From Escherichia coli (GTDB lineage: Bacteria; Pseudomonadota; Gammaproteobacteria; Enterobacterales; Enterobacteriaceae): a DNA stretch of 64,000 nucleotides. The stretch is from assembly GCF_013315695.1 (NCBI RefSeq), contig NZ_CP054353.1, one strand, 5' to 3'. Positions 1 through 64,000 of the stretch are shown piece by piece. The notes under the pieces are model-generated. The model was not told where the DNA came from and did no database searches. It worked only from the letters and a program-made list of their open reading frames with translations. Numbering within the stretch: position 1 is the first letter of the stretch; the number at the start of each line of letters is the position of its first letter. Position numbers and translations under genes: made by a program.

Positions 1-103
1 CGGCATTAATGCGCAAATAAGTCGCTATACTTCGGATTTTTGCCATGCTATTTCTTTACATCTCTAAAACAAAACATAACGAAACGCACTGCCGGACAGA
101 CAA

Positions 104-1291
104 ATGAACTTATCCCTACGACGCTCTACCAGCGCCCTTCTTGCCTCGTCGTTGTTATTAACCATCGGACGCGGCGCTACGCTGCCGTTTATGACCATTT
201 ACTTGAGTCGCCAGTACAGCCTGAGTGTCGATCTAATCGGTTATGCGATGACAATTGCGCTCACTATTGGCGTCGTTTTTAGCCTCGGTTTTGGTATCCT
301 GGCGGATAAGTTCGACAAGAAACGCTATATGTTACTGGCAATTACCGCCTTCGCCAGCGGTTTTATTGCCATTCCTTTAGTGAATAACGTGACGCTGGTG
401 GTGCTCTTTTTTGCCCTTATTAACTGCGCCTATTCCGTCTTTGCTACCGTGTTGAAAGCCTGGTTTGCCGACAATCTTTCGTCCACCAGCAAAACGAAAA
501 TCTTCTCAATCAACTACACCATGCTCAACATTGGCTGGACCATCGGTCCGCCGCTAGGCACGCTGTTGGTGATGCAGAGCATCAATCTGCCCTTCTGGCT
601 GGCAGCTATCTGTTCCGCGTTTCCCATGCTTTTCATTCAAATTTGGGTAAAGCGCAGCGAGAAAATCATCGCTACGGAAACAGGCAGTGTCTGGTCGCCG
701 AAAGTTTTATTACAAGATAAAGCACTGTTGTGGTTTACCTGCTCTGGCTTTCTGGCTTCTTTTGTTAGCGGCGCATTTGCTTCATGCATTTCACAATATG
801 TGATGGTGATTGCTGATGGTGATTTTGCCGAAAAGGTGGTCGCGGTTGTTCTTCCGGTGAATGCTGCCATGGTGGTTACGTTGCAATATTCCGTGGGCCG
901 CCGCCTTAACCCGGCTAACATCCGCGCGCTGATGACAGCAGGCACCCTCTGTTTCGTCATCGGGCTGGTCGGTTTTATTTTTTCCGGCAACAGCCTGCTA
1001 ATGTGGGGTATGTCAGCTGCGGTATTTACTGTCGGTGAAATCATTTATGCGCCGGGCGAGTATATGTTGATTGACCATATTGCACCGCCAGGAATGAAAG
1101 CCAGCTATTTTTCCGCTCAGTCTTTAGGCTGGCTTGGTGCGGCGATTAACCCATTAGTGAGTGGCATAGTGCTTACCAGTCTGCCGCCTTTCTCGCTGTT
1201 TATCATCTTAGCGTTGGTGATCGTTGCTGCGTGGGTGCTGATGTTAAAAGGAATTCGTGCAAGACCGTGGGGGCAGCCCGCGCTTTGTTGA
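104..1291 (+). CDS. ydeE: MFS-type transporter YdeE
   Basis: 395-aa ORF with multi-TM hydrophobic profile; sits immediately upstream of mgtS/dgcZ as in E. coli. Confidence 0.85.
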   Translation: MNLSLRRSTSALLASSLLLTIGRGATLPFMTIYLSRQYSLSVDLIGYAMTIALTIGVVFSLGFGILADKFDKKRYMLLAITAFASGFIAIPLVNNVTLVVLFFALINCAYSVFATVLKAWFADNLSSTSKTKIFSINYTMLNIGWTIGPPLGTLLVMQSINLPFWLAAICSAFPMLFIQIWVKRSEKIIATETGSVWSPKVLLQDKALLWFTCSGFLASFVSGAFASCISQYVMVIADGDFAEKVVAVVLPVNAAMVVTLQYSVGRRLNPANIRALMTAGTLCFVIGLVGFIFSGNSLLMWGMSAAVFTVGEIIYAPGEYMLIDHIAPPGMKASYFSAQSLGWLGAAINPLVSGIVLTSLPPFSLFIILALVIVAAWVLMLKGIRARPWGQPALC

Positions 1292-1417
1292 TTTAAGTCG
1301 AACACAATAAAAATTTAATTCAGCCTTCGTTTAGGTTACCTCTGCTAATATCTTTCTCATTGAGATGAAAATTAAGGTAAGCGAGGAAACACACCACACC
1401 ATAAACGGAGGCAAATA

Positions 1418-1513
1418 ATGCTGGGTAATATGAATGTTTTTATGGCCGTACTGGGAATAATTTTATTTTCTGGGTTTCTGGCCGCGTATTTCAGCCACAA
1501 ATGGGATGACTAA
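1418..1513 (+). CDS. mgtS: small inner-membrane regulatory protein MgtS (31 aa)
   Basis: ATG at 1418; reads MLGNMNVFMAVLGIILFSGFLAAYFSHKWDD then TAA; below the 60-aa ORF-track cutoff, found by direct reading. Confidence 0.8.
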   Translation: MLGNMNVFMAVLGIILFSGFLAAYFSHKWDD

Positions 1514-1543
1514 TGAACGGAGATAATCCCTCACCTAACCGGC

Positions 1544-1579
1544 CCCTTGTTACAACTGTGTACAAGGGGCCTGATTTTT
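1544..1579 (+). terminator. putative rho-independent terminator downstream of mgtS
   Basis: inverted repeat ccccttgta / tacaagggg followed by a T-run. Confidence 0.5.
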
Positions 1580-1588
1580 ATGACGGCG

Positions 1589-1686
1589 AAAAAAAACCGC
1601 CAGTAAACCGGCGGTGAATGCTTGCATGGATAGATTTGTGTTTTGCTTTTACGCTAACAGGCATTTTCCTGCACTGATAACGGATC
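1589..1686 (-). ncRNA. mgrR: MgrR small RNA (PhoPQ-regulated); ends approximate
   Basis: minus strand reads GCAGGAAAATGCCTGTTAGCG...CCGCCGGTTTACTGGCGG followed by a U-run (hairpin terminator); matches MgrR as I remember it; convergent with mgtS. Confidence 0.55.
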
Positions 1687-1731
1687 GTTGACACAGTAGC
1701 ATCAGTTTTCTCAATGAATGTTAAACGGAGC

Positions 1732-2622
1732 TTAAACTCGGTGAATCACGTTTTGTTCGTCAATAAACATGCAGCGATTCCTTCCGGTTTGCTTACCCTC
1801 ATACATTGCCCGGTCCGCTCTTCCAATGACCACATCCAGAGGCTCTTCAGGAAATGCGCGACTCACACCTGCTGTCACGGTAATGTTGATATGCCCTTCA
1901 GAATGTGTGATGGCATGGTTATCGACTAACTGGCAAATTCTGATACCTGCACGACATGCTTCTTCATCATTAGCCGCTTTGACAATAATGATAAATTCTT
2001 CGCCACCGTAGCGATAAACCGTTTCGTAATCGCGCGTCCAACTGGCTAAGTAAGTTGCCAGGGTGCGTAATACTACATCGCCGATTAAATGCCCGTAGGT
2101 ATCATTAACCAATTTAAATCGGTCAATATCCAACAACATTAAATAAAGATTCAGAGGATCAGCATTGCGTAACTGATGATCGAAGGATTCATCAAGAACC
2201 CGACGACCCGGCAATCCCGTCAGAACATCCATATTGCTACGGATCGTCAGCAAATAAATTTTGTAATCGGTTAATGCCGCAGTAAAAGAAAGCAACCCTT
2301 CCTGAAAAGCGTCGAAATGCGCGTCCTGCCAGTGATTTTCAACAATAGCCAGCATTAATTCCCGACCACAGTTATGCATATGTTGATGGGCAGAATCCAT
2401 TAGCCGAACGTAAGGTAATTCATCGTTATCGAGTGGCCCCAGATGATCAATCCACCGACCAAACTGGCACAGTCCATAAGAATGGTTATCCGTTATTTCT
2501 GGCTTACTGGCATCTCTCGCGACCACGCTGTGAAACATACTTACCAGCCACTGGTAGTGGGCATCGATAGCCTTATTGAGATTTAACAAGATGGCATCAA
2601 TTTCCGTTGTCTTCTTGATCAT
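1732..2622 (-). CDS. dgcZ: zinc-sensing diguanylate cyclase DgcZ (YdeH), GGDEF domain
   Basis: RYGGEEF motif in the C-terminal half; 296 aa when started at MIKKTTEIDAILLN; synteny. Confidence 0.9.
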   Translation of the reverse strand: MIKKTTEIDAILLNLNKAIDAHYQWLVSMFHSVVARDASKPEITDNHSYGLCQFGRWIDHLGPLDNDELPYVRLMDSAHQHMHNCGRELMLAIVENHWQDAHFDAFQEGLLSFTAALTDYKIYLLTIRSNMDVLTGLPGRRVLDESFDHQLRNADPLNLYLMLLDIDRFKLVNDTYGHLIGDVVLRTLATYLASWTRDYETVYRYGGEEFIIIVKAANDEEACRAGIRICQLVDNHAITHSEGHINITVTAGVSRAFPEEPLDVVIGRADRAMYEGKQTGRNRCMFIDEQNVIHRV

Positions 2623-2876
2623 TGCCACTCCTTTTTCACAGTTCCTTGTGCGCGCTATTCTAACGGGAGAAAAGCAAAATTACGTCAATATTTTCATAGA
2701 AATCCGAAGTTATGAGCCATCTCTGAGATAACATTGTGATTTAAAACAAAATCAGCAGATAAAAAAGTGTTTAATTCTATAAATTAACTCTGCATTATCG
2801 CAATTAAAAGGATGACAAATAGCATAACCCAATACCCTAATGGCCCAGTAGTTCAGGCCATCAGGCTAATTTATTT

Positions 2877-3269
2877 TTATTTCTGCAAATGAGTGACCCG
2901 AACGACGGCCGGCGCGCTTTTCTTATCCAGACTGCCGCTAATGTTGATCATCTGGTCCGGCTGAACTTCTCGTCCATCAAAGACGGCCGCAGGAATAACA
3001 ACATTAATTTCACCGCTCTTATCGCGAAAAACGTAACGGTCCTCTCCTTTGTGAGAAATCAAATTACCGCGTAGTGAAACCGAAGCGCCATCGTGCATGG
3101 TTTTTGCGAAATCAACGGTCATTTTTTTTGCATCGTCGGTTCCGCGATAGCCATCTTCTATTGCATGAGGCGGCGGTGGCGCTGCATCCTGTTTTAAACC
3201 GCCCGGGTCATCTGCCAACGCATAAGGCATGACAAGAAAACTTGCTAATACAATGGCCTGAAATTTCAT
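2877..3269 (-). CDS. ydeI: periplasmic OB-fold (YgiW/BOF family) protein YdeI
   Basis: 130-aa ORF with N-terminal signal peptide ([19 protein letters not shown]); synteny. Confidence 0.8.
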
Positions 3270-3634
3270 ACTGACTCCTTAATTGCGTTTGGTTTGACTT
3301 ATTAAGTCTGGTTGCTATTTTTATAATTGCCAAATAAGATTACTGCCAATTGTTATAAGGCATTTAAAATCAGGCAACTAGCTGTCAAATATTCAGAGAA
3401 TTTAACTCACTAAAGTTAAGAAGAAGATTAAAGAGTCTTAAACATATTTCAGAATAATCAGATTTATAAATTTGAAAATTATTATAACGGAAGGGTATAC
3501 AAAAAAAGTAATTTTGCTGGCGACTGCGAAACGGCATTCGCATTAGCGGTGAAGTTTGCCCTCGCCCAGCTGCTGCAATTACTGCTATAACGAGGCTGGT
3601 CTGGCGATAAATCCAGGCCAGCCATTGGTTGTGT

Positions 3635-5680
3635 TTATACGTTCAAGCCACGATGTTGCAGCATCGGCATAATCTGAGGTGCCTTACCGCGCCATTGTCG
3701 ATACAGGCGTTCCAGATCCTCGCTGTTACCTCTGGAAAGGATCGCCTCGCGAAAACGCAGCCCATTTTCACGCGTTAATCCGCCCTGCTCAACAAACCAC
3801 TGATAACCATCATCGGCCAACATTTGCGTCCACAGATAAGCGTAATAACCCGCGGCATATCCGCCACCAAAAATATGGGCGAAATAACTGCTGCGATAGC
3901 GTGGCGGTATAGCAGGAAGATCCATATTTTCCGCCACCAGCGCCCGCAATTCGAAATCATCGACATCCTGCATTGCTTCGTTTTCTTCCAGGCAATGCCA
4001 GCGCATATCGAGAAGTGCGGCGCTAAGCAGTTCGCTCATCTCATACCCTTTATTGAACAGGCTGGCATTACGCATTTTCTGTTGCAGTTCGTCAGGCATT
4101 GCTGCCCCGCTCTGATAATGCCGGGCGTAGCGAGCGAATACCTGCGGATGCGTTGCCCAGTGTTCGTTGATTTGCGACGGAAATTCGACAAAATCACGCG
4201 GCGTGTTGGTGCCGGAAAGCGTGGCATAACGCTGGCGGGCAAAAAGGCCGTGCAGCGTATGACCAAATTCATGGAATAAGGTTATTACATCATCCCAGAG
4301 TAACAACGCAGGCTCCCCAGCAGCGGGTTTCTGATAATTGCAGACGTTATAAATTACCGGGTGCGTTTCATTCAGCGTTGATTGCTCAACAAAATTGCCC
4401 ATCCATGCGCCGCCGCTTTTTGAATCACGGGCGAAGAAATCACCGTAAAATAACGCCAGCCCCACACCATTATGATCAAAAATTTCCCACACACGAACGT
4501 CAGGATGGTAGACAGGAATATCAAAACGTTCGACAAACTTAATACCGAAGAGCTGATTCGCAGTCCAGAATACGCCTTCATTCAACACCGTGTTTAATTC
4601 GAAATAAGGCTTGAGCTGCGCTTCATCGAGATCGAATTTATCACGTCTTACCTGCTCGGCATAAAATGCCCAGTCCCACGGCTGCGCGCTAAACCCGCCC
4701 TGCTGCTTATCGATAACCGCCTGTATGGAGGCTAATTCATCGCTCGCACGTTGACGCGCCGCTGGAACAATTTCCCGCATAAAGTTGAGCGCTGCTTCTG
4801 GCGTTTTTGCCATCTGATCGGCGATTTTCCATGCGGCATAATGAGGAAAACCAAGCAGTTTCGCCTGCTGCGCGCGGATCTCCACCAGACGTTGAATGAT
4901 AGCGCGGGTATCATTGGCATCATTTTTTTCCGCTCGCATCCAGCCCGCAGTAAACAGTTTTTCACGCGTCGCACGATCGCGCATTTCGGCAAGCGCCGGT
5001 TGTTGGGTGGTATTCAGCAGCGGAATCAGCCATTTGTTATCCAGACCTTTCTCGCGAGCCGCCTCTGCCGCCAGCACAATCTCTTGCTCACTCATTCCTG
5101 CCAGCTGCGCGATATCGTTCACAACCAGACCGCCGGATTTATTTGCTGCCAGTAACCGCTGGTTAAACTGGCTGGTCAGGGTCGCAGCTTCTGTATTCAG
5201 TACTTTTAATTTTGCTTTATCAGCTTGCGCAAGTTTGGCTCCGGCAAGGACAAAACGTTGATGAATCACCTCCACCAGGCGGATGGATTCACTATCAAGC
5301 CCCAGGGATTCACGGCGCTGCCAGACAGCATCTACCCGCGCGAATAATTCACCGTTCAGATAGATATCATTAGCCAGTTCCGCCAGTTCAGCGGAAAACT
5401 GTTCATCAAGACGCTGTAATTCATCATTGGTATGCGCCGCAGTCATCGCAAAAAAGACGCTGGTAACGCGGGTAAGTAATTCTCCGCTTTGTTCCAGTGC
5501 CAGAATAGTATTGTTGAAATCAGGCGTTTGCGAGTTAAGCGCGATGGCAGTAATTTCTGCCCGCTTTTGCAGCATTCCCTCATCGAATGCCGGGCGATAG
5601 TGATGATTGGCAATTTGATCAAAATGGGGAGCCAGATACGGCAGTGTGCTTTGCACAAGGAAAGGATTCATTGTTGTCAT
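3635..5680 (-). CDS. dcp: dipeptidyl carboxypeptidase II (M3 family zinc metallopeptidase)
   Basis: HEFGH zinc-binding motif; 681 aa when started at MTTMNPFLVQ; the ORF-track start is 22 codons further upstream. Confidence 0.9.
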   Translation of the reverse strand: MTTMNPFLVQSTLPYLAPHFDQIANHHYRPAFDEGMLQKRAEITAIALNSQTPDFNNTILALEQSGELLTRVTSVFFAMTAAHTNDELQRLDEQFSAELAELANDIYLNGELFARVDAVWQRRESLGLDSESIRLVEVIHQRFVLAGAKLAQADKAKLKVLNTEAATLTSQFNQRLLAANKSGGLVVNDIAQLAGMSEQEIVLAAEAAREKGLDNKWLIPLLNTTQQPALAEMRDRATREKLFTAGWMRAEKNDANDTRAIIQRLVEIRAQQAKLLGFPHYAAWKIADQMAKTPEAALNFMREIVPAARQRASDELASIQAVIDKQQGGFSAQPWDWAFYAEQVRRDKFDLDEAQLKPYFELNTVLNEGVFWTANQLFGIKFVERFDIPVYHPDVRVWEIFDHNGVGLALFYGDFFARDSKSGGAWMGNFVEQSTLNETHPVIYNVCNYQKPAAGEPALLLWDDVITLFHEFGHTLHGLFARQRYATLSGTNTPRDFVEFPSQINEHWATHPQVFARYARHYQSGAAMPDELQQKMRNASLFNKGYEMSELLSAALLDMRWHCLEENEAMQDVDDFELRALVAENMDLPAIPPRYRSSYFAHIFGGGYAAGYYAYLWTQMLADDGYQWFVEQGGLTRENGLRFREAILSRGNSEDLERLYRQWRGKAPQIMPMLQHRGLNV

Positions 5681-5816
5681 TTTCTTCTCCTGAACGCGAG
5701 GTGTTCCATAGCGTAGGCTTACTGATAACGGAGTGCAATCTTGCAAACCAGTATTACCCGCTCTTAAGCATCACGTGCTATGTTATTGACACACAAAAGC
5801 GTTGAGGAACAGTGAG

Positions 5817-6563
5817 ATGATCGTTTTAGTAACTGGAGCAACGGCAGGTTTTGGTGAATGCATTACTCGTCGTTTTATTCAACAAGGGCATAAAGTTATC
5901 GCCACTGGCCGTCGCCAGGAGCGGTTGCAGGAGTTAAAAGATGAACTGGGAGATAATCTGTATATCGCCCAACTGGACGTTCGCAACCGCGCCGCTATTG
6001 AAGAGATGCTGGCATCGCTCCCTGCCGAGTGGAGCAATATTGATATCCTGGTAAACAATGCCGGCCTGGCGTTGGGCATGGAGCCTGCGCATAAAGCCAG
6101 CATTGAAGACTGGGAAACGATGATTGATACCAACAACAAAGGCCTGGTATATATGACGCGCGCCGTCTTACCGGGTATGGTTGAACGTAATCATGGTCAT
6201 ATTATTAACATTGGCTCAACGGCAGGCAGCTGGCCGTATGCCGGTGGTAACGTTTACGGTGCGACGAAAGCGTTTGTTCGTCAGTTTAGCCTGAATCTGC
6301 GTACGGACCTGCATGGTACGGCGGTGCGCGTCACCGACATCGAACCGGGTCTGGTGGGTGGCACCGAGTTTTCCAATGTCCGCTTTAAAGGCGATGACGG
6401 TAAAGCGGAAAAAACCTATCAAAATACCGTTGCATTGACGCCAGAAGATGTCAGCGAAGCCGTCTGGTGGGTGTCAACGCTGCCTGCTCACGTCAATATC
6501 AATACCCTGGAAATGATGCCGGTTACCCAAAGCTATGCCGGACTGAATGTCCACCGTCAGTAA
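5817..6563 (+). CDS. ydfG: NADP-dependent 3-hydroxy acid dehydrogenase (short-chain dehydrogenase/reductase)
   Basis: N-terminal Rossmann motif VLVTGATAGFG; 248 aa from MIVLVTG. Confidence 0.9.
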   Translation: MIVLVTGATAGFGECITRRFIQQGHKVIATGRRQERLQELKDELGDNLYIAQLDVRNRAAIEEMLASLPAEWSNIDILVNNAGLALGMEPAHKASIEDWETMIDTNNKGLVYMTRAVLPGMVERNHGHIINIGSTAGSWPYAGGNVYGATKAFVRQFSLNLRTDLHGTAVRVTDIEPGLVGGTEFSNVRFKGDDGKAEKTYQNTVALTPEDVSEAVWWVSTLPAHVNINTLEMMPVTQSYAGLNVHRQ

Positions 6564-6651
6564 TTTTTATACCCGGCGTAACTGCCGGGTTATTGCTTGT
6601 CACAAAAAAGTGGTAGACTCATGCAGTTAACTCACTCACAAGCAAGAACGA

Positions 6652-7338
6652 ATGACCGTCGAAACGCAACTTAATCCCACACAGCCTGTCAATCAGCAGA
6701 TTTATCGTATTCTTCGTCGCGACATTGTCCATTGCCTGATTGCTCCAGGCACACCGTTGTCGGAAAAAGAAGTTTCTGTTCGTTTCAATGTGTCACGCCA
6801 GCCGGTTCGTGAAGCCTTTATTAAACTGGCGGAAAACGGTCTGATTCAAATTCGTCCGCAGCGTGGCAGCTACGTCAACAAAATTTCCATGGCCCAGGTG
6901 CGCAACGGCAGTTTTATCCGTCAGGCCATTGAGTGCGCGGTGGCGCGTCGGGCGGCGAGCATGATTACCGAAAGCCAGTGCTACCAACTGGAACAAAATC
7001 TTCACCAGCAACGCATTGCCATTGAGCGCAAGCAACTGGATGATTTTTTTGAACTTGATGACAACTTCCATCAACTCCTGACGCAGATTGCCGACTGTCA
7101 ACTGGCGTGGGATACCATTGAGAACCTGAAAGCGACCGTTGATCGCGTGCGCTATATGAGTTTCGACCACGTTTCTCCACCAGAAATGCTGTTACGCCAG
7201 CATCTTGAGATTTTCTCTGCCCTGCAAAAACGTGATGGCGATGCGGTAGAACGTGCAATGACGCAACATTTGCAGGAAATCAGCGAATCCGTGCGCCAGA
7301 TCCGCCAGGAAAACAGCGACTGGTTTAGCGAAGAGTAG
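6652..7338 (+). CDS. ydfH: GntR-family transcriptional regulator
   Basis: 228-aa ORF with N-terminal winged-HTH region and FCD-like C-terminal domain; synteny. Confidence 0.8.
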
Positions 7339-7515
7339 TTCATTTCCTCTCATCCCATCCGGGGTGAGAGTCTATTCGCCCCGCCTTATGGCTCATGCAT
7401 GCATCAAAAAAGATGTGAGCTTGATCAAAAACAAAAAATATTTCACTCGACAGGAGTATTTATATTGCGCCCGTTACGTGGGCTTCGACTGTAAATCAGA
7501 AAGGAGAAAACACCT

Positions 7516-7719
7516 ATGACGACCTACGATCGTAACCGTAACGCAATCACCACTGGCAGCCGTGTTATGGTTAGCGGCACCGGTCACACTGGCAAGATCC
7601 TGTCGATTGATACTGAAGGTCTGACCGCTGAGCAAATCCGCCGCGGAAAAACCGTAGTTGTTGAAGGTTGTGAAGAGAAACTGGCACCTCTGGACCTGAT
7701 TCGTCTCGGCATGAACTAA
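7516..7719 (+). CDS. ydfZ: small protein YdfZ (67 aa)
   Basis: 67-aa [24 protein letters not shown]...; good RBS (aggag) upstream; synteny. Confidence 0.8.
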
Positions 7720-7726
7720 GCGTGTG

Positions 7727-7757
7727 AATGCCGCCGATGGCGGCATTGCTTTTTTTA
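7727..7757. terminator. putative bidirectional rho-independent terminator between ydfZ and ydfI
   Basis: aatgccgcc gat ggcggcatt hairpin flanked by a T-run; ydfZ and ydfI are convergent. Confidence 0.5.
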
Positions 7758-9215
7758 CTTCACGGAATATTTCGCCACGGTCGCTTTCGCACCATGCGCT
7801 AATAAAGACAAGTACGCTTCCGTCACTTTTGCAGTAAACAAGCTATTGTCTGGCAAATCATCACCAAAGATCGCCTTAATCGCCAGCAATGACTGGACGC
7901 GCGCTTTCCCTTCGGCACTACTTTGTACAGCCTTCTGAATAACAGGTAACAGTGGGTCACTGATTTCTATCGGATTTCCCTGTTCATCAACACCACCGAC
8001 ATAACGCATCCAACCTGCGACGCCCAGCGCCAGCAGATCGAACTTGCTGTCATGCGCCAGATGCCAGCGAACAGAATCCAACATCCGCTGTGGCAATTTC
8101 TGGCTGCCATCCATAGCAATCTGCCAGGTTCGATGACGTAGCGCCGGGTTGCTATAGCGTTCAATTAATCGGTTAGCGTAATCTTGCAAATCAACGCCCT
8201 GCACTTTCAACGTCGGCGCTTGTTCCTGCAACATCAAGGCATACGCTGCATGACGATAATGTTCATCTTCCATGCAGTCATTAATGTGCTGATATCCGGC
8301 AAGATAACCCAGATACGCCAGGAATGAATGACTGCCGTTGAGCATGCGCAACTTCATCTCTTCATAAGGCAGCACATCACTAACCAGTTCGGCTCCCGCT
8401 TTTTCCCATTCCGGACGTCCGGCAACAAAGTTATCTTCTATTACCCACTGGCGGAAAGGTTCACAGGCAACGCCAGCAGGATCGCGCACACCGGTAAGTT
8501 GTTCGATTTTCGTCAGCATATCCTCTGTCACTGCGGGCACAATACGGTCCACCATTGTTGATGGGAAAGTCACGTTTTCTTCGATCCATTGTGCCAGTTT
8601 TACATCAACAGCTTGCGCGTAGGAAGTGACAACGTCACGCATAACATGACCGTTTTCTGGCATGTTGTCACATGACATGACGGTAAATGCGGGAAGTCCT
8701 GCCGCTTTACGGCGAGCCAGCGCCTCGACAATCACCCCTGTTGCAGTTTTCGGCTGGTGGGGATTTTGAACGTCGGCAACGACCATCGGGTGATCGAGCA
8801 TTAACTGTCCGGTCGCCGGAGAGTGGAAATACCCTTTTTCGGTGATTGTCAGAGAGACAATCGCGATTTGCGGTTCACACATCGCAGCCAACACGGTTTC
8901 TAAGCCATCAATCTGTACGTGCAAGGCTTTTTTAACGACGCCAACGACGCGAGCCGTCCACGCATCGGCCGACATTTCCGCAACGGTATAAAGATTATCT
9001 TGCTGTTGTAAATCGGCAATTTGCTGTTCGCCGCCGATTAAATTGACCTCATAATATCCCCAGTCACTGAAATGTTTTGTAGCAAGAATATCGGCATACA
9101 CGCCCTGATGCGCACGGTGAAATGCACCAAAGCCTAAATGAACAATTCTTGGGGCCAGGTTATTACGATCATAAACAGGGAGCGTCGCTTTTGCTGATAA
9201 CAAATTATTTCCCAT
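7755..9215 (-). CDS. ydfI: mannitol/fructuronate dehydrogenase-family oxidoreductase
   Basis: 486-aa ORF, long-chain mannitol dehydrogenase family by sequence character; synteny. Confidence 0.8.
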
Positions 9216-9303
9216 AACAATTCCTTAAATATAAATATGGCAAGCTACATGTTTTGTTATATGAATAAAAATCCCCTCTCCGGTAAGAGAAGGGATTGAG
9301 GAT

Positions 9304-10587
9304 TTAAAGACTTCTGGAAGGTTGCGCAGCTCTGACAACACGAAGTTGATCTTCCGCAGCGTCTTCCAGCGCACTTAAATCACGGTCTTTCACTTCTGGC
9401 ATTTTCAGCGCAGAGATTAAACCAATCACTGAATATGCCATGATCATAATGGCGATCGGATACCAGGATTCCGTCATGGTGCAGAAAATACCCGCCAGGA
9501 TAGGACCAAAACCGGAAGCGATAAGACCACCAATTTCTTTAGAAATAGCCATCCGGGTAAAGCGGTTTTTACAGCCGAACATTTCTGCCATGGTAATGTT
9601 TTCCAGAGCAAATAATCCCAGCACCGCACAGTTATGAATCACAATCAGTGCAACCATAATGGTGCTCGGGGCATAGCTTTTATCTACGATGATAGAAAGC
9701 ATTGGCCACGCCAGCACAATCGCAGAGGTATTCATAATAATATACGGGATCCGGCGACCTATTTTATCGGATAACCAACCAAGGAACGGAATGGTCATAA
9801 AGCCGAGAATCGAACTGATCATCAATGCATCTGTTGGAATTGCTTTGTTAAACAATAACGTCTGCACTAAATAGCCTGCAAGGAAAGTCTGAATTAAACC
9901 GGAGTTACCAGCCTGACCAAAACGCAGCCCTGTTGCCAGCCAGAAGGATTTGCTCTGGAACATGCTACCAGCAGGTGCAGGTTTTGCTGTCGGTTGGTTG
10001 CTGTCGTTAACCTTCTCAAAGACCGGGCTTTCTTTCAGATTCATACGCAACCAGATAGCAAAGACCATCACGACAACGCTCGCCAGGAACGGTATACGCC
10101 ATCCCCACGCCAGCAGTTCCTCTTTACTGAGAATGAAGAACATAAAGGCCCAGATTGCCGTTGCGCTTAAGGTTCCGCAGTTAGTTCCCATAGCCACAAA
10201 TGAGGAGATAATTCCGCGCTTACCTTTTGGCGCATATTCCGCCAGCATCGTACCGGCACCGGAAATTTCCGCGCCTGCCCCCAGCCCCTGAATAATACGC
10301 AGCGTCACCAGCAAAATTGGCGCAAACACACCAATTTGTGCATAGGTCGGCAGCACACCAATTAAGGTGGTACAGATCCCCATCATAGTTATGGTAATAA
10401 AGAGCACTTTTTTACGCCCGATTCTGTCGCCCATTTTGCCGAAAATAAATGCTCCGACAATACGCGCCACATAACCTGCACCGTAGGTTCCCATTGCCAG
10501 AATTAACGCCATTGCCGTTGATGATTCAGGAAAAAATATTTCATGAAACACTAACGCTGCGCCGAGCGAATATAACTGGAAATCCAT
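9304..10587 (-). pseudogene. ydfJ: MFS (metabolite:H+ symporter family) transporter YdfJ, 3' portion; 5' end displaced by prophage integration
   Basis: 427-aa ORF begins inside the conserved E-[FW]-[YF]-D-F N-terminal motif region; the missing 39 codons lie at the other prophage junction (55642..55761). Confidence 0.75.
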
Positions 10588-11372
10588 AATTCACAGGTGT
10601 TTTTTCCCATCCTGTGGTTTCCTTGGCGTTTTCTAGGTTTTTTCAGATAGTTGCATTTTTTAAAAAGCATCCTAAGTTCGATCTCAGTGTCTATCTGGGG
10701 CCTATTTCTGTCCCATATATGCCCCAAAAAAACTCCTCAACAGATAAGTAGTTTTTTCATGGAGTTACGCGTAAAATCAATAACGGCTGGAAATCATTCA
10801 ATACTCGCACTATCGAAAAATTTACCAGCCAACCGCAGCACGTTCTTGCATAAGGCGTGTCTGCGGTTTTTCAACTATTCAGATACATCACTCCCATCAC
10901 ATTCATTCCTCCGCATCAAAGGCATATAGGCTATATCACCTTGATATTTTTCTTCTTCAGATAAAAACTGTTATCTATGTATACTTTTAAACCCAATCCG
11001 TGTAGAGTCTCTGCATAAGATAGTTTGCAGTTGCCACTTCAGCTTGCGCCATAAACCGCCTGATTTTTGCCGCCATCTGTTAGCATTCCTGTATACCTGA
11101 AACGACAATGTTTATCTACGAACTTTAAGAACACCCAGGATAAAAATTGTCAACTATATCATATATAACACATTACTAATTCGAGGCTATATGAACAGCA
11201 TACTGATAATCACTTCGCTCCTTATCATATTCAGCATTTTTAGTCATGCTCTAATAAAATTAGGGATTGGCATATCCAATAACCCAGACAAAACCGATGT
11301 ATAAGTCAACATATCCTGAATCAGACATACAATATCGCAATGAAAATCAATAATATTTTAAGGAATATATTC

Positions 11373-11606
11373 ATGAAATCAAAAGACACCCTAAAGTGGT
11401 TCCCTGCGCAGCTTCCTGAAGTCAGAATTATCCTAGGGGATGCTGTAGTGGAAGTAGCAAAACAGGGAAGACCTATCAATACCAGAACATTGCTTGATTA
11501 CATTGAAGGAAACATAAAGAAAAAATCATGGCTGGATAACAAAGAATTATTACAAACAGCGATATCAGTTCTTAAAGACAACCAAAATTTAAATGGTAAA
11601 ATGTAA
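11373..11606 (+). CDS. ydfK: cold-shock-associated small protein YdfK
   Basis: 77-aa ORF MKSKDTLKWFPAQLPEVRIILGD...; long AT-rich 5' leader; adjacent to pin recombinase as in Qin. Confidence 0.6.
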   Translation: MKSKDTLKWFPAQLPEVRIILGDAVVEVAKQGRPINTRTLLDYIEGNIKKKSWLDNKELLQTAISVLKDNQNLNGKM

Positions 11607-11922
11607 TATAATAAACTTACTTTTTTATCATTTTTCCACTTTAACAACATTTTGCTCCACTTTTCCACGACCAAACAACTTGAAATCTGGTTAAAATAAC
11701 ACGCAACACTATTCTTCTTCCTTGAGTCCGCCCGGAACTCGAAAAACAAACCGAGTTAAAGCCATTTTTCACAAAATCGATTTTGGGTCTCACCAAAATT
11801 ACGGGGTTGCATACGCATTCGTTTATTTTCGAACGTGTACATACAAACATGCACAAAAATAATCAAAATTATTTTCTGAGATGCATTATGATATGAACAC
11901 CAATTTCGTATAGAGTCTCACT

Positions 11923-12513
11923 ATGTCTCGAATTTTTGCTTACTGTCGGATATCAACGCTGGATCAGACCACCGAAAATCAACGCCGGGAAATCGAAAGT
12001 GCAGGTTTTAAAATCAAACCTCAGCAAATAATCGAAGAACACATTAGCGGCTCAGCAGCAACCAGTGAGCGTCCTGGTTTTAACCGGTTGCTTGCTCGCC
12101 TGAAATGTGGTGATCAATTGATTGTGACAAAACTGGATCGCCTTGGTTGTAATGCAATGGATATCAGGAAAACAGTGGAACAACTGACCGAAACAGGTAT
12201 CAGAGTGCATTGCTTAGCATTGGGGGGCATTGACCTGACCAGTCCAACAGGAAAAATGATGATGCAAGTAATTTCAGCAGTCGCTGAATTTGAACGAGAC
12301 CTTTTACTTGAACGCACTCATTCCGGGATAGTAAGAGCCCGGGGCGCAGGGAAACGTTTTGGTCGACCACCTGTGTTAAATGAAGAACAGAAACAGGTGG
12401 TATTCGAACGGATTAAGTCAGGTGTAAGTATAAGTGCCATTGCCCGGGAATTCAAAACCTCGCGGCAAACCATTTTAAGAGCCAAAGCAAAACTTCAGAC
12501 ACCTGACATATAA
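11923..12513 (+). CDS. pinQ: serine recombinase (resolvase/invertase family)
   Basis: 196 aa; N-terminal catalytic domain with Ser in YCRISTLDQ; C-terminal HTH; position next to tail-fibre genes. Confidence 0.8.
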
Positions 12514-12740
12514 AAAATAATCTCGGTGTGAGATGCCTTACGTCTTCCAAGCCCCCTTCCTTGCCGTAAATGGAAAGATACATCTAATTATAGAATTTAT
12601 ATGTTTTACCCTACGGCAGTGCTGGCCATTCAATATCCTGTGCAGTTGACGTATCAACACGGTTCAGCAACACCCGATACTTCTTCCAGGCTTCCCGCAA
12701 CGAGGTTTCTTCCTCCGTTGCATATACAGCTCACCTTTTT

Positions 12741-13034
12741 TCACCCACGATTAACCAACAGCCAGACCAGCAGACACGCCACCACCGGCACAGCAAAATC
12801 CATCAGGCTTGCCACATCCCACGCACGCGGATCAAAACCGCCCCACCACGGCATATTCATACGCTTGCCATGCCCGAACATTTCAATCCAGCGATATTCT
12901 GCCTGGGTATGTTCACGCGCAATGAAGAACGTACAACCAGCTATCGCCCCGTAAGCCCAGTTTCCGGTAAAAAGACCAACCAGTACCTGCGCAGCCACAG
13001 CACAAAGTGCATGAAGGAAAGGTGTTATATCCAT
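12741..13034 (-). CDS. hypothetical small membrane protein (about 3 TM segments)
   Basis: 97-aa ORF with ATG preceded by AAGGAGG; three hydrophobic stretches; last gene of the stf operon. Confidence 0.45.
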   Translation of the reverse strand: MDITPFLHALCAVAAQVLVGLFTGNWAYGAIAGCTFFIAREHTQAEYRWIEMFGHGKRMNMPWWGGFDPRAWDVASLMDFAVPVVACLLVWLLVNRG

Positions 13035-13044
13035 TACGCCTCCT

Positions 13045-13749
13045 TTATCCGATATCGCTTCGGGAAACGGATAACAACTTTAATTCTGACTCAAGTTCAT
13101 CAACTCTTTCAGTCAGCTTCTGGATATGGTGAATCAGTGGAACAACCAGACGTTCGTACATTACACCTTCGGCAACAAGGCCATTGCTGGAAATGGTTTC
13201 CGGTGCATCATCTTCGTTGGCTGGTCGCCAGTGAACAAACTGAGGGGCAATTTCTCCTACTTCCTCGGCAATCAATCCATAGAATCCCCAGTCACGCCTG
13301 TCATTTTCGCATTGCGACCTGTACCACACAGGGCGCATCCTGAAAATGAGATCGGCGTGCTCTGAATCTATCGTCTCTACTGAATGTTTATAGCGGATAG
13401 ACGATGTTGACCGCAGCACAGACGAAATTGCAGGGTCAGGATTAAGATAAAGATTTGCCGCCGCTGTAGTTGTGCCCAATCCCCATAAATAAAACGCTTC
13501 ACGGCCAGTCAGCGGGTAAAAATCTCCGCCATAACGACCACTTTCCAGATCGTTCACTTCCACTTTGTTTTTCAGCTTATTATCAACTTCAGTTTTTGTG
13601 TATCTGGTGCTGATATCCTGCTTTGCACTGGCCATATCAGTCTGAAGCGTTGATACTTTTCCGTTAATAGAGGAAATATCTTCCTTTGCTTTACTAACAT
13701 CTCCCTTCAGCGTGGTGATGTCTCCCGGAATTACTGTTGATGTAGCCAT
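13045..13749 (-). CDS. tail-fibre-like protein: N-terminal coiled coil plus C-terminal intramolecular-chaperone-like domain
   Basis: 234-aa ORF; ATG with GAGG upstream; heptad-like N-terminus; C-terminal segment GFYGLIAEEV...GVMYERLVVPLIHHIQKL...LESELKLL resembles the self-cleaving chaperone domain of endosialidase-type fibres. Confidence 0.5.
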   Translation of the reverse strand: MATSTVIPGDITTLKGDVSKAKEDISSINGKVSTLQTDMASAKQDISTRYTKTEVDNKLKNKVEVNDLESGRYGGDFYPLTGREAFYLWGLGTTTAAANLYLNPDPAISSVLRSTSSIRYKHSVETIDSEHADLIFRMRPVWYRSQCENDRRDWGFYGLIAEEVGEIAPQFVHWRPANEDDAPETISSNGLVAEGVMYERLVVPLIHHIQKLTERVDELESELKLLSVSRSDIG

Positions 13750-13758
13750 TTCTCTACC

Positions 13759-14040
13759 TCACATCCAGCCACGAAGTTGATGCTCAACAGCAACCGCGTA
13801 TTCATCGAATAATGACGATATTTGCGTATCCTTAATAATGCGCACGTTTACAAAATATCCATCTTCCTTAACACATACCGGTTCGCCATCTTCAGTCAGC
13901 TCTCCGGTTTCTTTGTACACGTTACCTATCACATCAATCAGAATATCATCCTGCATCGACTCGTCATTATAATAGCCAATACTTCCCATAAAGGCCGAAA
14001 AGTCGGCCCTGTCGGCAAATTTGAGTGTTAAATCTTTCAT
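13759..14040 (-). CDS. hypothetical protein, possibly a tail-fibre assembly chaperone
   Basis: 93-aa acidic ORF; its ATG overlaps the reconstructed pre-IS1 stop of stf. Confidence 0.35.
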   Translation of the reverse strand: MKDLTLKFADRADFSAFMGSIGYYNDESMQDDILIDVIGNVYKETGELTEDGEPVCVKEDGYFVNVRIIKDTQISSLFDEYAVAVEHQLRGWM

Positions 14041-14246
14041 TAGATTGACTCCCCCATCTGAGCATCAGTCAATGCCTTGTGCCAAATACGCAGATTTCGA
14101 ACGTGTCCAAATAGGTGACGGTTGCCGGATGATGATTGACCACCAATATTAATGAAGCCTCCTGTATATTTGTGTTTTTTATAAGGAGAAAGGTGATGCT
14201 GCCAACTTACTGATTTAGTGTATGATGGTGTTTTTGAGGTGCTCCA

Positions 14247-14522
14247 GTGGCTTCTGTTTCTATCAGCTGTCCCTCCTGTTCAGCTACTGACGGGGTGGTG
14301 CGTAACGGCAAAAGCACCGCCGGACATCAGCGCTATCTCTGCTCTCACTGCCGTAAAACATGGCAACTGCAGTTCACTTACACCGCTTCTCAACCCGGTA
14401 CGCACCAGAAAATCATTGATATGGCCATGAATGGCGTTGGATGCCGGGCAACAGCCCGCATTATGGGCGTTGGCCTCAACACGATTTTACGTCACTTAAA
14501 AAACTCAGGCCGCAGTCGGTAA
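14247..14522 (+). CDS. insA: IS1 InsA
   Basis: 91-aa [26 protein letters not shown]... (zinc-finger InsA). Confidence 0.9.
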
Positions 14523-14944
14523 CCTCGCGCATACAGCCGGGCAGTGACGTCATCGTCTGCGCGGAAATGGACGAACAGTGGGGCTATGTCGGGGCTAAAT
14601 CGCGCCAGCGCTGGCTGTTTTACGCGTATGACAGGCTCCGGAAGACGGTTGTTGCGCACGTATTCGGTGAACGCACTATGGCGACGCTGGGGCGTCTTAT
14701 GAGCCTGCTGTCACCCTTTGACGTGGTGATATGGATGACGGATGGCTGGCCGCTGTATGAATCCCGCCTGAAGGGAAAGCTGCACGTAATCAGCAAGCGA
14801 TATACGCAGCGAATTGAGCGGCATAACCTGAATCTGAGGCAGCACCTGGCACGGCTGGGACGGAAGTCGCTGTCGTTCTCAAAATCGGTGGAGCTGCATG
14901 ACAAAGTCATCGGGCATTATCTGAACATAAAACACTATCAATAA
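14441..14944 (+). CDS. insB: IS1 InsB
   Basis: 167-aa ORF overlapping insA in the -1 frame, typical IS1 arrangement. Confidence 0.9.
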
Positions 14945-14954
14945 GTTGGAGTCA

Positions 14955-17228
14955 TTACCAAGGAGAAACTACCTTAGCACCAATATTACCGTTAACCACA
15001 ACACACAATTCTCGACTTTCTGTGAATCTAAAGCCGATAATGCTTTTTCTCTCTGGTCGTTCTATAACGCTTTTATATTCTATTTTAGTGCCTTTACCAT
15101 TTGTAATGATTGCGCGTGCTCCCAAAGATGTATACCCCAAATACATATAACTTTCATCTGCAATTTCAGTTGTATCTCCCGTAGTGGAAATATTAAGAAT
15201 ACGTGCGCTACCTTCTTTGTTTGGCGATTCATCCCAATTGGTATTAACTTCTGCTAATGAACTAATAGCGGGATTGCACCAATTTAGAGAAATGGGGACC
15301 GTTACAATATCGCTGGCGCGTGTTACAGGGGATGCGCCTGTTATAATAAACGATGAAGCGCATGCCCCACCTTCAACTTGAGGGGTCGCAATATAAATAT
15401 AATCATCCGCGCCAGTGCCCACTCCTTTTGCCGGGGCATACTGAACCATTCCACCTATCATATTTTCTGTATCAAGTGCCTTAATTGTCGCCTCAAAAAA
15501 GATCCATTTGCTTGCTTCATCTTTAACAGCCCTTGCAGTAATGCGATTAGCGGCACCACCCGTCTTATCAATAGATAAATCTGTCGTATTTAAGTAAGCG
15601 TCACCTAAGAATGTGTAGGTAGAACCATCATAGTTTTCAAATCGTAATCGGCATCTTAAATTTGGAGTGCCACTTTGCACCCTGCATGATATGGTTACAT
15701 ACTTTTCTCCGCCTGTTACATCAAAACCTTTACTGCCGGAAACGGTTACTATGTTAATCGCTGAAATTTGCCCTACCATTTCTGGTTTTAATGTAAATTT
15801 TGCGTACTGGAATCCGAAATCATCTACACCTGATGCACTTAAGATCATATTTGACGACTTGTTCCATTTAGTCGGATTTGTTGAATTGATTAGCAGGTTA
15901 GTTCTTTGCCCCTCAATAAGCAGGCCATCACGTTCAAATCGTGGCTCGTCAATGGCAGCCTCTGTCAGCACACCAGATTTATTAATGTAAGTTGCTTTCG
16001 ATGCGCGTTTAAACTTTACAATCTTGTCGCCAGGCATTGTTATTTCATCGTCGCCAATAACAATTTTTTTATATGATGGCGAAAAGCCCGTAATCATATC
16101 CAGTGAATCATTAAACGGTATCCACACATCGGGCAACGGCTGCAAAACTTGTTTATACGGCTCCGCTGCCTGGCTTGCATACTCTCTGGCTGCGTCTTCA
16201 CTTGCTTTAGCTGCTGTCTGGCTTGCTGCCGATGCTTGCGCCGAGTTCGCCGCCGCAGTCTCGCTCGCCTTTGCGTTGGTTTCACTGGTTTTTGCTGCTT
16301 TTTGACTGTTAGCTGATGCAGTGGCAGAAGCAGCCGCCGCGCTTGCAGAACTGGCTGCGGCACTCTCGCTTTGGGCCGCTGCATCCTGACTGCTTTTCGC
16401 CGCAGTTTCACTGGCTTTGGCATTCGTTTCGCTGGTCTTCGCTGCCGTCTGGCTGGACTTTGCGTTAGTTTCACTCGTCTTCGCAGCTTTCTGGCTGTTA
16501 GCCGCAGCAGTTGCTGATCCAGCTGCTGAAGTCGCAGAACCGGCTGCCGCGCTCTCGCTTTGGGCTGCTGCAACCTGGCTGTTTTTTGCCGCAGTTTCAC
16601 TGGCTTTGGCATTCGTTTCGCTGGTTTTCGCTGCCGTCTGGCTGGACTTTGCGTTGGTTTCGCTCGTCTTTGCGGCTGTCTCGCTATTTTTCGCGTTGGT
16701 TTCTGATTTTTTGGCTGCTGTCGCGGAGTTTGCCGATGCAGTCTTTGAGGTCGCTGCCGCCTGTGCACTATTAGCTGCATTCGTTTCTGAGGTTTTCGCC
16801 GCGTTCTTCGATGATGCCGCTGCAGTTTCGGATTTCTTTGCCGCCGCTGCGCTCTGAGAGGCGGCTTCAGCGTTGCGTGCCGCTTCTTCCACCATTTCCT
16901 CAAAACGACGCAATGCCTCCGGCATGACATCATCTTCCGTCATGGCACCGAGAAAATCATTCAGCGTACCTGGTCTGGAACCTTCATAGACGGTAATGGT
17001 TCCGGCATGTGAAGGCGGAAAACCTTCAACCAGCAGGGTGACGCTGTACTGGCCATACTCAACATCCATGCTGTAACGCCCGGCTTCATCCGGATTTTCA
17101 GAGGCCACTGTGTTGACCAGTACCGTGGTGCTGTTACGCTTTGCCTTCAGTTGAATAGTGCAGTTCTGTATTGGTTTTCCCGCACCATCTTTCAGCACAC
17201 CTGAGATTTTTACTGCTGCCATATCCAC
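14955..17228 (-). CDS. stf: side tail fibre protein Stf, C-terminus replaced by IS1 read-through
   Basis: N-terminus MAAVKISGVLKDGAGKPIQNCTIQLKA... matches lambda Stf as remembered; Ala/Ser/Thr-rich repeat shaft; stop codon lies inside the IS1 end. Confidence 0.8.
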   Translation of the reverse strand: MDMAAVKISGVLKDGAGKPIQNCTIQLKAKRNSTTVLVNTVASENPDEAGRYSMDVEYGQYSVTLLVEGFPPSHAGTITVYEGSRPGTLNDFLGAMTEDDVMPEALRRFEEMVEEAARNAEAASQSAAAAKKSETAAASSKNAAKTSETNAANSAQAAATSKTASANSATAAKKSETNAKNSETAAKTSETNAKSSQTAAKTSETNAKASETAAKNSQVAAAQSESAAAGSATSAAGSATAAANSQKAAKTSETNAKSSQTAAKTSETNAKASETAAKSSQDAAAQSESAAASSASAAAASATASANSQKAAKTSETNAKASETAAANSAQASAASQTAAKASEDAAREYASQAAEPYKQVLQPLPDVWIPFNDSLDMITGFSPSYKKIVIGDDEITMPGDKIVKFKRASKATYINKSGVLTEAAIDEPRFERDGLLIEGQRTNLLINSTNPTKWNKSSNMILSASGVDDFGFQYAKFTLKPEMVGQISAINIVTVSGSKGFDVTGGEKYVTISCRVQSGTPNLRCRLRFENYDGSTYTFLGDAYLNTTDLSIDKTGGAANRITARAVKDEASKWIFFEATIKALDTENMIGGMVQYAPAKGVGTGADDYIYIATPQVEGGACASSFIITGASPVTRASDIVTVPISLNWCNPAISSLAEVNTNWDESPNKEGSARILNISTTGDTTEIADESYMYLGYTSLGARAIITNGKGTKIEYKSVIERPERKSIIGFRFTESRELCVVVNGNIGAKVVSPW

Positions 17229-17230
17229 TC

Positions 17231-17262
17231 CACAAAAAAGCCCGCCTGAACCGGCGGGCTGT
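17231..17262 (-). terminator. putative rho-independent terminator downstream of lom
   Basis: minus strand agcccgcc ggttca ggcgggct followed by TTTTTT. Confidence 0.5.
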
Positions 17263-17286
17263 CATAACACTGTGTTACCTGGCTAA

Positions 17287-17886
17287 TCAGAATTTATAAC
17301 CGACACCAACGATGAAACCGTCAGTGCGCCAGTCGCCACTGCCGGAACCTTCATAAGCAATATCAATGGCCACGGATTCGGTCGGGTTAAACTGCACGCC
17401 AGCCCCCCATGCCAGAGACGTGTCGCTGTGGCGACCGTCATCACTTCCGGTCAGCACATCGTGCGTTTTCCCCTTGTTGTCAGTTACGCGGATATAATCT
17501 CCGGAGAAAGTCGAAACACGGCTGTAAGCCATACCCGCCATCGCATACGCGCTGAACCATTCATTCACGCGCACAGACGGCCCCACCATCACGCTGAACC
17601 AGCGGTTACGCACGGAATCTTCATGCCAGCGGGTATCGCTGTAACGGGTAAGCTGGCGATTCTTGTCTCCTGCATAGCTGAATGACGTCACCATCCCCAG
17701 TGTGTCCGTAAACTCATAACGGTATTTCACGTTAATCCCGTTCAGATCATCGCTGCCGGGAACGTTCGTCGAGGCATGAAGATACCCCGCGCTCAGCGTG
17801 GACTGATGTTCAGATGCCCATGCAGGCGCACCGGATACGGCCAGACAAATGGCTGCGGAAAAAATGGCGGCACAAACTTTACGCAT
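17287..17886 (-). CDS. lom: outer-membrane protein Lom (Ail/Lom family)
   Basis: 199 aa; signal peptide [24 protein letters not shown]; C-terminal VGVGYKF beta-barrel end. Confidence 0.9.
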
Positions 17887-17953
17887 AATTACCTCTCGCT
17901 TTTCTGCAATAAAAAAGGCGCCATTTCTGGCGCCCGTATATGGGTTATAAAAT

Positions 17954-18793
17954 TCAGCTGATACTGATGCCTGCGGTGGCTTTCTTCATCACCACAACCA
18001 GCAGATCGCTGATACTTGCTGTGGGATACCAGTCATTTACCAGCCATGCTGACACCGAAAACTCCAGCGTCATGTGACCGTGACCGGCAGGCATATCAAT
18101 AACGCCACTGTAAATCAGCGTATTATCCAGCGCGGTACGGTTATAAATTTCAGCACCGTTTTTCCGCACTATCAGACGGCATGAGGAGTAAATATCAGTA
18201 TGCTCTCTCTCATGTTTAGCGCCGCTGAATGCCACCGCCGGAATAACAATCTGCCGGTCAAACGGCTGATCGTCATAAACCCTGACGGTAATGGTCCCTG
18301 ATGGCCACCGTTCCGGTGCACGGGAGTCCCGGGGGAAAGCTTTGCCCACTGTTTTAACGAGATCGCCTTCAATCTGGTTCGCGGACAGTTTTCCCAGAAC
18401 CCGACAGTTCTCGTTAATCGTGACGTTGTTGAGCGTCCCGGAGTTCGCATTCACGTTACCACTGATATCCGCATTTTTAGCAGTCAGCTTTCCGTCCGGT
18501 GTCAGGGAAAATGCCGGTGGATTTCCACCACTGGTAATGGTGGGGGCCGTCAGGCGCTTCAGGAACACGTCGTTCATGAATATCTGGTTGCCCTGCGCCA
18601 CAAACATCGGCGTTTCATTCCCGTTTGCCGGGTCAATAAACGCGATACGATTGGCGGCAACCAGAAACTGACTCAGTTTGCCTTCCTCTGTATCCTCCAT
18701 GCTGAGGCCAATACCCGCGACATAATGTTTGCCGTCTTTGGTCTGCTCAATTTTGACAGCCCACATGGCATTCCATTTATCGTTGGCATCCTT
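17954..18793 (-). pseudogene. tail tip/host-specificity protein J, C-terminal about 280 codons only
   Basis: reads ...[40 protein letters not shown]...[12 protein letters not shown], lambda-J-like C-terminus; upstream part replaced by IS end at 18794. Confidence 0.8.
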
Positions 18794-18801
18794 TGTAGTG
18801 G

Positions 18802-21704
<2,903 letters not shown>

Positions 21705-21723
<19 letters not shown>

Positions 21724-22127
21724 TTTCCCGCAGAAACAGGCTCTGCAGGCCCGGCGTCATCTGCCTGTTCAGGGGCATTATTCACCACAAACTCAGACAT
21801 TCCGGACAGACGTAACACCACGTTTTCAGCCTGAGCAATTGCCTCCGTGGGCCAGGTGGTAAGCACTTCCTGCTCAATCTGCGTAATGGCTTCATTCATG
21901 GACGGCAGCTTTGTCTTCTGCGGATGGTTATGCCACAGAGACATCGCCACCAGAAACGCCCCGCCTCTGATAAGATCCTCTACAGACACCTGCAGGTTGC
22001 CGCTGGATTCAGCCTTTTTTTCCTGCTCTTTCAACCAGGCAAGATGCTCAATACGCTGCAGGGCTGACAGTTCAGAAAGCGTGACGGTCACGCCGTTATG
22101 TTCAAATGATTCTGTTTTCAGGAACAT
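21705..22127 (-). CDS. G: tail assembly chaperone G
   Basis: 140 aa; MFLKTESFEHNGVTVTLSELSALQRIEHLA...; overlaps T. Confidence 0.9.
21723..21729 (-). promoter_or_regulatory. programmed -1 ribosomal frameshift slippery site GGGAAAG (G to G-T)
   Basis: heptamer GGGAAAG on minus strand at the G/T overlap. Confidence 0.75.
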
Positions 22128-22142
22128 CGCTGACTCTCCGGA

Positions 22143-22883
22143 TTAACTGGCGGTGACGGTGATTTCTGCAACCGCAGCAAACTCACCATTACCGGATACA
22201 ACCGGAATGTTGACCTTGCCTGCAGCAACGCCGTTCACGGTGATGGTCATACCACTGACCGACACGGTGGCTTTTGTTTTATCCGCTGACACCGCACGGA
22301 AGCTCTTGTCGGTTGCGCCTTCCGGCTGGAAGGCCACGGTCAGCGTGGTGCTCTGCCCTTTCACTACGGAAGCACTGGCTGGCGTTACCGTCATGCCGGT
22401 GGCCGCTGTTACCGTGCTGCGATCTTCTGCCATCGACGGGCGTCCCACATTGGTGACCTTCACCGTGCGGGTGATCACTTCCTTCGCCGTCACCGCTTTA
22501 CCGATACTGCTGACCCAGCCACGGAACACATCGACCGTGCCGTTCGGGAAGCGGATTTTATAGGCACGGGTATCACCTTCATTAAACCACGCCAGCAGCG
22601 CCTGCTGCCCCTGCTCTCCGGGCATCCACGCCAGCGTGAAGCTGGTATCTCCGGCTGATTTCTGCCCCTGCCCGGTCGCAGTCCAGTCCGCATCCTCATC
22701 ATCGAGATAACTGTCGTCATAGGACTCAGCGGTCAGTTCGCCGGGCGTCAGGTCTTTAACTTTTGCCAGACGCGACCAGTCAACGTCTGAAAGCGGGTTC
22801 GCATAAGGGTCACCGCTCCCCTTATAAACCCACAGGGTGGTCCCGGCACCTTTCACCGGCATTACAGGATTTGGTACAGGCAT
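22143..22883 (-). CDS. V: major tail protein V
   Basis: 246 aa from [36 protein letters not shown]... Confidence 0.9.
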
Positions 22884-22890
22884 AGCGTCC

Positions 22891-23286
22891 TCACATTTCA
22901 TAGGTAATGACATAAGTCAGATCGGCTGAACTCCACAGGCCCGCATCATCGTCGCGCCGGTAGTCATAGCCACTGGCCACCATACTGGTGATCAAATCTG
23001 ACAGTGCCGGGATATCGCTCATCACCGGATAAATCCGGGACTCCATCCACGAATCCAGCTCTGAATCCGGCACCTGAGCAGGCAGGAAAACTTCAATATG
23101 CAGCTCCGCCTGCCAGGTATCGCTGTCCAGCTCTTCGCCCGTGTATTCAGCGCCGGTGAGATAAACGGCAATTGCCGGAAAATCTTCCTCATCAAAAACA
23201 GCGGGGCGACCATCAAAAAGCGTCGCCCCGGTGTCATGCTTCTCCAGTGCATCCAGTACGGCTGCACGGAGTTCAGTATGTTTCAT
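22891..23286 (-). CDS. U: tail terminator protein U
   Basis: 131 aa; [22 protein letters not shown]... Confidence 0.9.
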
Positions 23287-23861
23287 CGCTTTATTACCAT
23301 TCTCAGTTGATGCTGCAGCGCATAGCCCAGCTCTTTCGGAAGACGCTCACGCCGTATCCGTTCAATATTCTGTTTAAACGCCGTGGTCAGTGGCACCGCC
23401 ATCGGGATTTTCACCACATCAATGGGGTAACGGTTTTTCCCGGCCACACGCTGCATGACATGCCACCGGCCATTTTTCAGTTGCTGAATAAACGCGCCGG
23501 GAATACGACGGTTTCCCACCACAAGCACGCTGCCGCCACCTTTCAGGGATGAACGCTGCCCCTTTTTACGACGCCTGCGTCGGGACAGGACAACCCGCGC
23601 ATTACCCAGCTTGATTACGGGCAAATCCCCCCGGTTAACCTTGATTCTGGCCTGCGGATTTTTAACCGTGGCCCTTTTCAGCCTGGCCCTTTCCTTTACC
23701 AGTTTCCGGCGTACCTTTGTCTCACGGGCAACCTGTGACGCCGACTGCGATATCGCGGATGAAGCAACGCGGTTAATGGCCATTGCGGCGGCACCAGGCA
23801 CCGCCGTTTTGCTGATACGGCTGAGGTTTTCAACGGCCTGCTCAAGACCCTGTATGGCCAT
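23283..23861 (-). CDS. Z: tail completion protein Z
   Basis: 192 aa from MAIQGLEQAVENLSRISKTAVPGAAAMAINR... Confidence 0.85.
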   Translation of the reverse strand: MAIQGLEQAVENLSRISKTAVPGAAAMAINRVASSAISQSASQVARETKVRRKLVKERARLKRATVKNPQARIKVNRGDLPVIKLGNARVVLSRRRRRKKGQRSSLKGGGSVLVVGNRRIPGAFIQQLKNGRWHVMQRVAGKNRYPIDVVKIPMAVPLTTAFKQNIERIRRERLPKELGYALQHQLRMVIKR

Positions 23862-23917
23862 ACATCCCCCTTTCAACGGCCTGCTCAAGACCTTTTATGG
23901 CCATACATCCCCCTTTC
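23832..23917. repeat. 43-bp tandem duplication (2 copies, 2 mismatches) spanning the RBS, start codon and first 10 codons of Z
   Basis: AACGGCCTGCTCAAGACCCTGTATGGCCATACATCCCCCTTTC then AACGGCCTGCTCAAGACCTTTTATGGCCATACATCCCCCTTTC. Confidence 0.8.
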
Positions 23918-24269
23918 AGCGGCGACGGTTAACGGCAGGCGGAACGCCACGCCCAAGCCAGAGATGACAGCTTCCGCCATCATCCGGCGATACCCGGTCT
24001 ATCCAGAAGTTTTCCTCACCGATGGTCAGCGTGTCTCCACGCCGCAGCTGCCGCACCTCATCAGTCCGGACAAACAGGGACGGGCTGGAGCCTTCAACGC
24101 GCACGCCCTGTCCGGCATAGCTGATATTTTCAGGGTCATCAAAAACACCACGTATTACTGCGCCGGACTGCTCACCGGATGTCATGGTGGCTGACGTTCC
24201 CATGTACCCGCGTATCGTTTCATCGGCGCGGGCAATGGCAGCATCGAACAGGTTATCGAAATCAGCCAC
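23916..24269 (-). CDS. FII: head-tail joining protein FII
   Basis: 117 aa; MADFDNLFDAAIARADETIRGYMGTSA... Confidence 0.9.
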   Translation of the reverse strand: MADFDNLFDAAIARADETIRGYMGTSATMTSGEQSGAVIRGVFDDPENISYAGQGVRVEGSSPSLFVRTDEVRQLRRGDTLTIGEENFWIDRVSPDDGGSCHLWLGRGVPPAVNRRR

Positions 24270-24280
24270 AGCGCCTCCCG

Positions 24281-24676
24281 TTATTGCATTCTGGCCAGGC
24301 CACGTTCTGTCATTTCAGCTGCCACACCGGCAGAGACACGGAACGCCGTTCCCGGCAGCACAAATGCCACAGCCTCATCCCGCGTGGCGTGAAGTGCATC
24401 AGTATGCAGCGTCACCAGTGCCACAACCGTGACCAGATCAGCCGTATCAGTCACGGTATCCGGCTGCGCTGATACAACCTCATTTTCATGTCCGGTCAGC
24501 GCATTTTCCGGGCTGACAGATGTGTCCTGACCGGCAGCGTCATCCGTGTCATCAAGCTCCTCTTCCAGCTCTGCCACACGGAGCACCAGTTCTTCTTTCG
24601 TCCCCGTCAGGCTGACATCACGGTTCAGTTGCTCACCCAGCACCTGAAGACGGGCAATCAGTTCATCTTTCGTCAT
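24281..24676 (-). CDS. FI: DNA-packaging accessory protein FI
   Basis: about 131 aa from MTKDELIARLQVLGEQLNRDVSLTGTKEEL... Confidence 0.85.
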   Translation of the reverse strand: MTKDELIARLQVLGEQLNRDVSLTGTKEELVLRVAELEEELDDTDDAAGQDTSVSPENALTGHENEVVSAQPDTVTDTADLVTVVALVTLHTDALHATRDEAVAFVLPGTAFRVSAGVAAEMTERGLARMQ

Positions 24677-24717
24677 GGACTCCTCCACAAAGAGAAAATG
24701 GCCCCGAAGGGCCATGA

Positions 24718-25743
24718 TTACGCCAGTTGTACGGACACGAACGCATCAGGGTCAGCCAGCAGCATCAGCGGTGCTGACTGAATCATGGTGAACTCACGCG
24801 CCGGATCGCCGGTGGTCACCCAGTTTTTCGGGTAGCGGGCAGAAGCGTTAATACCTTCGCGCTGTGCGTCCGCATCCTGAATGCAGCCATAGGTGCGCAG
24901 ACCGCGTGCCTGAGTGTTCCCCAGCACCATCGTGTTGTCCGGAAGGAAGTTCTTTTTGACGTCGTTTTCCACGTACTGTCCGGAATACACGACGATCGCC
25001 GTATCGCCATACATCCCCTTATAGGACACCGCTTCGCCCAGGTCTTTTACCGCTGTCTCCAGCTCGGAATGAGAGCCGCGACGGGTATCCAGCTTCTCCC
25101 TGACGGCTTTGAAGGAACGGAACAGCGCCCAGCCTTTCGGATCAAACACGATGATATTCACCACGCCGCTGGCGTTCAGCGCATAGGCTTCGATATCGTC
25201 GGTCGGGTCATACGTGGACTTGTCACGCTTGCTCCACTCCGTACCACCGGACTGTGTGATGTTGTTCGCCGCACTGCGGCCCATATCCACTTCAACCGGA
25301 TCGAAGGCTTCACCGGTCATGGTGTATTTGCCCTTAAGCACGGCAGAAACTGCCTGCATCTCTTCGACCTGAGCAATGGCCAGCTCTTCGTCTCGCATGT
25401 TCTGCATGATGATGCGACGGCGGCGGTAAGCCGGGTCCGCCAGATTCTGCGGATCTTCATCCGGCAGGCGACGCAGGGTCATCTGCGGATTCACCTCATG
25501 CTTCGGCTTGACATATCCCGGTGTAAATTCAGAGGTGGAGCCGCCACGGGAGCGGATAACCTCACCGGAAACAATCGGCGAAACGTACAGCGCCATGTTT
25601 ACCAGTCCCGGAATTTGTGAGAGATAGACTTTCTCCGTGGTGAAGGGATAGCTCTCACGGAAAAAGAGACGCAGAAACAGCGGATCAAACTTAAATTTCT
25701 GCTCATTTGCCGCCAGCAGCTGGGCGGTTGTGTACATCGACAT
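24718..25743 (-). CDS. E: major capsid protein E
   Basis: 341 aa from MSMYTTAQLLAANEQKFKFDPLFLRLFFRESYPF... Confidence 0.9.
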   Translation of the reverse strand: MSMYTTAQLLAANEQKFKFDPLFLRLFFRESYPFTTEKVYLSQIPGLVNMALYVSPIVSGEVIRSRGGSTSEFTPGYVKPKHEVNPQMTLRRLPDEDPQNLADPAYRRRRIIMQNMRDEELAIAQVEEMQAVSAVLKGKYTMTGEAFDPVEVDMGRSAANNITQSGGTEWSKRDKSTYDPTDDIEAYALNASGVVNIIVFDPKGWALFRSFKAVREKLDTRRGSHSELETAVKDLGEAVSYKGMYGDTAIVVYSGQYVENDVKKNFLPDNTMVLGNTQARGLRTYGCIQDADAQREGINASARYPKNWVTTGDPAREFTMIQSAPLMLLADPDAFVSVQLA

Positions 25744-25798
25744 AAAAAAATCCCGTAAAAAAAGCCGCACAGGCGGCCTTTAGTGATGAAGGGTAAAG

Positions 25799-26131
25799 TT
25801 AAACGATGCTGATTGCCGTTCCGGCAAACGCGGTCCGTTTTTTCGTCTCGTCGCTGGCAGCCTCCGGCCAGAGCACATCCTCATAACGGAACGTGCCGGA
25901 CTTGTAGAACGTCAGCGTGGTGCTGGTCTGGTCAGCTGCAACAGCCAGAATGCCAACGGCAGCACCGTCGGTGGTGCCATCCCACGCAACCAGCTTACGG
26001 GTGGCGGTGTCAAGCATCAGCGGAGTCATTGCAGGCGCTTTCGCACTCAATCCGCCGGGCGCGGTTGCGGTATGAGCCGGGTCACTGTTGCCCAGCGGCT
26101 GGTAATGGGTAAAGGTTTCTTTGCTCGTCAT
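25799..26131 (-). CDS. D: head decoration protein D
   Basis: 110 aa from [33 protein letters not shown]... Confidence 0.9.
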
Positions 26132-26140
26132 AAACATCCC

Positions 26141-27440
26141 TTACACTGGTGTGTTCAGCAAATCGTTAACGGCATCAGATGCCGGGTTACCTGCAGCCAG
26201 TGGTGCCGGTGCACCCTGCATCAGACGATCCAGCGCAGTGTCACTGCGCGCCTGTGCACTCTGTGGTGCTGCGGCCAGAATGCGGCGGGCCGTTTCCACG
26301 GTCATTCCGGGGGTTTCTGCCAGCACGCGCGCCTGTTCTTCGCGTCCGTGAGCCTCCTCACAGTTGAGGATCCCCATAATGCGGCTGTTTTCTGCCGCAA
26401 CCGCTGCGGTGATCTGCGTGTTCACGTCCGGCTGCGCCGCGCTGGCGTTTTCGCCCTCCGTCGCTTGCACCACGTCAGTAACGTCAGCCTGCGAAGCGGT
26501 GGCTGAAACAGTTGTTGATTGAGTCTCTTTGGTCATTCGCCCTCCTGAGAGACGGGATTTACGTGCATCCAGTGCATCACGCATGACGGTGATCGCATCG
26601 GTGCTGTTAACAAGTTCATCAGCCAGTCCGGCATCAATGGCCTCCTGACCGCTGTACACTGCAGCCTCGGTATCCAGCACAGCCTGCACGGACAGGCCGG
26701 TATATGCCGACACCTTCTGCGCAAACATCCGGCGGGTTGCATCCATCCGGGACTGCAGTGTCTCCCGGACGTCATCCGGAAGATGGCTGTAGGGGTTGCC
26801 ATCCACCTTATGGCTGCCGCTGTAAATCAGCGTGATTTCCACGCCCTGTTTCTCCAGCGCAGCACCGTAATTACTGTGAGCCATCATGACGCCGATGGAG
26901 CCTGTCCGGGCGGTCTGCGTGACCAGACGCCGGGAGGCGGCACTGGCAAGCAGCTGACCTGCGCTGCAGTTCATGTCATTGGCCAGCGCCCATACCGGCT
27001 TTATGTCACGCACACGGGCGATGATGTCAGCGCAGTCAAATGCCCCTGCCACCATCCCGCCTGGCGTATCCATATCGAGCAGAATGCCGTCCACCATCGG
27101 GTCGCTGGCAGCCTGTTGCAGACGGGCGATAATGCCGTTGTAACCGGTCATCCCCGAATACGGCTGCAGCGCCCGCGTCCGGCTGACCAGCGTGCCGGAC
27201 ACCGGCAGCACGGCGATGCCGTTCATGACCTGATAACTGCGGGCCTGCCGTGGTCCGTCATCATCAACGGATAACGCCAGCGCCGCGGGTGCCTCTCCGG
27301 CAGTCAGGCTGTCGCCGGATACCGCATCCGTCAGGCGGCTGATCCCAAGCTGGCCTGCAAGCGCACAAAAGAAAACCCGCGCATAGGCGGGTTCAAGCAT
27401 CAGCGGCTCATTAAAGGCCATACTGGTAATATGCGGGAGA

Positions 27441-27460
<20 letters not shown>
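26141..27460 (-). CDS. C: minor capsid protein C (head protease); scaffold Nu3 shares its in-frame C-terminal part
   Basis: 439 codons from a GTG start (VTAELRNLPHITSMAFNEPLMLEP...); the ORF-track frame extends 45 codons upstream into B. Confidence 0.8.
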
Positions 27461-31141
<3,681 letters not shown>

Positions 31142-31167
<26 letters not shown>

Positions 31168-31687
31168 TCAGCAACCCCGGTATCAGTTCATCCAGCGCGG
31201 CTGCTTTGTTCATGGCTTTGATGATATCCCGTTTCAGGAAATCAACATGTCGGTTTTCCAGTTCCGGAAAACGCCGCTGCACCGACAGGGGGATCCCGTC
31301 GAGAATACTGGCAATTTCACCTGCGATCCGCGACAACACGAAAGTACAGAATGCGGTTTCCACCACTTCAGCGGAGTCTCTGGCATTCTTCAGTTCCTGT
31401 GCGTCGGCCTGCGCACGCGTAAGTCGGTGGCGTTCGTACTCAATAGTCCCTGGCTGGAGATCTGCCTCGCTGGCCTGCCGCAGTTCTTCAACCTCCCGGC
31501 GCAGCTTTTCGTTCTCAATTTCAGCATCCCTTTCGGCATACCATTTTATGACGGCGGCAGAGTCATAAAGCACCTCATTACCCTTGCCACCGCCTCGCAG
31601 AACGGGCATTCCCTGTTCCTGCCAGTTCTGAATGGTACGGATACTCGCACCGAAAATGTCAGCCAGCTGCTTTTTGTTGACTTCCAT
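31142..31687 (-). CDS. nu1: terminase small subunit Nu1
   Basis: 181 aa; MEVNKKQLADIFGASIRTIQNWQEQGMPVLRGGGKGNEV... Confidence 0.9.
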
Positions 31688-31864
31688 TGCTCATTCCACG
31701 GACAAAAACAGAGAAAGGAAACGACAGAGGCCAAAAAGCTCGCTTTCAGCACCTGTCGTTTCCTTTCTTTTCAGGGGGTATTTTAAATAAAAACATTAAG
31801 TTACGACGAAGAAGAACGGAAACGCCTTAAACCGGAAAATTTTCATAAATAGCGAAAACCCGCG

Positions 31865-31876
31865 AGGTCGCCGCCC
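31865..31876 (-). other. cos: cos site: 12-nt cohesive-end sequence (cosN) within the cosQ/cosN/cosB region
   Basis: minus strand GGGCGGCGACCT with flanking sequence CGTTACGGGGCGGCGACCTCGCGGGTTTTCGCTATTTATGAAAATTTTCCGG as in lambda. Confidence 0.8.
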
Positions 31877-32075
31877 CGTAACCTGTCGGATCGCCGGAAA
31901 GGACCCGAAAAATGATAATAATTATCATCTACATGTCACAACGTGCATCTACGCCATCAAACCACGTCAAATAATCAATTATGACGCAGGTATCGTATTA
32001 ATTGATCTGCATCAACTTAACGTAAAAACAACTTCAGACAATACAAATCAGCGACACTGAATACGGGGCAACCTC

Positions 32076-32309
32076 ATGTCAACGAAGAACAGAACCCGCA
32101 GAACAACAACCCGCAACATCCGCTTTCCTAACCAAATGATTGAACAAATTAACATCGCTCTTGAGCAAAAAGGGTCCGGGAATTTCTCAGCCTGGGTCAT
32201 TGAAGCCTGCCGCCGGAGACTGTGCTCAGAAAAAAGAGTTTCTTCTGAAGCAAACAAAGAAAAGAGTGACATTACTGAATTGCTCAGAAAACAGGTCAGA
32301 CCAGATTGA
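32076..32309 (+). CDS. ynfO: small ribbon-helix-helix-like protein
   Basis: 77-aa ORF MSTKNRTRRTTTRNIRFPNQMIEQINIALEQKGSGNFSAWVIEACRRRL...; RHH-like beta-strand/helix pattern; gene name from Qin synteny, moderate certainty. Confidence 0.55.
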   Translation: MSTKNRTRRTTTRNIRFPNQMIEQINIALEQKGSGNFSAWVIEACRRRLCSEKRVSSEANKEKSDITELLRKQVRPD

Positions 32310-32351
32310 AGCAATTTAGATAATCGTGCAGACTACGCCCCCTCATATCAC

Positions 32352-32777
32352 ATGGAAGGTTTATCTATGGATCAGGTAGTCATTTTTAAACAAATATTTG
32401 ATAAAGTTCGAAACGATTTAAACTATCAATGGTTTTATTCTGAGCTAAAACGTCACAATGTCTCACATTACATTTACTATTTAGCCACAGAGAATGTTCA
32501 TATTGTATTAAAAAATGATAATACAGTGTTATTAAAGGGCCTAAAAAACATTGTGTCTGTCAAATTTTCAAAGGATAGGCATCTTATAGAAACGACCTCT
32601 AATAAGCTGAAATCCAGAGAGATCACATTTCAGGAATACAGAAGAAACCTTGCTAAAGCAGGAGTTTTTCGGTGGGTTACAAATATCCACGAACAAAAAA
32701 GATATTACTATACCTTTGATAATTCATTACTATTTACTGAAAGCATCCAGAAAACTACACAGATCTTACCACTCTAA
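32352..32777 (+). CDS. ydfO: hypothetical prophage protein (YdfO-like)
   Basis: 141-aa ORF immediately downstream of ynfO; name by synteny only. Confidence 0.5.
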
Positions 32778-32928
32778 ACCATAACGTCCGGCTTCTCTCA
32801 CTCCTGAGCCGGACTGCATTGGTTTAATAAAAACCATCAACAATTGTGATTTAGATATTCGGAACCATTCAAATATAACAAAACCCCGTAAAAACGAGGT
32901 TTATGGATAAATTTTATTATTGAATACA

Positions 32929-33102
32929 TCAGATTAAATTAATCTTGACATCATAGCTTTCAAGACCCGTCATTTTTTCCCGTGCGGTAAACTGAATACT
33001 GGTAACTTCTTTCCCGGTCTTTTTCTTAAGTTCAATAATTTTTTTTGTTATATATTCAGAAATATCTGCTTCTGCTTTTGTTTTTAAGTTTTCAATATTC
33101 AT
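32929..33102 (-). CDS. gnsB: GnsB (57 aa), multicopy suppressor of secG/fabA
   Basis: minus strand reads MNIENLKTKAEADISEYITKKIIELKKKTGKEVTSIQFTAREKMTGLESYDVKINLI; below ORF-track cutoff, coordinates approximate. Confidence 0.7.
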   Translation of the reverse strand: MNIENLKTKAEADISEYITKKIIELKKKTGKEVTSIQFTAREKMTGLESYDVKINLI

Positions 33103-33273
33103 CATTTCCTCTTTTAGTCTGTTATGACTTTCCAGTTACACAGTAAGTCGATTATATGGTGCAAACGTGTAAAAGATAAGATGAAACATCGCAATAATCA
33201 ACATACGATAGTCTAAATTTTACACAAACAGACAAAGAGAATTTTCCTGAATTATCAATGCAATAGCATCAAA

Positions 33274-33504
33274 TCAACTCAAGAGCCTTATTGCTGCTTC
33301 CAGAATTTCTTCTGAAGTAACATGTCGATCCGCGGCTACATAAATGACTTTATGATCTCCGGTCAGAGATGGAAACCCTGCGGCCATTACAGTAAGGTGT
33401 GTTTTTTCGCCATTTGGATATTCACGCATGATGGTGTTAACTCCAGTCATCGCTGGCACTACCACTGCTGGTTCAGAGTTAAAAAAAACTATGATTTTTT
33501 TCAT
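33274..33504 (-). CDS. hypothetical small prophage protein
   Basis: about 76 aa from MKKIIVFFNSEPAVVVPAMTGVNTIMREYPNGEKTHL...; lies where Qin carries ynfN, identity not confirmed. Confidence 0.4.
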   Translation of the reverse strand: MKKIIVFFNSEPAVVVPAMTGVNTIMREYPNGEKTHLTVMAAGFPSLTGDHKVIYVAADRHVTSEEILEAAIRLLS

Positions 33505-33775
33505 GATGTTACCGTAGTATGTGAGTACCCATCGAATAGACACCAAGCAAAAAAGCTCCCGAAGGAGCCTTCATTTTCACTTTTTTAAATCCAACGACAG
33601 ACGGCTGGCATTTAAGTATTGTGAAATATTATCAAATGTAATCATCATTGATTTACAAAAGATACATTTTGCCCCGAAAGGATTCATGTCAGAAACATCA
33701 AAAGATGATGTTCTATACTGGGAACCATGACAACACGGGCATCTAAAGTGAATATGGTTTGTAATATTGTCTACC

Positions 33776-33988
33776 TCAAAGCGCCACTACATGAACAGCG
33801 GCAGGACCTTTAGGTCCGTTCTCAATACCAAATTCAACTTCCTGATTCTCAGTTAATGTTTTGAAATCGTTGCTCTGAATTGCTGAGAAATGGACAAACA
33901 CATCTTTGCTGCCATCTTTCGGCGTGATGAAACCAAAACCTTTTTCAGGGTTAAACCATTTCACTAAACCAGTCATTTTGTTAGACAT
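33776..33988 (-). CDS. cspI: cold-shock protein CspI
   Basis: 70 aa; [38 protein letters not shown]... (CSD fold). Confidence 0.9.
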
Positions 33989-34353
33989 AATTATTACCTT
34001 TTGAAGAAATTAGCCCTTGGGCAGAATGGTCCGAAAAAAAATATCAGAGAGAAAAACCAACAAGGAAATCTCAAGAGGTACAAATAATAAAATTATAACA
34101 ATGACTGCTTCAGATAAATTTGTAACAAACCAGAACACCATTAACGCATGATTAACCACCCATAGCAAGGATTACTTTTGTAAAGAAAAACACAGCAATG
34201 AAAGAATAGCTTTATTTATTAATAAAACGTGTCATTCTGATTAAGACCTTTTATCTTACCCTTAAGATTTCAGGAATTTTGGCTCATGGAAGAGTCCTTT
34301 TTATTTAAATTTTACATTCCGCGATGTAAATGTTCCGATTTAATATTACCCTA

Positions 34354-35373
<1,020 letters not shown>

Positions 35374-35377
<4 letters not shown>

Positions 35378-35685
35378 AGATATTTATGATGAGGACGCTC
35401 GTGCTTATTGGCAGGATTTTCAATCTTAAAGGAGTACTGATGCTGCAGATAAGACTCAACTTTTTCTGACAATTTTTCTGCTACTTCCAGGAAGACTTGC
35501 CGGACGCTCCTTCTGGCTGCTGCCTCATAAAACTCCAGCGCAGCTCCTTCAACACGGTCCATGGCGACATCCAGGTCAAAAATTTCACCGTCAAAGCGTT
35601 CTTTGTCCTGTAAGGCTACAGTTACCGTAACTTTATTCTCAAAATTACGGACTCCTTTCACAACCAGTTCATAGTCTTGAGTCAT
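35374..35685 (-). CDS. ydfR: hypothetical prophage protein (YdfR-like)
   Basis: 103-aa ORF between holin and endolysin; name by synteny. Confidence 0.55.
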
Positions 35686-35689
35686 TGGA

Positions 35690-35905
35690 TTACTCTCCTC
35701 TCGCAGCCTTACGCCTGTCTTCTTTAATCTTGAAATAAAGATTTGTCAGATACGTCAGCAGGCCAAAAACCAGGCTACCCAGCACACCGATTGCAGCCCA
35801 CTGTGACGGAGTTACTTTATCGAGTAACTGCAATGCCCAGAAACCAGCATTACCCGCCGATGTGCCATAGGCAACACCTGTTGTTAACTTATCCATTGAT
35901 TTCAT
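35690..35905 (-). CDS. essQ: holin (two-TM, pinholin-like)
   Basis: 71 aa from [28 protein letters not shown]...; charged C-terminal tail [13 protein letters not shown]. Confidence 0.8.
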
Positions 35906-36124
35906 ATCCTCACCCCGATGTACACGGATGGTGCAATATGTTTGAAAAGCTCGGAGTCTACGGGGTAGTTTTGACAGCACACGTTGTTCTCAACGGCGCT
36001 AAAAAAACATACACATTAAAAATGTGGGTAATTATTTTGAAAGAAAGTCATATATAAAATAATAATACGAGAAATGTTTTCATATTTAGTGTACTGTATA
36101 CGGCCATTTATACAGGAAAAGCCT

Positions 36125-36295
36125 ATGTCAGAACGTAAAAACTCAAAATCACGCCGTAATTATCTCGTTAAATGTTCCTGCCCAAACTGCACCCAAGAGT
36201 CAGAACACAGTTTTTCAAGAGTACAAAAAGGTGCCCTTTTGATCTGCCCTCATTGCAACAAAGTATTCCAGACAAATCTTAAAGCTGTAGCCTGA
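36125..36295 (+). CDS. small zinc-ribbon protein
   Basis: 56 aa from MSERKNSKSRRNYLVKCSCPNCTQ...ICPHCNKVF; two CxxC pairs. Confidence 0.4.
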   Translation: MSERKNSKSRRNYLVKCSCPNCTQESEHSFSRVQKGALLICPHCNKVFQTNLKAVA

Positions 36296-36658
36296 TTGAT
36301 TTTATTAGTAACAAGTATTTTTTATATTTTAATAATATATTTAAAGCAGATAATAAAAAACCCGCCTGAGCGGGTTTGAGATTGTGGTGCTTTTTGTGGG
36401 AGTCATCCACTTACGCACTTTGTTTTGCCATGCCAGCAGTTAGCTTCTGCTGTAAAACTATTCATGCAGCAAACCTGCACTTCACCACAATGGTTAGCAT
36501 ACTTTTCCTGATTAAGATTTTGCCAAATATGCTAGCCATTGTTTCATGTATTGGACCTCCTTACTTTTTATTAAAGAGATCCAATATTCACTACTCTGTC
36601 CGTATCTCTACTCAGGCATCAGCCTTCTTCGTTATCGTATACAGACGAGCGATGAATT

Positions 36659-36874
36659 TTAATCAGTAATGATGACATTTGCTGCTGCAGGACCTTTAGC
36701 ACCACTCTCTATAGAGAAGGTAACCTTTTGACCTTCAAATAAGGTTCGATAATTATCATTCTGAATCGCAGAAAAATGCACAAACACATCTTTACTACCA
36801 TCAACAGGAGAAATAAAGCCGAAACCTTTATCAGCGTTAAACCATTTTACTAAACCAGTCATTTTATTTGACAT
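36659..36874 (-). CDS. cspB: cold-shock protein CspB
   Basis: 71 aa; [34 protein letters not shown]... Confidence 0.9.
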
Positions 36875-37174
36875 TCTACATTCCTTAACTTGAGCCTTTC
36901 GGCATAAATGGTTTGCATAACAGAAACGACTTCGTACTTAATTGGAGAGACTCAAAGAAGGAATAAGTGAATAACACCTGAAATGAGAACTGCTTTAGTA
37001 AACTACTTCGTATATCGTCTGTTCTTCAAACCGACGCAATCATTAACGCATAGTTGAACATATGAAGCAATGTTTATTTTAGACATCCAGCCATCTTCAA
37101 CCCCATCAAAAAACTATAGCTTTCTTCAGGAACGTGTGTATAGTGCGCCAAGTTATCAGTATTAAGGAATTTTT

Positions 37175-37387
37175 TTGTCCCGCAAAATGACAGGAATTGT
37201 CAAAACCTTTGACGGCAAAAGCGGCAAGGGTCTTATCACCCCATCCGATGGTCGTATCGATGTCCAGCTTCATGTTTCAGCGCTCAATCTCCGCGATGCA
37301 GAAGAAATTACCACCGGATTACGCGTGGAATTTTGCCGGATAAATGGTCTGCGTGGCCCTTCAGCTGCCAATGTTTACCTTTCATGA
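37175..37387 (+). CDS. cspF: cold-shock-like protein CspF
   Basis: 70 aa; [37 protein letters not shown]... Confidence 0.85.
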
Positions 37388-37808
37388 GCTATATTAAAGC
37401 TTTAATTTCAGGCCCCATCGGATCACACATGGAGAGTTTTTATGAATAACCCCGTCTGTCTTGATGACTGGTTGATTGGCTTTAAAAGCTTATGCTGTAC
37501 TTTGGCCGTAATAGCTCTGCTAATAATATAATAAGCAGACTCATTGTGTTTAGGGACATTGTACTGGAAGAAAACATTTTAAACATCAGGCAAATAACCA
37601 AGTCACCAGCTAAATAATAAGTTAACAGACATGAGTCCCGGGATGAGATTCAACATTACCATTGCCCCATTTAAAGCACAAAACCCGCTCATCAGCGGGT
37701 TTTCTACTTTTTCTTAACGTCGGGTATACAAAGCCCATCGTTGAAAAAATTTTATCCATATTTTTTGAAAAATGCAAACATCATGTCGCCATCTTCAGCA
37801 AAAATCAT

Positions 37809-38561
37809 TTATCTCGTCACCTTCCTCAATTGCGCTTCCGCGTATGCTTCTTCCTGCCAGCACTTTGTTACCAGTTTACCAATGACGTCCGCATACCCCT
37901 TATACCACTGATAATCGGTCAGGTCTGGTACCAGCTTCTGGACATGACGTCGTGCCAGCGTGGTCGGTAAACGACTAAACCGGTTTCCATTACAACGCCC
38001 ACAAATCTTATATACCGGTACGCCATGAAACCGGGTTCTTTTTTCATCCAGAACAATCCCTTTACCCTTACACCCTCTGCACGCTGTGCTGGCTTCGCCC
38101 TTACCATGGCAATGCTGACATAGTTCCTTCACCCATTCTTCCTTGATTACAGATTCCCCGCGTCTGTAGTGTTTCACCACTTCGCGCAATACATTATAAA
38201 ATCCCGTACCTGAACAATGCTCACAGCGAGCCTTACTTGCCGCAGACCTGGAGTAATCAGCAAAGGCAAAACTCACGAGGTAAGGAATAATCTGTAACCG
38301 GATTTCTTCACTCAATTTGTTCAATGTCGGGTTATTCAGTGCCATCGCGTAATTTAGCAGGCCTTCAATCGCAAACTGAGGGTCCTGAACACCAACTTTT
38401 GCCAGAAATAAGGCCAACCCAAGTGGTGCTTTCGACTGCACCATCCCCTGCGCTGCCATTACATCCGTAATTGTTAAACAACCGGTGCCTGTCGCTGGAG
38501 CGTCATCGCTCAATTTTGGAGATTTTGGGGAGTAATATTTTGGTAAGGCTTCAAGGTTCAT
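37809..38561 (-). CDS. quuQ: late-gene antiterminator Q-like protein
   Basis: 250 aa from MNLEALPKYYSPKS...; several CxxC zinc-finger pairs; position upstream of lysis genes. Confidence 0.75.
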   Translation of the reverse strand: MNLEALPKYYSPKSPKLSDDAPATGTGCLTITDVMAAQGMVQSKAPLGLALFLAKVGVQDPQFAIEGLLNYAMALNNPTLNKLSEEIRLQIIPYLVSFAFADYSRSAASKARCEHCSGTGFYNVLREVVKHYRRGESVIKEEWVKELCQHCHGKGEASTACRGCKGKGIVLDEKRTRFHGVPVYKICGRCNGNRFSRLPTTLARRHVQKLVPDLTDYQWYKGYADVIGKLVTKCWQEEAYAEAQLRKVTR

Positions 38562-38574
38562 GCTCGTTCTCCAC

Positions 38575-39663
38575 TTACGCCAGTACGCCAATTGCCAGCG
38601 CGCGATCGATAAAACGAAATATCAGCTCCAGTTGGGAGCCATACTTATCTTCAAATGCCACTGTATCCGTATGCAGCTCGTTGTGATGCTTTCTGCACAA
38701 AGGCAACACAAAGAGATCATGTGCTTTTGTTCCCATTCCGCCCTGCCCGTGACCAATCAGATGATGCGGATCGTCGGCTGGCATACCGCAGCAAGCACAC
38801 GGCTGTGTCTTAACCCAACGTGTGTATTTCTCCTTAACCCAGCGGCGACGTTTAGGCAGCTTCATGAAAGATTCCGGAGACTCTGGATCAACGGTGATGC
38901 TTACCACCGTCTTTTCCTGTGGTGATTTTTGTTGCTGGTGGGCGTAAGGCAACGGTGCAAGATTTTTTGTGCGTTGTTTCAATATGCTGGTGGCGGTCTG
39001 CTCTCCCGGTACGATGTCGCTTTCGCGGTACACCGAGCAGATTTTTTCCGCTGGTAATCCCAGCGAACGACGCGATACAGCCTCAGGTAGTGCATCCACC
39101 ACCTGATTGCAGACCGCCCACCAGGATAATTCAGCCAAAGATAATTCCCGCTCCTGCGTACCGCTTATTGCGTGACGGATGACGTCAATCACCCATGCTG
39201 TCAGATTTTGTTGAGCAAGCAGCTCCAGTGATTCCGATGTCTGGTCACGCAGTTGGTTGTCGCAGTGCCAGCACAACACCATTGCGCCGGTACCATAACG
39301 GTGAATGACTGTTTCAGTGTGATGGTAATCGCCATTAGGCCACTGGCAGGATGTAACATGACGTAATAGCCAGTCGGACAATGCGCCAACGCCGCCAGCA
39401 GCACGAATCACCCGTTCGTTACTAAAAAACGGCAGCAATGTTTTGTCTTCCGCCAGCGGCTGGCGAACGGCAGGAACGACTCCGGATGGCAGATTACGCA
39501 TGCTTTTTGGTTCCGGTTCCACCAGCACTCGAGGATTATGAAATATCTGTATGGATTCACGGCCCGGCTTAAGGACCACCAGCCCAAGCTCAGGCACCAG
39601 AACAGGTCTAAGTAATACCCGCACGTTACCTCCAGATCCGTTGCTGGAAAGTGCGGGACGCAC
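38575..39663 (-). CDS. ydfU: hypothetical prophage protein with cysteine/histidine-rich C-terminus (YdfU-like); start uncertain
   Basis: 362-aa ORF-track frame; ...CACCGMPADDPHHLIGHGQGGMGTKAHD...CRKHHNELH motifs. Confidence 0.55.
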   Translation of the reverse strand: MRPALSSNGSGGNVRVLLRPVLVPELGLVVLKPGRESIQIFHNPRVLVEPEPKSMRNLPSGVVPAVRQPLAEDKTLLPFFSNERVIRAAGGVGALSDWLLRHVTSCQWPNGDYHHTETVIHRYGTGAMVLCWHCDNQLRDQTSESLELLAQQNLTAWVIDVIRHAISGTQERELSLAELSWWAVCNQVVDALPEAVSRRSLGLPAEKICSVYRESDIVPGEQTATSILKQRTKNLAPLPYAHQQQKSPQEKTVVSITVDPESPESFMKLPKRRRWVKEKYTRWVKTQPCACCGMPADDPHHLIGHGQGGMGTKAHDLFVLPLCRKHHNELHTDTVAFEDKYGSQLELIFRFIDRALAIGVLA

Positions 39664-39970
39664 GTGGTGGGCGTTCGGAATAAGGCAGCCTGACAGAGAT
39701 TATCCAGTGCCGATAGTCGAGACTGAGAGCTTTCTTAACCTCGAACCCGCGCCTGCGGTAAGAATGAATCAGCCATTCGGCCTGTTCTGCAGTGCATGGA
39801 GGGTGCCGGAACCATTCAGACTTGAATGCGTGAGAATACCGCCCGTGCGTGCAGGCAAGAACGGGCGAATTATCAGAATTGTAATATTTTGCGTTGCGTG
39901 CCATCGGTTTTCTCCGGTGGCACGGTGTTACTCAGCGGGAGTTCAGCCCCGCGCAAGATTGTAGATGAGT

Positions 39971-40222
39971 TTATTCTTCTGAAAAAGCAGAAAAGCCAGC
40001 TTTTATTCCGATCTCTTTCAATACCTGTAATGAAGTGACAAACTCACCGTCGCGCAAGATAAATCCGTCCGTCACTCGGGCATCCACAAAATTAATTAAC
40101 GCAGCCCCATTTTTTTGCAAACACACAATGCGGTAATGACTAACAATATTTCCATTTTCAACGCACACAGCATAGAGGCCATCTTCACAAAAAATTTTAC
40201 GCAGTTCTTCGATGTTCATCAT
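39971..40222 (-). CDS. rem: hypothetical prophage protein Rem
   Basis: 83-aa ORF directly upstream of hokD-relE-relB as in Qin. Confidence 0.6.
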   Translation of the reverse strand: MMNIEELRKIFCEDGLYAVCVENGNIVSHYRIVCLQKNGAALINFVDARVTDGFILRDGEFVTSLQVLKEIGIKAGFSAFSEE

Positions 40223-40438
40223 CAGAATCCTTCCGGATAATTAGCTCTCCCCTTTAAGGGACCATCCCTCTTATCCCTGCGCGCTACTTAAGTATTTTTG
40301 ATTCTATTCCGGCACCGTCCAGAACTTCAAATGCGTTGAAAATAAAAACAAAAACCCGCCGAAGCGGGTTAAGTGCGGGTGCGTTGAGAATGCCTGCCAC
40401 ATCAGAGGTGGCGAGGGATTTCTCCCTCGCCGGGTCTC

Positions 40439-40594
40439 TTACTCCTCAGGTTCGTAAGCTGTGAAGACAGCGACCTCCGTCTGGCCGGTTCGGATTCGTA
40501 CCTCGCAGAGGTCTTTCCTCGTTACCAGTGCCGTCACTATGACGGTTAAACAGATGACGATCAGGGCGATTAACATCGCCTTTTGCTGCTTCAT
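40439..40594 (-). CDS. hokD: Hok-family membrane toxin HokD (RelF), 51 aa
   Basis: minus strand reads MKQQKAMLIALIVICLTVIVTALVTRKDLCEVRIRTGQTEVAVFTAYEPEE; below ORF-track cutoff. Confidence 0.85.
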   Translation of the reverse strand: MKQQKAMLIALIVICLTVIVTALVTRKDLCEVRIRTGQTEVAVFTAYEPEE

Positions 40595-40665
40595 AGCCTG
40601 CTTCTCCTGTCAACGCAAAGCAGAAGTGTCACCTTCGGTGCGAAACAGAGATGTCATGCTTTGGT

Positions 40666-40953
40666 TCAGAGAATGCGTTTGACCGCCTCGCTATATACTT
40701 CCGAGCGTTCTCTTTTCCCAACAGAAATCACGAAAACGACAACTTTCTCGTCTATAACCTGGTATACAAGGCGATAGCCTGAAGACCGGAGCTTAATCTT
40801 GTAACAATCAGGCATACCACGGAGCTTGTTTGCTTCAATCCGGGGTGACTCAAGTACTTCAACCAGCTTCTTTTTCAACTGTTCACGTACCGTCGAGCCC
40901 AGCTTTCGCCATTCCTTTAGTGCCCGCTCGTCAAAATCCAGAAAATACGCCAT
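40666..40953 (-). CDS. relE: RelE mRNA-interferase toxin
   Basis: 95 aa; MAYFLDFDERALKEWRKLGSTVREQLKKKLVEV... Confidence 0.9.
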   Translation of the reverse strand: MAYFLDFDERALKEWRKLGSTVREQLKKKLVEVLESPRIEANKLRGMPDCYKIKLRSSGYRLVYQVIDEKVVVFVISVGKRERSEVYSEAVKRIL

Positions 40954-41192
40954 CAGAGTTCATCCAGCGTCACACGTACTGGCTTAGGATTACGAAGCCG
41001 TTCTTTCACTATCTCCACAAGTTCAGCATCTTCATCACTCAGGAGTGTCTGTTTGAACGGCAAGCGTTCATTGTCAGCGATATACTCGAGCATGAGACGA
41101 AGCGCTTCAGAAGGAGTTACACCCATTTTTTCAAGCGCGGCGTAAGAACGCGCTTTAAGTTCATCGTCAATACGCAGGTTAATGCTACCCAT
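40953..41192 (-). CDS. relB: RelB antitoxin
   Basis: 79 aa; MGSINLRIDDELKARSYA...; overlaps relE start. Confidence 0.9.
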   Translation of the reverse strand: MGSINLRIDDELKARSYAALEKMGVTPSEALRLMLEYIADNERLPFKQTLLSDEDAELVEIVKERLRNPKPVRVTLDEL

Positions 41193-41216
41193 GTCTTACA
41201 CCTCTTGTAATTACAA

Positions 41217-41522
41217 ATGTCATTACAAGTATCGCACTACAACATGCTTAGGGCAAGTCACGAAGGAAGTCAGAAAGTAGTCGTAAGAACGGTGATCACT
41301 GTCCGCTTTGTGCCAGGAGCAGCCATTGCTAAGTCCATCCTGTATTGTGCAGGTCAGCTCGTTTTTAAAGAGTCCGGCCATCATCTTACTGGTACAGACA
41401 CCATATACTTTGTGACGGTCAGGCTACATATGCACAACTCAACTTATTCATCTATTTTTTGCTTTAGCATGTCAGTGTTGCTTTCTCGTCGGCGGGTGAG
41501 CGGTGACCTGACCTGTCGATAA
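41217..41522 (+). CDS. ydfV: hypothetical prophage protein (YdfV-like)
   Basis: 101-aa ORF divergent from relB; name by synteny only. Confidence 0.45.
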   Translation: MSLQVSHYNMLRASHEGSQKVVVRTVITVRFVPGAAIAKSILYCAGQLVFKESGHHLTGTDTIYFVTVRLHMHNSTYSSIFCFSMSVLLSRRRVSGDLTCR

Positions 41523-41724
41523 AGGAACGTAACACGTTTTATGCAACACCCGCATGCGGCAGAAAATTATTGCCGAACGTTTACCCCTGTCAACAAGCTT
41601 TACTTTCTGAGGCGCGCCAGCCCGCGAGGAAAACAATCTGAACATCAAACAATTAATGACACAAGAAATACGATTAAAGATTTTTTTGTGCATGCCGATA
41701 GTGCTTTTTTAAAAGGAGAAATCT

Positions 41725-42057
41725 ATGTCTGTCACAATTCAGGGAAATACCTCAACCGTTATTTCAAACAACTCCGCCCCGGAAGGAACATCAGAAATAG
41801 CCAAAATCACAAGACAAATTCAGGTGCTGACTGAAAAGCTTGGGAAAATCTCATCGGAAGAGGGGATGACGACACAGCAGAAAAAAGAAATGGCTGCATT
41901 GGTACAGAAGCAAATTGAAAGCCTCTGGGCTCAACTGGAGCAGTTGTTAAGGCAGCAGGCAGAGAAAAAGAATGAAGACGCGACAGTTCAGCCTGATAAA
42001 AAAGAAGAGAAAAAAGACGATACAAATACCGCTGGCACCATTGATATTTACGTCTAA
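41725..42057 (+). CDS. flxA: FlxA
   Basis: 110 aa; MSVTIQGNTSTVISNNSAPEGTSEIAKITRQIQVLTEKL... Confidence 0.85.
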   Translation: MSVTIQGNTSTVISNNSAPEGTSEIAKITRQIQVLTEKLGKISSEEGMTTQQKKEMAALVQKQIESLWAQLEQLLRQQAEKKNEDATVQPDKKEEKKDDTNTAGTIDIYV

Positions 42058-42071
42058 GTGACAGCCGTATT

Positions 42072-42095
42072 GTGGCCCTCATCGGGCCACTTTTC
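42072..42095 (+). terminator. rho-independent terminator after flxA
   Basis: gtggccc tcatc gggccac followed by TTTT. Confidence 0.55.
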
Positions 42096-42493
42096 GCCAT
42101 CAGCCTTTTCTTTAAAGACATATTATCTTTGTATCATTTCTGATAGTTAACATTACAAGATATAAGTAATGGACGCACTCCCAATTAGTCTATTTAAATC
42201 GCCACGAGTTTAACTGACAACCCATGATCAATTATGAATTGCAACTATTTCTGTAGTCACTTTTGTGGGGACAGTCCACAAAACTGCCAACTTCCGCTTC
42301 TTGCTCTTAGCGGACATTAGCATAGGCTATTTACCATAACGCCTCATTACGCGCACCGCCCAGACTGACTCAGCGCGTTTCTGGCATATCCCCGGTAAAA
42401 CAAGTAACAAACCACCCGAAAATGAACACCAGAAACGCGACTTAAGAATCTACCCTATGAATGGATATGCACTCAACCGAATCGATCTTGGTT

Positions 42494-43807
42494 TCAATCT
42501 TTTTTATCGGGATCAGGCTTCTTTTTAGGTAACTTCGGGGGCTTAACTTGCTGATGACTTTGCGTTCGGCGCGTAAGCCAGGGATGGTCAGCTTTAGGTT
42601 TAACATAGTATTTTGAGCGTAAATCAATACGGGCATTATCCACTCGTTCATGGACACTCTTTTCATCATCCAGTGGTATAGGCTCCGGGCCATCAACATA
42701 CTTTTCCCAGCCCAGCGCTTTCCCGTCATACAGAACGTTAATTTCACCGTCAAAGTTCTCGCATACAGTAACAACCGAATGCCTAAGTCGATATCCCCGG
42801 CCCTCACTGCGTACCTGAAACGCACTGCTTTTGTACTGGAAAGTGAGATTTTTAGACAGAACGCGCTTCGCCTGTAGGCTGAAGATATAACCCAGTTCCT
42901 CTTCAGAATGGTGCACATCAAGATGAGCATTATCAGTAGTACGAGGCGACGTAGCGAACCGGTTGTTATAGGCTTCAATAAAGGTCGGCAACCATGCATT
43001 TGCTGTTTCAATATCACTGATATTCTGAAGCCGCATTTCTTTGACCAGCCTGTCCTGTAGTGTCTGATTGGCGCGCTCTACCCGCCCTTTTGCCTGCGGG
43101 CTGTTGGCATGGATTGGCTCGATGCCCAGTGTCTTTATCGCACGAGTGAACTGGGTCAGCTCACCTTCCCGCTCTGGGTTATTTACCCTGAATATACTGT
43201 GTCTATCAGAGTAGAGAGCGAGCGGTACGCCATGATCATTAAGGTAACCCCGGAGGGTTTCCATGTAAGCCCGGGTTGTTTCAGCAGGCACAAAACGCAA
43301 CGCCATCAACGCACTGGTGGCATCATCAATGAAAACGATCAGTGTACATCTGGGGCCTCGATTTTCAAACCAGTCATGAGGTGAGCCATCAATCTGGATC
43401 AGTTCACCGTAAGATGGTCGTCGCATGCGGCGTTGATATATACGGGCAATTTTACGACGGCGTTCACGCCATAACCCCTCTTCTATCATCCACTTTCTGA
43501 GAGTTTCAACGGATAAAGATAAACCGTGTATCTCGCGCAATTTTTCGCACGCAAACGTAGGTCCAAAATCAGCGTAACGGCCTTTGAGGAGTGAAATTAC
43601 TGTTGCTCTGAATTCAGTAGAAAAGGAATTATTAGGACGCTTTCCACGTCGGTGGGAAACCAGAGCAGAAGGCCCTTCATTTCTATACCGTTGCACCAGA
43701 CGTTTAACCTGCCGAATAGAAATGCCAATGCGTGCCGCAGCTTGTTCCTGAATAATCTGAAGTCGGTGGAGTTCCTTATGACTCATCGTAACAGTCTCTT
43801 TGATCAT
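42494..43807 (-). CDS. DDE integrase-core (rve-like) transposase/integrase-like protein
   Basis: 437 aa; N-terminal HTH-like region then catalytic core (...LIQIDGSPHDWF...VFIDDATS...LYSDRHSIF...QAKGRVERANQTLQDRL...); no terminal inverted repeats found by eye. Confidence 0.6.
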   Translation of the reverse strand: MIKETVTMSHKELHRLQIIQEQAAARIGISIRQVKRLVQRYRNEGPSALVSHRRGKRPNNSFSTEFRATVISLLKGRYADFGPTFACEKLREIHGLSLSVETLRKWMIEEGLWRERRRKIARIYQRRMRRPSYGELIQIDGSPHDWFENRGPRCTLIVFIDDATSALMALRFVPAETTRAYMETLRGYLNDHGVPLALYSDRHSIFRVNNPEREGELTQFTRAIKTLGIEPIHANSPQAKGRVERANQTLQDRLVKEMRLQNISDIETANAWLPTFIEAYNNRFATSPRTTDNAHLDVHHSEEELGYIFSLQAKRVLSKNLTFQYKSSAFQVRSEGRGYRLRHSVVTVCENFDGEINVLYDGKALGWEKYVDGPEPIPLDDEKSVHERVDNARIDLRSKYYVKPKADHPWLTRRTQSHQQVKPPKLPKKKPDPDKKD

Positions 43808-44141
43808 GAAAAATCCCCCAGAGAATTGTCTGGGGACATTTTAGAATGGTTCAAAGGGGACATTACAGCTTGGTGTTAACAATAGCCTGCTTCTCCGTGC
43901 CTTTCGGCACGTAAGAGGCTAACCTACATGTGTCTAGCATGAAATTGGCCTCAGATTAATGTTAAGCGTCTTGCAGGACGCGTAATGTTAACTGGGGCTT
44001 TTCTCTATCTGCCGTTGGTGTCCATGCCCGAGGCAGATAGCCTCAAGCACCCGCAGTCATTCTACTTAACTAAGATTTCCCCGCAAACCGTTTTTGTCCA
44101 GCACAGTAAATATCCAACTAAACCAATGGAGTTCGCTGTAT

Positions 44142-44360
44142 TTACCGCCAGTATTCAATGCACATGACCGCCATGAACACCCCTAAAAAAAGGGCATTTA
44201 TATATCCAAATATTAATATCAAAACATCAACTTTTTCCATATACCTTGCTGTGAAGATGATGGGCATACATGATGCGAACAACCAGAACGCAACAAACAA
44301 AAACTGCAATGCGTTTTTCATTATTCCTCCTACAATCAATGTGCAATTACATTTAAACAC
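44142..44360 (-). CDS. hypothetical small membrane protein (2 TM)
   Basis: 72-aa ORF, very hydrophobic; AT-rich context; could be spurious. Confidence 0.25.
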   Translation of the reverse strand: MFKCNCTLIVGGIMKNALQFLFVAFWLFASCMPIIFTARYMEKVDVLILIFGYINALFLGVFMAVMCIEYWR

Positions 44361-44575
44361 ACCTCAATTTGGCCGGACATATAAATATCTAAACCAGAAA
44401 AAATCACTTACATAGCGTTACAAACTCTTTAGTCTAAAGGTTCATCGTAAAACATTCCCCATACTTATCAGTCCGTTCCGCGCCAGGTAGCTCATTGCCT
44501 TATCTGGCAACCTGTAATCAGGTTTCCGCTTTTTCAGTTGGCTGGTCGTTTAACCGACATAGTTAATCCATTAAT

Positions 44576-44863
44576 CTAGTTGCCGGATGTTGGTGGATTT
44601 TCGCGTTTTAGTTGTTCATAAAAGTGCACAGCTTTAACCAGTTCTTCTGATGTAACTGGGACTGGTGAGGCAGTGAATAAGGCCTGAATTTGATAGTTCG
44701 GCCTGTCGTTACAATCCTCTTTTTTCGGTACATATTTCCAGTCACCAGACCACTACTTCCCCTGAAAGTCCGTAACGCCTTTTTTTACGTAGCGATATCG
44801 CCATGCCACTGGTTTTGCTTGCCCCGCCGTTTCATGCCCTTCCTGATAATTAATCTCGCTCAT
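44576..44863 (-). pseudogene. small early-region gene interrupted by an in-frame TAG
   Basis: MSEINYQEGHETAGQAKPVAWRYRYVKKGVTDFQGK - TAG at 44753..44755 - WSGDWKYVPKKEDCNDRPNYQIQALFTASPVPVTSEELVKAVHFYEQLKRENPPTSGN. Confidence 0.45.
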
Positions 44864-45473
44864 TCATCGCCCCACTCATCACAATATGCTTCGACCGGAG
44901 TTTTTCCCGCTTCATAGTCATCACGCTAGGATTCGACATCAGCAGCACTTCCACCGCGTAACTCACCATAGTCCATTAATAGTTCATCCCGCTCTTCAAA
45001 ACTGATGTTATATTTAGCTGAACAAAAATCAGCCACTTTGTTCTTCCTCATCGTCTTTTATTTCGTGGTATGAGTAATTGCAGTAGTTAAAGAAAATTTC
45101 TTATGCTCCGTCATGAATTTCCTCAGGTGTTGCGTCATCGTCCACTTCGAATACATCCTCAAAATCTCCACCAGCTATTCCCGTTTCAATAATAATTTTG
45201 AACTTTCGCATTTCACTACCGCCCTTTCGGGCGGCCTCCTGATGTTCTGAGGGTGCAGAAATCCATCCGGTTAAGGATTAAATTTTATTTACAGAACTGA
45301 ATTTAATTATTCAGATATACGTATCTGTAGCCTTACGAATCTACTCACTGGATGCCTCTTTCATAAAAATAATCCAGTGGGTTTTATCGTTTTTTCCCTG
45401 TTCGTTGACAGATAACAGGTTTTCTGTCTGTCAGTGCCAGAATCTGGCTTACCGGTATTTGCGTTTCATTCCA

Positions 45474-45830
45474 TTAAAAAATCAGAACGCCGTGCGGCCT
45501 CAACACCCGAAAGGCTTCTTTAAATCTCTGTCGCGAATCATCACGCCAGGCATCTTTATTCAGCCGTCCATATTTCTTTCCCATCCAGGCGTTATCACCA
45601 ACACTCTCAAGATGCGGAGGGTCTAATACAACCATCGAAAAAGATGCGTCTGCAAATGATAATGCACGAAAATCTGCGATAATGTCAGGGCTGATAATCA
45701 AGCGTCTCCCATTGCGTAATGTGTATCCTTCTTTTCTGATATCGCTGAATATCGCCCGTTCGTCAGACTTATCGAACCAGAACATGCGGCTGCCACAGCA
45801 CATATCAAGAATGGTTGCCGGTGCACTCAC
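45474..45830 (-). CDS. putative DNA methyltransferase, unusually short (possibly truncated)
   Basis: 118 aa; SAM-binding-like LDMCCGSRMF and catalytic-like VVLDPPH motifs; start overlaps upstream gene stop. Confidence 0.45.
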   Translation of the reverse strand: MSAPATILDMCCGSRMFWFDKSDERAIFSDIRKEGYTLRNGRRLIISPDIIADFRALSFADASFSMVVLDPPHLESVGDNAWMGKKYGRLNKDAWRDDSRQRFKEAFRVLRPHGVLIF

Positions 45831-46249
45831 TGCGCCACGTCCTGAAAATTACCCTGATAGAAAGCCAGTATGCGCTGCATAACTTCGCTCTTCCGGCACT
45901 CGCGACAGATTATGTTTAGGCGACTGTCGTAGCGACGTATTTCTCCGTCAGGTGATGACCAGATAAGGTCCGGATCAACCACAGCAGGTTTCTTCACCTT
46001 TGCCCTCGAGAGTTTTTTGCGGGCGTTTTGCCAGTCCTTACGCGCCTGTTCAGAGGGGAATAACCCGTAGCCGGAGTTGTATACATCGCCACTGGCTACC
46101 AGCTCTCTGGCAAGAACGCTCATCAGATATCTAGTCGCACCTGTTTTAGCTTCCAGTTGCCGTAACGTCTCACGGCCGCTCTGGCGCACGAGTTCCACCA
46201 CCTGCCATTTAATTTTTTCCCGCTCTTCTTGTGTAAAAACTTTTGCCAC
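45827..46249 (-). CDS. hypothetical phage replication-region protein
   Basis: 140-aa ORF translationally coupled between the O-like gene and the methyltransferase. Confidence 0.4.
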   Translation of the reverse strand: MAKVFTQEEREKIKWQVVELVRQSGRETLRQLEAKTGATRYLMSVLARELVASGDVYNSGYGLFPSEQARKDWQNARKKLSRAKVKKPAVVDPDLIWSSPDGEIRRYDSRLNIICRECRKSEVMQRILAFYQGNFQDVAQ

Positions 46250-46289
46250 AAGTCCCCCTTAAAATTACCTCATGACCTGAAATCAACAC

Positions 46290-47309
46290 TTATCCTCTGA
46301 AACCAGGCGGAATTTCTGTATCCGGTTCAGAAATATGATTAACACAACGCTGTACAGGTGAACGTCCCAGGCGGATGACCAGTTCGTCCCATTTTTCGCG
46401 GAGCTTTGACGGGCTCATGATGTTTTTTACCCAGAATGGATCTCGCTGAACCCGACCAAACATTTCGCAAATTTGTCTGTGGCTTCTGCCATCCAGCATC
46501 CGCATTGTGCGCACGTCATTGGCCCAGGCAGTCCAGTTAGGCTCTTTTGGTCGCATGATCTCGCCATCATCACTGGCTGCCTGTTCGTAGAGACCCACGA
46601 TCCGCCCCCAGATCCACTGCGCACACGCCAAATCCTCCCTGCTACCCCACTGGCGTTTTTTCGCACTAAACACAACCGCGTCGGAGTTCCGGGTTAAAAA
46701 ATCCTGTTCAGTCGTCTGCGGGTCCGGTTGCGAAGCTTCCGGACGAAAAGTGTTTTTATTCTCTGTAGTAATCTCTGTTGTATTCTCTGTAAGATCATCA
46801 GGCCATTTTGACCCGATGACATTGGGTCGTTTTGAACCAATGGAGCGTTTCATTTTGACCTCTTCCATCGTGTCATTTTGACCTGATGGAGCGGCGCATT
46901 TTGAACCGATGGATTCGCTCAATTTGCCACCATCTAAAAGCTCGCTCCCATAGTTGATCGTGTAGAAATTGGTCATATCGCGCTTTGATTTATTGAGCTT
47001 TTCACAACGCAAAAGCCCCAGCGTTTTCAGACTTGCAAACGCGCGCTTTAACGTTGACTCTGACCAGAATGGGAACTGTTCCAGCCATTGTTCCGTTGTG
47101 TTATAAATCCAGCGAACACCATCACATTCCATGCCGGAGTTGGTATCTCTCAACCAGTAGTGCAGTTGTTGCAAAACAATGGCTTCGTTTAAGCCAATTT
47201 TCATTGCCAGCTGCGTGTTTATAACCAGTGGGCGTTCAGCAAAAAGAAGGCTCATAATTCCATCCAGCTTTTTGTTGGTATTGCTGTCGATACGCAAGTT
47301 TGAAAGCAA
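46290..47309 (-). CDS. replication initiation (O-like/replisome organizer) protein
   Basis: 339 aa; position immediately downstream of the cro-like/cII-position genes; acidic low-complexity linker; start uncertain (overlaps upstream ORF). Confidence 0.5.
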   Translation of the reverse strand: MLSNLRIDSNTNKKLDGIMSLLFAERPLVINTQLAMKIGLNEAIVLQQLHYWLRDTNSGMECDGVRWIYNTTEQWLEQFPFWSESTLKRAFASLKTLGLLRCEKLNKSKRDMTNFYTINYGSELLDGGKLSESIGSKCAAPSGQNDTMEEVKMKRSIGSKRPNVIGSKWPDDLTENTTEITTENKNTFRPEASQPDPQTTEQDFLTRNSDAVVFSAKKRQWGSREDLACAQWIWGRIVGLYEQAASDDGEIMRPKEPNWTAWANDVRTMRMLDGRSHRQICEMFGRVQRDPFWVKNIMSPSKLREKWDELVIRLGRSPVQRCVNHISEPDTEIPPGFRG

Positions 47310-47757
47310 TTGCTTTTTCTATAAGTTCGTCAGTTTCACGATCCACTACGGCAGGATCAGCAAAAAGCAGTCCGGACTCCACCACATCGCCATATTCTTT
47401 GTTTAACCCGGCGATCATGCACGTGATGCTTTTTCCGTCAGTAATTTCACGATACAACCTGAAATCATTAATCCGGATAGCCTCCATAATTGCAGGCACT
47501 AGCGCCGTGAACTTTTCACGCTTATCCCTAGTGTCGATAGCCTTCCAGCGTTCAAATATCTTCACTCGATTAACGCCAAGCGCTCGCTGATCAATCGCGC
47601 CACCTTCATATGTGACACGCTGAACATCGATGTTCGGGCGCTCTTTCAAAGCCCAGAATGCTTCAGTGATTAATATCGTCGCCTGCTCCTGTGTCATTCC
47701 TGGTCGACATATCCAGGCATCCAGAGCCTCACGAGCCTGTTCAGGAGTGATTTTCAT
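47236..47757 (-). CDS. hypothetical protein at the cII position
   Basis: 173-aa ORF directly downstream of dicC. Confidence 0.4.
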   Translation of the reverse strand: MKITPEQAREALDAWICRPGMTQEQATILITEAFWALKERPNIDVQRVTYEGGAIDQRALGVNRVKIFERWKAIDTRDKREKFTALVPAIMEAIRINDFRLYREITDGKSITCMIAGLNKEYGDVVESGLLFADPAVVDRETDELIEKAIAFKLAYRQQYQQKAGWNYEPSFC

Positions 47758-47971
47758 TGTTCAACCGCCCCGCCCGCTTCGTCTTACGATATTCATCATA
47801 AACTTTGGGATCATACTGAAGCTCCCCGCCAGATGCCTCCTGTAGACGCATCGCGCGACCTTCGGGAACTAAATCCCCTTTCCAGCTATAAAGCGAAGCC
47901 AAACGAATACCTGCTGCTTGTGCAAGTTTTGTTTTTGAACCGAAATACAAAAGAGCGTCAGTTTTAAGCAT
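47741..47971 (-). CDS. dicC: Cro-like repressor DicC
   Basis: 76 aa; MLKTDALLYFGSKTKLAQAAGIRLASLYSWKGD...; divergent from dicA. Confidence 0.85.
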   Translation of the reverse strand: MLKTDALLYFGSKTKLAQAAGIRLASLYSWKGDLVPEGRAMRLQEASGGELQYDPKVYDEYRKTKRAGRLNNENHS

Positions 47972-47987
47972 TTAAAACACCTTTATT

Positions 47988-48051
47988 GTTAGTCATAACT
48001 AACAAGATAGATGTTAACAAAAACATAGTCAATACGATTTAGCATTAGCTA
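47988..48051. promoter_or_regulatory. dicA/dicC divergent promoter-operator region with palindromic operator-like sites
   Basis: GTTAGTCATAACTAAC and TAGCATTAGCTA palindromes in the 83-bp intergenic region. Confidence 0.5.
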
Positions 48052-48054
48052 ACT

Positions 48055-48462
48055 ATGGAAACAAAAAATTTAACTATCGGCGAACGCATCAGGTATCGTC
48101 GGAAAAACCTCAAACACACCCAAAGGTCTCTTGCTAAAGCCCTGAAAATCTCCCATGTGTCTGTATCACAATGGGAACGGGGTGATAGTGAACCTACAGG
48201 GAAGAACCTTTTTGCCCTCAGCAAAGTATTGCAATGCTCACCAACATGGATTCTATTTGGCGATGAAGACAAGCAACCAACACCACCTGTTGAGAAGCCA
48301 GTTGCCTTATCCCCCAAAGAACTAGAGCTCCTTGAGCTGTTTAATGCACTGCCAGAATCAGAACAGGATACCCAGCTCGCCGAAATGCGAGCTCGAGTAA
48401 AAAACTTCAATAAACTCTTTGAAGAATTACTAAAAGCCCGTCAGCGGACAAATAAAAGATAA
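48055..48462 (+). CDS. dicA: repressor DicA (cI-like, HTH_XRE)
   Basis: 135 aa; METKNLTIGERIRYRRKNLKHTQRSLAKALKISHVSVSQWERGD... Confidence 0.9.
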   Translation: METKNLTIGERIRYRRKNLKHTQRSLAKALKISHVSVSQWERGDSEPTGKNLFALSKVLQCSPTWILFGDEDKQPTPPVEKPVALSPKELELLELFNALPESEQDTQLAEMRARVKNFNKLFEELLKARQRTNKR

Positions 48463-48497
48463 CATCATCAATGAGTTATCTTTTACCACATCAATTA

Positions 48498-48550
48498 TGT
48501 TAGCTATAGCATACAAAATCACTTGACCGATATGTTAGTCATGGCTAATC
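48498..48550. promoter_or_regulatory. second pair of operator-like palindromes upstream of ydfA/dicB operon
   Basis: TTAGCTATAGCATA and TTAGTCATGGCTAA, same half-sites as the dicA/dicC intergenic sites. Confidence 0.45.
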
Positions 48551-48628
48551 TTGTTTGCATCAACACACCGCACGGTGTTCTCAGCAAACAGTTCCGCTAC
48601 CCCAGCGTTAAGGGGAAATGAGGTCAGC

Positions 48629-48784
48629 ATGGATACTATCGATCTTGGCAACAACGAATCTCTGGTGTACGGCGTGTTTCCAAACCAGGACGGCACGTTC
48701 ACCGCAATGACGTATACCAAAAGCAAAACGTTTAAAACCGAAAATGGTGCCCGTCGCTGGCTGGAAAGAAACTCAGGTGAGTGA
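48629..48784 (+). CDS. ydfA: small protein YdfA (51 aa)
   Basis: MDTIDLGNNESLVYGVFPNQDGTFTAMTYTKSKTFKTENGARRWLERNSGE. Confidence 0.75.
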   Translation: MDTIDLGNNESLVYGVFPNQDGTFTAMTYTKSKTFKTENGARRWLERNSGE

Positions 48785-48785
48785 T

Positions 48786-48914
48786 ATGGATTTCGACACA
48801 ATCATGGAAAAGGCTTACGAAGAATACTTCGAAGGCCTTGCCGAAGGCGAAGAAGCTCTCAGCTTCAGTGAGTTTAAACAGGCGCTTTCCAGTTCGGCAA
48901 AATCTAACGGCTGA
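48786..48914 (+). CDS. ydfB: small protein YdfB (42 aa)
   Basis: MDFDTIMEKAYEEYFEGLAEGEEALSFSEFKQALSSSAKSNG; below ORF-track cutoff. Confidence 0.65.
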   Translation: MDFDTIMEKAYEEYFEGLAEGEEALSFSEFKQALSSSAKSNG

Positions 48915-48943
48915 TAAGCGAAACAGCACCGCGAGGAATCAGT

Positions 48944-49162
48944 ATGCAGAAACGAGAACCCGTCATCATCGCGCCAGACTATACCGATGATGAACTTTAT
49001 GAGTGGATGCGCCAGAAAATTAATGCAGCGCAGGATCTGAAATGGGCTAATGAAGCCAGGGCTAAGCAGGCTGAAAATCTGTTCTCTCTGGAGCAGGATA
49101 TCACCAGGCTGGAAAAAGCAGCGGCATTAAGCATTGCCAGAATGATTACATACCCGCGTTAA
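48944..49162 (+). CDS. ydfC: small protein YdfC (72 aa)
   Basis: MQKREPVIIAPDYTDDELYEWMRQKINAAQDLKWANEARAKQ... Confidence 0.75.
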   Translation: MQKREPVIIAPDYTDDELYEWMRQKINAAQDLKWANEARAKQAENLFSLEQDITRLEKAAALSIARMITYPR

Positions 49163-49502
49163 TAGCTAACCAACGAAGCTAAGGTTGGTAATTAAGGAGT
49201 TCTCCACGGGTGAGGTGGAGTGCGTGCGCCGGACACGGGTGAGCATCCGGCACTGACAGTTTACTGAAAGGATATTTCCATGAAAAGTCAGACCATAACG
49301 CGAAAGCGCACGGCGAGGTAGCTGGTTCATAGATAGCCTGTCGTTAAATTTTCGTCGACCGTGCGCTTCCGGTTGTGGCAACCCGCGAAATGGCGCGGCG
49401 GTAAGTATGGCGGGGTTATTCCTTCCCCGTTGAGGACACCGGGTTGTCAGGTTGACCATACGCTTAAGTGACAACCCCGCTGCAACGCCCTCTGTTATCA
49501 AT

Positions 49503-49560
49503 TTTCTGGTGACGTTTGGCGGTATCAGTTTTACTCCGTGACTGCTCTGCCGCCCTTTTT
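49503..49560 (+). ncRNA. dicF: DicF small RNA (cell-division inhibitor, ftsZ antisense)
   Basis: TTTCTGGTGACGTTTGGCGGTATCAGTTTTACTCCGTGACTGCTCTGCCGCCCTTTTT: hairpin plus U-run, matches DicF as remembered. Confidence 0.8.
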
Positions 49561-49729
49561 AAAGTGAATTTTGTGATGTGGTGAATGCGGCTGAGCGCAC
49601 GCGGAACAGTTAAAACCAAAAACAGTGTTATGGGTGGATTCTCTGTATCCGGCGTTAATTGTTAACTGGTTAACGTCACCTGGAGGCACCAGGCACTGCA
49701 TCACAAAATTCATTGTTGAGGACGCGATA

Positions 49730-49918
49730 ATGAAAACGTTATTACCAAACGTTAATACGTCTGAAGGTTGTTTTGAAATTGGTGTCACTATCAGTAACCC
49801 AGTATTTACTGAAGATGCCATTAACAAGAGAAAACAAGAACGGGAGCTATTAAATAAAATATGCATTGTTTCAATGCTGGCTCGTTTACGTCTGATGCCA
49901 AAAGGATGTGCACAATGA
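49730..49918 (+). CDS. dicB: cell-division inhibitor DicB (62 aa)
   Basis: MKTLLPNVNTSEGCFEIGVTISNPVFTEDAINKRKQERELLNKICIVSMLARLRLMPKGCAQ. Confidence 0.85.
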   Translation: MKTLLPNVNTSEGCFEIGVTISNPVFTEDAINKRKQERELLNKICIVSMLARLRLMPKGCAQ

Positions 49919-50106
49919 ATTCAGCATTTGTGCTTGTTCTGACAGTTTTTCTTGTTTCCGGAGAGCCAGTTGATATTGCAGTCAGTGTTCACAGGACAAT
50001 GCAGGAGTGTATGACTGCAGCAACCGAACAGAAAATTCCCGGTAACTGTTACCCGGTCGATAAAGTTATTCACCAGGATAATATCGAAATCCCGGCAGGT
50101 CTTTAA
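49915..50106 (+). CDS. ydfD: small membrane protein YdfD (63 aa)
   Basis: MNSAFVLVLTVFLVSGEPVDIAVSVHRTMQECMTAATEQKIPGNCYP... Confidence 0.75.
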   Translation: MNSAFVLVLTVFLVSGEPVDIAVSVHRTMQECMTAATEQKIPGNCYPVDKVIHQDNIEIPAGL

Positions 50107-50198
50107 AACAGTTCCGTAATAAATATCCGGTTTCATTCTTATATGCCAACAATGGCAGGGATTTGTTCATCCTTAAATCTGTCATGAGGTTAAAACAA

Positions 50199-51299
50199 AT
50201 GAGTAAAGTCTTTATTTGCGCCGCTATTCCTGACGAACTGGCAACAAGGGAAGAAGGCGCTGTGGCTGTAGCCACAGCCATTGAAGCTGGCGACGAACGC
50301 CGTGCTCGAGCAAAATTTCACTGGCAATTCCTGGAACATTATCCGGCTGCTCAGGACTGCGCTTATAAATTTATTGTCTGCGAGGATAAACCTGGCATAC
50401 CCCGCCCTGCCCTCGATTCATGGGATGCTGAATATATGCAGGAAAACCGCTGGGATGAGGAGTCTGCTTCTTTTGTCCCGGTTGAGACTGAATCCGATCC
50501 GATGAACGTCACTTTTGACAAGCTGGCCCCTGAAGTACAGAACGCTGTCATGGTTAAGTTCGACACATGTGAAAACATCACCGTTGATATGGTTATTAGC
50601 GCACAGGAATTGTTGCAGGAAGACATGGCAACATTCGACGGACATATCGTTGAAGCGTTGATGAAAATGCCAGAAGTTAACGCCATGTATCCGGAGCTTA
50701 AGCTGCATGCCATCGGGTGGGTTAAGCATAAATGTAAGCCTGGTGCCAAATGGCCCGAAATTCAGGCAGAGATGCGCATCTGGAAAAAACGTCGCGAAGG
50801 TGAACGTAAGGAAACCGGAAAATACACGTCTGTTATTGATCTCGCCCGCGCCAGAACCAATCAACAGCACAGTGAAAATTCAACAGGAAAAATCAGCCCG
50901 GTCATTGCTGCCATTCATCGCGAATACAAGCAGACATGGAAAACACTGGATGACGAACTGGCCTACGCTCTCTGGCCTGGTGATGTGGATGCCGGAAACA
51001 TTGACGGCAGCATCCATCGCTGGGCAAAAAATGAAGTTATCGACAACGACCGCGAAGACTGGAAGCGTATCTCGGCATCAATGCGCAAACAGCCTGATGC
51101 CCTTCGCTACGACCGCCAAACTATTTTTGGCCTTGTCCGTGAGCGTCCGATCGACATTCACAAAGATCCCGTAGCACTGAACAAATATATCTGCGAATAC
51201 CTGACGACAAAGGGCGTGTTTGAGAATGAAGAAACAGACCTGGGCACTGTTGATGTTCTCCAGTCATCAGAAACACAAACTGATGCAGTGGAAACTGAG
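50199..51299 (+). pseudogene. ydfE: YdfE-like protein, reading frame runs into IS2
   Basis: frame from MSKVFICAAIPDELATREEG... continues to ...TDAVETE, then the last 8 codons (YFQTSVIT) are IS2 sequence. Confidence 0.6.
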
Positions 51300-52202
51300 T
51301 ATTTCCAGACATCTGTTATCACTTAACCCATTACAAGCCCGCTGCCGCAGATATTCCCGTGGCGAGCGATAACCCAGCGCACTATGCGGATGCCATTCGT
51401 TATAATGCTCGAACGCCTCTGCAAGGTTCTTTGCTGCCGTTAACCCGTCTGGTTTGGGCATGATACTGATGTAGTCACGCTTTATCGTTTTCACGAAGCT
51501 CTCTGCTATTCCGTTACTCTCCGGACTCCGCACCGCCGTGTTCTTCGGTTCAAGTCCCAACATCCGGGCGAACTGGCGTGTTTCATTAGCCCGGTAGCAT
51601 GAACCATTATCCGTCAGCCACTCCACTGGAGACGACGGAAGATCGTTGCCGAAGCGGCGTTCCACCGCTCCCAGCATGACGTCCTGTACTGTTTCACTGT
51701 TGAAGCCGCCGGTAGTGACCGCCCAGTGCAGTGCCTCACGATCACTGCAGTCCAGCGCGAACGTGACACGCAGTCTCTCTCCGTTATCACAGCAGAACTC
51801 GAACCCGTCAGAGCACCATCGCTGATTGCTTTCTTTCACGGCCACTCTGCCTGTATGTGCCCGTTTCGATGGCGGTACAGCAGGTTTTCGCTCAAGCAAC
51901 AGCGCATTCTGGCGCATGATCCGGTAAACACGTTTGGCATTGATCGCAGGCATACCATCAAGTTCTGCCTGTCTGCGAAGCAGCGCCCATACCCGACGAT
52001 AACCATACGTGGGCAGCTCTCCGATAACATGGTGTATACGGAGAAGCACATCCGTATCATCAGTGTGACGACTGCGGCGGCCATCCATCCAGTCATCGGT
52101 TCGTCTGAGAATGACGTGCAACTGCGCACGCGACACCCGGAGACAACGGCTGACTAAGCTTACTCCCCATCCCCGGGCAATAAGGGCGCGTGCGCTATCC
52201 AC
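51267..52202 (-). CDS. insD: IS2 transposase InsD, C-terminus extended into flanking DNA
   Basis: ...[31 protein letters not shown] followed by 10 extra codons because the natural TAG lies in the missing terminal 14 bp. Confidence 0.8.
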
Positions 52203-52616
52203 TTTTTTGCCCGTCCATATTCAACGGCTTCTTTGAGGAGTTCATTTTCCATCGTTTTCTTGCCGAGCAGGCGCTGGAGTTCTTTAATCTGCTTCATGGC
52301 GGCAGCAAGTTCAGAGGCAGGAACAACCTGTTCTCCGGCGGCGACAGCAGTAAGACTTCCTTCCTGGTATTGCTTACGCCAGAGAAATAACTGGCTGGCT
52401 GCTACACCATGTTGCCGGGCAACGAGGGAGACCGTCATCCCCGGTTCAAAGCTCTGCTGAACAATTGCGATCTTTTCCTGTGTGGTACGCCGTCTGCGTT
52501 TCTCCGGTCCTAAGACATCAATCATCTGCTCTCCAATGACTAGTCTAAAAACTAGTATTAAGACTATCACTTAAATAAGTGATACTGGTTGTCTGGAGAT
52601 TCAGGGGGCCAGTCTA
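51300..52616. mobile_element. IS2, missing about 14 bp of its insD-proximal terminal repeat
   Basis: insC/insD on minus strand; intact end ...GGGGGCCAGTCTA at 52616; other end starts at TATTTCCAGACATCTG without the outer TGGATTTGCCCCTA. Confidence 0.8.
52160..52525 (-). CDS. insC: IS2 InsC
   Basis: 121 aa from [40 protein letters not shown]... Confidence 0.9.
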
Positions 52617-53991
52617 TGAGGTATCTGATATCCCAAAAAATGAAACCGCGCCGGAAGCTGAACCATCTGTAGAGCGTGAGGGGCCGTTCTATTTCCTCTT
52701 CGCAGATAAGGACGGAGAAAAATGCGGTCGCGCAAACAAACTTTCTGGTCTGGATAAGGCACTGGCTGCTGGCGCCACTGAAATCACAAAAGAAGAATAT
52801 TTTGCCCGAAAAAATGGCACATACACGGGCTTACCGCAAAATGTAGATACCGCTGAAGATTCAGAACAACCAGAGCCGATAAAAGTTACCGCTGACGAAG
52901 TAAACAAAATTATGCAGGCAGCCAATATCAGCCAGCCTGACGCCGATAAGTTGCTTGCTGCATCACGTGGTGAATTTGTTGAAGGGATTAGTGACCCGAA
53001 TGATCCGAAATGGGTTAAGGGGATCCAGACCCGCGATTCTGTGAACCAGAACCAGCATGAATCGGAACGGAACTACCAAAAAGCGGAACAAAACAGCCCA
53101 AATGCGTTACAAAACGAGCCAGAAACGAAACAGCCTGAACCAGTGGCGCAACAGGAAGTGGAAAAAGTCTGCACCGCCTGCGGTCAGACCGGCGGCGGCA
53201 ACTGCCCTGATTGTGGCGCGGTGATGGGCGACGCAACATACCAGGAAACATTCGATGAAGAGTATCAGGTTGAAGTTCAGGAAGATGATCCGGAGGAAAT
53301 GGAAGGCGCTGAACATCCACACAAGGAGAACACTGGCGGCAATCAGCATCACGATAGCGATAATGAAACTGGCGAGACGGCAGATCGCTCAATTAAGGTG
53401 AACGGTCATCACGAAATCACATCCACCAGCAGGACGTGTGACCATCTAATGATCGACCTTGAAACCATGGGAAAAAATCCTGATGCCCCGATCATCTCAA
53501 TAGGTGCAATATTTTTCGATCCGCAAACCGGAGATATGGGACCGGAATTTAGTAAGACTATCGATCTGGAAACTGCTGGCGGAGTCATTGATCGGGACAC
53601 CATTAAATGGTGGCTTAAGCAATCACGCGAAGCGCAATCTGCCATTATGACCGATGAAATCCCGTTAGATGATGCACTGTTACAATTGCGGGAATTTATC
53701 GACGAAAACTCCGGTGAATTTTTTGTTCAGGTTTGGGGAAATGGAGCCAACTTCGACAACACGATTTTGCGCCGTTCATACGAACGGCAGGGGATCCCCT
53801 GCCCGTGGCGTTACTACAACGATCGCGATGTACGCACAATCGTTGAGCTGGGGAAAGCCATAGACTTCGATGCCAGAACGGCTATTCCATTCGAAGGTGA
53901 GCGCCATAATGCACTTGATGACGCCCGTTACCAGGCAAAATACGTTTCAGTTATCTGGCAAAAACTGATCCCGAGTCAGGCTGATTCTTAA
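52617..53991 (+). pseudogene. 3' part of a phage gene encoding a DnaQ-like (DEDD) 3'-5' exonuclease domain; no own start
   Basis: frame open from the IS2 boundary; acidic/Gln-rich linker with CxxC...CxxC; C-terminal [10 protein letters not shown]...GANFDNTIL...HNALDDARY exonuclease motifs. Confidence 0.6.
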
Positions 53992-54063
53992 TGTTCAACT
54001 GTCGCCGGTTGTGACTGGTATTCTGCAACCGGCGCTCGTCTGATGTAAGAGATAAAGAAATCG

Positions 54064-54315
54064 ATGAGCGAAGTAATCATGATTGTCTCTCCCGGCAAAT
54101 GGGTATCCGAAGAGCAGTTAATTGCGCTGAAAGGAATAAAAAAAGGTACGTTAAAAAAGGCCCGGGAAAAATCGTTTATGGAAGGAAGGGAATATAAGCA
54201 TGTCGCTCATGACGGTATGCCATGGGATAACAGTCCATGCTTTTACAACCTGGAAGAAATTGATCGCTGGATTGAGCGCCAGGCATCAGCGAGACCAAGA
54301 CGTCATCTTACTTGA
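54064..54315 (+). CDS. putative excisionase/recombination directionality factor
   Basis: 83-aa ORF immediately upstream of the integrase, same strand. Confidence 0.5.
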   Translation: MSEVIMIVSPGKWVSEEQLIALKGIKKGTLKKAREKSFMEGREYKHVAHDGMPWDNSPCFYNLEEIDRWIERQASARPRRHLT

Positions 54316-54349
54316 CTAAAAACCACACTAACTAATGAGAGAAGTTGAA

Positions 54350-55630
54350 ATGAAATATCCGACAGGCGTGGAAAACCATGGAGGGAAATTACGTATCTGG
54401 TTTGTTTATAAAGACGTAAGAGTCAGGGAAAATCTGGGGGTTCCTGACACAGCAAAAAACAGGCGCGTTGCAGGTGAACTACGCTCCTCTGTTTGTTACG
54501 CAATAAAAACTGGTGTTTTCGACTATGCAAAACAGTTTCCCTCCTCACGCAATCTGGAAAAATTTGGTGAGGCCCGACAAGATTTAACCATAAAAGAACT
54601 GGCTGAAAAATTTCTGGCACTGAAAGAAACTGAAGTCGCCAAAACATCACTCAACACATACCGTGCCGTCATCAAAAATATCCTGAGCATAATCGGTGAA
54701 AAAAATCTTGCCTCATCGATTAATAAAGAAAAATTACTGGAGGTTCGTAAAGAGTTACTGACTGGATACCAGATCCCCAAAAGTAACTATATTGTTACAC
54801 AACCAGGGAGATCGGCTGTAACTGTAAATAATTACATGACAAATCTTAACGCCGTGTTCCAGTTTGGTGTTGATAACGGTTACCTGGCAGATAATCCGTT
54901 TAAGGGGATCTCGCCATTAAAGGAATCAAGAACCATTCCGGATCCTCTTTCGCGGGAAGAATTTATCCGTCTTATCGATGCGTGCAGAAATCAGCAAGCA
55001 AAAAATTTATGGTGTGTTTCTGTTTATACTGGAGTTCGCCCTGGTGAGCTGTGTGCACTTGGATGGGAGGACATAGATCTGAAAAATGGAACAATGATGA
55101 TCAGGAGAAATTTAGCAAAAGACCGTTTCACGGTACCAAAAACACAGGCGGGAACCAATCGGGTCATTCATCTTATTAAGCCAGCAATCGACGCTCTCCG
55201 GAGTCAGATGACATTAACGAGACTGAGCAAAGAGCATATCATTGATGTTCACCTCAGAGAGTATGGCAGAACAGAAAAACAAAAATGCACCTTTGTTTTT
55301 CAACCTGAAATGTCAGCGAGAGTAAAAAATTATGGTGACCATTTTACCGTTGACTCAATAAGGCAGATGTGGGACGCAGCGATAAAACGTGCCGGACTCC
55401 GCCATCGAAAATCATATCAGTCGAGACATACTTATGCCTGCTGGTCGCTGACAGCTGGTGCTAACCCGGCATTTATAGCAAACCAGATGGGCCATGCAGA
55501 TGCGCAAATGGTATTTCAGGTATACGGAAAATGGATGTCTGAAAACAATAATGCACAGGTAGCTTTGTTAAATACACAGTTAAGCGAGTTTGCCCCAACC
55601 ATGCCCCATAACGAAGCAATGAAAAATTAA
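54350..55630 (+). CDS. intQ: tyrosine recombinase (phage integrase)
   Basis: 426 aa from MKYPTGVENHGGKLRIWFVYKD...; C-terminal catalytic region (...RHTYACWSLTAGANPAFIANQMGHADAQMVFQVYGKW...); adjacent to att junction. Confidence 0.8.
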   Translation: MKYPTGVENHGGKLRIWFVYKDVRVRENLGVPDTAKNRRVAGELRSSVCYAIKTGVFDYAKQFPSSRNLEKFGEARQDLTIKELAEKFLALKETEVAKTSLNTYRAVIKNILSIIGEKNLASSINKEKLLEVRKELLTGYQIPKSNYIVTQPGRSAVTVNNYMTNLNAVFQFGVDNGYLADNPFKGISPLKESRTIPDPLSREEFIRLIDACRNQQAKNLWCVSVYTGVRPGELCALGWEDIDLKNGTMMIRRNLAKDRFTVPKTQAGTNRVIHLIKPAIDALRSQMTLTRLSKEHIIDVHLREYGRTEKQKCTFVFQPEMSARVKNYGDHFTVDSIRQMWDAAIKRAGLRHRKSYQSRHTYACWSLTAGANPAFIANQMGHADAQMVFQVYGKWMSENNNAQVALLNTQLSEFAPTMPHNEAMKN

Positions 55631-55641
55631 TTTAATATTTA

Positions 55642-55761
55642 TCAAATAGTTAACACGCATGACTCTTGAAATCCATAAAATTCAAGCGCAGTGCCCAGCC
55701 ATCCCGATACTGCTGCTTTCACCAAATCCTTAGTGCTTCTTTCGTGTTTTTCTATTGTCAT
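55642..55761 (-). pseudogene. ydfJ: 5' fragment of ydfJ (first about 30 codons) at the right prophage junction
   Basis: MTIEKHERSTKDLVKAAVSGWLGTALEFYGFQ... then phage-derived codons; complements the 5'-truncated ydfJ at 9304..10587. Confidence 0.7.
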
Positions 55762-55818
55762 AATGGTTATCTCTAAAAAAGAGGTAAGATGCGTACTACT
55801 TACTCGCCGTTATTGGTA

Positions 55819-56838
55819 TTATTCAGAAAAAGTGAGTAAGACTTTGCAGCAATGCTTTTGATCCTGTTCAAATAAACTAATGGCATCAGCAACATGCTGG
55901 AAATCAAACGTATGGGTAATTAGTTTTTCTGGTTTAATTAACCCTTTACTTAACCAGTCGATAACGACCGGGAATTTATTTGCATTTAAGCGTGAAGAGA
56001 AAATAGAGAGTTCTTTTCCGGTAATTCCTTGCTGAATCACTTCAGACGGTTCACTGGAGAAGCCCATCAATACAATACGTGCCGCTGGAGAAGCCAGCGT
56101 TACGGCTTCTTTCAGGATTGAAGGATGACAAGCCGCATCGATAATTAATGTCGGCTTTATGCCTTTTTCAGCGAAAATCTCGCCAAGCGGTGTCTGGCTG
56201 TTATTAATCGCCCAGTCTGCCCCGCTCTCTTTCGCTTTTTCCAGTCGTTCATCAATGCGATCGGCAACAATCACATTCTTAACGTTATAGACGCCTTTTA
56301 ATACCTGAACGATCGTCAGGCCGATTGGACCTGCACCGTAAACCAGAACGGTATCATTTTCAGTCGGTTGACCATGACCGGTTACGTTCGCCGCAATGGT
56401 AAAAGGTTCGATCATCACCGCATATTGATCGGCCACTGCTTCAGGAATTTTCCACGCATTTTTTGCCGGCACCACGGCATATTCACTGAAACCACCGTCA
56501 GCGTGCACACCTAATACAGCCAGTGTCGTACAAACGTTCGGCTTACCTATAGAGCACGGATAGCAATGCCCACAGCTGACCACCGGATCGACAGCAACGC
56601 GTTCACCGACTCTGTCGCTTTCCACGCCTTCACCCACTGCATCAATGACGCCAAAGAATTCATGTCCAATGACGCGCGGATATTTCGCAAAAGGATTATG
56701 CCCACGATAAATATGGCTATCTGAACCACAAATTCCGGCAAGTTTCACTTTTACTCGTACTTCACCAGCTGACGGGGTGGGTATTTCGCGTTCGATAATT
56801 GCCAGTTGATTCGGTTTTTCAATTAAAATGCTTTTCAT
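55819..56838 (-). CDS. rspB: starvation-sensing protein RspB (Zn-dependent medium-chain dehydrogenase)
   Basis: 339 aa from MKSILIEKPNQ...; GHEFFGVIDAVG and GAGPIG motifs. Confidence 0.9.
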   Translation of the reverse strand: MKSILIEKPNQLAIIEREIPTPSAGEVRVKVKLAGICGSDSHIYRGHNPFAKYPRVIGHEFFGVIDAVGEGVESDRVGERVAVDPVVSCGHCYPCSIGKPNVCTTLAVLGVHADGGFSEYAVVPAKNAWKIPEAVADQYAVMIEPFTIAANVTGHGQPTENDTVLVYGAGPIGLTIVQVLKGVYNVKNVIVADRIDERLEKAKESGADWAINNSQTPLGEIFAEKGIKPTLIIDAACHPSILKEAVTLASPAARIVLMGFSSEPSEVIQQGITGKELSIFSSRLNANKFPVVIDWLSKGLIKPEKLITHTFDFQHVADAISLFEQDQKHCCKVLLTFSE

Positions 56839-56849
56839 TATCTTACTCC

Positions 56850-57860
56850 TTACCAGTTCCACAGCGTGCCATCTTCCAGACGTGCGACTGGCAGATAAGC
56901 AGGTTCATAGGGATATTTCGCCGCCAGCTTTTCATCGAATTCGATGCCAAGACCCGGTTTGTCTCCCGGATGCATATAGCCGTTATCAAAAGTCCAGTTG
57001 TGCGGGAAGACTTCAAGCATTTGTTCGGAATAACCCATGTATTCCTGGACACCGAAATTGGGGACCCACAGATCAAAGTGCAGCGCCGCAGCCATGCAGA
57101 CTGGCGACAAATCGGAAGGACCGTGTGAGCCAGTACGTACCTGATACAGCGAAGCAAAATCGGCAATCCGGCGCATACCGGTAATCCCCCCCGCGTGAGT
57201 CAGCGTGGTGCGGATATAGTCGATAAGTTGTTCTTCAATCAGCTGTTTGCAGTCCCAGATGCTGTTGAAGACTTCACCCACTGCAATTGGCGTGACGGTG
57301 TGTTGGCGAATCAGGCGGAAACACTCCTGGTTTTCCGCAGGCGTCGGGTCTTCCATCCAGAACATGCGATAATCTTCAATGCTTTTACCAAAGCGCGCCG
57401 CTTCAATAGGCGTTAAGCGATGGTGCATGTCATGCAGCAAATGTTCATTAAAACCAAACTTGTTACGTACCGCGTCAAACAATTTCGGCATGAAATCGAG
57501 GTATTTCTCCGTCGACCACAGCTGCTCTTCCGGCCACTGTCCTTTGGTTGCGGGTTCATAAGCCAGACCTTTACCTTTCGACATGCCATAGGTGGTTTTC
57601 ATACCAGGGATTCCGCACTGCACGCGGATGGCTTTGAATCCCAGCTCCTGATGACGGGCATAATCATCCAGAGCTTCATCAATACTGTGACCGGTGAGCT
57701 GCGGACAAAGGTGATCCTGCAAATAAGAGGCCACGGAAAGCTCACGTCCATTTAGGGTGGCATCCCCAAGGCCCGTAATACCGTCCTCAGTGGTGATTTT
57801 TAATGTGACGAAATTACGCCCCGGACAGGTAACAAAAACTTCAGCCTTTACGATCTTCAT
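56850..57860 (-). CDS. rspA: starvation-sensing protein RspA (enolase-superfamily dehydratase), apparently shortened by an internal in-frame deletion
   Basis: 336 aa from [17 protein letters not shown]...; N-terminal capping domain only about 55 aa before the barrel region (...LCPQL|[26 protein letters not shown]...). Confidence 0.8.
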
Positions 57861-58065
57861 GTTCGATTCCTTGCATCGCTTGTCGTGATGCATGAAATCT
57901 ACGCAACTGAGCTACTACCATACAAGTATGAAGATCAAAAAAAGCCGGAGTGATCACAAAAAAAGGCGTATATTTGCGCCGTGAATGGTTGACAAAAGAT
58001 GAAATAGAATACCTTTTGTCAGCTGACACTTCCTCGTATCTTATTGATAAAGTGGATTTATGTTC

Positions 58066-58392
58066 CTACGTGCGCCCCCAGCCCGCAACAATGATCAACA
58101 TGCCGCAAAGCGCAATCAACGCCCCCGTCCAGTCATAAAGAGTCAGTTTCACTCCATCCACAACGCGCAGCCAAATCAACGCCGTGCAGACATAAACGCC
58201 ACCATAAGCCGCGTAAACACGCCCACTCGCCGCAGGATGCAACGTTAACAACCAGACAAACAGCGCCAGTGAAATCCCTGCCGGAAGCAACAGCCAGATA
58301 CTGGCGTTTCGCTTCAACCACAGCCAGGGCAAAAAGCACCCAATAATTTCACACAGCGCAGTAGCAAAAAATAGTAACGTTGTTTTAATCAT
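58066..58392 (-). CDS. ynfA: UPF0060 small membrane protein YnfA
   Basis: 108 aa from [26 protein letters not shown]... Confidence 0.85.
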
Positions 58393-58526
58393 CTTTGTCA
58401 CTTATTGACATCATGTATAGTTATAGGACGACATAATATCATCAATATAAACACCCTCCTTGAACGTTTTGCGTTCGCAGTGGATGGTGTAGAATCAGCT
58501 TTAATCATTCATACAGGGAATGAATT

Positions 58527-58868
58527 ATGAAAATCACTCTCAGCAAACGAATCGGCCTGCTCGCTTTTCTGCTGCCTTGCGCACTGGCATTGAGCACAAC
58601 TGTTCGTGCCGAAACTAACAAACTGGTGATTGAGTCTGGCGACAGTGCACAAAGCCGCCAGCACGCCGCTATGGAAAAAGAGCAATGGAATGACACGCGC
58701 AATCTGCGCCAGAAAGTGAATAAACGCACTGAAAAAGAGTGGGATAAAGCCGACGCCGCTTTTGATAACCGCGATAAATGTGAGCAAAGCGCCAACATCA
58801 ATGCCTACTGGGAGCCAAATACTTTGCGCTGCCTGGACCGTCGAACTGGCCGCGTTATTACCCCCTAA
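58527..58868 (+). CDS. ynfB: secreted protein YnfB
   Basis: 113 aa; signal peptide [28 protein letters not shown]. Confidence 0.85.
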
Positions 58869-58902
58869 CCTGTTATTGATTTAAGGAATGTAAGGACACG
58901 TT

Positions 58903-59463
58903 ATGCCAAGCGCCCACAGTGTTAAGCTACGCCCGCTGGAGCGTGAAGATTTACGCTATGTACATCAACTCGACAATAACGCCAGTGTGATGCGTTACTG
59001 GTTTGAGGAACCCTACGAAGCCTTTGTTGAACTCTCTGATCTGTACGATAAGCATATTCACGATCAGAGCGAACGGCGCTTTGTGGTGGAATGTGACGGC
59101 GAAAAAGCCGGTCTGGTGGAGCTGGTGGAAATTAACCATGTTCATCGCCGCGCAGAATTTCAGATAATTATCTCCCCGGAATATCAGGGGAAAGGTCTGG
59201 CAACGCGTGCCGCAAAATTAGCAATGGACTATGGCTTCACCGTTCTCAATCTCTATAAGCTGTATCTGATCGTCGATAAAGAGAATGAAAAAGCGATTCA
59301 CATTTACCGCAAGCTTGGCTTTACGGTTGAAGGTGAATTGATGCATGAGTTCTTTATTAATGGTCAATATCGGAATGCCATTCGCATGTGCATATTCCAG
59401 CATCAGTATCTGGCAGAGCACAAAACACCGGGTCAGACTCTCCTGAAGCCGACCGCACAATAG
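58903..59463 (+). CDS. speG: spermidine N1-acetyltransferase (GNAT)
   Basis: 186 aa; [41 protein letters not shown]... Confidence 0.9.
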
Positions 59464-59465
59464 CA

Positions 59466-60176
59466 TTAATAATAATCGATAGTATTTTTGATGGTGTAAA
59501 CCCGTTCGACGGCGGGTTTTACTCCTTCATCAACAATGATTAGCTGACAGTCTACCGGATTGGCGTAACTGTCATATTCACAGCTCTGTTTTACATTACC
59601 AACCCGTTGATTATTCAGTAAAGTAACCGCTGTGTAATCTAATTTTTTGATCGGATCCGTTGATGGCGTAGCGCTAACAGATAATGTTTTGTCGTTACTT
59701 TTCGTGGTTTTACCCAGCGGATAACCCTGATCATCATAGCGATATTCCATCTGCATCTGTTTGCTGCTGGCTTTAATCACAAAGCCATTATCATCGGTTT
59801 CCCAACTCACCCCGGCAGAAGGTAATTCTGCTAGCTGGCATTTTCCCTGCAAACGAACTCTTTTCTCCAATGTCTGGGCATCACGGTAATAATTGGCGTC
59901 CAGTACCAGGGCAACCACGGTATTATTTTCCAGATCCAGTAATTCGAGAGAATCAAAACAGCCTTCTTCCGACAAAGTCCCCGAAACACGTTTCGTCACT
60001 TCACCTTGCTCATCCATTAATGTCTGAGTGAAATCTTTTACGGGACCACGCAGCGGATCAAAATCGAATTCATTAGAGAAACTGGCCATCTCCGGGGTAA
60101 ATGAAAGTGTTACCTCTGTGCGGTCACATCCTGTGAGGAATATCGCGAGTAAGCATGGCAGTAATTTGTATTTCAC
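59466..60176 (-). CDS. ynfC: lipoprotein YnfC
   Basis: 236 aa from a GTG start; lipobox LTGC in KYKLLPCLLAIFLTGCDRTEV. Confidence 0.8.
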   Translation of the reverse strand: MKYKLLPCLLAIFLTGCDRTEVTLSFTPEMASFSNEFDFDPLRGPVKDFTQTLMDEQGEVTKRVSGTLSEEGCFDSLELLDLENNTVVALVLDANYYRDAQTLEKRVRLQGKCQLAELPSAGVSWETDDNGFVIKASSKQMQMEYRYDDQGYPLGKTTKSNDKTLSVSATPSTDPIKKLDYTAVTLLNNQRVGNVKQSCEYDSYANPVDCQLIIVDEGVKPAVERVYTIKNTIDYY

Positions 60177-60283
60177 AACAGTCACATGAGAGTAGAGATG
60201 ATTCTCAATCATAGTAGCAAATACAGTACTTTACACGTTAAATGCTATGCTTAAAGAAGTTATCTTCGCGTAAGGAGCTTATG

Positions 60284-60589
60284 ATGAAACTCTCAACCTG
60301 CTGTGCCGCGCTTCTGCTCGCCCTCGCCTCACCCGCGGTACTCGCCGCGCCGGGATCCTGTGAGCGCATACAGACCGATATATCACAGCGCATTATCAAT
60401 AATGGCGTACCCGAAAGCAGCTTCACGTTAAGTATTGTACCCAATGACCAGGTTGATCAGCCTGATTCCCAGGTCGTCGGGCATTGCGCTAATGATACGC
60501 ATAAAATTCTCTACACCCGCACCACCAGCGGTAACGTCTCTGCTCCCGCGCAGTCTACCCAGGATGGCGCGCCTGCCGAACCGCAGTAA
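60284..60589 (+). CDS. ynfD: secreted protein YnfD (DUF1161-like)
   Basis: 101 aa from MKLSTCCAALLLALASPAVLAAPGSCERIQ... Confidence 0.8.
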   Translation: MKLSTCCAALLLALASPAVLAAPGSCERIQTDISQRIINNGVPESSFTLSIVPNDQVDQPDSQVVGHCANDTHKILYTRTTSGNVSAPAQSTQDGAPAEPQ

Positions 60590-60787
60590 CACATTATCGA
60601 CTGAACGCCGGATACGACACATCCGGCGATTTGAACATACAACATAATCCCACCTTATTACTCATACCCTTCTATTGATATGGATTAATAATTCTTAACC
60701 CAAAATAGGTAGACTCCCTCTATTGTTAGCGCGCTAAATATTCAATATATAAACTTTTATATAACGATAAAGAACAGGGAGTGAGTT

Positions 60788-63214
60788 ATGTCCAAAAATG
60801 AACAAATGGTGGGCATCAGCCGCAGAACACTCGTTAAATCTACCGCGATAGGTTCTCTGGCGCTGGCTGCAGGCGGTTTTTCTTTACCGTTCACCCTGCG
60901 CAGTGCAGCGGCAGCGGTACAACAGGCCAGCGAGAAAGTGGTCTGGGGTGCCTGTTCCGTCAACTGTGGTAGCCGCTGTGCACTTCGTCTGCATGTTAAA
61001 GATAATGAAGTGACCTGGGTGGAAACTGACAACACCGGCAACGACGAGTATGGCAATCATCAAGTACGTGCCTGTTTGCGCGGTCGCTCCATCCGTCGGC
61101 GTATTAATCATCCCGATCGCTTGAATTACCCAATGAAACGCGTGGGCAAACGCGGCGAAGGCAAATTCGAACGGATTAGCTGGGATGAAGCCCTGGATAC
61201 TATCGCCAGTAGCCTGAAAAAAACCGTCGAACAATATGGCAATGAGGCTGTATATATTCAGTACTCTTCAGGGATCGTTGGCGGCAATATGACCCGCTCT
61301 TCACCATCAGCCTCGGCGGTCAAACGCCTGATGAACTGCTACGGCGGTTCACTCAATCAGTATGGCTCCTACAGCACCGCGCAAATTTCCTGTGCCATGC
61401 CCTACACCTACGGCAGTAATGATGGCAACAGCACCACGGATATTGAAAACAGCAAGCTGGTCGTGATGTTTGGTAACAACCCGGCAGAAACCCGCATGAG
61501 CGGCGGTGGCATCACTTATCTTCTTGAAAAAGCGCGCGAGAAATCGAACGCAAAAATGATTGTTATCGATCCGCGATATACCGATACGGCTGCTGGTCGT
61601 GAAGACGAATGGCTACCTATTCGCCCGGGCACCGATGCCGCGCTGGTTGCGGGTATTGCCTGGGTATTGATTAACGAAAATCTCGTTGATCAACCTTTTC
61701 TCGATAAATACTGCGTCGGCTATGACGAAAAAACCTTACCCGCAGATGCACCAAAAAATGGTCACTATAAAGCCTATATTCTTGGTGAAGGTGATGATAA
61801 AACAGCGAAAACGCCGCAGTGGGCTTCGCAAATTACCGGTATCCCGGTGGACCGTATCATCAAGCTGGCGCGTGAAATTGGCACAGCAAAACCCGCTTAT
61901 ATCTGCCAGGGCTGGGGACCGCAACGCCAGGCAAACGGCGAGCTGACTGCACGCGCTATTGCGATGTTGCCTATTCTGACGGGCAATGTCGGCATCAGCG
62001 GCGGGAATAGTGGCGCGCGTGAATCGACCTATACCATTACCATAGAACGCCTGCCGGTGCTGGATAATCCGGTCAAAACGTCAATCTCCTGCTTCAGCTG
62101 GACAGATGCTATCGATCATGGCCCGCAAATGACGGCAATCCGCGACGGTGTCCGGGGCAAAGATAAACTGGATGTGCCCATTAAGTTCATCTGGAACTAC
62201 GCGGGAAATACCCTGGTTAATCAGCATTCTGACATCAACAAAACGCATGAAATTCTGCAGGACGAATCGAAATGCGAAATGATTGTGGTCATCGAAAACT
62301 TTATGACCTCATCGGCAAAATATGCCGACATTCTGCTGCCAGACCTGATGACCGTTGAGCAGGAAGATATTATTCCTAACGACTACGCCGGTAACATGGG
62401 ATATCTCATTTTCCTTCAGCCAGTCACCAGCGAAAAATTCGAACGCAAACCGATTTACTGGATCCTGAGTGAAGTCGCGAAACGTCTTGGACCTGACGTC
62501 TATCAAAAGTTCACTGAAGGTCGCACCCAGGAACAATGGTTACAACATCTGTACGCCAAAATGCTTGCCAAAGATCCGGCGTTACCGTCTTACGACGAAC
62601 TGAAAAAAATGGGTATCTATAAGCGTAAAGATCCCAATGGTCATTTTGTCGCCTACAAAGCATTTCGTGACGACCCCGAGGCAAATCCACTTAAAACGCC
62701 TTCCGGTAAGATTGAAATTTATTCCAGCAAGCTGGCGGAAATTGCCCGTACCTGGGAACTGGAAAAAGATGAAGTGATAAGCCCACTGCCGGTTTATGCC
62801 TCAACCTTTGAAGGCTGGGACTCCCCTGAACGTAGTACCTTCCCACTGCAACTGTTTGGTTTCCATTACAAATCCCGTACGCACTCGACCTACGGCAACA
62901 TTGATGTCCTGAAGGCAGCCTGCCGTCAGGAAGTGTGGATCAACCCTATAGATGCACAGAAACGTGGGATTGCCAACGGCGATATGGTGCGGGTGTTTAA
63001 CCATCGTGGCGAAGTTCGGCTACCAGCCAAAGTGACACCACGCATTCTCCCTGGAGTTAGTGCTATGGGCCAGGGAGCCTGGCACGAGGCCAATATGTCT
63101 GGCGATAAAATCGACCACGGCGGCTGTGTGAATACGCTAACCACTCTGCGCCCTTCACCACTGGCGAAGGGAAACCCGCAGCACACTAATCTGGTCGAGA
63201 TCGAAAAAATATAA
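60788..63214 (+). CDS. ynfE: Tat-exported molybdopterin oxidoreductase catalytic subunit (DMSO-reductase family; putative selenate reductase)
   Basis: 808 aa; twin-arginine signal SRRTLVKSTAIGSLALAAGG; Fe-S cysteine cluster CSVNCGSRCALRLHV. Confidence 0.9.
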   Translation: MSKNEQMVGISRRTLVKSTAIGSLALAAGGFSLPFTLRSAAAAVQQASEKVVWGACSVNCGSRCALRLHVKDNEVTWVETDNTGNDEYGNHQVRACLRGRSIRRRINHPDRLNYPMKRVGKRGEGKFERISWDEALDTIASSLKKTVEQYGNEAVYIQYSSGIVGGNMTRSSPSASAVKRLMNCYGGSLNQYGSYSTAQISCAMPYTYGSNDGNSTTDIENSKLVVMFGNNPAETRMSGGGITYLLEKAREKSNAKMIVIDPRYTDTAAGREDEWLPIRPGTDAALVAGIAWVLINENLVDQPFLDKYCVGYDEKTLPADAPKNGHYKAYILGEGDDKTAKTPQWASQITGIPVDRIIKLAREIGTAKPAYICQGWGPQRQANGELTARAIAMLPILTGNVGISGGNSGARESTYTITIERLPVLDNPVKTSISCFSWTDAIDHGPQMTAIRDGVRGKDKLDVPIKFIWNYAGNTLVNQHSDINKTHEILQDESKCEMIVVIENFMTSSAKYADILLPDLMTVEQEDIIPNDYAGNMGYLIFLQPVTSEKFERKPIYWILSEVAKRLGPDVYQKFTEGRTQEQWLQHLYAKMLAKDPALPSYDELKKMGIYKRKDPNGHFVAYKAFRDDPEANPLKTPSGKIEIYSSKLAEIARTWELEKDEVISPLPVYASTFEGWDSPERSTFPLQLFGFHYKSRTHSTYGNIDVLKAACRQEVWINPIDAQKRGIANGDMVRVFNHRGEVRLPAKVTPRILPGVSAMGQGAWHEANMSGDKIDHGGCVNTLTTLRPSPLAKGNPQHTNLVEIEKI

Positions 63215-63271
63215 CCCACTACGACCATAAATTTTGACATGACATTTTGTTTGAAAAGCAATAAGTGAGTA

Positions 63272-64000
63272 ATGATGAAAATCCATACCACAGAGGCGCT
63301 CATGAAGGCTGAAATCAGCCGTAGAAGTCTGATGAAAACCTCCGCACTTGGCAGTCTTGCGCTGGCAAGCAGTGCTTTCACTCTGCCATTTTCCCAAATG
63401 GTCCGAGCGGCAGAGACACCGGTAGAAGAGAAAGCGGTCTGGAGTTCCTGCACCGTTAACTGCGGGAGCCGCTGTCTGTTACGTTTGCATGTGAAAGATG
63501 ACACCGTGTACTGGGTGGAGTCTGATACGACAGGAGACGACGTTTACGGTAATCATCAGGTTCGGGCATGTTTACGCGGGCGCTCTATCCGCCGACGGAT
63601 GAATCATCCTGACAGGTTGAAATATCCCATGAAGCGCGTCGGCAAGCGCGGTGAAGGTAAATTTGAACGGATAAGTTGGGATGAAGCCCTGGATACCATC
63701 AGTGATAATCTTCGGCGGATCCTGAAAGATTACGGCAATGAGGCTGTACATGTCCTGTACGGAACAGGCGTAGATGGCGGAAACATCACCAACTCGAACG
63801 TCCCGTACCGTCTGATGAACTCTTGCGGTGGTTTTCTCAGTCGCTATGGCAGCTACAGTACCGCACAGATCAGTGCCGCGATGAGTTATATGTTCGGTGC
63901 CAATGATGGCAACAGCCCGGATGATATCGCCAATACGAAACTGGTCGTTATGTTCGGAAATAACCCGGCAGAAACCCGGATGAGCGGCGGTGGTGTCACT
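63272..64000 (+). CDS. ynfF: DMSO-reductase-family catalytic subunit paralog, 5' portion (runs off window end)
   Basis: MMKIHTTEALMKAEISRRSLMKTSALGSLALASSAFTLP...CTVNCGSRCLLRLHV...; near-duplicate of ynfE N-terminus. Confidence 0.85.
   Translation, partial: MMKIHTTEALMKAEISRRSLMKTSALGSLALASSAFTLPFSQMVRAAETPVEEKAVWSSCTVNCGSRCLLRLHVKDDTVYWVESDTTGDDVYGNHQVRACLRGRSIRRRMNHPDRLKYPMKRVGKRGEGKFERISWDEALDTISDNLRRILKDYGNEAVHVLYGTGVDGGNITNSNVPYRLMNSCGGFLSRYGSYSTAQISAAMSYMFGANDGNSPDDIANTKLVVMFGNNPAETRMSGGGVT

Follow-up and report, generated by a model that had tools for sequence, protein, structure and literature searches.

At positions 36125-36295 on the + strand, the window (the whole 64,000-nucleotide stretch analysed) holds an open reading frame that, read from the sequence, consists of 56 codons plus a stop, from an ATG at 36125-36127 to a TGA ending at 36295. 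Its neighbors are the essQ holin gene (35690-35905, - strand) on one side and cspB (36659-36874, - strand) on the other, and it runs antiparallel to these two genes. The encoded 56-amino-acid protein, MSERKNSKSRRNYLVKCSCPNCTQESEHSFSRVQKGALLICPHCNKVFQTNLKAVA, is basic (pI 9.6), with six Lys or Arg among residues 1-16, and contains two histidines and five cysteines, three of them in CSCPNC (C17, C19 and C22) and two in CPHC (C41 and C44). The original prediction had described a 56-aa frame with two CxxC pairs, a basic N-terminus and an orientation opposite to that of its neighbors, all of which we confirmed. It had also noted no annotated gene at this place, which proved mistaken, as the RefSeq CDS WP_211180497.1 of K-12 MG1655 (ynfU, locus tag b4776, "putative zinc-binding protein YnfU") has exactly the same coordinates, strand, and length. 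The protein scores 107.3 bits against Pfam PF23499 "YnfU" (cutoff 27) and 79.4 bits against NCBIfam NF038384 "YnfU family zinc-binding protein" (cutoff 36). The gene order in K-12 MG1655 (cspI, rzpQ, rrrQ, ydfR, holin, ynfU, cspB, cspF, the Q antiterminator gene, ydfU, rem, hokD, and relBE) is that of the Qin prophage and, with identical coordinates and sequence, the ORF is the founding member of the PF23499/NF038384 family itself. Of 5426 complete E. coli genomes, 1652 contained a match to a 501-nt query around ynfU, with an identity that was almost always ≥99%, and a ynfU annotation lay beneath the match in 24/24 full-length records among the matches listed.

Frames of this length arise readily by chance in the window, where the six frames contain 202 ATG-initiated ORFs of 56 aa or more, and two CxxC motifs are found in 3 of the 188 ORFs of 40-80 aa. 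These rates leave the sequence alone undecided as to whether ynfU is a gene, and we accept it as one on the basis of its conservation, the purifying selection acting on it, and published translation data. A word-indexed search of 5.8 billion proteins returned 49 relatives of YnfU, all of them enterobacterial or on likely mis-binned contigs, and a profile search run exhaustively over 1.84 billion representatives yielded just 44 matches. Four contigs from assemblies labelled as Bacillota, Flavobacterium, or "Proteobacteria" MAGs (L038, L044, L064, and L079) carry ynfU and csp islets of enterobacterial type, and are probably mis-binned enterobacterial DNA instead of true occurrences outside the family. 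Scanning one genome per species yielded 62 ynfU loci, in Escherichia, Citrobacter, Klebsiella, Raoultella, Enterobacter, Kosakonia, Kluyvera, Lelliottia, Leclercia, Atlantibacter, Phytobacter, Silvania, Yokenella, Pluralibacter, Superficieibacter, and Franconibacter. The gene is intact in about 60 species of Enterobacteriaceae and is 51-60 codons long at essentially every locus, apart from two that are truncated where their contigs end and one whose N-terminus is altered.

Across these species, the invariant positions of YnfU are C19, P20, C22, C41, P42, C44, the stretch S26-E-H-S29, R32, K35, G36, and L39. The conservation of ORF and cysteines, whose loss would have spoken against the original prediction, was retained for the frame and for four of the cysteines in about 60 species, and C19, P20, C22, C41, and C44 are constant throughout 40 species-level and 11 distantly related sequences. 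The median dN/dS was 0.107 (~0.11) by the Nei-Gojobori method on 58 distinct sequences and stayed below 0.5 in 99.7% of usable pairs, with synonymous sites saturated in 990 of 1653 pairs. Variability at codon positions 1, 2, and 3 was 0.19, 0.09, and 0.41, and all frames other than that of ynfU were closed in 72-75 of 75 loci. By these sequence measures, ynfU is protein-coding and under strong purifying selection. The distant relatives are proteins of 53-63 aa with 25-42% identity that keep the ribbon core and lack the basic tail; like YnfU, they are uncharacterised, and their chromosomal contexts differ, mostly without an adjacent gene for a cold-shock-domain (CSD) protein, although one has a CSD gene paired with a YmcF-like gene at 2 kb.

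ynfU was discovered by Weaver et al. in 2019 (bioRxiv 10.1101/511675) using Ribo-RET, in which ribosomes are profiled at stalled initiation complexes, and the protein was confirmed in the same study by chromosomal SPA tagging and western blot. Its level was the highest among the newly identified small proteins, it was abundant at 37°C and expressed in a lysogen, and the authors pointed out its two CPxC zinc knuckles and found by threading that it matches the zinc domain of Pseudomonas aeruginosa PA0128 moderately well (10.1101/511675). In 2025, PIRT-Seq independently detected ynfU as protein-coding (PMC12350097). The profiling data that the original prediction had called for are thus published and positive, and its option of a spurious ORF is excluded: that a chance frame in an AT-rich spacer, one of the 202 of comparable length, would show this conservation, a dN/dS of 0.11, invariant cysteines, and a conserved Shine-Dalgarno sequence, together with a Ribo-RET start peak, a western signal from the tagged protein, and detection by PIRT-Seq, is next to impossible. 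Its other option, a small regulator, may hold. ynfU is an already known gene, annotated since its discovery in 2019 and experimentally confirmed, and as gene discovery our analysis brings nothing new, since translation had been established by two independent methods. Other literature that mentions ynfU repeats the zinc-binding label or lists the gene as a neighbor only, and we found neither an assigned function nor a test of its response to cold in the searched literature that mentions it. What remains of value here is the context of YnfU, which was the most abundant of the small proteins newly found in the 2019 screen and belongs to a family with no assigned function.

The AlphaFold model of YnfU (pLDDT 75.9) has four strands and places the knuckles at residues 19-22 and 41-44: a strand at 14-18, the C19/C22 knuckle, a strand at 25-29, a short helix at 30-35, a strand at 38-40, the C41/C44 knuckle, and a strand at 47-49. 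Both ends are disordered tails, the N-terminal one rich in Lys and Arg. Every fold neighbor of the model is a zinc ribbon and no specific structural relative was found for it, leaving a plain four-stranded ribbon. C17 is substituted in two species and in all distant relatives, and H43 also varies; the replacement of C17 indicates that the two CPxC knuckles, C19-P-N-C22 and C41-P-H-C44, supply the zinc ligands. According to the model, the core of YnfU is a single C4 zinc ribbon that is predicted to bind zinc, and the zinc-ribbon reading of the original prediction finds support both here and in the PF23499 and NF038384 matches.

The presence of five cysteines and two histidines in a protein of 56 residues, and the "metal binding" label repeated in the secondary literature, could also suggest that YnfU handles metal for its own sake, as a zinc buffer or a zinc-responsive switch with no macromolecular target. 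However, the invariant residues build one structural C4 site while C17 and H43 vary, the conserved surface (SEHS, R32, K35, G36, L39, and F48) exceeds what chelation needs, and zinc-homeostasis genes are not linked to ynfU in the loci examined, making this reading very improbable.

Upstream of the gene, a Shine-Dalgarno sequence, AGGA at 36114-36117 (+), was read from the sequence 7 nt 5′ of the ATG, and CAGGA is almost invariant in 50 aligned ynfU leaders. About 60 nt 5′ of the ATG are kept in all genomic contexts. The alignment of the 50 leaders revealed a candidate promoter at 36069-36105 (+), with a -35-like GAGAAA (36069-36074), a 17-nt spacer, a -10-like TACTGT (36092-36097), and CC at 36104-36105. 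For the -10-like box the consensus is TATGGT, of which T, A, G, and T do not vary among leaders drawn from different contexts. We infer that this box is the candidate promoter of ynfU, in which case the CC would mark the transcription start and the 5′ UTR would be about 20 nt long. A generic sigma-70 scan misses the conserved box and picks instead a non-conserved candidate at 36037-36066 (+; TTGAAA-18-AATAAT, 10 of 12 consensus matches), which is confined to E. coli-type sequences and absent from more distant loci. Such sigma-70-like sites numbered 4, against 3.3 expected by chance, so that a match alone is weak evidence. Since ynfU keeps its own leader and Shine-Dalgarno sequence across contexts, it appears to be a self-contained unit.

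Two further readings of the leader were rejected. A palindrome, CTGTATA-N8-TATACAG (36094-36115), overlaps the Shine-Dalgarno sequence and could have formed an RNA thermometer or hairpin; nevertheless, RNAalifold found no conserved pairs in the 50 leaders, and the local fold was no better than that of shuffled sequence (z = -0.47). An N-terminal extension to 73 aa from the in-frame ATG at 36074 was discarded because the region carries compensating 1-nt indels and no conserved upstream start codon, and it is also disfavored by the annotated start at 36125, which originally comes from Ribo-RET.

Downstream, a terminator scan and RNA folding placed a GC-rich hairpin, AAACCCGC-CTGA-GCGGGTTT, at 36358-36377, where ynfU and cspB converge. 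A full T-run follows it on the - strand, where it would terminate cspB, and the + strand has only TTTGAG; the hairpin is probably a shared bidirectional terminator, strong for cspB and weaker for ynfU. A Raoultella locus (L021) has a similar hairpin in the corresponding place, between its ynfU and cspB-like genes. We also observed that the cspB stop codon is separated from this terminator by about 280 nt (36378-36658, - strand), a gap with a weaker terminator-like site at 36480-36464 and only 25-aa ORFs, and that phage PHB10 has a 41-aa ORF annotated at the equivalent place (L004, 4234-4359). The gap may be a long cspB 3′ UTR, or it may hold an unannotated small RNA or small ORF.

The neighborhood that recurs around ynfU is one of cold-shock genes. 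At 45 of the 62 species-level loci, ynfU has a CSD gene no more than 600 bp away, and at 50 of them there is, within 1.1 kb, either a CSD gene or a small gene linked to cold shock (YmcF/YnfQ-like, YnfN-like, YnaE, or GnsB). By comparison, 514 kb of distant flank (>1.5 kb from ynfU) contain a single further CSD gene. Clustering of the outer flanks resolved 26 distinct contexts, and ynfU was paired with a CSD gene in 20 of these, indicating that the pair moves as a module. The commonest layout is that of Qin, with ynfU convergent to a cspB-like gene and followed by a cspF-like gene on the same strand as ynfU, often with a ymcF-like or ynfN-like gene upstream. In the window, this trio is completed by cspB with its cspA-type thermoregulator leader (36643-37035, - strand; Rfam RF01766, 158.8 bits, E = 1.6e-42) and by cspF (37175-37387, + strand), as annotated, the trio being repeated in many species-level loci. 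RF01766 also matches the cspI mRNA at 33749-34134 (- strand; 112.8 bits), indicating that both prophage csp genes retain the full cold-sensing leader. At ynfU itself, there was no match to this thermoregulator.

Linkage to the lysis cassette is far rarer, as a homologue of the EssQ holin, the RrrQ endolysin, YdfR, or Q lies within 2 kb of ynfU in just 5 of the 62 loci. Many sites are plainly non-prophage: in Kluyvera, the islet adjoins thrS-infC-rpmI-rplT-pheST; in Lelliottia, it lies between liv transporter genes and uvrC; and in Klebsiella, it is found beside metabolic and PTS genes. To view ynfU as a lysis-region gene, as originally proposed, is therefore misleading, since in most species it is found outside prophages and next to cold-shock genes. 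We conclude that ynfU is part of a mobile, AT-rich csp islet (with cspB/cspF/cspI-like, ymcF/ynfQ-like, and ynfN-like genes and gnsB) and is not a component of the lysis cassette. In E. coli, lambdoid phages of the Qin type carry the islet in their late region as moron cargo, and in most other genera it occupies ordinary chromosomal sites. The GC content of the ynfU-cspB-cspF block in the window is 0.31-0.40, against 0.46-0.51 in the lysis and Q genes. The stretch at 35900-37100, with ynfU, cspB, and the cspB/cspF intergenic leaders, was likewise seen to be AT-rich and moron-like in composition.

Among phages, the Qin arrangement is kept in HannyBb, Tritos, 2H10, PhiR42_1, and PhiR63_1. In Klebsiella phage ST13-OXA48phi12.4, ynfU is divergent from a different holin gene and has no csp gene with it, and in PHB10 it is found with csp genes and remote from the lysis genes. 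A separate observation concerns HannyBb (L002, 4585-7350), where about 20 tiny ORFs of 30-55 aa, all annotated as "hypothetical protein" on one strand, extend from ynfU/cspB/cspF to the Q antiterminator gene; this row looks like an over-annotated non-coding stretch, possibly a tRNA or repeat region. A service to the phage could be read from the 220 bp that separate ynfU from the start of the divergent holin gene in E. coli, from its equal placement in HannyBb, Tritos, 2H10, and PhiR42_1 and its position beside another holin in ST13-OXA48phi12.4, and from its expression in the lysogen (10.1101/511675): either the protein, or transcription of ynfU opposed to the Q-dependent late transcript immediately upstream of the holin gene, would tune late or lysis genes, or YnfU would have a lysogen function such as superinfection exclusion. 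However, at 57 of the 62 loci neither a lysis gene nor a Q gene occurs within 2 kb, and purifying selection on YnfU stays strong at non-prophage sites such as thrS-infC-pheST, liv, and PTS. Moreover, no family of the PADLOC-DB defence models matched YnfU at E ≤ 0.1, and PHROGs gave weak matches only (E ≥ 0.002), to families of unknown function. Taken together, a phage role is improbable.

In Qin, the cold-shock genes form two half-clusters (gnsB-ynfN-ynfR-ynfQ-cspI and ynfU-cspB-cspF; window 33700-37400) with the lysis cassette at 34401-35905 between them, while in Citrobacter sp. On2M (L020, 4600-6600) gnsB, ynfN, ynfQ, cspI, ynfU, cspB, and cspF follow one another without any lysis genes in between. 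The lysis cassette may have broken up the islet, or the islet may have been put together around it, or else the chromosomal islets may be what is left of decayed prophages. Of the genes in the first half-cluster, YnfR (PMC6001520) and ynfQ (PMC11228462) have been reported to be cold-induced.

Overall, we put at about 90% the probability that the ORF at 36125-36295 is the genuine gene ynfU (b4776), which is translated, is under selection, encodes a basic zinc-ribbon protein, appears self-contained, and resides in a mobile csp islet as opposed to a lysis cassette. This context, in which the gene travels with cold-shock genes in at least 20 settings, shifts the search for the function of YnfU from phage lysis toward cold-shock and RNA-chaperone genes. 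The linkage may be unreported, as far as the searched literature shows, and is a modest lead. It may also reflect co-mobility on one islet rather than a shared function: ynfU is convergent with cspB and so the two are not an operon, ynfU has no thermoregulator, YnfU is abundant at 37°C, and the distant relatives mostly have no CSD gene next to them.

We tentatively propose that YnfU binds nucleic acid, with RNA or the ribosome as the likeliest target, as an accessory of the Csp RNA-chaperone network, a reading that we hold at well below even odds. The basic tail and the surface of the ribbon, including the invariant S-E-H-S strand and R32/K35, would contact RNA or the ribosome, and the protein would be made at 37°C from its own promoter, possibly with extra regulation in the cold. 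A comparable share of our expectation goes to functions outside those considered here. A closer partnership with the neighboring CSD proteins, in which YnfU would act as a separate zinc-knuckle module on RNA or the ribosome with CspB/CspF-type proteins, and in which the islet would be a mobile cold-adaptation cassette spread by lambdoid phages, is an unlikely extension that draws on analogy.

Several known systems resemble YnfU in part. Its best Foldseek match is the N-terminal ribbon of PhnA/YjdM (PF08274; P. aeruginosa PA0128, PDB 2AKL), also a small C4 ribbon, with an E value of 0.83 and a PF08274 score of 22.4 bits, under the Pfam gathering cutoff of 30.8. PhnA/YjdM has a C-terminal PhnA domain, whereas YnfU does not, and the likeness is one of fold class only. 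The DNL zinc finger of the Hsp70 escorts Tim15/Zim17/Hep1 (PF05180) has a knuckle pattern like that of YnfU, C-x2-C-x3-S-x-H ... K-G-x2-L-x-C-P-H-C, and Tim15 is the best profile match in the PDB (E = 0.013), sharing the similar C..C-x-S-x-H-S...KG..L..CPHC. Along with the high rank of LysW ribbons among the fold matches and the expectation of Weaver et al. (10.1101/511675) that most small proteins work by binding larger proteins, this raises the possibility, which we think only slightly less likely than RNA or ribosome binding, that YnfU is a protein-binding small regulator or adaptor with no nucleic-acid binding, for example an Hsp70-type escort like Tim15/Hep1 or a carrier or adaptor like LysW. 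The match of YnfU to Pfam zf-DNL is weak, and reached neither the gathering cutoff nor a significant structural match.

Closer to the RNA or ribosome binding proposed here, the ribosomal proteins L44e/eL42, L37Ae, and S27e and the Methanosarcina 70S zinc-finger protein 9O17_AZ are, like YnfU, small and basic, each with one C4 ribbon and with basic tails that are disordered, and the sequence and fold matches of YnfU to ribosomal or ribosome-associated ribbons were weak and not significant. The YmcF/YnfQ-like cold-shock small proteins (PF23641), also small and Cys-rich (CPCC...CxxC), are common neighbors of ynfU in the same islets; a paralogy between the two was rejected by profile-profile comparison (hhalign probability 1.4%). 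Lin28 and the plant CSPs are eukaryotic proteins in which a cold-shock domain and CxxC-type zinc knuckles act on RNA. In these proteins, knuckles of the retroviral CCHC type share one polypeptide with the cold-shock domain, whereas at the ynfU locus the CSD and knuckle parts are encoded by separate, convergent genes that are not co-transcribed and have no sequence relationship to these proteins, and YnfU with its CSD neighbors could at most be a split counterpart of them, by functional analogy only.

Follow-up and report, generated by a model that had tools for sequence, protein, structure and literature searches.

The 437-aa DDE gene carried by this Qin-type prophage belongs to a larger unit. 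Positions 40608..43881 of the window (the whole 64-kb stretch of Escherichia coli DNA that was analysed) constitute, very probably, a cargo transposon of the IS1202 family and ISEsa1 type: a 3,274-bp mobile unit that runs from IRL to IRR, has a preference for hok initiation regions and duplicates 15 bp of its target. The proposed layout, starting from the transposase side, is IRL, transposase, a cer-like Xer site, a variable cargo slot (here ydfV' and flxA), relB-relE and IRR. The transposase and IRL are those of a known IS, ISEsa1, of a known family. The element has defined ends, flanking duplications, empty sites, independent insertions and cargo variants; its mobility is suggested by sequence comparison.

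The transposase gene

The gene (42494..43807, minus strand) is an open reading frame of 437 aa with an ATG start, as first described, and it encodes a DDE transposase of the IS1202 family (ISNCY), ISEsa1 type. The NCBIfam model NF033594, 'ISNCY family transposase', matches the whole protein at 455.7 bits (E 1e-136; curated cut-off 250 bits), which agrees with the original prediction of an insertion-sequence-type transposase. An IS481-like affiliation had also been proposed, but the IS481 model NF033577 yields 124.9 bits, below its cut-off of 224 bits, and the family is IS1202/ISNCY. The expected HTH-like amino terminus is found at residues 20-107, where Pfam HTH_29, HTH_32 and HTH_28 match; the integrase core is detected as a weak, sub-threshold rve_3 match at residues 229-282 (24.3 bits; cut-off 26.5). 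Pfam and NCBIfam searches find no tyrosine or serine recombinase domain in the protein.

The catalytic residues D140, D201 and E244 are intact, and an alignment with a canonical IS of 49% identity keeps D140, DD161-162, D201, E244 and Q251 (E+7). The published IS1202-family signature is DDE with an internal DD and Q at E+7 (bioRxiv 10.1101/2022.12.17.520857): a further two conserved D lie between D1 and D2, and the residue at E+7 is Q rather than K/R. In other genomes, this gene bears the RefSeq name 'IS1202-like element ISEsa1 family transposase', as does a 446-aa protein that is 98% identical.

Relative to the 446-aa plasmid versions, the window transposase lacks nine in-frame residues, QESINRHIT, in the first HTH region. 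The corresponding 27-bp deletion is flanked by TCAGGA repeats (microhomology). Alleles with and without it are both present at the Qin site, which places the deletion after the insertion. The loss of nine HTH residues may disable DNA binding, and the window copy is perhaps inactive or immobile. A length difference of 27-28 bp between copies was considered as a long IS1202-type duplication; it is in fact this in-frame deletion. A putative hairpin, found in a scan for terminator-like structures (43815..43836, minus strand), lies directly upstream of the transposase start codon and overlaps the inner binding repeat of the left end.

Does the gene serve the prophage, either as a second phage-encoded recombinase or as a domesticated transposase? 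It sits in the early region of a lambdoid prophage, and the K-12 remnant was historically annotated intK. However, sister prophages lack the gene and display a clean, precise empty site, more than 500 plasmids carry it, a transposase equivalog model is matched, and the gene is decaying in E. coli, with the 9-aa deletion here and a truncation in K-12. Such a role, which had been put forward earlier, is extremely unlikely.

Element ends, target duplication and the hok site

The left terminus at 43881 is fixed by at least six different flanks. When copies in different contexts are compared, the end reads ...GGTGTTAACA; the DNA beyond it is unrelated in loci L007 and L009 and is a diverged hok leader in other copies. 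IRL (TGTTAACACCAAGCTGTAATGTCCCC; 43856..43881, minus strand) and IRR (TGTCAACGCAAAGCAGAAGTGTCACC; 40608..40633, plus strand) are imperfect 26-bp terminal inverted repeats, identical at 19/26 positions, and both start with TGT. The left end has an inner repeat, AAAATGTCCCC, at 43832-43842, inward of IRL, and the motif AATGTCCCC occurs there twice, at 43856-43864 and again 24 bp further in at 43832-43840. Beside IRR, a second transposase-site-like motif, GATGTCAT, lies near 40650-40657. A TGTC core is found at positions 20-23 of both ends and again at 44-47 (IRL) and 45-48 (IRR). IRL and IRR thus have the ends of the IS1202 family, which are imperfect repeats of about 24-29 bp with a TGT start and a second internal site. 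IRR is identical in five other element-carrying loci and resembles the ends of distant family members, e.g. TGTCAACGCAAAGTTAAAATGTCC in L038. The transposase would bind two motifs per end, about 24 bp apart, and cleave at the TGT/ACA tips.

A 15-bp target-site duplication, ATAGCCTGCTTCTCC, abuts the element at 40593..40607 and, as a perfect match, at 43882..43896, and is present nowhere else in the 64-kb window. Read on the minus strand, it extends from the Shine-Dalgarno GGAG of hok through the 'AT' of the ATG; on the plus strand, the sequence beside the hokD start codon is CAT AGCCTGCTTCTCC followed by TGTCAACGCAAAGCAGAAGTGTCACC. Integration with a 15-bp staggered cut would account for this duplication. 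A copy-out/paste-in route is plausible, as ISKpn21 circles suggest such a route, via a circle, for the family (bioRxiv 10.1101/2022.12.17.520857).

Between 42000 and 44300, a scan for repeats yields no convincing terminal inverted repeat, so the original failure to find one near the gene is reproduced. The repeats escaped notice because the right end is not near the transposase gene; at 40608, it falls outside the interval 42100..44100 in which the ends were to be sought, 1.9 kb past the place first looked at. A direct motif reported on both sides of the gene, TGGGGACA, does occur exactly twice in the window (42266 and 43831, both on the plus strand), but this count is at chance level (1.57 expected; 47/100 shuffles give at least 2). 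The copy at 43831 belongs to the inner transposase-binding-type repeat of the left end; that at 42266 is probably coincidental, as it lies in cargo DNA that is missing from other versions of the element. Clear inverted repeats with a target duplication had been named as the mark of an ordinary known IS. Both exist, but the unit they delimit is not an ordinary known IS as catalogued.

Two other positions were considered for the right end. A pairing at 42144-42182 (AGTTAACATTACAAG...GTAATGGAC) aligns only with several gaps, lacks a duplication and does not occur in other versions; it is possibly a relic. The segment that separates the Xer core from the stop codon of the transposase gene (42380-42430) is homologous to the cer region of a ColE1-type plasmid and is not an end.

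The interrupted target is hokD (relF; 40439..40594, minus strand), an open reading frame of 51 aa that belongs to the NCBIfam Hok family and carries the RefSeq name hokD. It lies directly downstream of relBE and is separated from its own leader. The orphaned sok/mok leader of the interrupted locus (43881..44052, minus strand) abuts IRL and matches the full-length Rfam sok model RF01794 at 104.1 bits (gathering score 59), so that frame and leader are now about 3.3 kb apart with the element between them. Sister prophages that are free of the IS match the window from exactly 43882 on, and their hokD start codon is at that junction. The empty site in L040 and L041 reads ...TGCTGCTTC ATAGCCTGCTTCTCC TTGCCTTTCGGCACG..., i.e. 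the two window flanks joined via a single 15-mer. Of 5,426 complete E. coli genomes searched, 759 contain at least 80% of the interval 40500-44000, and many E. coli hok loci, among the evenly sampled matches listed, give a two-piece 212-bp match that spans both flanks.

Independent insertions are found on Enterobacterales plasmids, where versions of 3.3, 6.1, 12.8 and 14.1 kb have the same ends, each of them at a different hok-type site, of which 15-16 bp are duplicated. In L042, an IncF plasmid of Enterobacter roggenkampii, a 3,301-bp element has GGAGAAGAAGGCCAT / ATGGCCTTCTTCTCC on both sides; the IncHI2 plasmid pEC-IMP (L046) has a 6,093-bp element with the same 15-mer, GGAGAAGAAGGCCAT, and different hok flanks. 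Larger copies are those of E. hormaechei pC4_001 (L047; 14,068 bp, 16-bp duplication GGAGATGTATGGGTCC) and of a Phytobacter IncF plasmid (L049; 12,843 bp), where the 15-bp GGAGAAGTCAGCTAT is followed by ATGAAACTGCCACGAAG, the start of the plasmid hok. A deleted copy of 2,575 bp in a gut Enterobacteriaceae chromosome (L031) has a duplication that matches at 13/15 positions. Among IMG/VR prophage contigs with IRL, 38/41 have the Qin-type IRL flank of the window; the duplication is on both sides in 26 of these 38, and the second flank is unreadable in the other 12. The elements are 3,274 bp or 3,301-3,302 bp in length.

At hok loci the orientation is constant: IRL is always on the side of the leader and IRR on that of the hok frame, and the duplicated stretch always starts with the hok GGAG. 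The IRL flanks of L016, L024 and L084 are further hok-type leaders; a minority of IRL flanks are not hok (L009, L015, L018, L019, L043 and L050). This pattern points to a strong preference, specific in orientation, for the region where translation of hok-family toxin genes is initiated, and the transposase itself may recognize the site. Or did one ancient hok-locus insertion reach the other hok loci through homologous recombination in the hok/sok flanks, with no target specificity and perhaps no current mobility? The loci are 80-95% similar over hundreds of bases, and the mismatched flanks of L084 point to recombination between copies. Yet at each locus it is the local 15-mer that stands on both sides of the element, also at the divergent GGAGATGTATGGGTCC and GGATTCAC..CGGAT sites, and the flanks differ between loci right up to the junction whereas the element is 98-100% identical; recombination would bring the donor flank inward from the crossover point. 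A single insertion spread in this manner is very improbable, but homologous exchange between hok loci, rather than true targeting, could account for part of the repeated hok-site insertions.

Two copies do not fit a unit that extends from IRL to IRR and count against it: the flanking repeat of L050 is only 6 bp, and on plasmid NZ_AP022109 (L048) there is no IRR within 46 kb of the transposase module. The latter copy is rearranged and uninformative. In relatives of 79-88% identity (L017-L019), no IRR is present within 2.5 kb, and cargo genes follow. Distant relatives are compact IS elements with canonical right ends; the one in Castellaniella (L021, 49% identity) ends in ...CCGGTCATTTCTATTTAGCGTTGACA and has a 15-bp duplication, CCTGGCCGAGGAACT.

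By sequence, the insertion cuts hok from its promoter, mok and sok, and the ribosome-binding site is retained directly downstream of relE. The insertion would have split the prophage hok/sok locus in such a way that the sok/mok leader came to lie beside IRL and the hok frame, with a duplicated ribosome-binding site, after relBE. The split locus would thus explain the relB-relE-hokD ('relBEF') arrangement, and hok may have come under relBE control, in keeping with the reported co-transcription of relB-relE-relF.

Constant modules, variable cargo and a cer-like site

Alignment of four size classes displays two constant modules around a variable slot. Module 1 (40608-41320; 713 bp) consists of IRR, relE, relB and about 130 bp more, and is 99% identical in all size variants. 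It carries the toxin gene relE (40666..40953, minus strand; 95 aa, TIGR02385 RelE_StbE), which adjoins IRR, and the antitoxin gene relB (40953..41192, minus strand; NF008412 RelB/DinJ equivalog, 133 bits). In the size-variant alignment the module ends at about 41320, at boundary A, inside ydfV (RefSeq name; 41217..41522, plus strand), where there is a palindrome remnant, GTCCGCTT TGTGCCAG. Module 2 (42285/42299-43881) comprises the transposase gene, IRL and the cer-like site and is 90-99% identical. Its inner end, boundary B, is a palindrome, (T)TCCGCTT..AGCGGAC, at 42285..42328.

The slot between them holds ydfV'-flxA in the window and in L042 (flxA, RefSeq name, 41725..42057, plus strand). 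In the 6-, 12.8- and 14-kb versions, flxA is replaced by other genes: slot contents include a CDF transporter and cytochrome b in IncHI2 plasmids and ncrABCY, chrBA and others elsewhere, so that nickel/chromate resistance genes are aboard some plasmid versions. The slot edges are two related palindromes with arms GTCCGC(TT)/(AA)GCGGAC that resemble the transposase-binding motif, and in IncHI2 plasmids one of the two has ISEsa2 (IS110 family) in its loop. Are these palindromes relic inner ends, terminators or cargo-exchange sites? Each of the three may apply.

Boundary B has the appearance of a right end. Is the window element then a copy of the catalogued ISEsa1, an autonomous unit of 1.6 kb (IRL to ~42285) that makes no target duplication, with relBE-ydfV-flxA and the sequence at 40608 as unrelated neighbours? 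Harmer & Hall 2023 (PMC10132070) list ISEsa1 at 1,609 bp, with a TIR of 15/22, no target duplication and no known target. The inner boundary of module 2 is identical beside four different sequences; homology with three other cargo contexts starts at ~42285, which in these other contexts is the apparent 'right end' of a short element, and the first 8 nt there, TGCCAACT (TGCCAACG in L009), resemble the IRR tip, TGTCAACG. However, there is no inverted copy of IRL at ~42285, the binding motif found there has the wrong orientation and the wrong distance, and no context has duplications at this boundary. The outer IRR, on the other hand, is associated with 15-16-bp duplications in five loci, the empty site of the window is known and is reconstituted exactly, and the IRR-relBE module is found together with the transposase module in each of the four size variants examined. 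An autonomous 1.6-kb element is therefore unlikely here. The sharpness of the module-2 boundary in several unrelated contexts still speaks against the IRL-to-IRR unit, and an inner alternative end could also function.

Within module 2, 44 bp from boundary B and inside the element, lies a complete-looking cer-like Xer core, GGTGCGCGTAA-TGAGGCG-TTATGGTAAAT (XerC arm, 7-nt spacer and XerD arm; 42329..42357, minus strand). Each arm has one mismatch to the dif arms of PMC10132070 Table 8. The cer type is defined by 11-bp XerC and XerD arms that are 6-8 bp apart, as they are in the window site, and by an accessory stretch of about 180 bp, to which ArgR and PepA bind, on the XerC side. Accessory-type sequence beside the core runs to ~42440. 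At ~42460, TGCATATCCATTCA resembles the ArgR-box consensus and is a candidate ArgR box. The region is 84% identical over 111 bp, and identical in the core, to a 3.4-kb rop-encoding ColE1-type plasmid; this homology covers about 80 bp on the XerC side. The site is kept in the close relatives L015 and L025, has diverged in L018, and its core is missing in L019. The candidate site may serve to resolve host-plasmid multimers or transposition cointegrates. It was also considered as the target of the element, by analogy with the ISAba32 group, but the 165-bp 'cer-only' plasmid matches are remnants cut by IS26/IS66 and not empty sites, and the Xer site travels inside the element.

Relation to known elements and to the K-12 relBEF locus

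How does the window element compare with ISEsa1 itself? With the 27 bp that the window copy lacks added, the conserved module (42285/42299..43881) measures 1,610-1,624 bp, about the catalogued length, and the 15/22 inverted repeat is not reproduced at that boundary, the comparison being with the catalogue description. ISEsa1 has the same transposase lineage and the same left end, and a target duplication is likewise absent when the element is cut off at 1.6 kb. The unit described here differs in that it reaches beyond the catalogued right end to the IRR on the far side of relBE; its duplications measure 15-16 bp, its cargo ranges from 1.7 to about 12 kb, and hok sites are its preferred targets. 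If the 1.6-kb ISEsa1 is module 2 only, this explains why no duplication was found for it, and the puzzle of an element with neither duplication nor target would be resolved. The supplement of Siguier et al. places ISEsa1, without flanks, in the ISTde1 sheet of 15-17-bp duplications (bioRxiv 10.1101/2022.12.17.520857), in accord with the duplications described here.

The window element shares with the ISTde1 subgroup an HTH, a DDE core with internal DD and Q at E+7, TGT termini and duplications of 15-17 bp (bioRxiv 10.1101/2022.12.17.520857). These are 15 bp in the window, L042, L046 and L049 and 16 bp in L047; L031 has its 13/15 match, and L050, with 6 bp, is the exception. ISTde1 members are compact (1.3-1.7 kb) with no reported target preference, and L021 fits this description, whereas the window clade adds a cargo slot, a TA module and an Xer site. 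The ISAba32/ISAjo2 group, including the transporter IS tISKpn21, is of the same family and shows orientation-specific insertion beside a defined site, in some cases with a passenger gene (PMC10132070; bioRxiv 10.1101/2022.12.17.520857). Its duplications, however, are 5-6 bp, and insertion is 5 bp from the XerC arm of dif-like sites. In the window, the element targets the hok start: IRL adjoins the hok/sok leader rather than lying 5 bp from a XerC arm, and the only Xer-type site is internal, beyond the transposase gene. The start region of a toxin gene would be a second precise kind of target for a family known for targeting Xer sites.

A parallel from outside the family is offered by the Tn3-family TA transposons, which, according to Lima-Mendez et al. 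2020 (PMC7157771), also combine a type II TA pair that is constant in the transposition module with variable cargo and a resolution-type site. Their transposase is unrelated, however, and the window element is without a resolvase of its own; its candidate resolution site would need host XerCD.

In the openly available part of the searchable literature, ISfinder/TnCentral records apart, no prior description was found of the true right end, the 15-bp duplication, the constant relBE/Xer modules, the exchangeable cargo, the hok preference or the link to relBEF. A broader reading, to which we give a little better than even weight, is that ISEsa1 has been mis-delimited and represents the transposase module of widespread, hok-targeting cargo transposons of Enterobacterales. 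These would always carry relBE at one end and, beside the transposase, a cer-like site dependent on host Xer, and the cargo (flxA, CDF/cytochrome b or ncr-chr) would be swapped between two related palindromes. One insertion would have created the K-12 relBEF locus. Insertion at the hok ribosome-binding site would generally cut a resident type I toxin gene off from its native control and put it under the type II TA promoter of the transposon. Such transposons would be the vehicle of the ncr/chr nickel-chromate clusters on hundreds of clinical Enterobacter, Klebsiella and Citrobacter plasmids. In the split hok locus, the idea that one addiction module takes the place of another's control could be put to the test.

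The classic relB-relE-hokD operon of E. coli appears to have originated from this element, and the insertion would give this operon and the Qin genes ydfV, flxA and ydfW/intK a mechanistic origin. K-12 is identical to the window from hokD to position 42678, where its copy breaks. It keeps the left copy of the duplication, IRR, relBE, ydfV, flxA, the Xer site and, of the transposase gene, the final 185 bp; the left 1.2 kb, with most of the transposase and IRL, is lost, and this loss has hidden the transposon nature of relBEF and its Qin neighbours. The original prediction that Qin-type prophages retain integrase-like remnants holds for K-12, where ydfW (intK) is the last 49 codons of the transposase.

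Copies at non-hok and mixed targets

The IS1202-family cargo element also occurs away from hok genes. A full copy of 3,301 bp is present at a non-hok site in IMGVR_UViG_2912051188_000002 (1345-4645), where the flanking repeat is just 6 bp (CGCCTT) rather than 15 bp. In the Leclercia adecarboxylata chromosome (locus L022, ~2440-2500), the relE end, which carries the right inverted repeat (IRR), adjoins codon 105 of the transposase gene of a second copy; here the element has inserted into itself, giving a nested arrangement at a non-hok target. The two flanks of an IMG/VR copy (L084) disagree: beside the left inverted repeat (IRL) lies GGAGGGGCTATGATG, another hok-type leader, and on the IRR side the flank is Qin-type, as in the window's prophage. 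Because these flanks are mismatched, recombination between two copies situated at different hok loci is suggested.

The K-12 remnant and a Collinsella-labelled copy

The ydfW (intK) sequence of E. coli K-12, 49 aa in length, is exactly the last 49 codons (C-terminal) of the window transposase; the equivalent stretches are 42494-42643 in the window and 4795-4944 in the K-12 locus. Homology between the two stops at 42678, where ydfX/dicC start. A transposase 100% identical to that of the window is found in a 5.5-kb contig of a MAG labelled 'Collinsella sp.' (JAIJJM010000167.1). This contig holds the whole element with the same end flanks as in the window, and is probably mis-binned E. coli DNA.

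The cargo slot and its borders

Two related palindromes, with arms GTCCGCTT / AAGCGGAC, flank the variable cargo slot (window ~41296-41320 and 42285-42328), and are also present in the IncHI2 plasmid pEC-IMP and in the Enterobacter/Phytobacter IncF plasmids L047 and L049. ISEsa2, an IS110-family member, occupies the loop of the palindrome adjoining the transposase module in IncHI2 plasmids. In L047 and L049, versions of the element measuring 12.8-14 kb fully enclose two resistance clusters, ncrABCY for nickel and chrBA for chromate. A 9-kb amplifiable region has been tied to ncr-dependent nickel resistance, its flanks being noted there only as 'transposon-related elements' (PMC8545094). Within the flxA cargo of the window, AGTTAACATTACAAGATATAAGTAATGGACGC (42144-42182) looks like a gapped, inverted IRL copy and may be a relic end.

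Xer site and RNA-type motifs

Inside the element (42329-42440, minus strand) lies a cer-like XerC/XerD site together with sequence of accessory type; the core of this site is identical to the one on a small ColE1-type plasmid that encodes rop. Near 42460 is a sequence that may resemble an ArgR box. Directly before the transposase ATG, and overlapping the inner IRL repeat, is a GC-rich hairpin with a T-run after it (43815-43836, minus strand), which may block read-through or occlude the ribosome-binding site. Just downstream of hokD, a weak isrK-like Rfam match (40349-40430, minus strand) is sub-threshold, at 26.6 bits against a gathering score of 50, and probably represents chance.

Follow-up and report, generated by a model that had tools for sequence, protein, structure and literature searches.

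Nonsense, deletion and frameshift lesions in a phrog_660-family gene of a Qin-like cryptic prophage in Escherichia coli

Introduction

The Qin prophage has been reported from 48% of Escherichia and Shigella strains. Mutations and insertions are known to occur in it, and it accumulates inactivating changes (PMC6379469). The integration of relBE into the hokD locus of this prophage has also already been described (PMC6379469).

Intact counterparts of the genes considered here are present in strain 2014C-3097 (locus L003), which carries three small open genes encoding a DUF7167 protein of 60 aa, a hypothetical protein of 58 aa and a hypothetical protein of 171 aa. The last of these belongs to the phrog_660 family, for which the 171-aa E. 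coli protein WP_001289992.1 is an example. The family is modular, with many homologues that join the N-terminal part to a different C-terminal module, for example a DUF551 or an Ead/Ea22-like module. A database search with the intact protein returns 1,567 homologues, all of which are named hypothetical.

In this study we analyze the corresponding block of three genes, termed A, B and C, in a window of E. coli DNA, by which we mean the whole stretch of 64,000 nucleotides that was analyzed. An initial annotation of this window, made from its letters alone, had described a small minus-strand gene that is interrupted by an in-frame amber codon. We conclude that this gene, gene C, is very probably dead and constitutes a pseudogene in a decaying small-gene block of a Qin-like cryptic prophage. 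Its pseudogene status is already on record, as PGAP flags both gene C and the DUF7167 gene as pseudogenes in a RefSeq genome that is 100% identical at this locus. We provide a description of the lesions that disable gene C and its neighbors, of the distribution of the amber allele among E. coli genomes and viral contigs, and of the explanations that could account for its high frequency.

Results

Genomic context of the locus

Strain YSP8-1 (NZ_CP037910) is 100% identical to the window over a 901-bp query, and its PGAP annotation was used to name the genes that surround the locus. Along the minus strand these begin with dicC (cro-like), a YdaT-family gene, a replication protein gene, a DUF977 gene and a SAM methyltransferase gene. 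The methyltransferase gene is followed by genes A, B and C, a hok/sok leader, an IS, flxA, ydfV and relBE, and then by hokD, rem, ydfU and ydfT (Q antiterminator). The dicA gene, the DicF RNA, dicB and ydfD are found on the opposite flank of dicC. This Qin gene set, extending from dicA to ydfT in the PGAP annotation and joined by the Rfam match to DicF, identifies the element as a Qin-type cryptic prophage. The A-B-C block is located between the replication genes and Q, which is the position of the lambda nin region. Thus, the designation of gene C as an early-region gene in the initial annotation has to be amended, as the block is not immediate-early.

We take the RelB, FlxA, DicC and DicA proteins encoded in the window to be the K-12 Qin proteins. 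The K-12 copy of Qin presumably lacks the A-B-C block, with flxA followed by ydfW/intK, ydfX and dicC. If K-12 Qin does lack the block, then the variant of Qin found in the window is longer and has lost less sequence, with the block genes preserved as no more than remnants.

At gathering score, Rfam also places in the window STnc560 at 1507..1720 and isrC at 21084..21206, together with two cspA thermoregulator elements at 33749..34134 and 36643..37035 that are expected for the Qin csp genes.

The features of the locus that are referred to below are as follows.

49504..49555, DicF RNA (Rfam)
45029..45211, minus strand, gene A, a DUF7167-family gene (intact form WP_001224672.1) with an ochre mutation (AAA to TAA) at 45103..45101 (PF23768, PGAP and alignment A1)
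44860..45036, minus strand, gene B, remnant of a gene for a 58-aa hypothetical protein (intact form WP_000753060, phrog_519)
44442..44863, minus strand, gene C, pseudogene remnant of a gene for a 171-aa phrog_660-family protein (PGAP, alignment with L003, phrog_660)
44780..44786, minus strand, A7 homopolymer in gene C, where the window copy is in frame and L002 has a +2 change (alignment A1)
44753..44755, minus strand, amber codon TAG at codon 37 of gene C (CAG, CCG, CTG or TGG in orthologues, CTG in L003)
about 44591..44602, minus strand, junction of a 90-bp (30-codon) in-frame deletion in gene C (alignment A1)
44576..44578, minus strand, second nonsense codon of gene C, CAG in L003 to TAG (alignment A1, GGCAATCAGGTT in L003 versus GGCAACTAGATT in the window)
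44544..44545, minus strand, junction of a 4-bp frameshift deletion in the C-terminal part of gene C (alignment A1)

The amber-interrupted reading frame

Translation of the minus strand from 44863 to 44576 confirms the frame that had initially been reported. It comprises 96 codons, starting with an ATG at 44863..44861 and ending with a TAG at 44578..44576, with a single internal stop, the TAG that forms codon 37 (44755..44753). When read through, the product is MSEINYQEGHETAGQAKPVAWRYRYVKKGVTDFQGK, the amber stop, then WSGDWKYVPKK...ENPPTSGN and the closing stop. Such a pattern is not statistically special by itself. If one counts frames that open with ATG, span 95 codons or more, contain exactly one internal stop and have halves of at least 30 codons each, the window has 96, and even mononucleotide shuffles of the window contain 27-37 each.

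What sets this frame apart is homology. The initial annotation had proposed a search with the read-through product, with chance halves as the outcome that would dismiss the idea, as well as an inspection of the equivalent codon in orthologous prophages. The read-through product matches phrog_660 (E=5.7e-29), with residues 2-93, and hence sequence to either side of the stop, aligned to profile positions 34-118 of 193. As this match extends across the TAG, gene C is a genuine phage gene, and the number of homologues of its intact form likewise refutes the notion of chance halves. At the position of the TAG other prophages have the sense codons CAG, CCG, CTG and TGG. The view that a real small phage gene has been cut by an amber codon is therefore upheld by the profile match and by intact 171-aa orthologues. 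The expected product of about 95 aa is not, since the ancestral gene encodes 171 aa and the TAG at 44578..44576, taken at first for the natural terminus, is a second nonsense mutation.

Lesions in gene C

We aligned the window base by base with the intact copy in L003 (alignment A1, which also includes L002). Over the first 311 bp gene C shares 90% DNA identity with the intact phrog_660 gene of L003, and it resembles this gene further in being placed after the DUF7167 and 58-aa genes and in having an ATGA start/stop overlap. The remnant begins with the ATG at 44863 and ends with the ancestral TGA at 44444..44442. Unlike intact phrog_660 members, it carries two nonsense codons, a 30-codon deletion and a 4-bp frameshift, and no open frame is left. 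The 90-bp deletion took place between the imperfect direct repeats GAGAATCCGCCA and GACAATCCACCA of the intact gene, and the 4-bp deletion is evident as AAACGAC----CAGCC in the window versus AAACGGCTGGTCAGCC in L003. Downstream of the amber codon there is no in-frame ATG, GTG or TTG start that yields an ORF of at least 25 aa. PGAP has labeled the matching interval in YSP8-1 as 'hypothetical protein; frameshifted; internal stop', and the same pseudogene label is found in further strains. The 90-bp deletion on its own may be tolerated, as P0037, a database protein of 141 aa, lacks the same 30 codons but is otherwise encoded by an open frame.

Genes A and B

The genes that precede gene C have suffered similarly. 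The ochre mutation in gene A leaves a 36-aa ORF in place of 60 aa. This stub still scores 29.9 bits against PF23768 (cut-off 24.4) over profile positions 1-34 of 60, as compared to 53.6 bits over positions 1-60 for an intact orthologue. In the 100%-identical genome, PGAP lists gene A as 'DUF7167 family protein; internal stop', two positions upstream of gene C. In gene B the original ATG is now GTG (45036..45034) and a TGG codon has become TAG at 44928..44926, with the ancestral stop overlapping the start of gene C in the ATGA motif. A new ATG five codons upstream (45051) opens a 41-aa ORF. This is the short minus-strand ORF quoted in the initial annotation (MRKNKVADF...DVES), which we located at 45051..44926 on the minus strand as one of the several said to lie nearby. 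The gene B interval is without PGAP annotation in the identical genome.

Thus, the three consecutive genes A, B and C are all inactivated and each has a nonsense mutation, which bears out the suggestion of a decaying block of small genes. Comparing the window with intact copies of genes A and B gives 13-15 nonsynonymous and 13-20 synonymous substitutions, versus 2 and 11, respectively, between two intact copies. These counts fit relaxed constraint along the branch leading to the window, although they are suggestive only.

The phrog_660 protein family

The intact 171-aa orthologue of gene C matches phrog_660 over residues 2-171 with E=5.6e-72. Searches for a more informative relationship returned little. 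Against Pfam the intact protein gives only a sub-threshold hit to AphA_like (14.7 bits, cut-off 27), it matches no NCBIfam model and no PADLOC defense-system model, and a profile search of PDB sequences finds nothing at E<=1. An AlphaFold2 model based on a 38-sequence alignment is poor overall (mean pLDDT 56, pTM 0.34). Its sole confident part is a small beta domain at approximately residues 20-64 (pLDDT about 80), with helices thereafter, and a Foldseek search of the PDB with the model yields no match better than E=1.5. As codon 37 falls in the middle of this predicted domain, a 36-aa stub would not be expected to fold as a beta domain.

Frequency and history of the TAG allele

Of 5,426 complete E. 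coli genomes, 2,590 have a match to the 901-bp neighborhood of the amber codon, and in 507 the identity reaches 99% or more. An exact 59-mer centered on the TAG is present in 879 of the 5,426, and another 279 have it with one or two mismatches. Three of these near matches were sampled and all three retain the TAG, the difference being a GGG to GGA change two codons upstream. The allele total is therefore in the range of about 16-21%. The TAG allele is thus both old and common, with strains YSP8-1 and JJ1887 as examples of its carriers.

To survey codon 37 we used a pattern search of IMG/VR in which the codon was left free, covering at least 120 viral or prophage contigs, to which three RefSeq loci were added for 123 loci. 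Among the matches listed, the codon is TAG in 59, CAG in 31, CCG in 27, CTG in 3 and TGG in 3, so that in functional copies the position is variable, coding for Gln, Pro, Leu or Trp. All 59 scorable TAG alleles among the matches listed are broken, as compared to 59 of 60 CAG, CCG and CTG alleles that are intact with a frame of at least 118 aa. As judged from translations, the 90-bp deletion is present in every TAG-class copy among the matches listed, and L002-type TAG sub-lineages have an additional larger deletion.

Many TAG alleles have also lost the frame before the amber codon is reached. Among the matches listed, 38 of 59 carry an extra frameshift between the start codon and the TAG, and these are of three kinds. 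The start-to-codon offset is 108 in 21 loci, 109 (+1) in 9, 107 (-1) in 3 and 110 (+2) in 26. Length changes of +1, -1 and +2 in this interval recur in L002-, L008-, L037- and L026-type loci. The A7 run is located 25 nt upstream of the TAG, and the occurrence of the +2 change within it points to this run as an apparent homopolymer hot spot for length changes. In the +2 form an alternative frame of 85 codons is opened, to which PGAP assigns pseudogene status.

Over the 58 collinear codons of gene C, dN/dS is 0.25 for the TAG class versus 0.24 for the intact class, a comparison that involves only 10 variant codons. Recombination with intact alleles could have brought variation that was already filtered by selection into the TAG class. 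The regions that flank the TAG allele are also of two types, as genes A and B are broken in 21 loci (the window type) and intact in about 35 among the matches listed. These two types imply that the dead gene C segment is older than the lesions in genes A and B, or that it has moved between prophages by recombination.

Three IMG/VR loci (L026, L059 and L107) have TGG in place of the TAG and a downstream part of full length. All three carry the +2 shift and have immediate flanks in common with L002-type TAG alleles (TCT as the next codon and a KK variant). These TGG alleles could be relics of the haplotype that preceded the TAG, TAG-to-TGG revertants, or recombinants. As they share the TAG haplotype and all have the +2 shift, a TGG-to-TAG origin cannot be separated from reversion or recombination. 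The ancestral codon 37 was probably either TGG or CAG, each of which is one step from TAG.

The split hok/sok locus and neighboring sequences

Several observations were made on the sequences that follow gene C. The interval from the gene C remnant to the sok element contains a small, unannotated hydrophobic ORF at 44142..44360 on the minus strand, which encodes 72 aa from a GTG or 59 aa from an ATG (MKNALQFLFVAFWLFASCMPIIF...). L002-type loci have this ORF but L003 does not, and it has no Pfam, PHROG or PADLOC match. Beyond it the hok/sok locus is split, with the sok/leader element (RF01794, 43881..44052, minus strand) set apart from the hokD coding sequence, which starts with the ATG at 40594..40592. 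In L002 and L003 leader and hokD are contiguous. The 3,273-bp segment between them in the window (43881..40609) contains an ISNCY-family transposase ORF, flxA, ydfV, relB and relE. A 15-bp direct repeat, GGAGAAGCAGGCTAT, borders this segment at 43896..43882 and 40607..40593 and takes in the hokD ribosome-binding site and the first two bases of the hokD ATG. No convincing terminal inverted repeats were found at the boundaries of the IS next to the gene C locus.

The transposase ORF (42494..43807, minus strand) is uninterrupted in the window and encodes 437 aa, with the ISNCY assignment taken from the PGAP name. In YSP8-1, PGAP calls this transposase incomplete and annotates a 49-aa YdfW that equals the last 49 codons of the window ORF. 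'YdfW' therefore looks like a C-terminal transposase fragment and not a gene of its own.

Discussion

The arrangement of lesions is best explained by the staged decay of a gene for a lambdoid-phage protein of the phrog_660 family. The nonsense mutation at codon 37 would have inactivated gene C, and decay would have continued with a repeat-mediated 90-bp in-frame deletion, a second nonsense change (CAG to TAG) and a 4-bp frameshift. The likely order is that the TAG and the 90-bp deletion came first and that lineage-specific frameshifts were added later. At most, gene C would now yield a 36-residue N-terminal fragment that ends inside the small beta domain, with presumably nothing translatable in the original frame downstream of the TAG. 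We infer that the allele owes its frequency to a defective prophage segment being inherited and recombined, rather than to selection for the allele. The presence of Qin in 48% of strains (PMC6379469) accounts for this high frequency without selection being invoked.

Other explanations need to be weighed against decay. That the two halves are unrelated chance ORFs, or that the TAG is an assembly artefact or sequencing error, is virtually inconceivable. Frames of this kind do arise in each shuffled window, but the family homology is strong on either side of the stop and the identical TAG-bearing 59-mer is found in 879 independent complete genomes, and on these two grounds we reject both chance and sequencing error. 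Programmed recoding, in which the TAG is read through or is bypassed by frameshifting at the A7 run so that gene C remains functional, would be in line with the commonness of the allele, with the A-rich and slippery-looking sequence 25 nt upstream of the stop, and with a dN/dS that is not raised in the TAG class. However, the window frame contains a second TAG and the 4-bp frameshift farther downstream, and intact relatives have sense codons at the TAG position. Additionally, a conserved recoding signal would not tolerate the loss of frame upstream of the TAG that has occurred in three different ways in 38 of the 59 TAG alleles listed. A TAG that is followed by T constitutes a strong and efficient termination context in E. 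coli, and the base after the gene C stop is T. Nor is there a suppressor tRNA within the 64-kb window, as ARAGORN detects no tRNA or tmRNA gene there. We consider recoding to be exceedingly unlikely.

The high allele frequency could in principle also arise from selection for loss of the gene or for a residual function. One version holds that the lysogen suffers a cost or toxicity from the intact phrog_660 protein, and perhaps from the products of genes A and B, such that knock-outs were selected and spread. It would explain why the TAG allele has reached about 16-21% of complete E. coli genomes and why three adjacent genes have each been hit by a nonsense mutation in the window lineage. The different flanking haplotypes (genes A and B intact in about 35 and broken in 21 of the loci listed) suggest movement by recombination. 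Toxic small genes are also possible in this prophage family, with DicB and YdfD encoded by the same prophage. DicB and DicF are reportedly toxic on overexpression (bioRxiv 10.1101/2023.04.14.536235). Yet the viral-contig sample contains intact and TAG alleles in similar numbers (64 versus 59, respectively, among the matches listed), so the intact gene is clearly tolerated. A high frequency is in any case expected for an allele that was fixed in an old, vertically inherited defective prophage, and the gene C family has no PADLOC defense-system match. We therefore regard adaptive loss as quite improbable. There is an equally slim chance that the knock-out spread to about one-fifth of the sequenced genomes by benefiting the lysogen or that the 36-aa stub gained a function of its own. 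Were adaptive loss true, the intact product would impose a cost or be toxic, in the manner of other small proteins of this prophage.

Under the preferred reading of gene decay, the locus represents a routine event in a defective prophage and is thereby removed as a candidate for recoding, for suppressor dependence or for a new small-protein system. It does provide a worked example of staged decay in which one old, shared nonsense allele appears to have been followed by independent frameshifts, with a homopolymer as an apparent hot spot. Members of a modular phage family of 171 aa abound in E. coli prophages, and what looked like a gene of 95 aa is the first part of one of them. For annotation in general, long frames with one internal stop arise by chance approximately 30 times per 64 kb, and they should be scored only after a homology check.

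Comparison with described systems supports this assessment. Laboratory amber mutants of lambdoid phages likewise have a single in-frame TAG in a phage gene, and those mutants depend on suppressors. In contrast, the TAG in gene C occurs naturally, in hundreds of wild isolates, other disabling lesions go with it, and the window has no suppressor tRNA. The closer likeness is to the pseudogenes of Qin ('grounded') prophages, as the window belongs to the same prophage type and Qin genes flank the A-B-C block.

Follow-up and report, generated by a model that had tools for sequence, protein, structure and literature searches.

The 118-aa open reading frame (ORF) described here, from a 64,000-nucleotide stretch of Escherichia coli DNA (the window), is very probably a dead gene, the 5′ 73% of a 162-codon phage-type methyltransferase gene that has undergone ordinary prophage decay. 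Inactivation would have come about through two point lesions, a K119* nonsense mutation and a 1-nt insertion in a G3A6 tract, and our alignments indicate that the ancestral gene occupied 45341..45830 with its 162 codons and that nothing has been deleted from it. An earlier note on this DNA had proposed a truncated phage methyltransferase whose remainder had been lost in the degraded region 44900..45470; the truncation stands, but the remainder is still in place at 45341..45473 (Table 1).

Table 1. Features of the methyltransferase locus and its neighbours (nucleotide positions in the window), and strands of the AlphaFold2 model of the repaired protein (residue numbers).
Feature	Location	Strand	Support
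Predicted methyltransferase pseudogene, 5′ part (118-aa ORF)	45474..45830	minus	Sequence, translation
Premature stop TAA, codon 119	45474..45476	minus	DNA alignment (TTT TAA TGG vs TTT AAA TGG)
G3A6 homopolymer tract with 1-nt insertion (frameshift)	45390..45398	minus	DNA alignment, columns 430–450
Predicted pseudogene, 3′ remainder (last 44 codons)	45341..45473	minus	Translations; match to P0013 C-terminus
DUF977/LygF ('Ren-like exclusion') gene, 140 aa, intact, upstream	45827..46249	minus	PF06163, E = 5e-29; PHROG 142
Replication-initiation O-like gene	46290..47309	minus	PHROG 391, E = 1.3e-91; annotated DNA replication protein O
DUF7167 pseudogene, internal stop, next downstream	45029..45211	minus	PF23768, E = 3e-13; PGAP: internal stop
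Hypothetical-protein pseudogene, several stops	44443..44863	minus	Translation; PGAP: frameshifted; internal stop
Transposase ORF, 437 aa, HTH and rve-like domains	42494..43807	minus	ISNCY family, partial, in matching RefSeq genome
Model strand β1, carries motif I	residues 7–11		
Model strand β2, ends in invariant D30	residues 26–30		
Model strands, the second probably β3	residues 34–37 and 43–46		
Model strand β4, DPPH at its end	residues 64–70		
Model strand β5	residues 110–121		
Model strand β6	residues 140–144		
Model strand β7	residues 150–156		

The lesions were mapped against two intact E. coli alleles, those of strain 2015C-3107 and the O111:H8 strain 99.1145, and the DNA alignment revealed exactly two in the window copy, both of which are common to four Qin-type alleles. 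The ORF ends with ...HGVLIF and is then closed by TAA, where the intact relatives have AAA (Lys), the altered base being 45476. In the tract, the ACA GGA AAA AAC GAT of the intact relatives has become ACA GGG AAA AAA CGA TAA in the window, and the resulting frameshift yields a second stop at 45384..45386. Translation continued beyond the first stop in the same frame gives F-*-WNETQIPVSQILALTDRKPVICQRTGKKR*, and the 3′ remainder reads WNETQIPVSQILALTDRKPVICQRTGK in the original frame and, one base further on, NDKTHWIIFMKEASSE*, with the final TAG at 45343..45341. In protein alignments, every full-length relative continues after ...HGVLIF with KWNETQIP-SQILALTD-KP-I-QRTGK-DKTHWIIF-K. With both lesions repaired, the last 43 residues match P0013, an intact E. 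coli homologue, at 36 of 42 C-terminal positions (86%, E = 6e-25). The earlier note had advised looking for the missing C-terminal part in other frames, and we found it within 45341..45473, first in the original frame and then, past the shift, one base out of frame. No deletion was detected in the window copy by DNA alignment, the C-terminal coding sequence being whole and collinear. We also considered whether this tail might be expressed as a separate C-terminal fragment, and this can be ruled out as the minus strand of the same interval lacks both an in-frame start codon and any ORF of 30 aa or longer. Reverting the stop and removing one base from the tract gives a protein of 162 aa, ending at the TAG given above, which is 85% identical to P0013 and is referred to here as the repaired protein.

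The start codon of the 118-aa ORF is a GTG (45830..45828, minus strand) which overlaps as GTGA with the stop codon (TGA, 45829..45827) of the DUF977/LygF gene, 140 aa long, that precedes it. The earlier note had described the two genes as translationally coupled, and the overlap, which is also present in the aligned E. coli relatives, is compatible with this; the 118-aa product may still be translated through such coupling. A promoter and terminator scan of 44900..46400 gave no informative signal.

Comparison of the 118-aa ORF with database proteins returned 1,630 proteins at E ≤ 0.001 (best E = 4.7e-74), a similarity that chance cannot explain. Nearly all of the top matches longer than 150 aa are 155–170 aa in length and continue with KWNETQIP...KTHWIIF past the window stop, and those named by their source are labelled 'class I SAM-dependent methyltransferase' (the top matches come from E. 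coli, Salmonella, Klebsiella, Cronobacter, Serratia and Yersinia). The family is considerably wider than this, with 1,856 representatives of 50%-identity clusters found in an exhaustive HMMER scan with the repaired protein at E ≤ 0.001, 971 of them at ≤ 1e-10, and tblastn placed it in 254 phage records, at least 80% of the 162-aa query being covered in 244. The phage hosts include Streptococcus, Vibrio, Acinetobacter, Porphyromonas, Listeria, Gordonia, Enterococcus and Staphylococcus, and a haloarchaeal virus was also found.

A profile search of methyltransferase families, which had been suggested as a check, matched the repaired protein to PHROG 954 ('DNA methyltransferase', 7e-80) and to two PADLOC profiles, PDLC03288 ('MTase_II', Type II methyltransferase, 169 positions; 1.8e-66, positions 3–163) and PDLC03730 ('oMTase', orphan methyltransferase, 153 positions; 3.4e-45). 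The 118-aa ORF covers only positions 3–122 of 169 in the first of these (about 72%, 4.5e-45) and only positions 5–116 of 153 in the second, and homologues in the family alignment are 151–215 aa long, so the description of the gene as abnormally short was correct. It should be noted that the further statement that far too little sequence follows the catalytic motif was overstated, because complete members are only about 150–180 aa; the ORF is short, but it lacks just 44 residues and not the greater part of an enzyme. A complete family of the same length as the ORF had been named as a finding that would speak against truncation, and a natural 118-aa family can be ruled out since the other members are at least 150 aa. 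Among the 120 best matches there are six entries of 118 aa, all of them E. coli alleles with 87% identity or more to the window ORF.

Matches to more general resources were weaker. The generic class I model PF08241 (Methyltransf_11) gave borderline scores, 21.6 bits with the ORF and 20.2 bits with the repaired protein (cut-off 21.2), and a second generic class I model, PF13649 (Methyltransf_25), gave 18.1 bits against a cut-off of 27. There was no meaningful match to the repaired protein in NCBIfam, and a sequence search of solved structures returned marginal matches only (the best was 1ve3, E = 0.011). We note that many distant members of the family have an N-terminal extension of about 50–80 residues, the domain lying at roughly 60–225 of 225 aa, and that a few have Cys-rich C-terminal tails (e.g. 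P0126 and P0143); in such lineages these additions may supply the parts for target recognition or partner binding that are otherwise missing.

Conservation was counted over 42 diverse family members, the window allele included. Motif I (LDMCCGS) occupies residues 8–14 of the 118-aa ORF, D30 is present, and DPPH is found at residues 70–73; at least 90% of the members share L8, D9, C12 and G13, and all of them share D30 and D70-P71-P72-H73. The SAM-binding-like and DPPH motifs which the earlier note had picked out are thus real, and this degree of conservation identifies LDMCCGS and DPPH as evidently genuine functional motifs and not random strings. Conserved residues are also found from the window stop onwards, where every member except the window allele as it stands has K119 and P138, and W120, T150, W152 and K157 each occur in at least 90%; none of these six residues is present in the 118-aa product. 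The window allele also has residues seen in none of the other 41 members, S58, R102 and C141, at columns where P (85%), G (88%) and G (83%) respectively prevail, which would be consistent with relaxed constraint on this allele, and has L69 where F is found in 88% of aligned members.

A confident AlphaFold2 model of the repaired protein (mean pLDDT 92.8, pTM 0.87) has the seven-stranded sheet of the class I Rossmann-like SAM methyltransferase fold, in which the C-terminal ends of β1 and β2 form the SAM site and β4 is followed by the catalytic loop. Codon 119 lies within β5 of this model, and the stop there removes the core strands β6 and β7. As the product ends inside β5 the seven-stranded sheet cannot be completed, and from the model we would expect the 118-aa product to be unstable or, almost certainly, inactive. 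Taken with the database matches, this places the window gene as an apparent pseudogene member of the small phage class I SAM methyltransferase family, that of PHROG 954 and PDLC03288, and not as a functional one, because the frame through β5–β7 is interrupted.

The gene belongs to the replication/early module of Qin, a cryptic prophage of E. coli. This agrees with its earlier placement in a replication module, as the O-like PHROG 391 gene and the DUF977 gene are found upstream. The region 38000..52000 of the window is Qin (dicA, dicB, dicC, ydfA–D, relBE, hokD, rem, ydfU, ydfT and flxA), and we used the annotation of strain MSB1_4I, in which the region is 99.7% identical over 38000..52000, to describe the setting (the same stretch is found at 99.9% identity in the record of Escherichia phage PhiR42_1, with ECOR13 as listed host). 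The order in MSB1_4I begins with dicB, ydfD, ydfC, ydfB, ydfA, dicA and dicC, followed by a YdaT-family gene, the O-like replication gene, DUF977 and WP_001310834.1 (118 aa), then by the DUF7167 pseudogene, a second pseudogene and an ISNCY transposase, and ends with ydfW, flxA, ydfV, relBE, hokD, rem, ydfU and ydfT. The block of YdaT-like, O-like, DUF977 and methyltransferase genes is kept in the Qin prophage, and the annotation has no helicase-loader gene of the DnaC or P type separating the O-like gene from DUF977. The longest ORF of the O-like gene has a TTG (47309) as its provisional start and encodes 339 aa; RefSeq and phage records have a version of 966 nt and 321 aa, the start of which overlaps the end of the YdaT-family gene. 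The intact DUF977 gene is followed by three consecutive decayed genes, the methyltransferase, DUF7167 and hypothetical-protein genes. An ORF overlapping the transposase ORF (42442..43017, minus strand) has a C-terminus, ...MLNLKLTIPGLRAERKV...HRVDS, which is found fused after methyltransferase residue 106 in one protein (P0009), and the same ISNCY-type element may have inserted into the methyltransferase gene of another strain.

The lesions are not assembly errors, because the allele recurs in 378 of 5,426 complete E. coli genomes (about 7%, counting matches of at least 99% over 45341..45500), with a further 99 genomes at 95–99%. Sibling Qin alleles have the same two lesions and are 98–99% identical over these 160 bases, with few point differences. 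PGAP annotates siblings (e.g. IMP96_RS12110 and ACE1SG_RS11235) as 'SAM-dependent methyltransferase; frameshifted; internal stop', and the alleles so labelled include those of strains Res13-Lact-PEB14-36 and TBU0218_10-1CC, which are near-identical and carry both lesions. In contrast to these flagged siblings, in many genomes PGAP treats the exact window allele as an ordinary CDS (WP_001310834.1, 118 aa), and this is a point against the pseudogene reading.

Other E. coli copies are broken in different ways. In the O157:H7 strain Rafaela_II (L003 2503..2976) the methyltransferase is interrupted by W95* (TGG->TAG), P0014 loses the reading frame at the codon where the window has its tract (...QRTGKTIKPTGLFL), suggesting a second, different indel at the G/A tract, P0019 has a frameshift earlier than this tract, and in P0006, P0009 and P0020 unrelated sequence is fused after residues 92–106. 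Such varied knock-outs fit loss of function and not a specific new form. Repeated, independent loss could mean that a promiscuous methyltransferase is selected against in the lysogen, and not that the gene decays neutrally, although we regard this as unlikely. A separate observation comes from P0012 (an ENA metagenome, two member sequences), which has GAA (Glu) at codon 119 and has kept the frameshift (...LIFEWNETQ...TGKKR*); this hints that the frameshift preceded the nonsense mutation, or else that the stop mutated again later.

The alternative with most in its favour is that the truncated 118-aa protein is a functional derivative kept by selection, whether as a half-domain that binds SAM or has a regulatory role, or as a dominant-negative partner. 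This would account for the retention of the coupled start and of all the N-terminal motifs, for an allele that is identical in hundreds of genomes, and for its annotation as a normal CDS, and yet we consider it very improbable. The product ends inside β5, and the lost β6 and β7 are part of the core sheet and no appendage, the invariant K119 and P138 are missing, never-seen residues stand at conserved columns, the adjoining genes are also decaying, and E. coli alleles have been broken variously (W95*, frameshifts and fusions). An unchanged allele in some 7% of complete genomes could be read as retention, but inheritance with a fixed cryptic prophage explains this wide occurrence equally well.

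We give almost no credence to full-length expression by programmed recoding, in which readthrough would be combined with a frameshift, or to a phase-variation switch at the G3A6 tract. The frameshift does sit in a homopolymeric tract at which P0014 suggests another indel, but recoding would require two separate events, the TAA is followed by T (the most efficient termination context in E. coli), and intact relatives do without any such mechanism. Six A's are a short run for phase variation, and with the TAA upstream of the tract the gene would stay broken even if the tract were repaired. Finally, deletion or scrambling of the C-terminal part in 44900..45470 might be expected in a degraded region with two further pseudogenes, but is refuted by the C-terminal sequence at 45341..45473, which is whole and collinear and has 86% identity with intact homologues. 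We therefore retain the reading of the gene as a decayed prophage methyltransferase.

The activity that the window copy would have lost is best approached through the intact family, the most likely reaction of which, by analogy, is methylation of an exocyclic amino group of a nucleic-acid base, with SAM as the methyl donor and (D/N)PP(Y/F/W/H) chemistry. In amino-methyltransferases the (D/N)PP(aromatic) loop serves to bind the flipped-out base together with its exocyclic NH2. The repaired protein has motif I, D30, an ADF motif and DPPH at the end of β4, in this order, which we infer to be the order of the amino-methyltransferases. A Foldseek search with the model gave Trm11 (m2G10 in tRNA, E = 4e-5) as the top match, and other matches include an archaeal rRNA m4,2C synthase, M.BceJIV and M.TaqI (both DNA m6A), TrmM and N6AMT1, identity being only 15–18% throughout. 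The family shares the class I Rossmann-like fold with Trm11, TrmN and RsmC (m2G, RNA) and with M.TaqI and M.BceJIV (m6A, DNA), and also has motif I before motif IV (gamma-type) and the DPPx loop at the end of β4. It differs from Trm11/M.TaqI-type enzymes in having only 15–18% sequence identity with them, in being without a separate target-recognition domain where they carry THUMP or a C-terminal TRD, and in having His and not an aromatic residue at the fourth position of motif IV.

The beta-class N6/N4 DNA methylases of PF01555 (N6_N4_Mtase) also have DPPx and give a weak local match to the window gene (E = 0.016). In this class motif IV precedes motif I, which is the opposite of the window protein, and membership can be ruled out as the match scores 15.6 bits, under the gathering cut-off of 26.7 bits, and motif I precedes DPPH. 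Intact members of the small phage family (e.g. WP_001275735.1 and WP_000145671.1) have the same motif I, D30 and DPPH and, in E. coli prophages, the same position after DUF977 as the window copy, which differs from them in K119*, the frameshift and an ORF covering about 72% of the profile.

Databases predict the family to be a phage orphan DNA methyltransferase which shields phage DNA from host restriction, self-protection of this kind being the usual role of phage orphan methyltransferases. A literature search for the small DPPH phage methyltransferase family found no paper on any member, and among the matches listed for Qin prophage and methyltransferase, judged by title and abstract, there was none on the window gene. 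As no characterised member was found, the DNA-methyltransferase role rests on the database labels and on analogy of motifs and fold.

Much of this is already known, in that the family has been catalogued in databases and sibling alleles have been flagged as pseudogenes. What our analysis provides is a correction of the annotation, in which WP_001310834.1 becomes the 5′ fragment of a pseudogene at 45341..45830, and methylome or restriction-modification inventories should leave it out of their tally of active methyltransferases. The biological weight of this one copy is small, as it represents routine decay in the Qin prophage of hundreds of E. coli genomes. The object of interest is instead the intact phage family and not the dead copy in the window, for the parent family of about 155-aa proteins without a target-recognition domain appears to be both widespread and uncharacterised.

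Follow-up and report, generated by a model that had tools for sequence, protein, structure and literature searches.

The nearest known counterparts of the dic locus are the immunity regions of phages P22 and lambda. The P22 immC region, like the dic locus, holds a divergent repressor/cro pair with 18-bp operators; in the annotated P22 record, OR1-3 lie between cro and c2, and OL1-3 together with the promoter PL lie just downstream of c2. Lambda resembles dic in that its repressor gene is flanked on one side by an OR-type region that also serves cro and on the other by an OL/PL-type promoter directed away from the gene. The logic is also the same: the repressor represses both promoters and activates its own gene, which is in turn repressed by the Cro-like protein. 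Unlike dic, lambda carries rexAB between cI and OL; its operators are 17 bp long and differ in sequence, and lambda CI is cleaved with the help of RecA and loops OL to OR, neither property being known for DicA. DicA has no S24 peptidase domain with the Ala-Gly cleavage site of LexA/CI-type, SOS-cleavable repressors. Functionally, it belongs with the antirepressor-controlled lambdoid repressors of the Gifsy type, which are likewise not SOS-cleavable and are inactivated by an antirepressor (Rem in the case of DicA; PMC10448788), a likeness that concerns the mode of inactivation and not the operator layout.

To date, several studies have addressed the dic locus itself. According to later papers that cite it, Béjar (1988) proposed a lambdoid layout, and both intergenic regions have been described, with reference to Béjar 1988 and Yun 2012, as containing operators that resemble those at lambda PR and PL (Ragunathan 2023, J Bacteriol; PMC10448788). 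In the same study, deletion of dicA caused a 22-fold derepression of dicBp, the promoter of the dicB operon, and deletion of dicC was without effect; dicBp was found to be bistable and similar to lambda PL, the Qin antirepressor Rem inactivated DicA, and DicA, which is without an Ala-Gly bond, was not induced by mitomycin C (PMC10448788). On the other side of dicA, DicA binds the operator Oc in vivo, where it represses dicC and activates dicA, and a single A>C change abolishes binding (Yun 2012; PMC3441716). DicA did not bind Oa (alone) or Om in that in vivo assay, for which the data were not shown, and the dicA promoter was described as "not obvious" (PMC3441716). Reg-Seq recovered the DicA site at dicC, left the dicA promoter undetected, and observed toxicity of Oc by titration. 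When additional Oc copies titrate DicA, cells die or grow as filaments. A 2024 DicC ChIP-seq study placed one inferred DicC site on either side of dicA, with the palindromic motif TT(A/C/T)G...C(G/A/T)AA (PMC11430063), and YjdC also binds the dic locus; the main text of a 2025 ChIP compendium (Nat Commun) mentions neither DicA nor DicC. An earlier note on this DNA had proposed a comparison with published DicA/DicC footprints. The comparison is favorable for Oc as a DicA site in vivo and for DicC on both sides of dicA, but the 2020 Reg-Seq study rates the DicA site for dicB as "low evidence, location unknown".

The window considered here, a 64-kb stretch of DNA, contains the immunity region of the E. 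coli Qin prophage. Positions 47700-49200 are 99.5-99.7% identical to E. coli genomes in which dicC, dicA, ydfA, ydfB, and ydfC are annotated, and a gap-free alignment to K-12 MG1655 (3144 nt, 15 mismatches, 99.5%) carries the Qin annotation onto the window. The two intergenic regions, 47972-48054 and 48463-48628, do not differ from MG1655 Qin at any base. The names that the earlier note had given to dicC, dicA, and ydfA are correct, and the genes of the locus are as follows.

47741-47971, minus strand: dicC, Cro-like repressor gene (76 aa; ORF list; Pfam P22_Cro, E=1.7e-11; annotated as dicC in E. coli genomes)
48055-48462, plus strand: dicA, gene of a C2/CI-like repressor without a cleavage domain (135 aa; Pfam HTH_3, E=1.3e-16; Pfam Phage_CI_repr, E=7.5e-6)
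48629-48784, plus strand: ydfA (K-12 MG1655 alignment; YdfA matches Pfam DUF1391)
48786-48914, plus strand: ydfB (K-12 MG1655 alignment)
48944-49162, plus strand: ydfC (K-12 MG1655 alignment)
49504-49555, plus strand: dicF (Rfam DicF match, 76.7 bits)
49730-49918, plus strand: dicB (K-12 MG1655 alignment)
49915-50106, plus strand: ydfD (K-12 MG1655 alignment)
48629-50106, plus strand: the controlled operon ydfA-ydfB-ydfC-dicF-dicB-ydfD (K-12 annotation by alignment)

By ORF list, annotation, and Pfam, dicA and dicC are a divergently transcribed pair of a C2/CI-like helix-turn-helix (HTH) repressor gene and a Cro-like gene. Residues 8-70 of DicA are 58.7% identical to P22 C2, from which the 135-aa DicA differs in having no C-terminal S24 cleavage domain (a Pfam search of DicA gave no match to Peptidase_S24), and DicA is 100% identical to the "cI" of phage PhiR42_1. 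An Rfam scan of 47500-50500 returned only DicF and a sub-threshold match to the STnc100 sRNA family at 49553-49762 (34.4 bits, where the gathering score is 47; E = 4e-5), which begins directly after DicF and runs into the start of dicB. To the left of the immunity region, a 4.8-kb segment (42679-47477) is absent from K-12 MG1655; the K-12 match resumes on either side of it (40820-42678 at 100% and 47478-50621 at 99.5%). This segment carries an O-like replication ORF (46290-47309, minus strand), and a 173-aa YdaT-family ORF annotated as "cII" (47236-47757, minus strand) spans its right-hand junction with the K-12-matching DNA. The complete genome of phage PhiR42_1 (from ECOR13) runs colinear, at 99.5%, with the insert from 45055 on and with the immunity region to its right. 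Decay has gone less far in the Qin-like element of the window than in that of K-12.

The earlier note had claimed that the same operator-like palindromes stand on both sides of dicA. This is borne out: an 18-bp pseudo-palindrome, TGTTAG-YYATRR-CTAACA (core TTAG-N6-CTAA), occurs in four copies in the 64 kb, all of them within the two intergenic regions that flank dicA and two in each. One of the two forms that had been named, TTAGTCAT-NN-CTAA, is present in both regions exactly as claimed, at 47989-48002 (TTAGTCATAACTAA) and 48535-48548 (TTAGTCATGGCTAA), and these are its sole two sites in the 64 kb. The other, TAGC-N4-GCTA, is exact at 48040-48051, but the second region has TAGCTATAGCAT at 48500-48511, which does not end in GCTA and contains the 8-bp palindrome GCTATAGC. 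The division into two types does not hold, as the palindromes are variants of a single motif with different central hexamers: TTAG[TCATAA]CTAA, TTAG[CATTAG]CTAA, TTAG[CTATAG]CATA, and TTAG[TCATGG]CTAA. The TT(A/C/T)G...C(G/A/T)AA motif from DicC ChIP-seq matches TTAG-N6-CTAA.

A half-site search of the kind the earlier note had suggested found TTAG-N6-CTAA in the 64 kb only next to dicA, at three positions (47989, 48039, and 48535). The full 18-mer TGTTAG-N6-CTAACA matches perfectly at 47987-48004; 48498-48515 and 48533-48550 each deviate from it at two positions, and nothing else in the 64 kb comes within two mismatches. The motif definitions, on which the comparative evidence does not depend, were set after inspection of the sequence, so that the chance figures serve only as a guide: TTAGTCAT-NN-CTAA is expected 0.25 times at ≤1 mismatch, and its observed count was reached in 0 of 100 shuffles; TTAG-N6-CTAA occurs 0.58 times per 64 kb in shuffles, or about 0.002 times per 250 bp of dicA-flanking intergenic DNA; and the 18-mer at ≤2 mismatches would give about two matches per 64 kb by chance alone. 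A weight matrix trained on the homologous sites of relatives, whose scores at the four window sites are therefore not independent of the training set, ranked these sites first to fourth (Oc, 26.9; the 48533 site, 25.0; Oa at 48037, 16.7; the 48498 site, 16.6) and revealed no additional targets in the window, where the fifth-best score was 6.4. The best score in shuffled sequence was 16.45, barely below Oa and the 48498 site; since the matrix was also trained on homologues, support for these two comes from their position and conservation and not from their score.

Two further candidates were considered. A second operator class, TGTT-N6-AACA (48012-48025 and 48552-48565; three matches in the window against 1.6 expected), was rejected because its downstream copy is not conserved, relatives having TATT and TGCT variants. 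A lone exact half-site, ATGACTAACA, the reverse complement of TGTTAGTCAT, lies at 40136-40145 without a partner half-site, in apparent coding DNA of the minus strand, and is most likely due to chance.

The divergent region between dicC and dicA, the equivalent of OR, contains the following features.

47987-48004, no strand: Oc operator, TGTTAGTCATAACTAACA (exact 18-mer match; 8 of 9 pairs palindromic)
48004-48032, minus strand: dicC promoter dicCp, -35 TTGACT (48032-48027), 17-bp spacer, -10 TATCTT (48009-48004) (promoter scan; 9 of 12 consensus positions)
48012-48029, no strand: weak middle position corresponding to Om, TGTTAACAAAAACATAGT (25 bp from both Oc and Oa; in the dicCp spacer)
48037-48054, no strand: Oa operator, ATTTAGCATTAGCTAACT, abutting the dicA ATG (TTAG-N6-CTAA core; matrix 16.7; at -18 in nearly all homologues)

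The sequence of Oc is that of the Oc cloned by Yun 2012, and its published 20-bp form (TTGTTAGTCATAACTAACAA, 47986-48005) overlaps the -10 and the start site of dicCp. The placement of dicCp at 48032-48004 by promoter scan, from which it follows that Oc covers about -8 to +12 of dicC, agrees with the promoter and the 5'RACE start in Yun 2012 (PMC3441716), and the Reg-Seq annotation of -8..+12 of dicC translates, via the -10 placement made here, to 47986-48005. Oc and Oa are clear, and the spacing is even about the middle position (25 + 25 bp), where only one half-site, the left, resembles the motif; this position has a matrix score of -6.7, is invariant in close relatives, and was equated with Om in this analysis. 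In P22, the operator OR3 (ATTTAAGATGACTTAACT) stands directly against the c2 ATG, the position that Oa (ATTTAGCATTAGCTAACT) has at the dicA ATG, and the two operators are near-identical in sequence. By positional homology with P22 OR3/PRM, where the PRM -10 is TAAGAT and transcription starts 4 nt before the ATG, a PRM-like dicA promoter can be placed tentatively within Oa, with -10 TAGCAT (48040-48045) and a start at A48051. Such a promoter would explain the invariant center of Oa, as opposed to the variable centers of the other operators.

Downstream of dicA, as in lambdoid immunity regions of the P22 type, a second operator cluster with the same consensus lies over a PL-type promoter.

48453-48485, plus strand: hairpin across the dicA stop codon, with an 11-bp perfect stem (TAAAAGATAAC ... 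GTTATCTTTTA) (inverted repeat; RNA fold -11.6 kcal/mol, z = -3.8)
48498-48515, no strand: upstream dicBp operator, TGTTAGCTATAGCATACA (equivalent of P22 OL2; degenerate right half; two mismatches to the 18-mer; matrix 16.6)
48523-48551, plus strand: dicBp, -35 TTGACC (48523-48528), 17-bp spacer, -10 TAATCT (48546-48551) (read from the sequence)
48533-48550, no strand: core dicBp operator, TGTTAGTCATGGCTAATC (equivalent of P22 OL1; two mismatches to the 18-mer; matrix 25.0)

The upstream site ends 7 bp before the dicBp -35, and the core site, which is 88% identical to Oc over 16 nt, takes up the dicBp spacer and reaches into the -10. With only three of six consensus positions matched by its -10, dicBp was missed by the promoter scan; its -35 is invariant in 43 relatives, and the promoter aligns with the annotated P22 PL (cacTTGACC...TAAATT...cATCAGC), which would put its transcription start at about 48558-48559. 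The arrangement OL2-7nt-TTGACC-4nt-OL1 of P22, with 35 bp from start to start, reproduces the gaps around dicBp exactly, with the -10 in the right half of OL1. The half-sites themselves, both read from sequence, differ (TTAG-N6-CTAA in dic, TTAAG-N4-CTTAA in P22), the middle operator of dic is degenerate, and the dic operon carries ydfABC-dicF-dicB-ydfD. A third downstream operator at 48474-48491, by analogy with P22 OL3, was rejected: its matrix score is -8.7 and it corresponds to the 3' arm of the hairpin at the end of dicA. By sequence, there are thus two convincing operators per region, compared with three per region in the literature.

The leader of the dicB operon (48559-48628) contains a hairpin, ACACCGCACGGTGT, followed by CCCCAGCGTTAAGGGG before the ydfA ribosome-binding site, and its predicted RNA fold is no better than that of shuffled sequences (z = 0.33). 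By eye only, no boxA-like CGCTCTTTA was recognized in this leader, nor was a gene-24/N-type antiterminator or a boxA nut site recognized downstream of dicBp, where the first gene is ydfA. The leader is conserved across prophages of different immunity specificity (Qin, PPompW, and phiES15), which places the mosaic boundary directly after the dicBp -10.

The hairpin at 48453-48485 is likely the dicA terminator, a candidate without a clean U-tract after the stem. Its proximity, and the general ability of palindromes to form hairpins, could suggest that the palindromes act as RNA structures in termination or processing and not as protein-binding DNA; in some relatives, moreover, the hairpin after the repressor gene is built of operator-like half-sites (TTAGCTAAC..GTTAGCTA, then a T-run, in L075-L082). 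We regard this explanation as having a negligible chance of being right: the 48533 site lies upstream of the probable dicBp start and Oc straddles the dicC start, arms of 4-6 bp around a 6-nt center would make only weak stems, and the YYATRR pattern kept by center variation is not a base-pairing pattern.

The conservation of the four sites was assessed in 80 IMG/VR loci recovered by a DicA search (63-100% protein identity), together with the phage records PPompW, phiES15, BUCT709, and PhiR42_1. Upstream of the repressor gene, nearly all homologues have two sites, of the Oc type at -68 and of the Oa type at -18 relative to its start. After the repressor stop a second pair follows, spaced by 33-36 bp: its first member immediately precedes a TTGAC-type -35, and the other lies between the -35 and the -10. 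The counterpart of the 48498 site is conserved within +36 to +43 of the dicA stop, and that of the 48533 site lies at +70 to +77 in most homologues and at +110 to +129 in those with a longer intergenic region. Among 43 distinct close relatives, the half-site columns have a mean entropy of 0.01-0.11, compared with 0.42-0.59 for the centers. Center variation in these relatives is confined to positions 7, 8, 11, and 12 of the 18-mer and consists of transitions only, giving YYATRR.

This pattern bears on the proposal that the similarity between the regions is inherited sequence without present function, a relic of prophage decay or duplication. Qin is cryptic in K-12, and about two 18-mer matches at ≤2 mismatches per 64 kb are expected by chance alone, but this proposal is very improbable: half-sites are invariant in the 43 relatives as centers and flanking bases vary, the positions of the sites relative to the -35, the -10, and the ATG are fixed across homologues of 63-100% identity, and phage PhiR42_1, deposited as a complete genome, has the same immunity region. 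Furthermore, repression and titration phenotypes have been obtained by experiment, and published genetics already contradict the reading as a functionless relic.

The centers of the three strong operators (47993-47998, 48504-48509, and 48539-48544, compared across L006-L059) are highly polymorphic in the 43 near-identical relatives, with the central AT invariant, and the polymorphisms do not track the two-clade split of the dicA coding sequence. They may reflect tuning of affinity via non-contacted bases or exchange between operators. A separate observation concerns phiES15 (L003), a Cronobacter phage whose DicA homologue is 52% identical: palindromes of apparently opposite arrangement, CTAAC-N4-GTTAG (e.g., ACTAACTTTTGTTAGT), occur on both sides of its repressor gene (1950-1997 and 2440-2500), and operator geometry may have changed within the DicA family.

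Operator specificity was further compared with the recognition region of the repressor. Repressors with the HTH sequence KISHVSVSQWE are associated with (N)GTTAG...CTAAC half-sites, three repressors with (H/G/Q)LSDVS with ATTAG...CTAAT, and the PPompW type, KVAHVTISQWE, with CTTAG...CTAAG and A/T-rich centers. Of the four alternative HTH classes, three show a change in both the base preceding TTAG and the center composition along with the HTH; the fourth (BUCT709) keeps GTTAG, and the center composition alone changes. In every class with downstream sites found, the half-site change occurs on either side of the repressor gene, and no downstream sites were found in one (H/G/Q)LSDVS locus (L077). 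This covariation, the strongest evidence available from sequence only, supports the view that the same protein or proteins read both operator sets. The earlier note had proposed one repressor for the divergent promoters and for ydfA-dicF-dicB-ydfD: shared control is supported, both by the published model and by HTH covariation, but two proteins, DicA and DicC, take part.

We therefore interpret the palindromes as operators of the Qin immunity switch, of the P22 immC type and read by DicA and DicC, with a probability of roughly 90%. Published experiments have demonstrated that DicA binds Oc in vivo, that repression of dicBp depends on DicA, and that DicC occupies both flanks of dicA, and the motif is unique to the dicA flanks within the window, conserved, covariant with the HTH, and identical to P22 in geometry. 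Direct occupancy of 48498-48515 and 48533-48550 by DicA is predicted from these comparisons; no footprint or gel shift of DicA on these sites was found in the accessible literature, Béjar 1988 being known through citing papers. An alternative is that DicC, or a host factor such as YjdC or H-NS/Cnu, is the main or sole user of the downstream sites, with DicA repressing dicBp indirectly or from an unrecognized site. The DicC ChIP-seq sites on both sides of dicA (PMC11430063), the low-evidence rating of the dicB site in Reg-Seq 2020, YjdC binding at the dic locus, and the failure of DicA to bind Oa and Om in one assay (PMC3441716) would fit this alternative. It is nonetheless unlikely, as the 48533 site is 88% identical over 16 nt to the proven DicA site Oc, on either side of dicA the half-site covaries with the HTH of DicA, and no other matrix match lies near dicBp.

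Under the preferred reading, as an immunity switch shared by DicA and DicC, the C2/CI-like DicA and the Cro-like DicC would act as dimeric helix-turn-helix proteins recognizing TGTTAG-YYATRR-CTAACA. DicA at Oc, over the dicCp -10 and start site, would block dicC and stimulate dicA; occupying Oc and the two dicBp sites, it would exclude RNA polymerase from dicCp and dicBp and stimulate the weak PRM-like dicA promoter, and its presence on the downstream sites would silence ydfABC-dicF-dicB-ydfD. DicC would shut off dicA by way of the same motif, probably with a preference for Oa like that of Cro for OR3; Oa would cover the PRM-like dicA promoter together with the start codon, making it the likely DicC site for dicA repression. 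We infer that affinity falls in the order Oc, then the 48533 site, then the 48498 site and Oa, with Om far weaker.

Shared operators and a single control system are the already-published model, lambdoid logic having been described since 1988, and no new biology is claimed. What is added is base-resolution coordinates for the two downstream sites ("location unknown" in the 2020 study), comparative evidence that operator specificity covaries with the repressor on both sides of dicA, and a putative PRM-like dicA promoter inside Oa. Two bolder and rather doubtful extensions are that DicA loops Oc to the 48498/48533 set across the 0.5-kb dicA gene (546 bp from Oc to the core dicBp site) and, separately, that selection on YYATRR tunes affinity. 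The distance from Oc to the downstream sites ranges from about 545 to 604 bp among relatives, and a fixed, phased loop is thus unsupported. The transition-only YYATRR polymorphism in otherwise near-identical prophages could represent selection tuning affinity via non-contacted bases. A DicA loop, for its part, could tighten the silencing of dicB and dicF and set DicA autoregulation, like the OL-OR loop of lambda CI, and might explain why Oa and Om showed no DicA binding in isolation.

Follow-up and report, generated by a model that had tools for sequence, protein, structure and literature searches.

The IS2 copy and the gene that it interrupts

The window, a 64,000-nucleotide stretch of an Escherichia coli genome (NZ_CP054353.1), contains an IS2 copy of 1317 bp on the minus strand (51300..52616). 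The copy corresponds to IS2 positions 1–1317 of 1331 and lacks the 14 outermost bp of its right inverted repeat (IRR). As reference we used IS2A of K-12 MG1655, a RefSeq mobile element of 1331 bp with the terminus ...GGAAATATAGGGGCAAATCCA. A global alignment of the two elements left seven substitutions and a 14-bp terminal gap (IS2 positions 1318–1331), and DNA identity to IS2A was 99.5% over 1317 bp, a near-identity that assigns the copy to IS2. On the plus strand of the window, the bases missing from the IRR would read TGGATTTGCCCCTA. A previous sequence-only reading of this locus had claimed that about 14 bp were lacking from the insD-proximal (IRR) end and that the end at 52616 was complete. 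Alignment to the reference, the check that it had proposed, upheld both claims, since exactly 14 bp are absent and the reference terminus does not start at TATTTCC and carries TGGATTTGCCCCTA. Its range for the feature (51267–52616) calls for one refinement: position 51267 is the end of an extended open reading frame, and the IS2 boundary lies at 51300.

At the IRR side, the junction (51299|51300) reads ...GCAGTGGAAACTGAG|TATTTCCAGACATCTGTTATCACTTAACCC, and the element starts with TATTTCCAGACATCTGTTATCAC. At the side of the left inverted repeat (IRL), the junction (52616|52617) reads ...GGGGGCCAGTCTA|TGAGGTATCTG, with ...CAGGGGGCCAGTCTA as the longer left context. What is left of the IRR are the inner 27 bp of 41 (51300..51326, minus strand), which, with the limits given in PMC3299598, keep most of the protein-binding domain and lack the cleavage domain. 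A complete 41-bp IRR ending in CA-3', the donor end, is therefore not found in the window copy. The IRL, which is the recipient end, is complete at 42 bp (52575..52616, minus strand); it reads TAGACTGGCCCCC... on the minus strand, its terminus is the same as in K-12 IS2A, and it has a single substitution at IS2 position 32 that is also present in the copy of strain AF3 described below. This substitution is an A-to-G change (52585). At 52574..52575 (IS2 positions 42–43), TT replaces AA at the centre of a 20-bp palindrome (TATCACTTA-NN-TAAGTGATA) that spans the inner edge of the IRL, the change being an exact flip of the loop. Both the TT and the G at position 32 are common to all IS2 copies examined in this lineage. 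Judged by its sequence, the window copy is IS2 by descent and not an intact IS2.

Both transposase genes lie on the minus strand and overlap at the frameshift window, the arrangement of orfA (HTH), orfB (DDE/rve) and A6G motif that marks IS2. The insC gene (orfA, 52160..52525) encodes 121 residues identical to K-12 InsC1, and the Pfam domain HTH_Tnp_1 is recorded on this gene in related contigs. The A6G window for programmed −1 frameshifting (AAAAAAG, 52202..52208), a motif named in PMC3299598, is intact. The insD gene (orfB, 51267..52202; Pfam HTH_21, rve, rve_3) is extended, encoding 311 residues compared with 301 in K-12 InsD1, and the two proteins differ only by C153S and a 10-residue tail. 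The final three bases of the missing block are the stop codon of insD and orfAB (TAG, or CTA as read on the plus strand). Because this stop lay in the lost bases, InsD runs 10 codons into the flank, where it meets a TGA (read-through region 51267..51299, stop 51267..51269, minus strand; ORF listing and sequence), and the tail is encoded antisense to the exonuclease fragment described below. The 311-residue frame agrees with the previous claim that the stop codon was in the missing stretch and that InsD had gained 10 codons. The modelled OrfAB fusion is an open frame of 419 residues, against the normal 409, and retains the complete DDE triad (D240, D306, and E342 in the numbering of PMC3219604).

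Compared with K-12 IS2A, the window copy thus has an identical InsC, an InsD that is one residue off, the A6G window, the three catalytic residues and the 42-bp IRL, and its original 5-bp target duplication can be deduced from a sister allele. It differs from IS2A in that the outer 14 of the 41 bp of the IRR, the CA-3' terminus and the stop codon are gone, InsD and OrfAB are 10 residues longer, and the duplication is short by one base.

The gene interrupted by the element is a homologue of ydfE on the plus strand. Its 5' fragment (50199..51299; Pfam YdfE_N and YdfE_C) has a reading frame that runs 27 nt into IS2 to 51326, and its 3' fragment (52617..53991) encodes a Rv2179c-like 3'–5' exonuclease domain (Pfam). 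When the two fragments are joined minus one TGAG, a 2508-nt frame with a single terminal stop is obtained; it matches the 825-aa exonuclease of ATCC 8739, of which the 5' fragment represents the N-terminal part. Hundreds of genomes contain the uninterrupted gene, which reads ...GAAACTGAGGTATCTG... at this point. The prophage is cryptic and of the Qin type, with the gene order dicA-ydfABC-dicB-ydfD-exonuclease-xis-int, adjoining rspB; IS2 interrupts its large exonuclease gene.

K-12 itself has a defective and immobile IS2 remnant (IS2E, insD7) in the same Qin prophage exonuclease gene. We rejected the interpretation that ydfE::IS2E represents the same event, as the site, the orientation and the retained half all differ. 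The K-12 insertion is an independent event located about 235 nt upstream of the window site in the gene and in opposite orientation; what remains of it are IS2 positions 626–1331, including a complete IRR, the IRL half is lost, and a 3.5-kb deletion connects the remnant to intQ. More broadly, the dicB-ydfD-exonuclease-xis segment (about 3.5 kb) has received at least six independent IS2 or IS2-like insertions across the Qin-type prophages of different strains (extracts L003, 3345..4675; L016; L017; L018; and L004, 5844..6549). One of them lies only 43 bp from the window site (duplication GAACC), and all except the K-12 copy share one orientation. The segment may be a hot region for insertion, or its disruption may be favoured by selection.

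A full-length sister allele and the origin of the clipped end

Of the 5,426 complete E. coli genomes that we searched, one, that of strain AF3 (NZ_OZ547117.1), has an IS2 of the same orientation at the position of the window copy. Over the 1317 shared bases, the two elements are the same at every position (1317/1317), including the seven differences from K-12 IS2A. The AF3 element has a full IRR, with junctions that read ...GAAACTGAGG|TGGATTTGCCCCTATATTTCC... and ...CCAGTCTA|TGAGGTATC, a perfect 5-bp target duplication TGAGG (...ACTGAGG|TGGATTTGCCCCTATATTTCC on the IRR side), and a transposase of normal length (WP_148718718.1). The window equals the AF3 sequence minus a single 15-bp block, GTGGATTTGCCCCTA, made up of 1 bp of the duplication and 14 bp of the IRR. 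Only one placement of this gap fits both sequences, and we found no direct repeats or microhomology at the deletion breakpoints when comparing the window with AF3. In agreement with this, the window has the complete TGAGG at the IRL side (52617..52621) and the remnant TGAG at the IRR side (51296..51299), where the final G is deleted, whereas the AF3 allele of the same insertion has a perfect 5-bp repeat. The earlier estimate of a loss of about 14 bp therefore holds for the IS2 part, while the lesion itself measures 15 bp with the duplication base included. In summary, the AF3 allele shares with the window the site, orientation, IS2 sequence and prophage context, and the strain shares further IS2 copies as well, one in ydeT and another at a third locus; the allele differs in keeping GTGGATTTGCCCCTA and, with it, the complete IRR, the perfect duplication and the normal-length transposase.

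The comparison of alleles shows the order of events. A full-length IS2 inserted into the ydfE-like exonuclease gene of a Qin-type cryptic prophage, duplicating TGAGG. In a descendant lineage, one 15-bp deletion (GTGGATTTGCCCCTA) then took a single duplicated base together with the 14 outermost bp of the IRR, a stretch that held the CA-3' terminus with the 11-bp cleavage domain, 3 bp of the binding domain and the TAG stop of insD/orfAB. The copy, deprived of its donor end, would be frozen in place, and InsD and OrfAB have gained their 10-residue tail. Still intact are orfA, the A6G window, the DDE triad and the IRL, and the copy still offers 1.3 kb of portable homology for recombination with other IS2 copies. 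A normal insertion followed by loss of the tip is very probably the best explanation of the clipped copy. The reverse order, from clipped to full, is not credible, as a copy without a donor end could not have inserted. Acquisition of the full AF3 end by gene conversion from another IS2 was also discarded, since it could not recreate the G on the flank side.

The flanks differ from those of AF3 and GCA_900448625.1 in clusters of SNPs, so recombination has played some part in the history of the lineage, which is no plain clonal succession. In three clusters (49083..49280, 50703..51032, and 52724..53389), the window differs while AF3 and GCA_900448625.1 agree; they resemble patches left in the prophage by recombination or gene conversion, and they lie to either side of the IS. 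IS2 and its junctions are the same in the window, AF3 (the clipped IRR aside) and GCA_900448625.1.

The identical clipped junction is present in MSB1_4I, a finished chromosome whose copy also equals the window copy over the whole 1317 bp that they share. With the exact 311-aa protein as a guide, we found the same junction in GCA_900448625.1, GCA_964049465.1, GCA_902849715.1 and three metagenome contigs. In all, the clipped end was found in eight assemblies besides the window, or seven when a close relative of MSB1_4I is set aside. The 40 bp that adjoin the clipped end on its flank side are the same throughout, and among the nine occurrences in public data, counting the window, none has the clipped end in a second flank. 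The exact junction had no match in the collection of species-representative genomes. A scan of that collection for the inner IRR returned only two short contigs, both full-ended. These carry the exact IS2 IRR and come from assemblies of Sulfoacidibacillus thermotolerans (contig L014, 394 bp) and Lamprocystis purpurea (scaffold L015, 1543 bp); most likely they represent E. coli contamination of the assemblies.

Copies of insertion sequences are classic trouble spots for assemblers, and a sequencing or assembly artefact at the repeat boundary could in theory mimic a clipped end. The junction is identical in independent assemblies from different projects (two finished chromosomes, a 5.2-Mb contig, a draft contig and three metagenome assemblies), which refutes this explanation and leaves it a negligible probability; as a sequence difference, the clipped end is deterministic and does not rest on statistics. 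That TATTTCCAGAC is a genuine alternative or reference terminus of IS2, or that an already clipped IS2 inserted with a 4-bp duplication, is suggested by the TGAG found on both sides of the element, and we nevertheless consider it very unlikely and refuted in practice. K-12 IS2A, at 1331 bp, ends with TGGATTTGCCCCTA, and the same full end is found in four other IS2 copies, among them those of AF3 and GmM062 and the ydeT copy of MSB1_4I, and in the two stray contigs. Furthermore, an element without the donor cleavage domain cannot form the circle needed for insertion, and the flank-side G of AF3 would again be beyond the reach of gene conversion. It might also be supposed that a larger deletion removed prophage DNA on the ydfE side, as the sequence-only reading had proposed and as the IS2-associated deletion in the same gene of K-12 could lead one to expect. 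The flank equals AF3 and the intact genes base for base up to ...ACTGAG, and the two fragments rejoin in frame to a full-length exonuclease gene, which refutes this proposal and makes it scarcely probable. When the junction was compared with related strains, as that reading had recommended, AF3 and the uninterrupted genes showed that the flank is intact save for one duplicated G.

As for the cause of the 15-bp deletion, it could be the scar of an abortive IS2 copy-out by which the donor end disabled itself. By this route, the transposase would nick the 3' end of the IRR, and either the regenerated donor strand would be mis-joined to the flank or the nick would be processed. The deletion spans the exact donor cleavage position, from 1 bp outside to 14 bp inside, the IRR is the only end cleaved in step I (PMC3299598), and the lack of microhomology argues against simple replication slippage. 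Against this stand the facts that we are dealing with a single event, noticed precisely for its place at an end, and that a 204-bp deletion in rspA is likewise free of microhomology and unrelated to any IS end. The rspA deletion shows that such losses arise in this strain without a transposase, and altogether we regard an abortive copy-out as a rather unlikely cause. The rspA gene (minus strand, about 56850..57860) lacks 204 bp (68 codons, in frame) at 57696/57697, with breakpoints devoid of microhomology; the site is 6.4 kb away from the 15-bp scar and 5.1 kb past the IRL end. These 204 bp are present in AF3 and in every complete E. coli genome among the top matches listed, and the deletion may be private to this strain. 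Excision of the IEE type was dismissed as a source of the clipped end, as its published products are the loss of a whole IS or deletion of flanking DNA, often with microhomology, and not the loss of an IS tip.

Loss of the donor end and the extended transposase

In the formation of IS2 circles, the IRR serves as the exclusive donor end, and the IRL is without donor function (PMC3299598). The outer 11 bp of the 41-bp IRR constitute the cleavage domain, and random mutation of this outer element abolishes minicircles (PMC3299598). The deletion takes the whole 11-bp cleavage domain with the CA-3' terminus and, in addition, 3 bp of the binding domain. Because the lost bases hold the entire cleavage domain of the only donor end, the copy would be unable to start transposition and is predicted, from this published biochemistry, to be immobile. 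The sequence-only reading had also expected a truncated end to make the copy immobile; the loss of the cleavage domain and the occurrence of the clipped end always in one flank point the same way. No mobilised derivative of the clipped copy was seen among the clipped-end occurrences in public data.

By chance, TGGA, the native terminal tetranucleotide of IS2, occurs at 51289..51292, 11 bp outside the new boundary compared with the native 14 bp. In principle it could act as a surrogate terminus, which would count against immobility. We did not retain this possibility: with the tetranucleotide as terminus, the distance to the binding domain would be 3 bp too short, the bases in between do not resemble the native domain, and of the 14 positions that are replaced only 2 agree with it.

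The protein is a separate matter. Fusion of GFP to the C-terminus of OrfAB gave native-level activity in vivo, and residues 399–409 of OrfAB are predicted to be disordered (PMC3219604). Taking these published properties as a guide, the tailed transposase is probably made and functional.

Recombination with other IS2 copies

Four different sequences abut the IRL of the clipped copy in the assemblies found: TGAGG, which is the original flank, CATTT, which belongs to ydeT, TAAAC, and CACT. In MSB1_4I, ydeT adjoins the IRL side, and the reciprocal junction is found at a distance of 89 kb. There, the order is ydeT-N'...CATTT|full IRR-IS2-IRL|TGAGG-exonuclease-C', with the target duplications swapped between the two copies. 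The partners are the clipped Qin copy (extract L002, 3301..4617) and a full IS2 within ydeT, a fimbrial usher gene (extract L007, 1770..3100; also L009). AF3 has both the Qin and the ydeT copies in uninverted form. Because AF3 keeps the ydeT IS2 unrearranged, the comparison shows that an 89-kb segment of MSB1_4I was inverted when two IS2 copies of opposite orientation underwent homologous recombination. Replicative intramolecular transposition was rejected as the source of the inversion, since the IRR is clipped in the first copy and full in the second, and since the ydeT IS2 of AF3 is uninverted.

The TAAAC sequence (TAAACATCGG...) also flanks the IRL of a third IS2 copy, which is present in both AF3 and MSB1_4I. 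Its junction with the clipped copy was found in extract L010 (from 2641 onward, TAAACATCGG...), part of a 12.5-kb draft contig; the CACT junction was found in extract L011 (from 1903 onward, CACT...), part of a metagenome contig. These two flanks could be either more rearrangements between IS2 copies or chimeric short-read assemblies across the repeat.

In sum, the clipped copy is a known insertion sequence that has undergone ordinary decay, and public genomes already contain and annotate it. It accounts for an oddly long IS2 transposase annotation in such genomes, as in MSB1_4I, where the RefSeq coding sequence already contains the 10-codon-longer transposase. Within one E. coli clade, it provides a lineage marker, from the full allele to the clipped allele and on to the inversion derivatives. 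Were the deletion indeed caused by the transposase, it would be of modest interest for the copy-out-paste-in mechanism, and such scars would be enriched at donor ends across genomes. Of little weight beyond bookkeeping, the clipped copy shows how an IS copy becomes fixed in place and how homologous recombination lets even an immobile IS copy rearrange the genome.

Follow-up and report, generated by a model that had tools for sequence, protein, structure and literature searches.

A rare 204-bp in-frame deletion in rspA of Escherichia coli, probably inactivating and still annotated as an intact protein

The rspA gene on the Escherichia coli contig NZ_CP054353.1 carries a 204-bp in-frame deletion. 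It is very probably a genuine, vertically inherited loss-of-function allele with one origin, independent of repeats. The product would lack residues 56–123, i.e. the helical half of the capping domain together with the putative first β-strand of the barrel, and annotation pipelines still call this presumably inactive allele an intact protein. RspA, named a "starvation-sensing protein", belongs to the enolase superfamily and is a low-efficiency D-mannonate dehydratase; its gene opens the rspAB operon. UxuA is the efficient D-mannonate dehydratase. RspA of strain CFT073 was reportedly characterized by Wichelecki and co-workers in 2014 as a low-efficiency D-mannonate dehydratase with a place in a cryptic L-gulonate pathway, its physiological role not being identified. 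We know of no established physiological role for RspA.

The window, that is, the whole stretch of DNA analysed, is 64,000 nucleotides long. The gene lies on the minus strand, with an ATG start at 57860 (MKIVKAEV) and a TAA stop at 56850–56852. An ATG further upstream, at 57893, would give a longer reading frame; RspA of reference genomes is annotated from the MKIV methionine. The features of the locus are as follows.

56850–57860, minus strand: rspA deletion allele (rspA Δ56-123), 336 codons and a TAA stop (open reading frame and translation).
57696–57697, minus strand: deletion junction GCAGCT/CACCGG, 204 bp absent between the two halves (alignment to the AF3 and K-12 alleles).
57697–57860, minus strand: N-terminal remnant kept, residues 1–55, with three β-strands and helix 40–55 of the capping domain (AlphaFold full-length model; Pfam).
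56853–57696, minus strand: kept part equal to full-length residues 124–404, from barrel helix 1 onward (alignments; Pfam MR_MLE_C).
57920–57929, minus strand: RspR operator core ATACTTGTAT in the rspA promoter, unchanged; one match within the window.
55819–56838, minus strand: rspB (Zn-dependent oxidoreductase), intact, starting 11 nt past the rspA stop codon.

The window protein is 336 aa in length, versus 404 aa for the reference WP_001295394.1 of K-12 and AF3; a preliminary description of this DNA had given 336 aa against about 400, and both lengths hold. Aligned to two full-length alleles (AF3 and K-12 MG1655), the DNA contains a single 204-bp gap and no further indel, which bears out the earlier reading of a clean in-frame loss of 68 codons rather than a frameshift. 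The junction is placed between 57697 and 57696, within two bases of the position near 57695 proposed before. It cuts codon 55 past the second base (phase 2), converting CTT to CTC with Leu55 kept. Residues I56–T123 (68 aa) are lost and the protein reads ...LCPQL/TGHS.... The lost piece has a GC content of 0.52, versus 0.51 for rspA. In all its 336 residues the window protein is 100% identical to WP_001295394.1 (AF3), and the 1,011 retained bases show no difference from AF3 rspA, as would be expected from a recent single deletion event in an allele of the AF3 type. The chain of PDB 4IL2 (RspA of E. coli CFT073, 426 aa including the tag) is matched in two stretches, query 1–55 to chain 23–77 and query 56–336 to chain 146–426, with 68 chain residues unmatched; besides the missing residues 56–123, the window protein is two substitutions away from it.

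The gene order ynfA-rspA-rspB with an RspR box upstream is the orthologous position of RspA; locus, promoter and box are those of E. coli RspA in general. The sequence from the box to the rspA ATG is identical to K-12 and AF3. The 200 bp upstream of rspA are those of AF3 except for one window-private SNP at 58052 (the minus strand has C, where AF3, K-12, MSB1_4I and six further loci with the deletion have T), located in the ynfA-rspA spacer 14 nt past the ynfA stop and well upstream of the RspR box. The box has the form ATACnnGTAT; RspR binds it and represses rspAB (PMC8249747). The truncated rspA should still be transcribed from this RspR-repressed promoter and translated in frame; a premature stop would not be expected, nor would polarity on rspB, since the deletion is in frame. 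The rspB product (339 aa) matches the NCBIfam equivalog NF007489 with 694.8 bits over positions 1–339 of 339, and its nucleotides are identical to those of AF3 rspB, in agreement with the earlier statement that rspB is intact. Rfam matches were not found in the interval 54,000–60,000, and promoter and terminator scans gave results at the level of shuffled sequence; a hidden RNA or other element near rspA was rejected as a candidate on these grounds.

Further genes of the region lie at the other end of the window.

6652–7338, plus strand: GntR-family regulator, 228 aa, rspR/ydfH (GntR-type matches; assigned by synteny only, ydfG adjoining).
7755–9215, minus strand: fructuronate reductase (NCBIfam NF011611, 650.6 bits).
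9304–10587, minus strand: MFS metabolite/H+ symporter (TIGR00883, 453.5 bits).

The genes at 7755–10587 are the remainder of a sugar-acid cluster, across a prophage from rspAB, and the regulator (rspR/ydfH by synteny) is split from rspAB by the same prophage of about 45 kb. The arrangement is that of the rspAB / rspR region in K-12 (PMC8249747). The prophage is large and lambdoid, extends over about 11,900–55,630 between a ydfJ-like transporter and rspB, and sits where K-12 has Qin. The prophage integrase lies at 54335–55630; a Pin-like serine recombinase (11923–12513) and an IS1 transposase fragment (14441–14944) are near the far end.

An outline of the general architecture, with the roles of both domains, is given in PMC9795676. 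The Pfam domain MR_MLE_N covers residues 13–110 of full-length RspA (121 bits, model positions 24–117) and residues 13–61 of the window protein (41 bits, model positions 24–73 of 117); MR_MLE_C is the same in both. The N-terminal α+β capping domain of the window protein is incomplete, MR_MLE_N being partial and three helices gone. An AlphaFold model of the full-length protein, built on an alignment of 30 homologues, has a mean pLDDT of 92 and TM scores of 0.97 versus crystal structure 4IL2 and 0.97 versus 2QJJ. It consists, in order, of strands 2–11, 17–24 and 29–33, helix 40–55, helices 63–73, 80–100 and 105–108, strand 117–122, helix 128–140 and strand 145–147, followed by the rest of the barrel. 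The deletion begins directly past helix 40–55 and stops just before helix 128–140; it removes the capping-domain helices 63–73, 80–100 and 105–108 together with strand 117–122. By strand count, and by homology to mandelate racemase, strand 117–122 would be strand β1 of the (β/α)7β barrel. Seven strands are retained, carrying R147, D212, E238, E264, R285, H314 and E341, and the eight-strand (β/α)7β barrel would be incomplete, strand 117–122 being deleted (AlphaFold model, checked against 4IL2). GHSIDEAL, formerly taken as the start of the barrel, is in fact the first barrel helix (128–140); strand 117–122 (VMVYCH) precedes it and lies inside the deletion. The earlier view that most of the capping domain is lost stands as to the loss, with its extent corrected to about half; the lesion probably also breaks the barrel, and so is probably worse than a deletion of the lid.

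The truncated protein, modelled with the same set of homologues, has a mean pLDDT of 80.8 and a pTM of 0.77. Its residues 56–102 (full-length 124–170) fall below pLDDT 50 with all secondary structure gone. This stretch of 47 residues comprises barrel helix 1 and strand 2 with Arg147 and Tyr159, and is mostly at pLDDT 85–96 in the full-length model. The drop in confidence is only suggestive of misfolding, AlphaFold being no predictor of stability. The Δ56-123 protein is expected to misfold or to have no properly formed active site. The allele would then be one of loss of function; the function of rspA is probably lost.

Conservation of the segment points the same way. Thirty full-length relatives, at 30–95% identity and taken from the hits of a search through 1.84 billion representative proteins, were aligned; none of the 30 lacks the deleted segment. 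Near-invariant columns inside the deletion are 11 of 36, namely G57, A85, A92, L93, W94, D95, P104, L108, G110, G111 and R114. The deletion of these 68 residues thus disrupts conserved, structurally essential sequence. A reference RspA of about 336 aa, which would have spoken against a deletion, was not found among the references (404 aa) or the homologues. Shared with the D-mannonate dehydratase of Novosphingobium aromaticivorans (2QJJ) and the ManD subgroup are the fold, the catalytic constellation, the metal ligands and the Arg/Tyr/His acid-base residues. All ManD members, both those with solved structures and the 30 sampled, have a complete N-terminal domain, whereas that of the window protein is incomplete.

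The retained part of the enzyme is unaltered in its active-site residues. By alignment R147, Y159, D212, H214, E238 and E264 are all present; D212, E238 and E264 are presumably the Mg2+ ligands and R147, Y159 and H214 presumably the acid/base residues. The window protein scores 566.2 bits against the NCBIfam ManD equivalog NF043051.1 (cutoff 550) and 633.4 bits against NF011654.0 (PRK15072; cutoff 430), in each case in two stretches split at the deletion. Annotation pipelines accept the truncated RspA because the ManD equivalog cutoff is cleared (566 versus 550). Full-length E. coli RspA has residues 56–123; the window protein, without them, is named by PGAP "D-galactonate dehydratase family protein", not RspA.

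The allele is rare among complete genomes. A search with the open reading frame matched 5,382 of 5,426 complete E. coli genomes. Among the full-coverage matches listed, a spread sample, all extend over 1,248 bp where the query has 1,044 bp, which means that these genomes still have the 204 bp. For the junction a 54-mer was used, with 27 bases on each side, from which a full-length allele cannot supply a 28-base seed. It was found in one of the 5,426 complete genomes, that of the Australian rectal swab isolate MSB1_4I (NZ_LR898874.1). The PGAP annotation there gives a "D-galactonate dehydratase family protein" of 336 aa, with no pseudogene flag. Over 12 kb, 11 mismatches separate the window from MSB1_4I. 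Across the flanking 6.1 kb, identity reaches 99.9% or more in five complete genomes (AF3, MSB1_4I, MS 21-1, OZ546925 and OZ546911). The junction is present in MSB1_4I alone of these five; MS 21-1, OZ546925 and OZ546911 are without it and AF3 is full length. The next-closest complete genomes, at 99.4%, include "ST648", IMT16316 and MS6198. The truncated rspA of MSB1_4I has an additional substitution, G247S (full-length G315S, beside the conserved His314; window-equivalent position 57122), which is consistent with relaxed constraint as a single case.

Beyond complete genomes, the exact 336-aa window protein occurs on 29 public contigs (53 index blocks; NCBI and ENA). Their sizes range from below 2 kb to more than 5 Mb, including the 5.16-Mb contig GCA_900448625.1; others are about 35–38 kb long, with SPAdes-style (NODE_...) and MEGAHIT-style (k119_...) names. 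Six carrier loci match the window base for base along about 5–7 kb, except at the SNP 58052. The truncated reading frame is open in all carrier contigs found. Presence of the junction in just one of 5,426 complete RefSeq genomes might suggest an artefact of sequencing or assembly, in which the assembler lost 204 bp that the organism still has. This reading has next to no probability: the same 336-aa product is on 29 contigs from NCBI and ENA with varied sizes and assembler names, the window is distinct from the MSB1_4I genome, and no repeat able to collapse an assembly is present. The many independent contigs with the same allele rule out an assembly artefact in practice. Since these contigs come from different assemblers and have identical flanks, the deletion is regarded as an inherited allele of a sublineage. 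The end of the prophage next to rspB varies: in the carrier GCA_018178295.1, 152 bp are absent at the integrase 3' end beside rspB and the integrase has 409 aa; in the carrier ERZ23880429 the sequence diverges beyond the integrase gene and the product has 466 aa. Because the prophage end differs among carriers, the sublineage has diversified since the deletion. The deletion would have arisen once, in a full-length allele identical to that of AF3, and the deletion allele would now be the mark of a small sublineage within one E. coli clone.

The event itself is best described as illegitimate and repeat-independent. Short direct repeats flanking the junction, proposed earlier as a thing to look for in a full-length allele, are absent there; direct repeats at the breakpoints were not found and microhomology at the junction is 0 bp. 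Slipped-strand deletion was rejected: the sole resemblance, TATTGGTCGC versus CACCGGTCAC (6 of 10), is in a register unable to give the observed product. Hairpin-mediated deletion was likewise rejected, single-stranded folds of either strand being no stabler than those of shuffled sequence (z −0.87 and −0.64). Close to the deletion ends there are two weak inverted repeats, which look like chance. The prior chance of an in-frame outcome is 1/3 for a random deletion.

Full-length RspA is highly uniform elsewhere in the species. K-12, AF3, 2015C-3905, LWY24 and MS14384 all encode the identical protein WP_001295394.1 despite 10–27 nucleotide differences. Between AF3 and K-12, rspA has 26 differing sites, every one of them synonymous (pS about 0.10, pN 0). 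On this comparison of alleles, full-length RspA is under strong purifying selection in E. coli elsewhere. Special conservation of the deleted 204 bp at the DNA level was considered, as AF3 and K-12 show 0 differences there, and was rejected, since the whole 5' half is evenly SNP-poor in eight alleles. In these eight alleles the 5' half has about 4 variable sites per 204 nt and full-length nucleotides 560–900 have up to 25 per 204 nt, nearly all synonymous; the uneven density may be a recombination patch.

Two other natural losses of rspA were found. In O157:H7 Sakai (RIMD 0509939; locus 2534–3282) the first 87 nt of rspA are left and abut a frameshifted prophage integrase, prophage sequence having taken the place of the remaining rspA and of rspB. 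The operon was lost independently here, at the same locus and beside a prophage integrase; the lesion is a gross truncation annotated as a pseudogene, whereas the window allele has an in-frame internal deletion. Strain 401656 has a nonsense mutation, Q54*, just one codon ahead of the window deletion's left breakpoint. It is likewise an independent inactivation, but a point mutation, and is flagged as a pseudogene by PGAP; the window deletion allele is not flagged. The present allele is the sole one of the three losses without an annotation flag.

Two further readings concern what the allele does. A functional short isoform, in which the truncated protein folds (e.g. with a rearranged barrel or a reduced lid) and keeps a dehydratase or regulatory role, draws on the structurally tidy ends of the deletion, from the end of helix 40–55 to just before helix 128–140, on the open reading frame in every contig found, and on features that speak against loss of function, namely the retained catalytic and metal-binding residues of the barrel and a ManD equivalog score still above the cutoff. 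An open frame among the carriers would also fit a recent neutral event. The isoform is quite improbable, given that the segment, with its 11 near-invariant positions, is present in all 30 diverse full-length relatives, that strand 117–122 (putative β1) is gone and the next 47 residues are without predicted structure, and that the G315S change beside His314 in MSB1_4I, although a single case, is consistent with relaxed constraint. In its strongest form, with the Δ56-123 protein alive as a lid-less or rearranged barrel kept for an altered role and the helix-to-helix in-frame geometry no accident, the proposal is very improbable indeed; if true, it might mean that substrates reach the active site differently, that the protein acts as a dominant negative on another enzyme of the enolase superfamily, or that it has a regulatory effect on stationary-phase signalling.

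Inactivation might instead be adaptive, the loss of RspA having been selected in the clone, for example since rspAB overexpression interferes with RpoS synthesis. A link of rspAB overexpression to RpoS is cited in PMC8249747, at least three independent losses of rspA are on record (the present allele, the O157:H7 truncation and Q54*), and the in-frame deletion spares rspB. Adaptive inactivation is nevertheless unlikely: the allele is rare (29 contigs, one of the five closest complete genomes), one third of random deletions are in frame anyway, and most E. coli keep a perfectly conserved protein. Given the strong purifying selection on full-length RspA elsewhere, its loss may carry some cost. 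Loss of function with neutral loss is preferred over both, as what appears to be ordinary strain-level gene decay.

The window thus probably represents a known gene with a rare, lineage-restricted, inactivating in-frame deletion, with no sign of a new kind of system. The deletion allele was already in public databases, unremarked. Deposited many times as an intact protein, it matters mainly for the quality of annotation: automated metabolic reconstructions would credit carriers with an enzyme that is most likely missing. RspA is identical across distant E. coli lineages, though it is not known to have an established physiological role. The carriers, as natural rspA knock-outs with rspB untouched and with AF3 as the full-length counterpart, would be convenient material for finding out what RspA is for.
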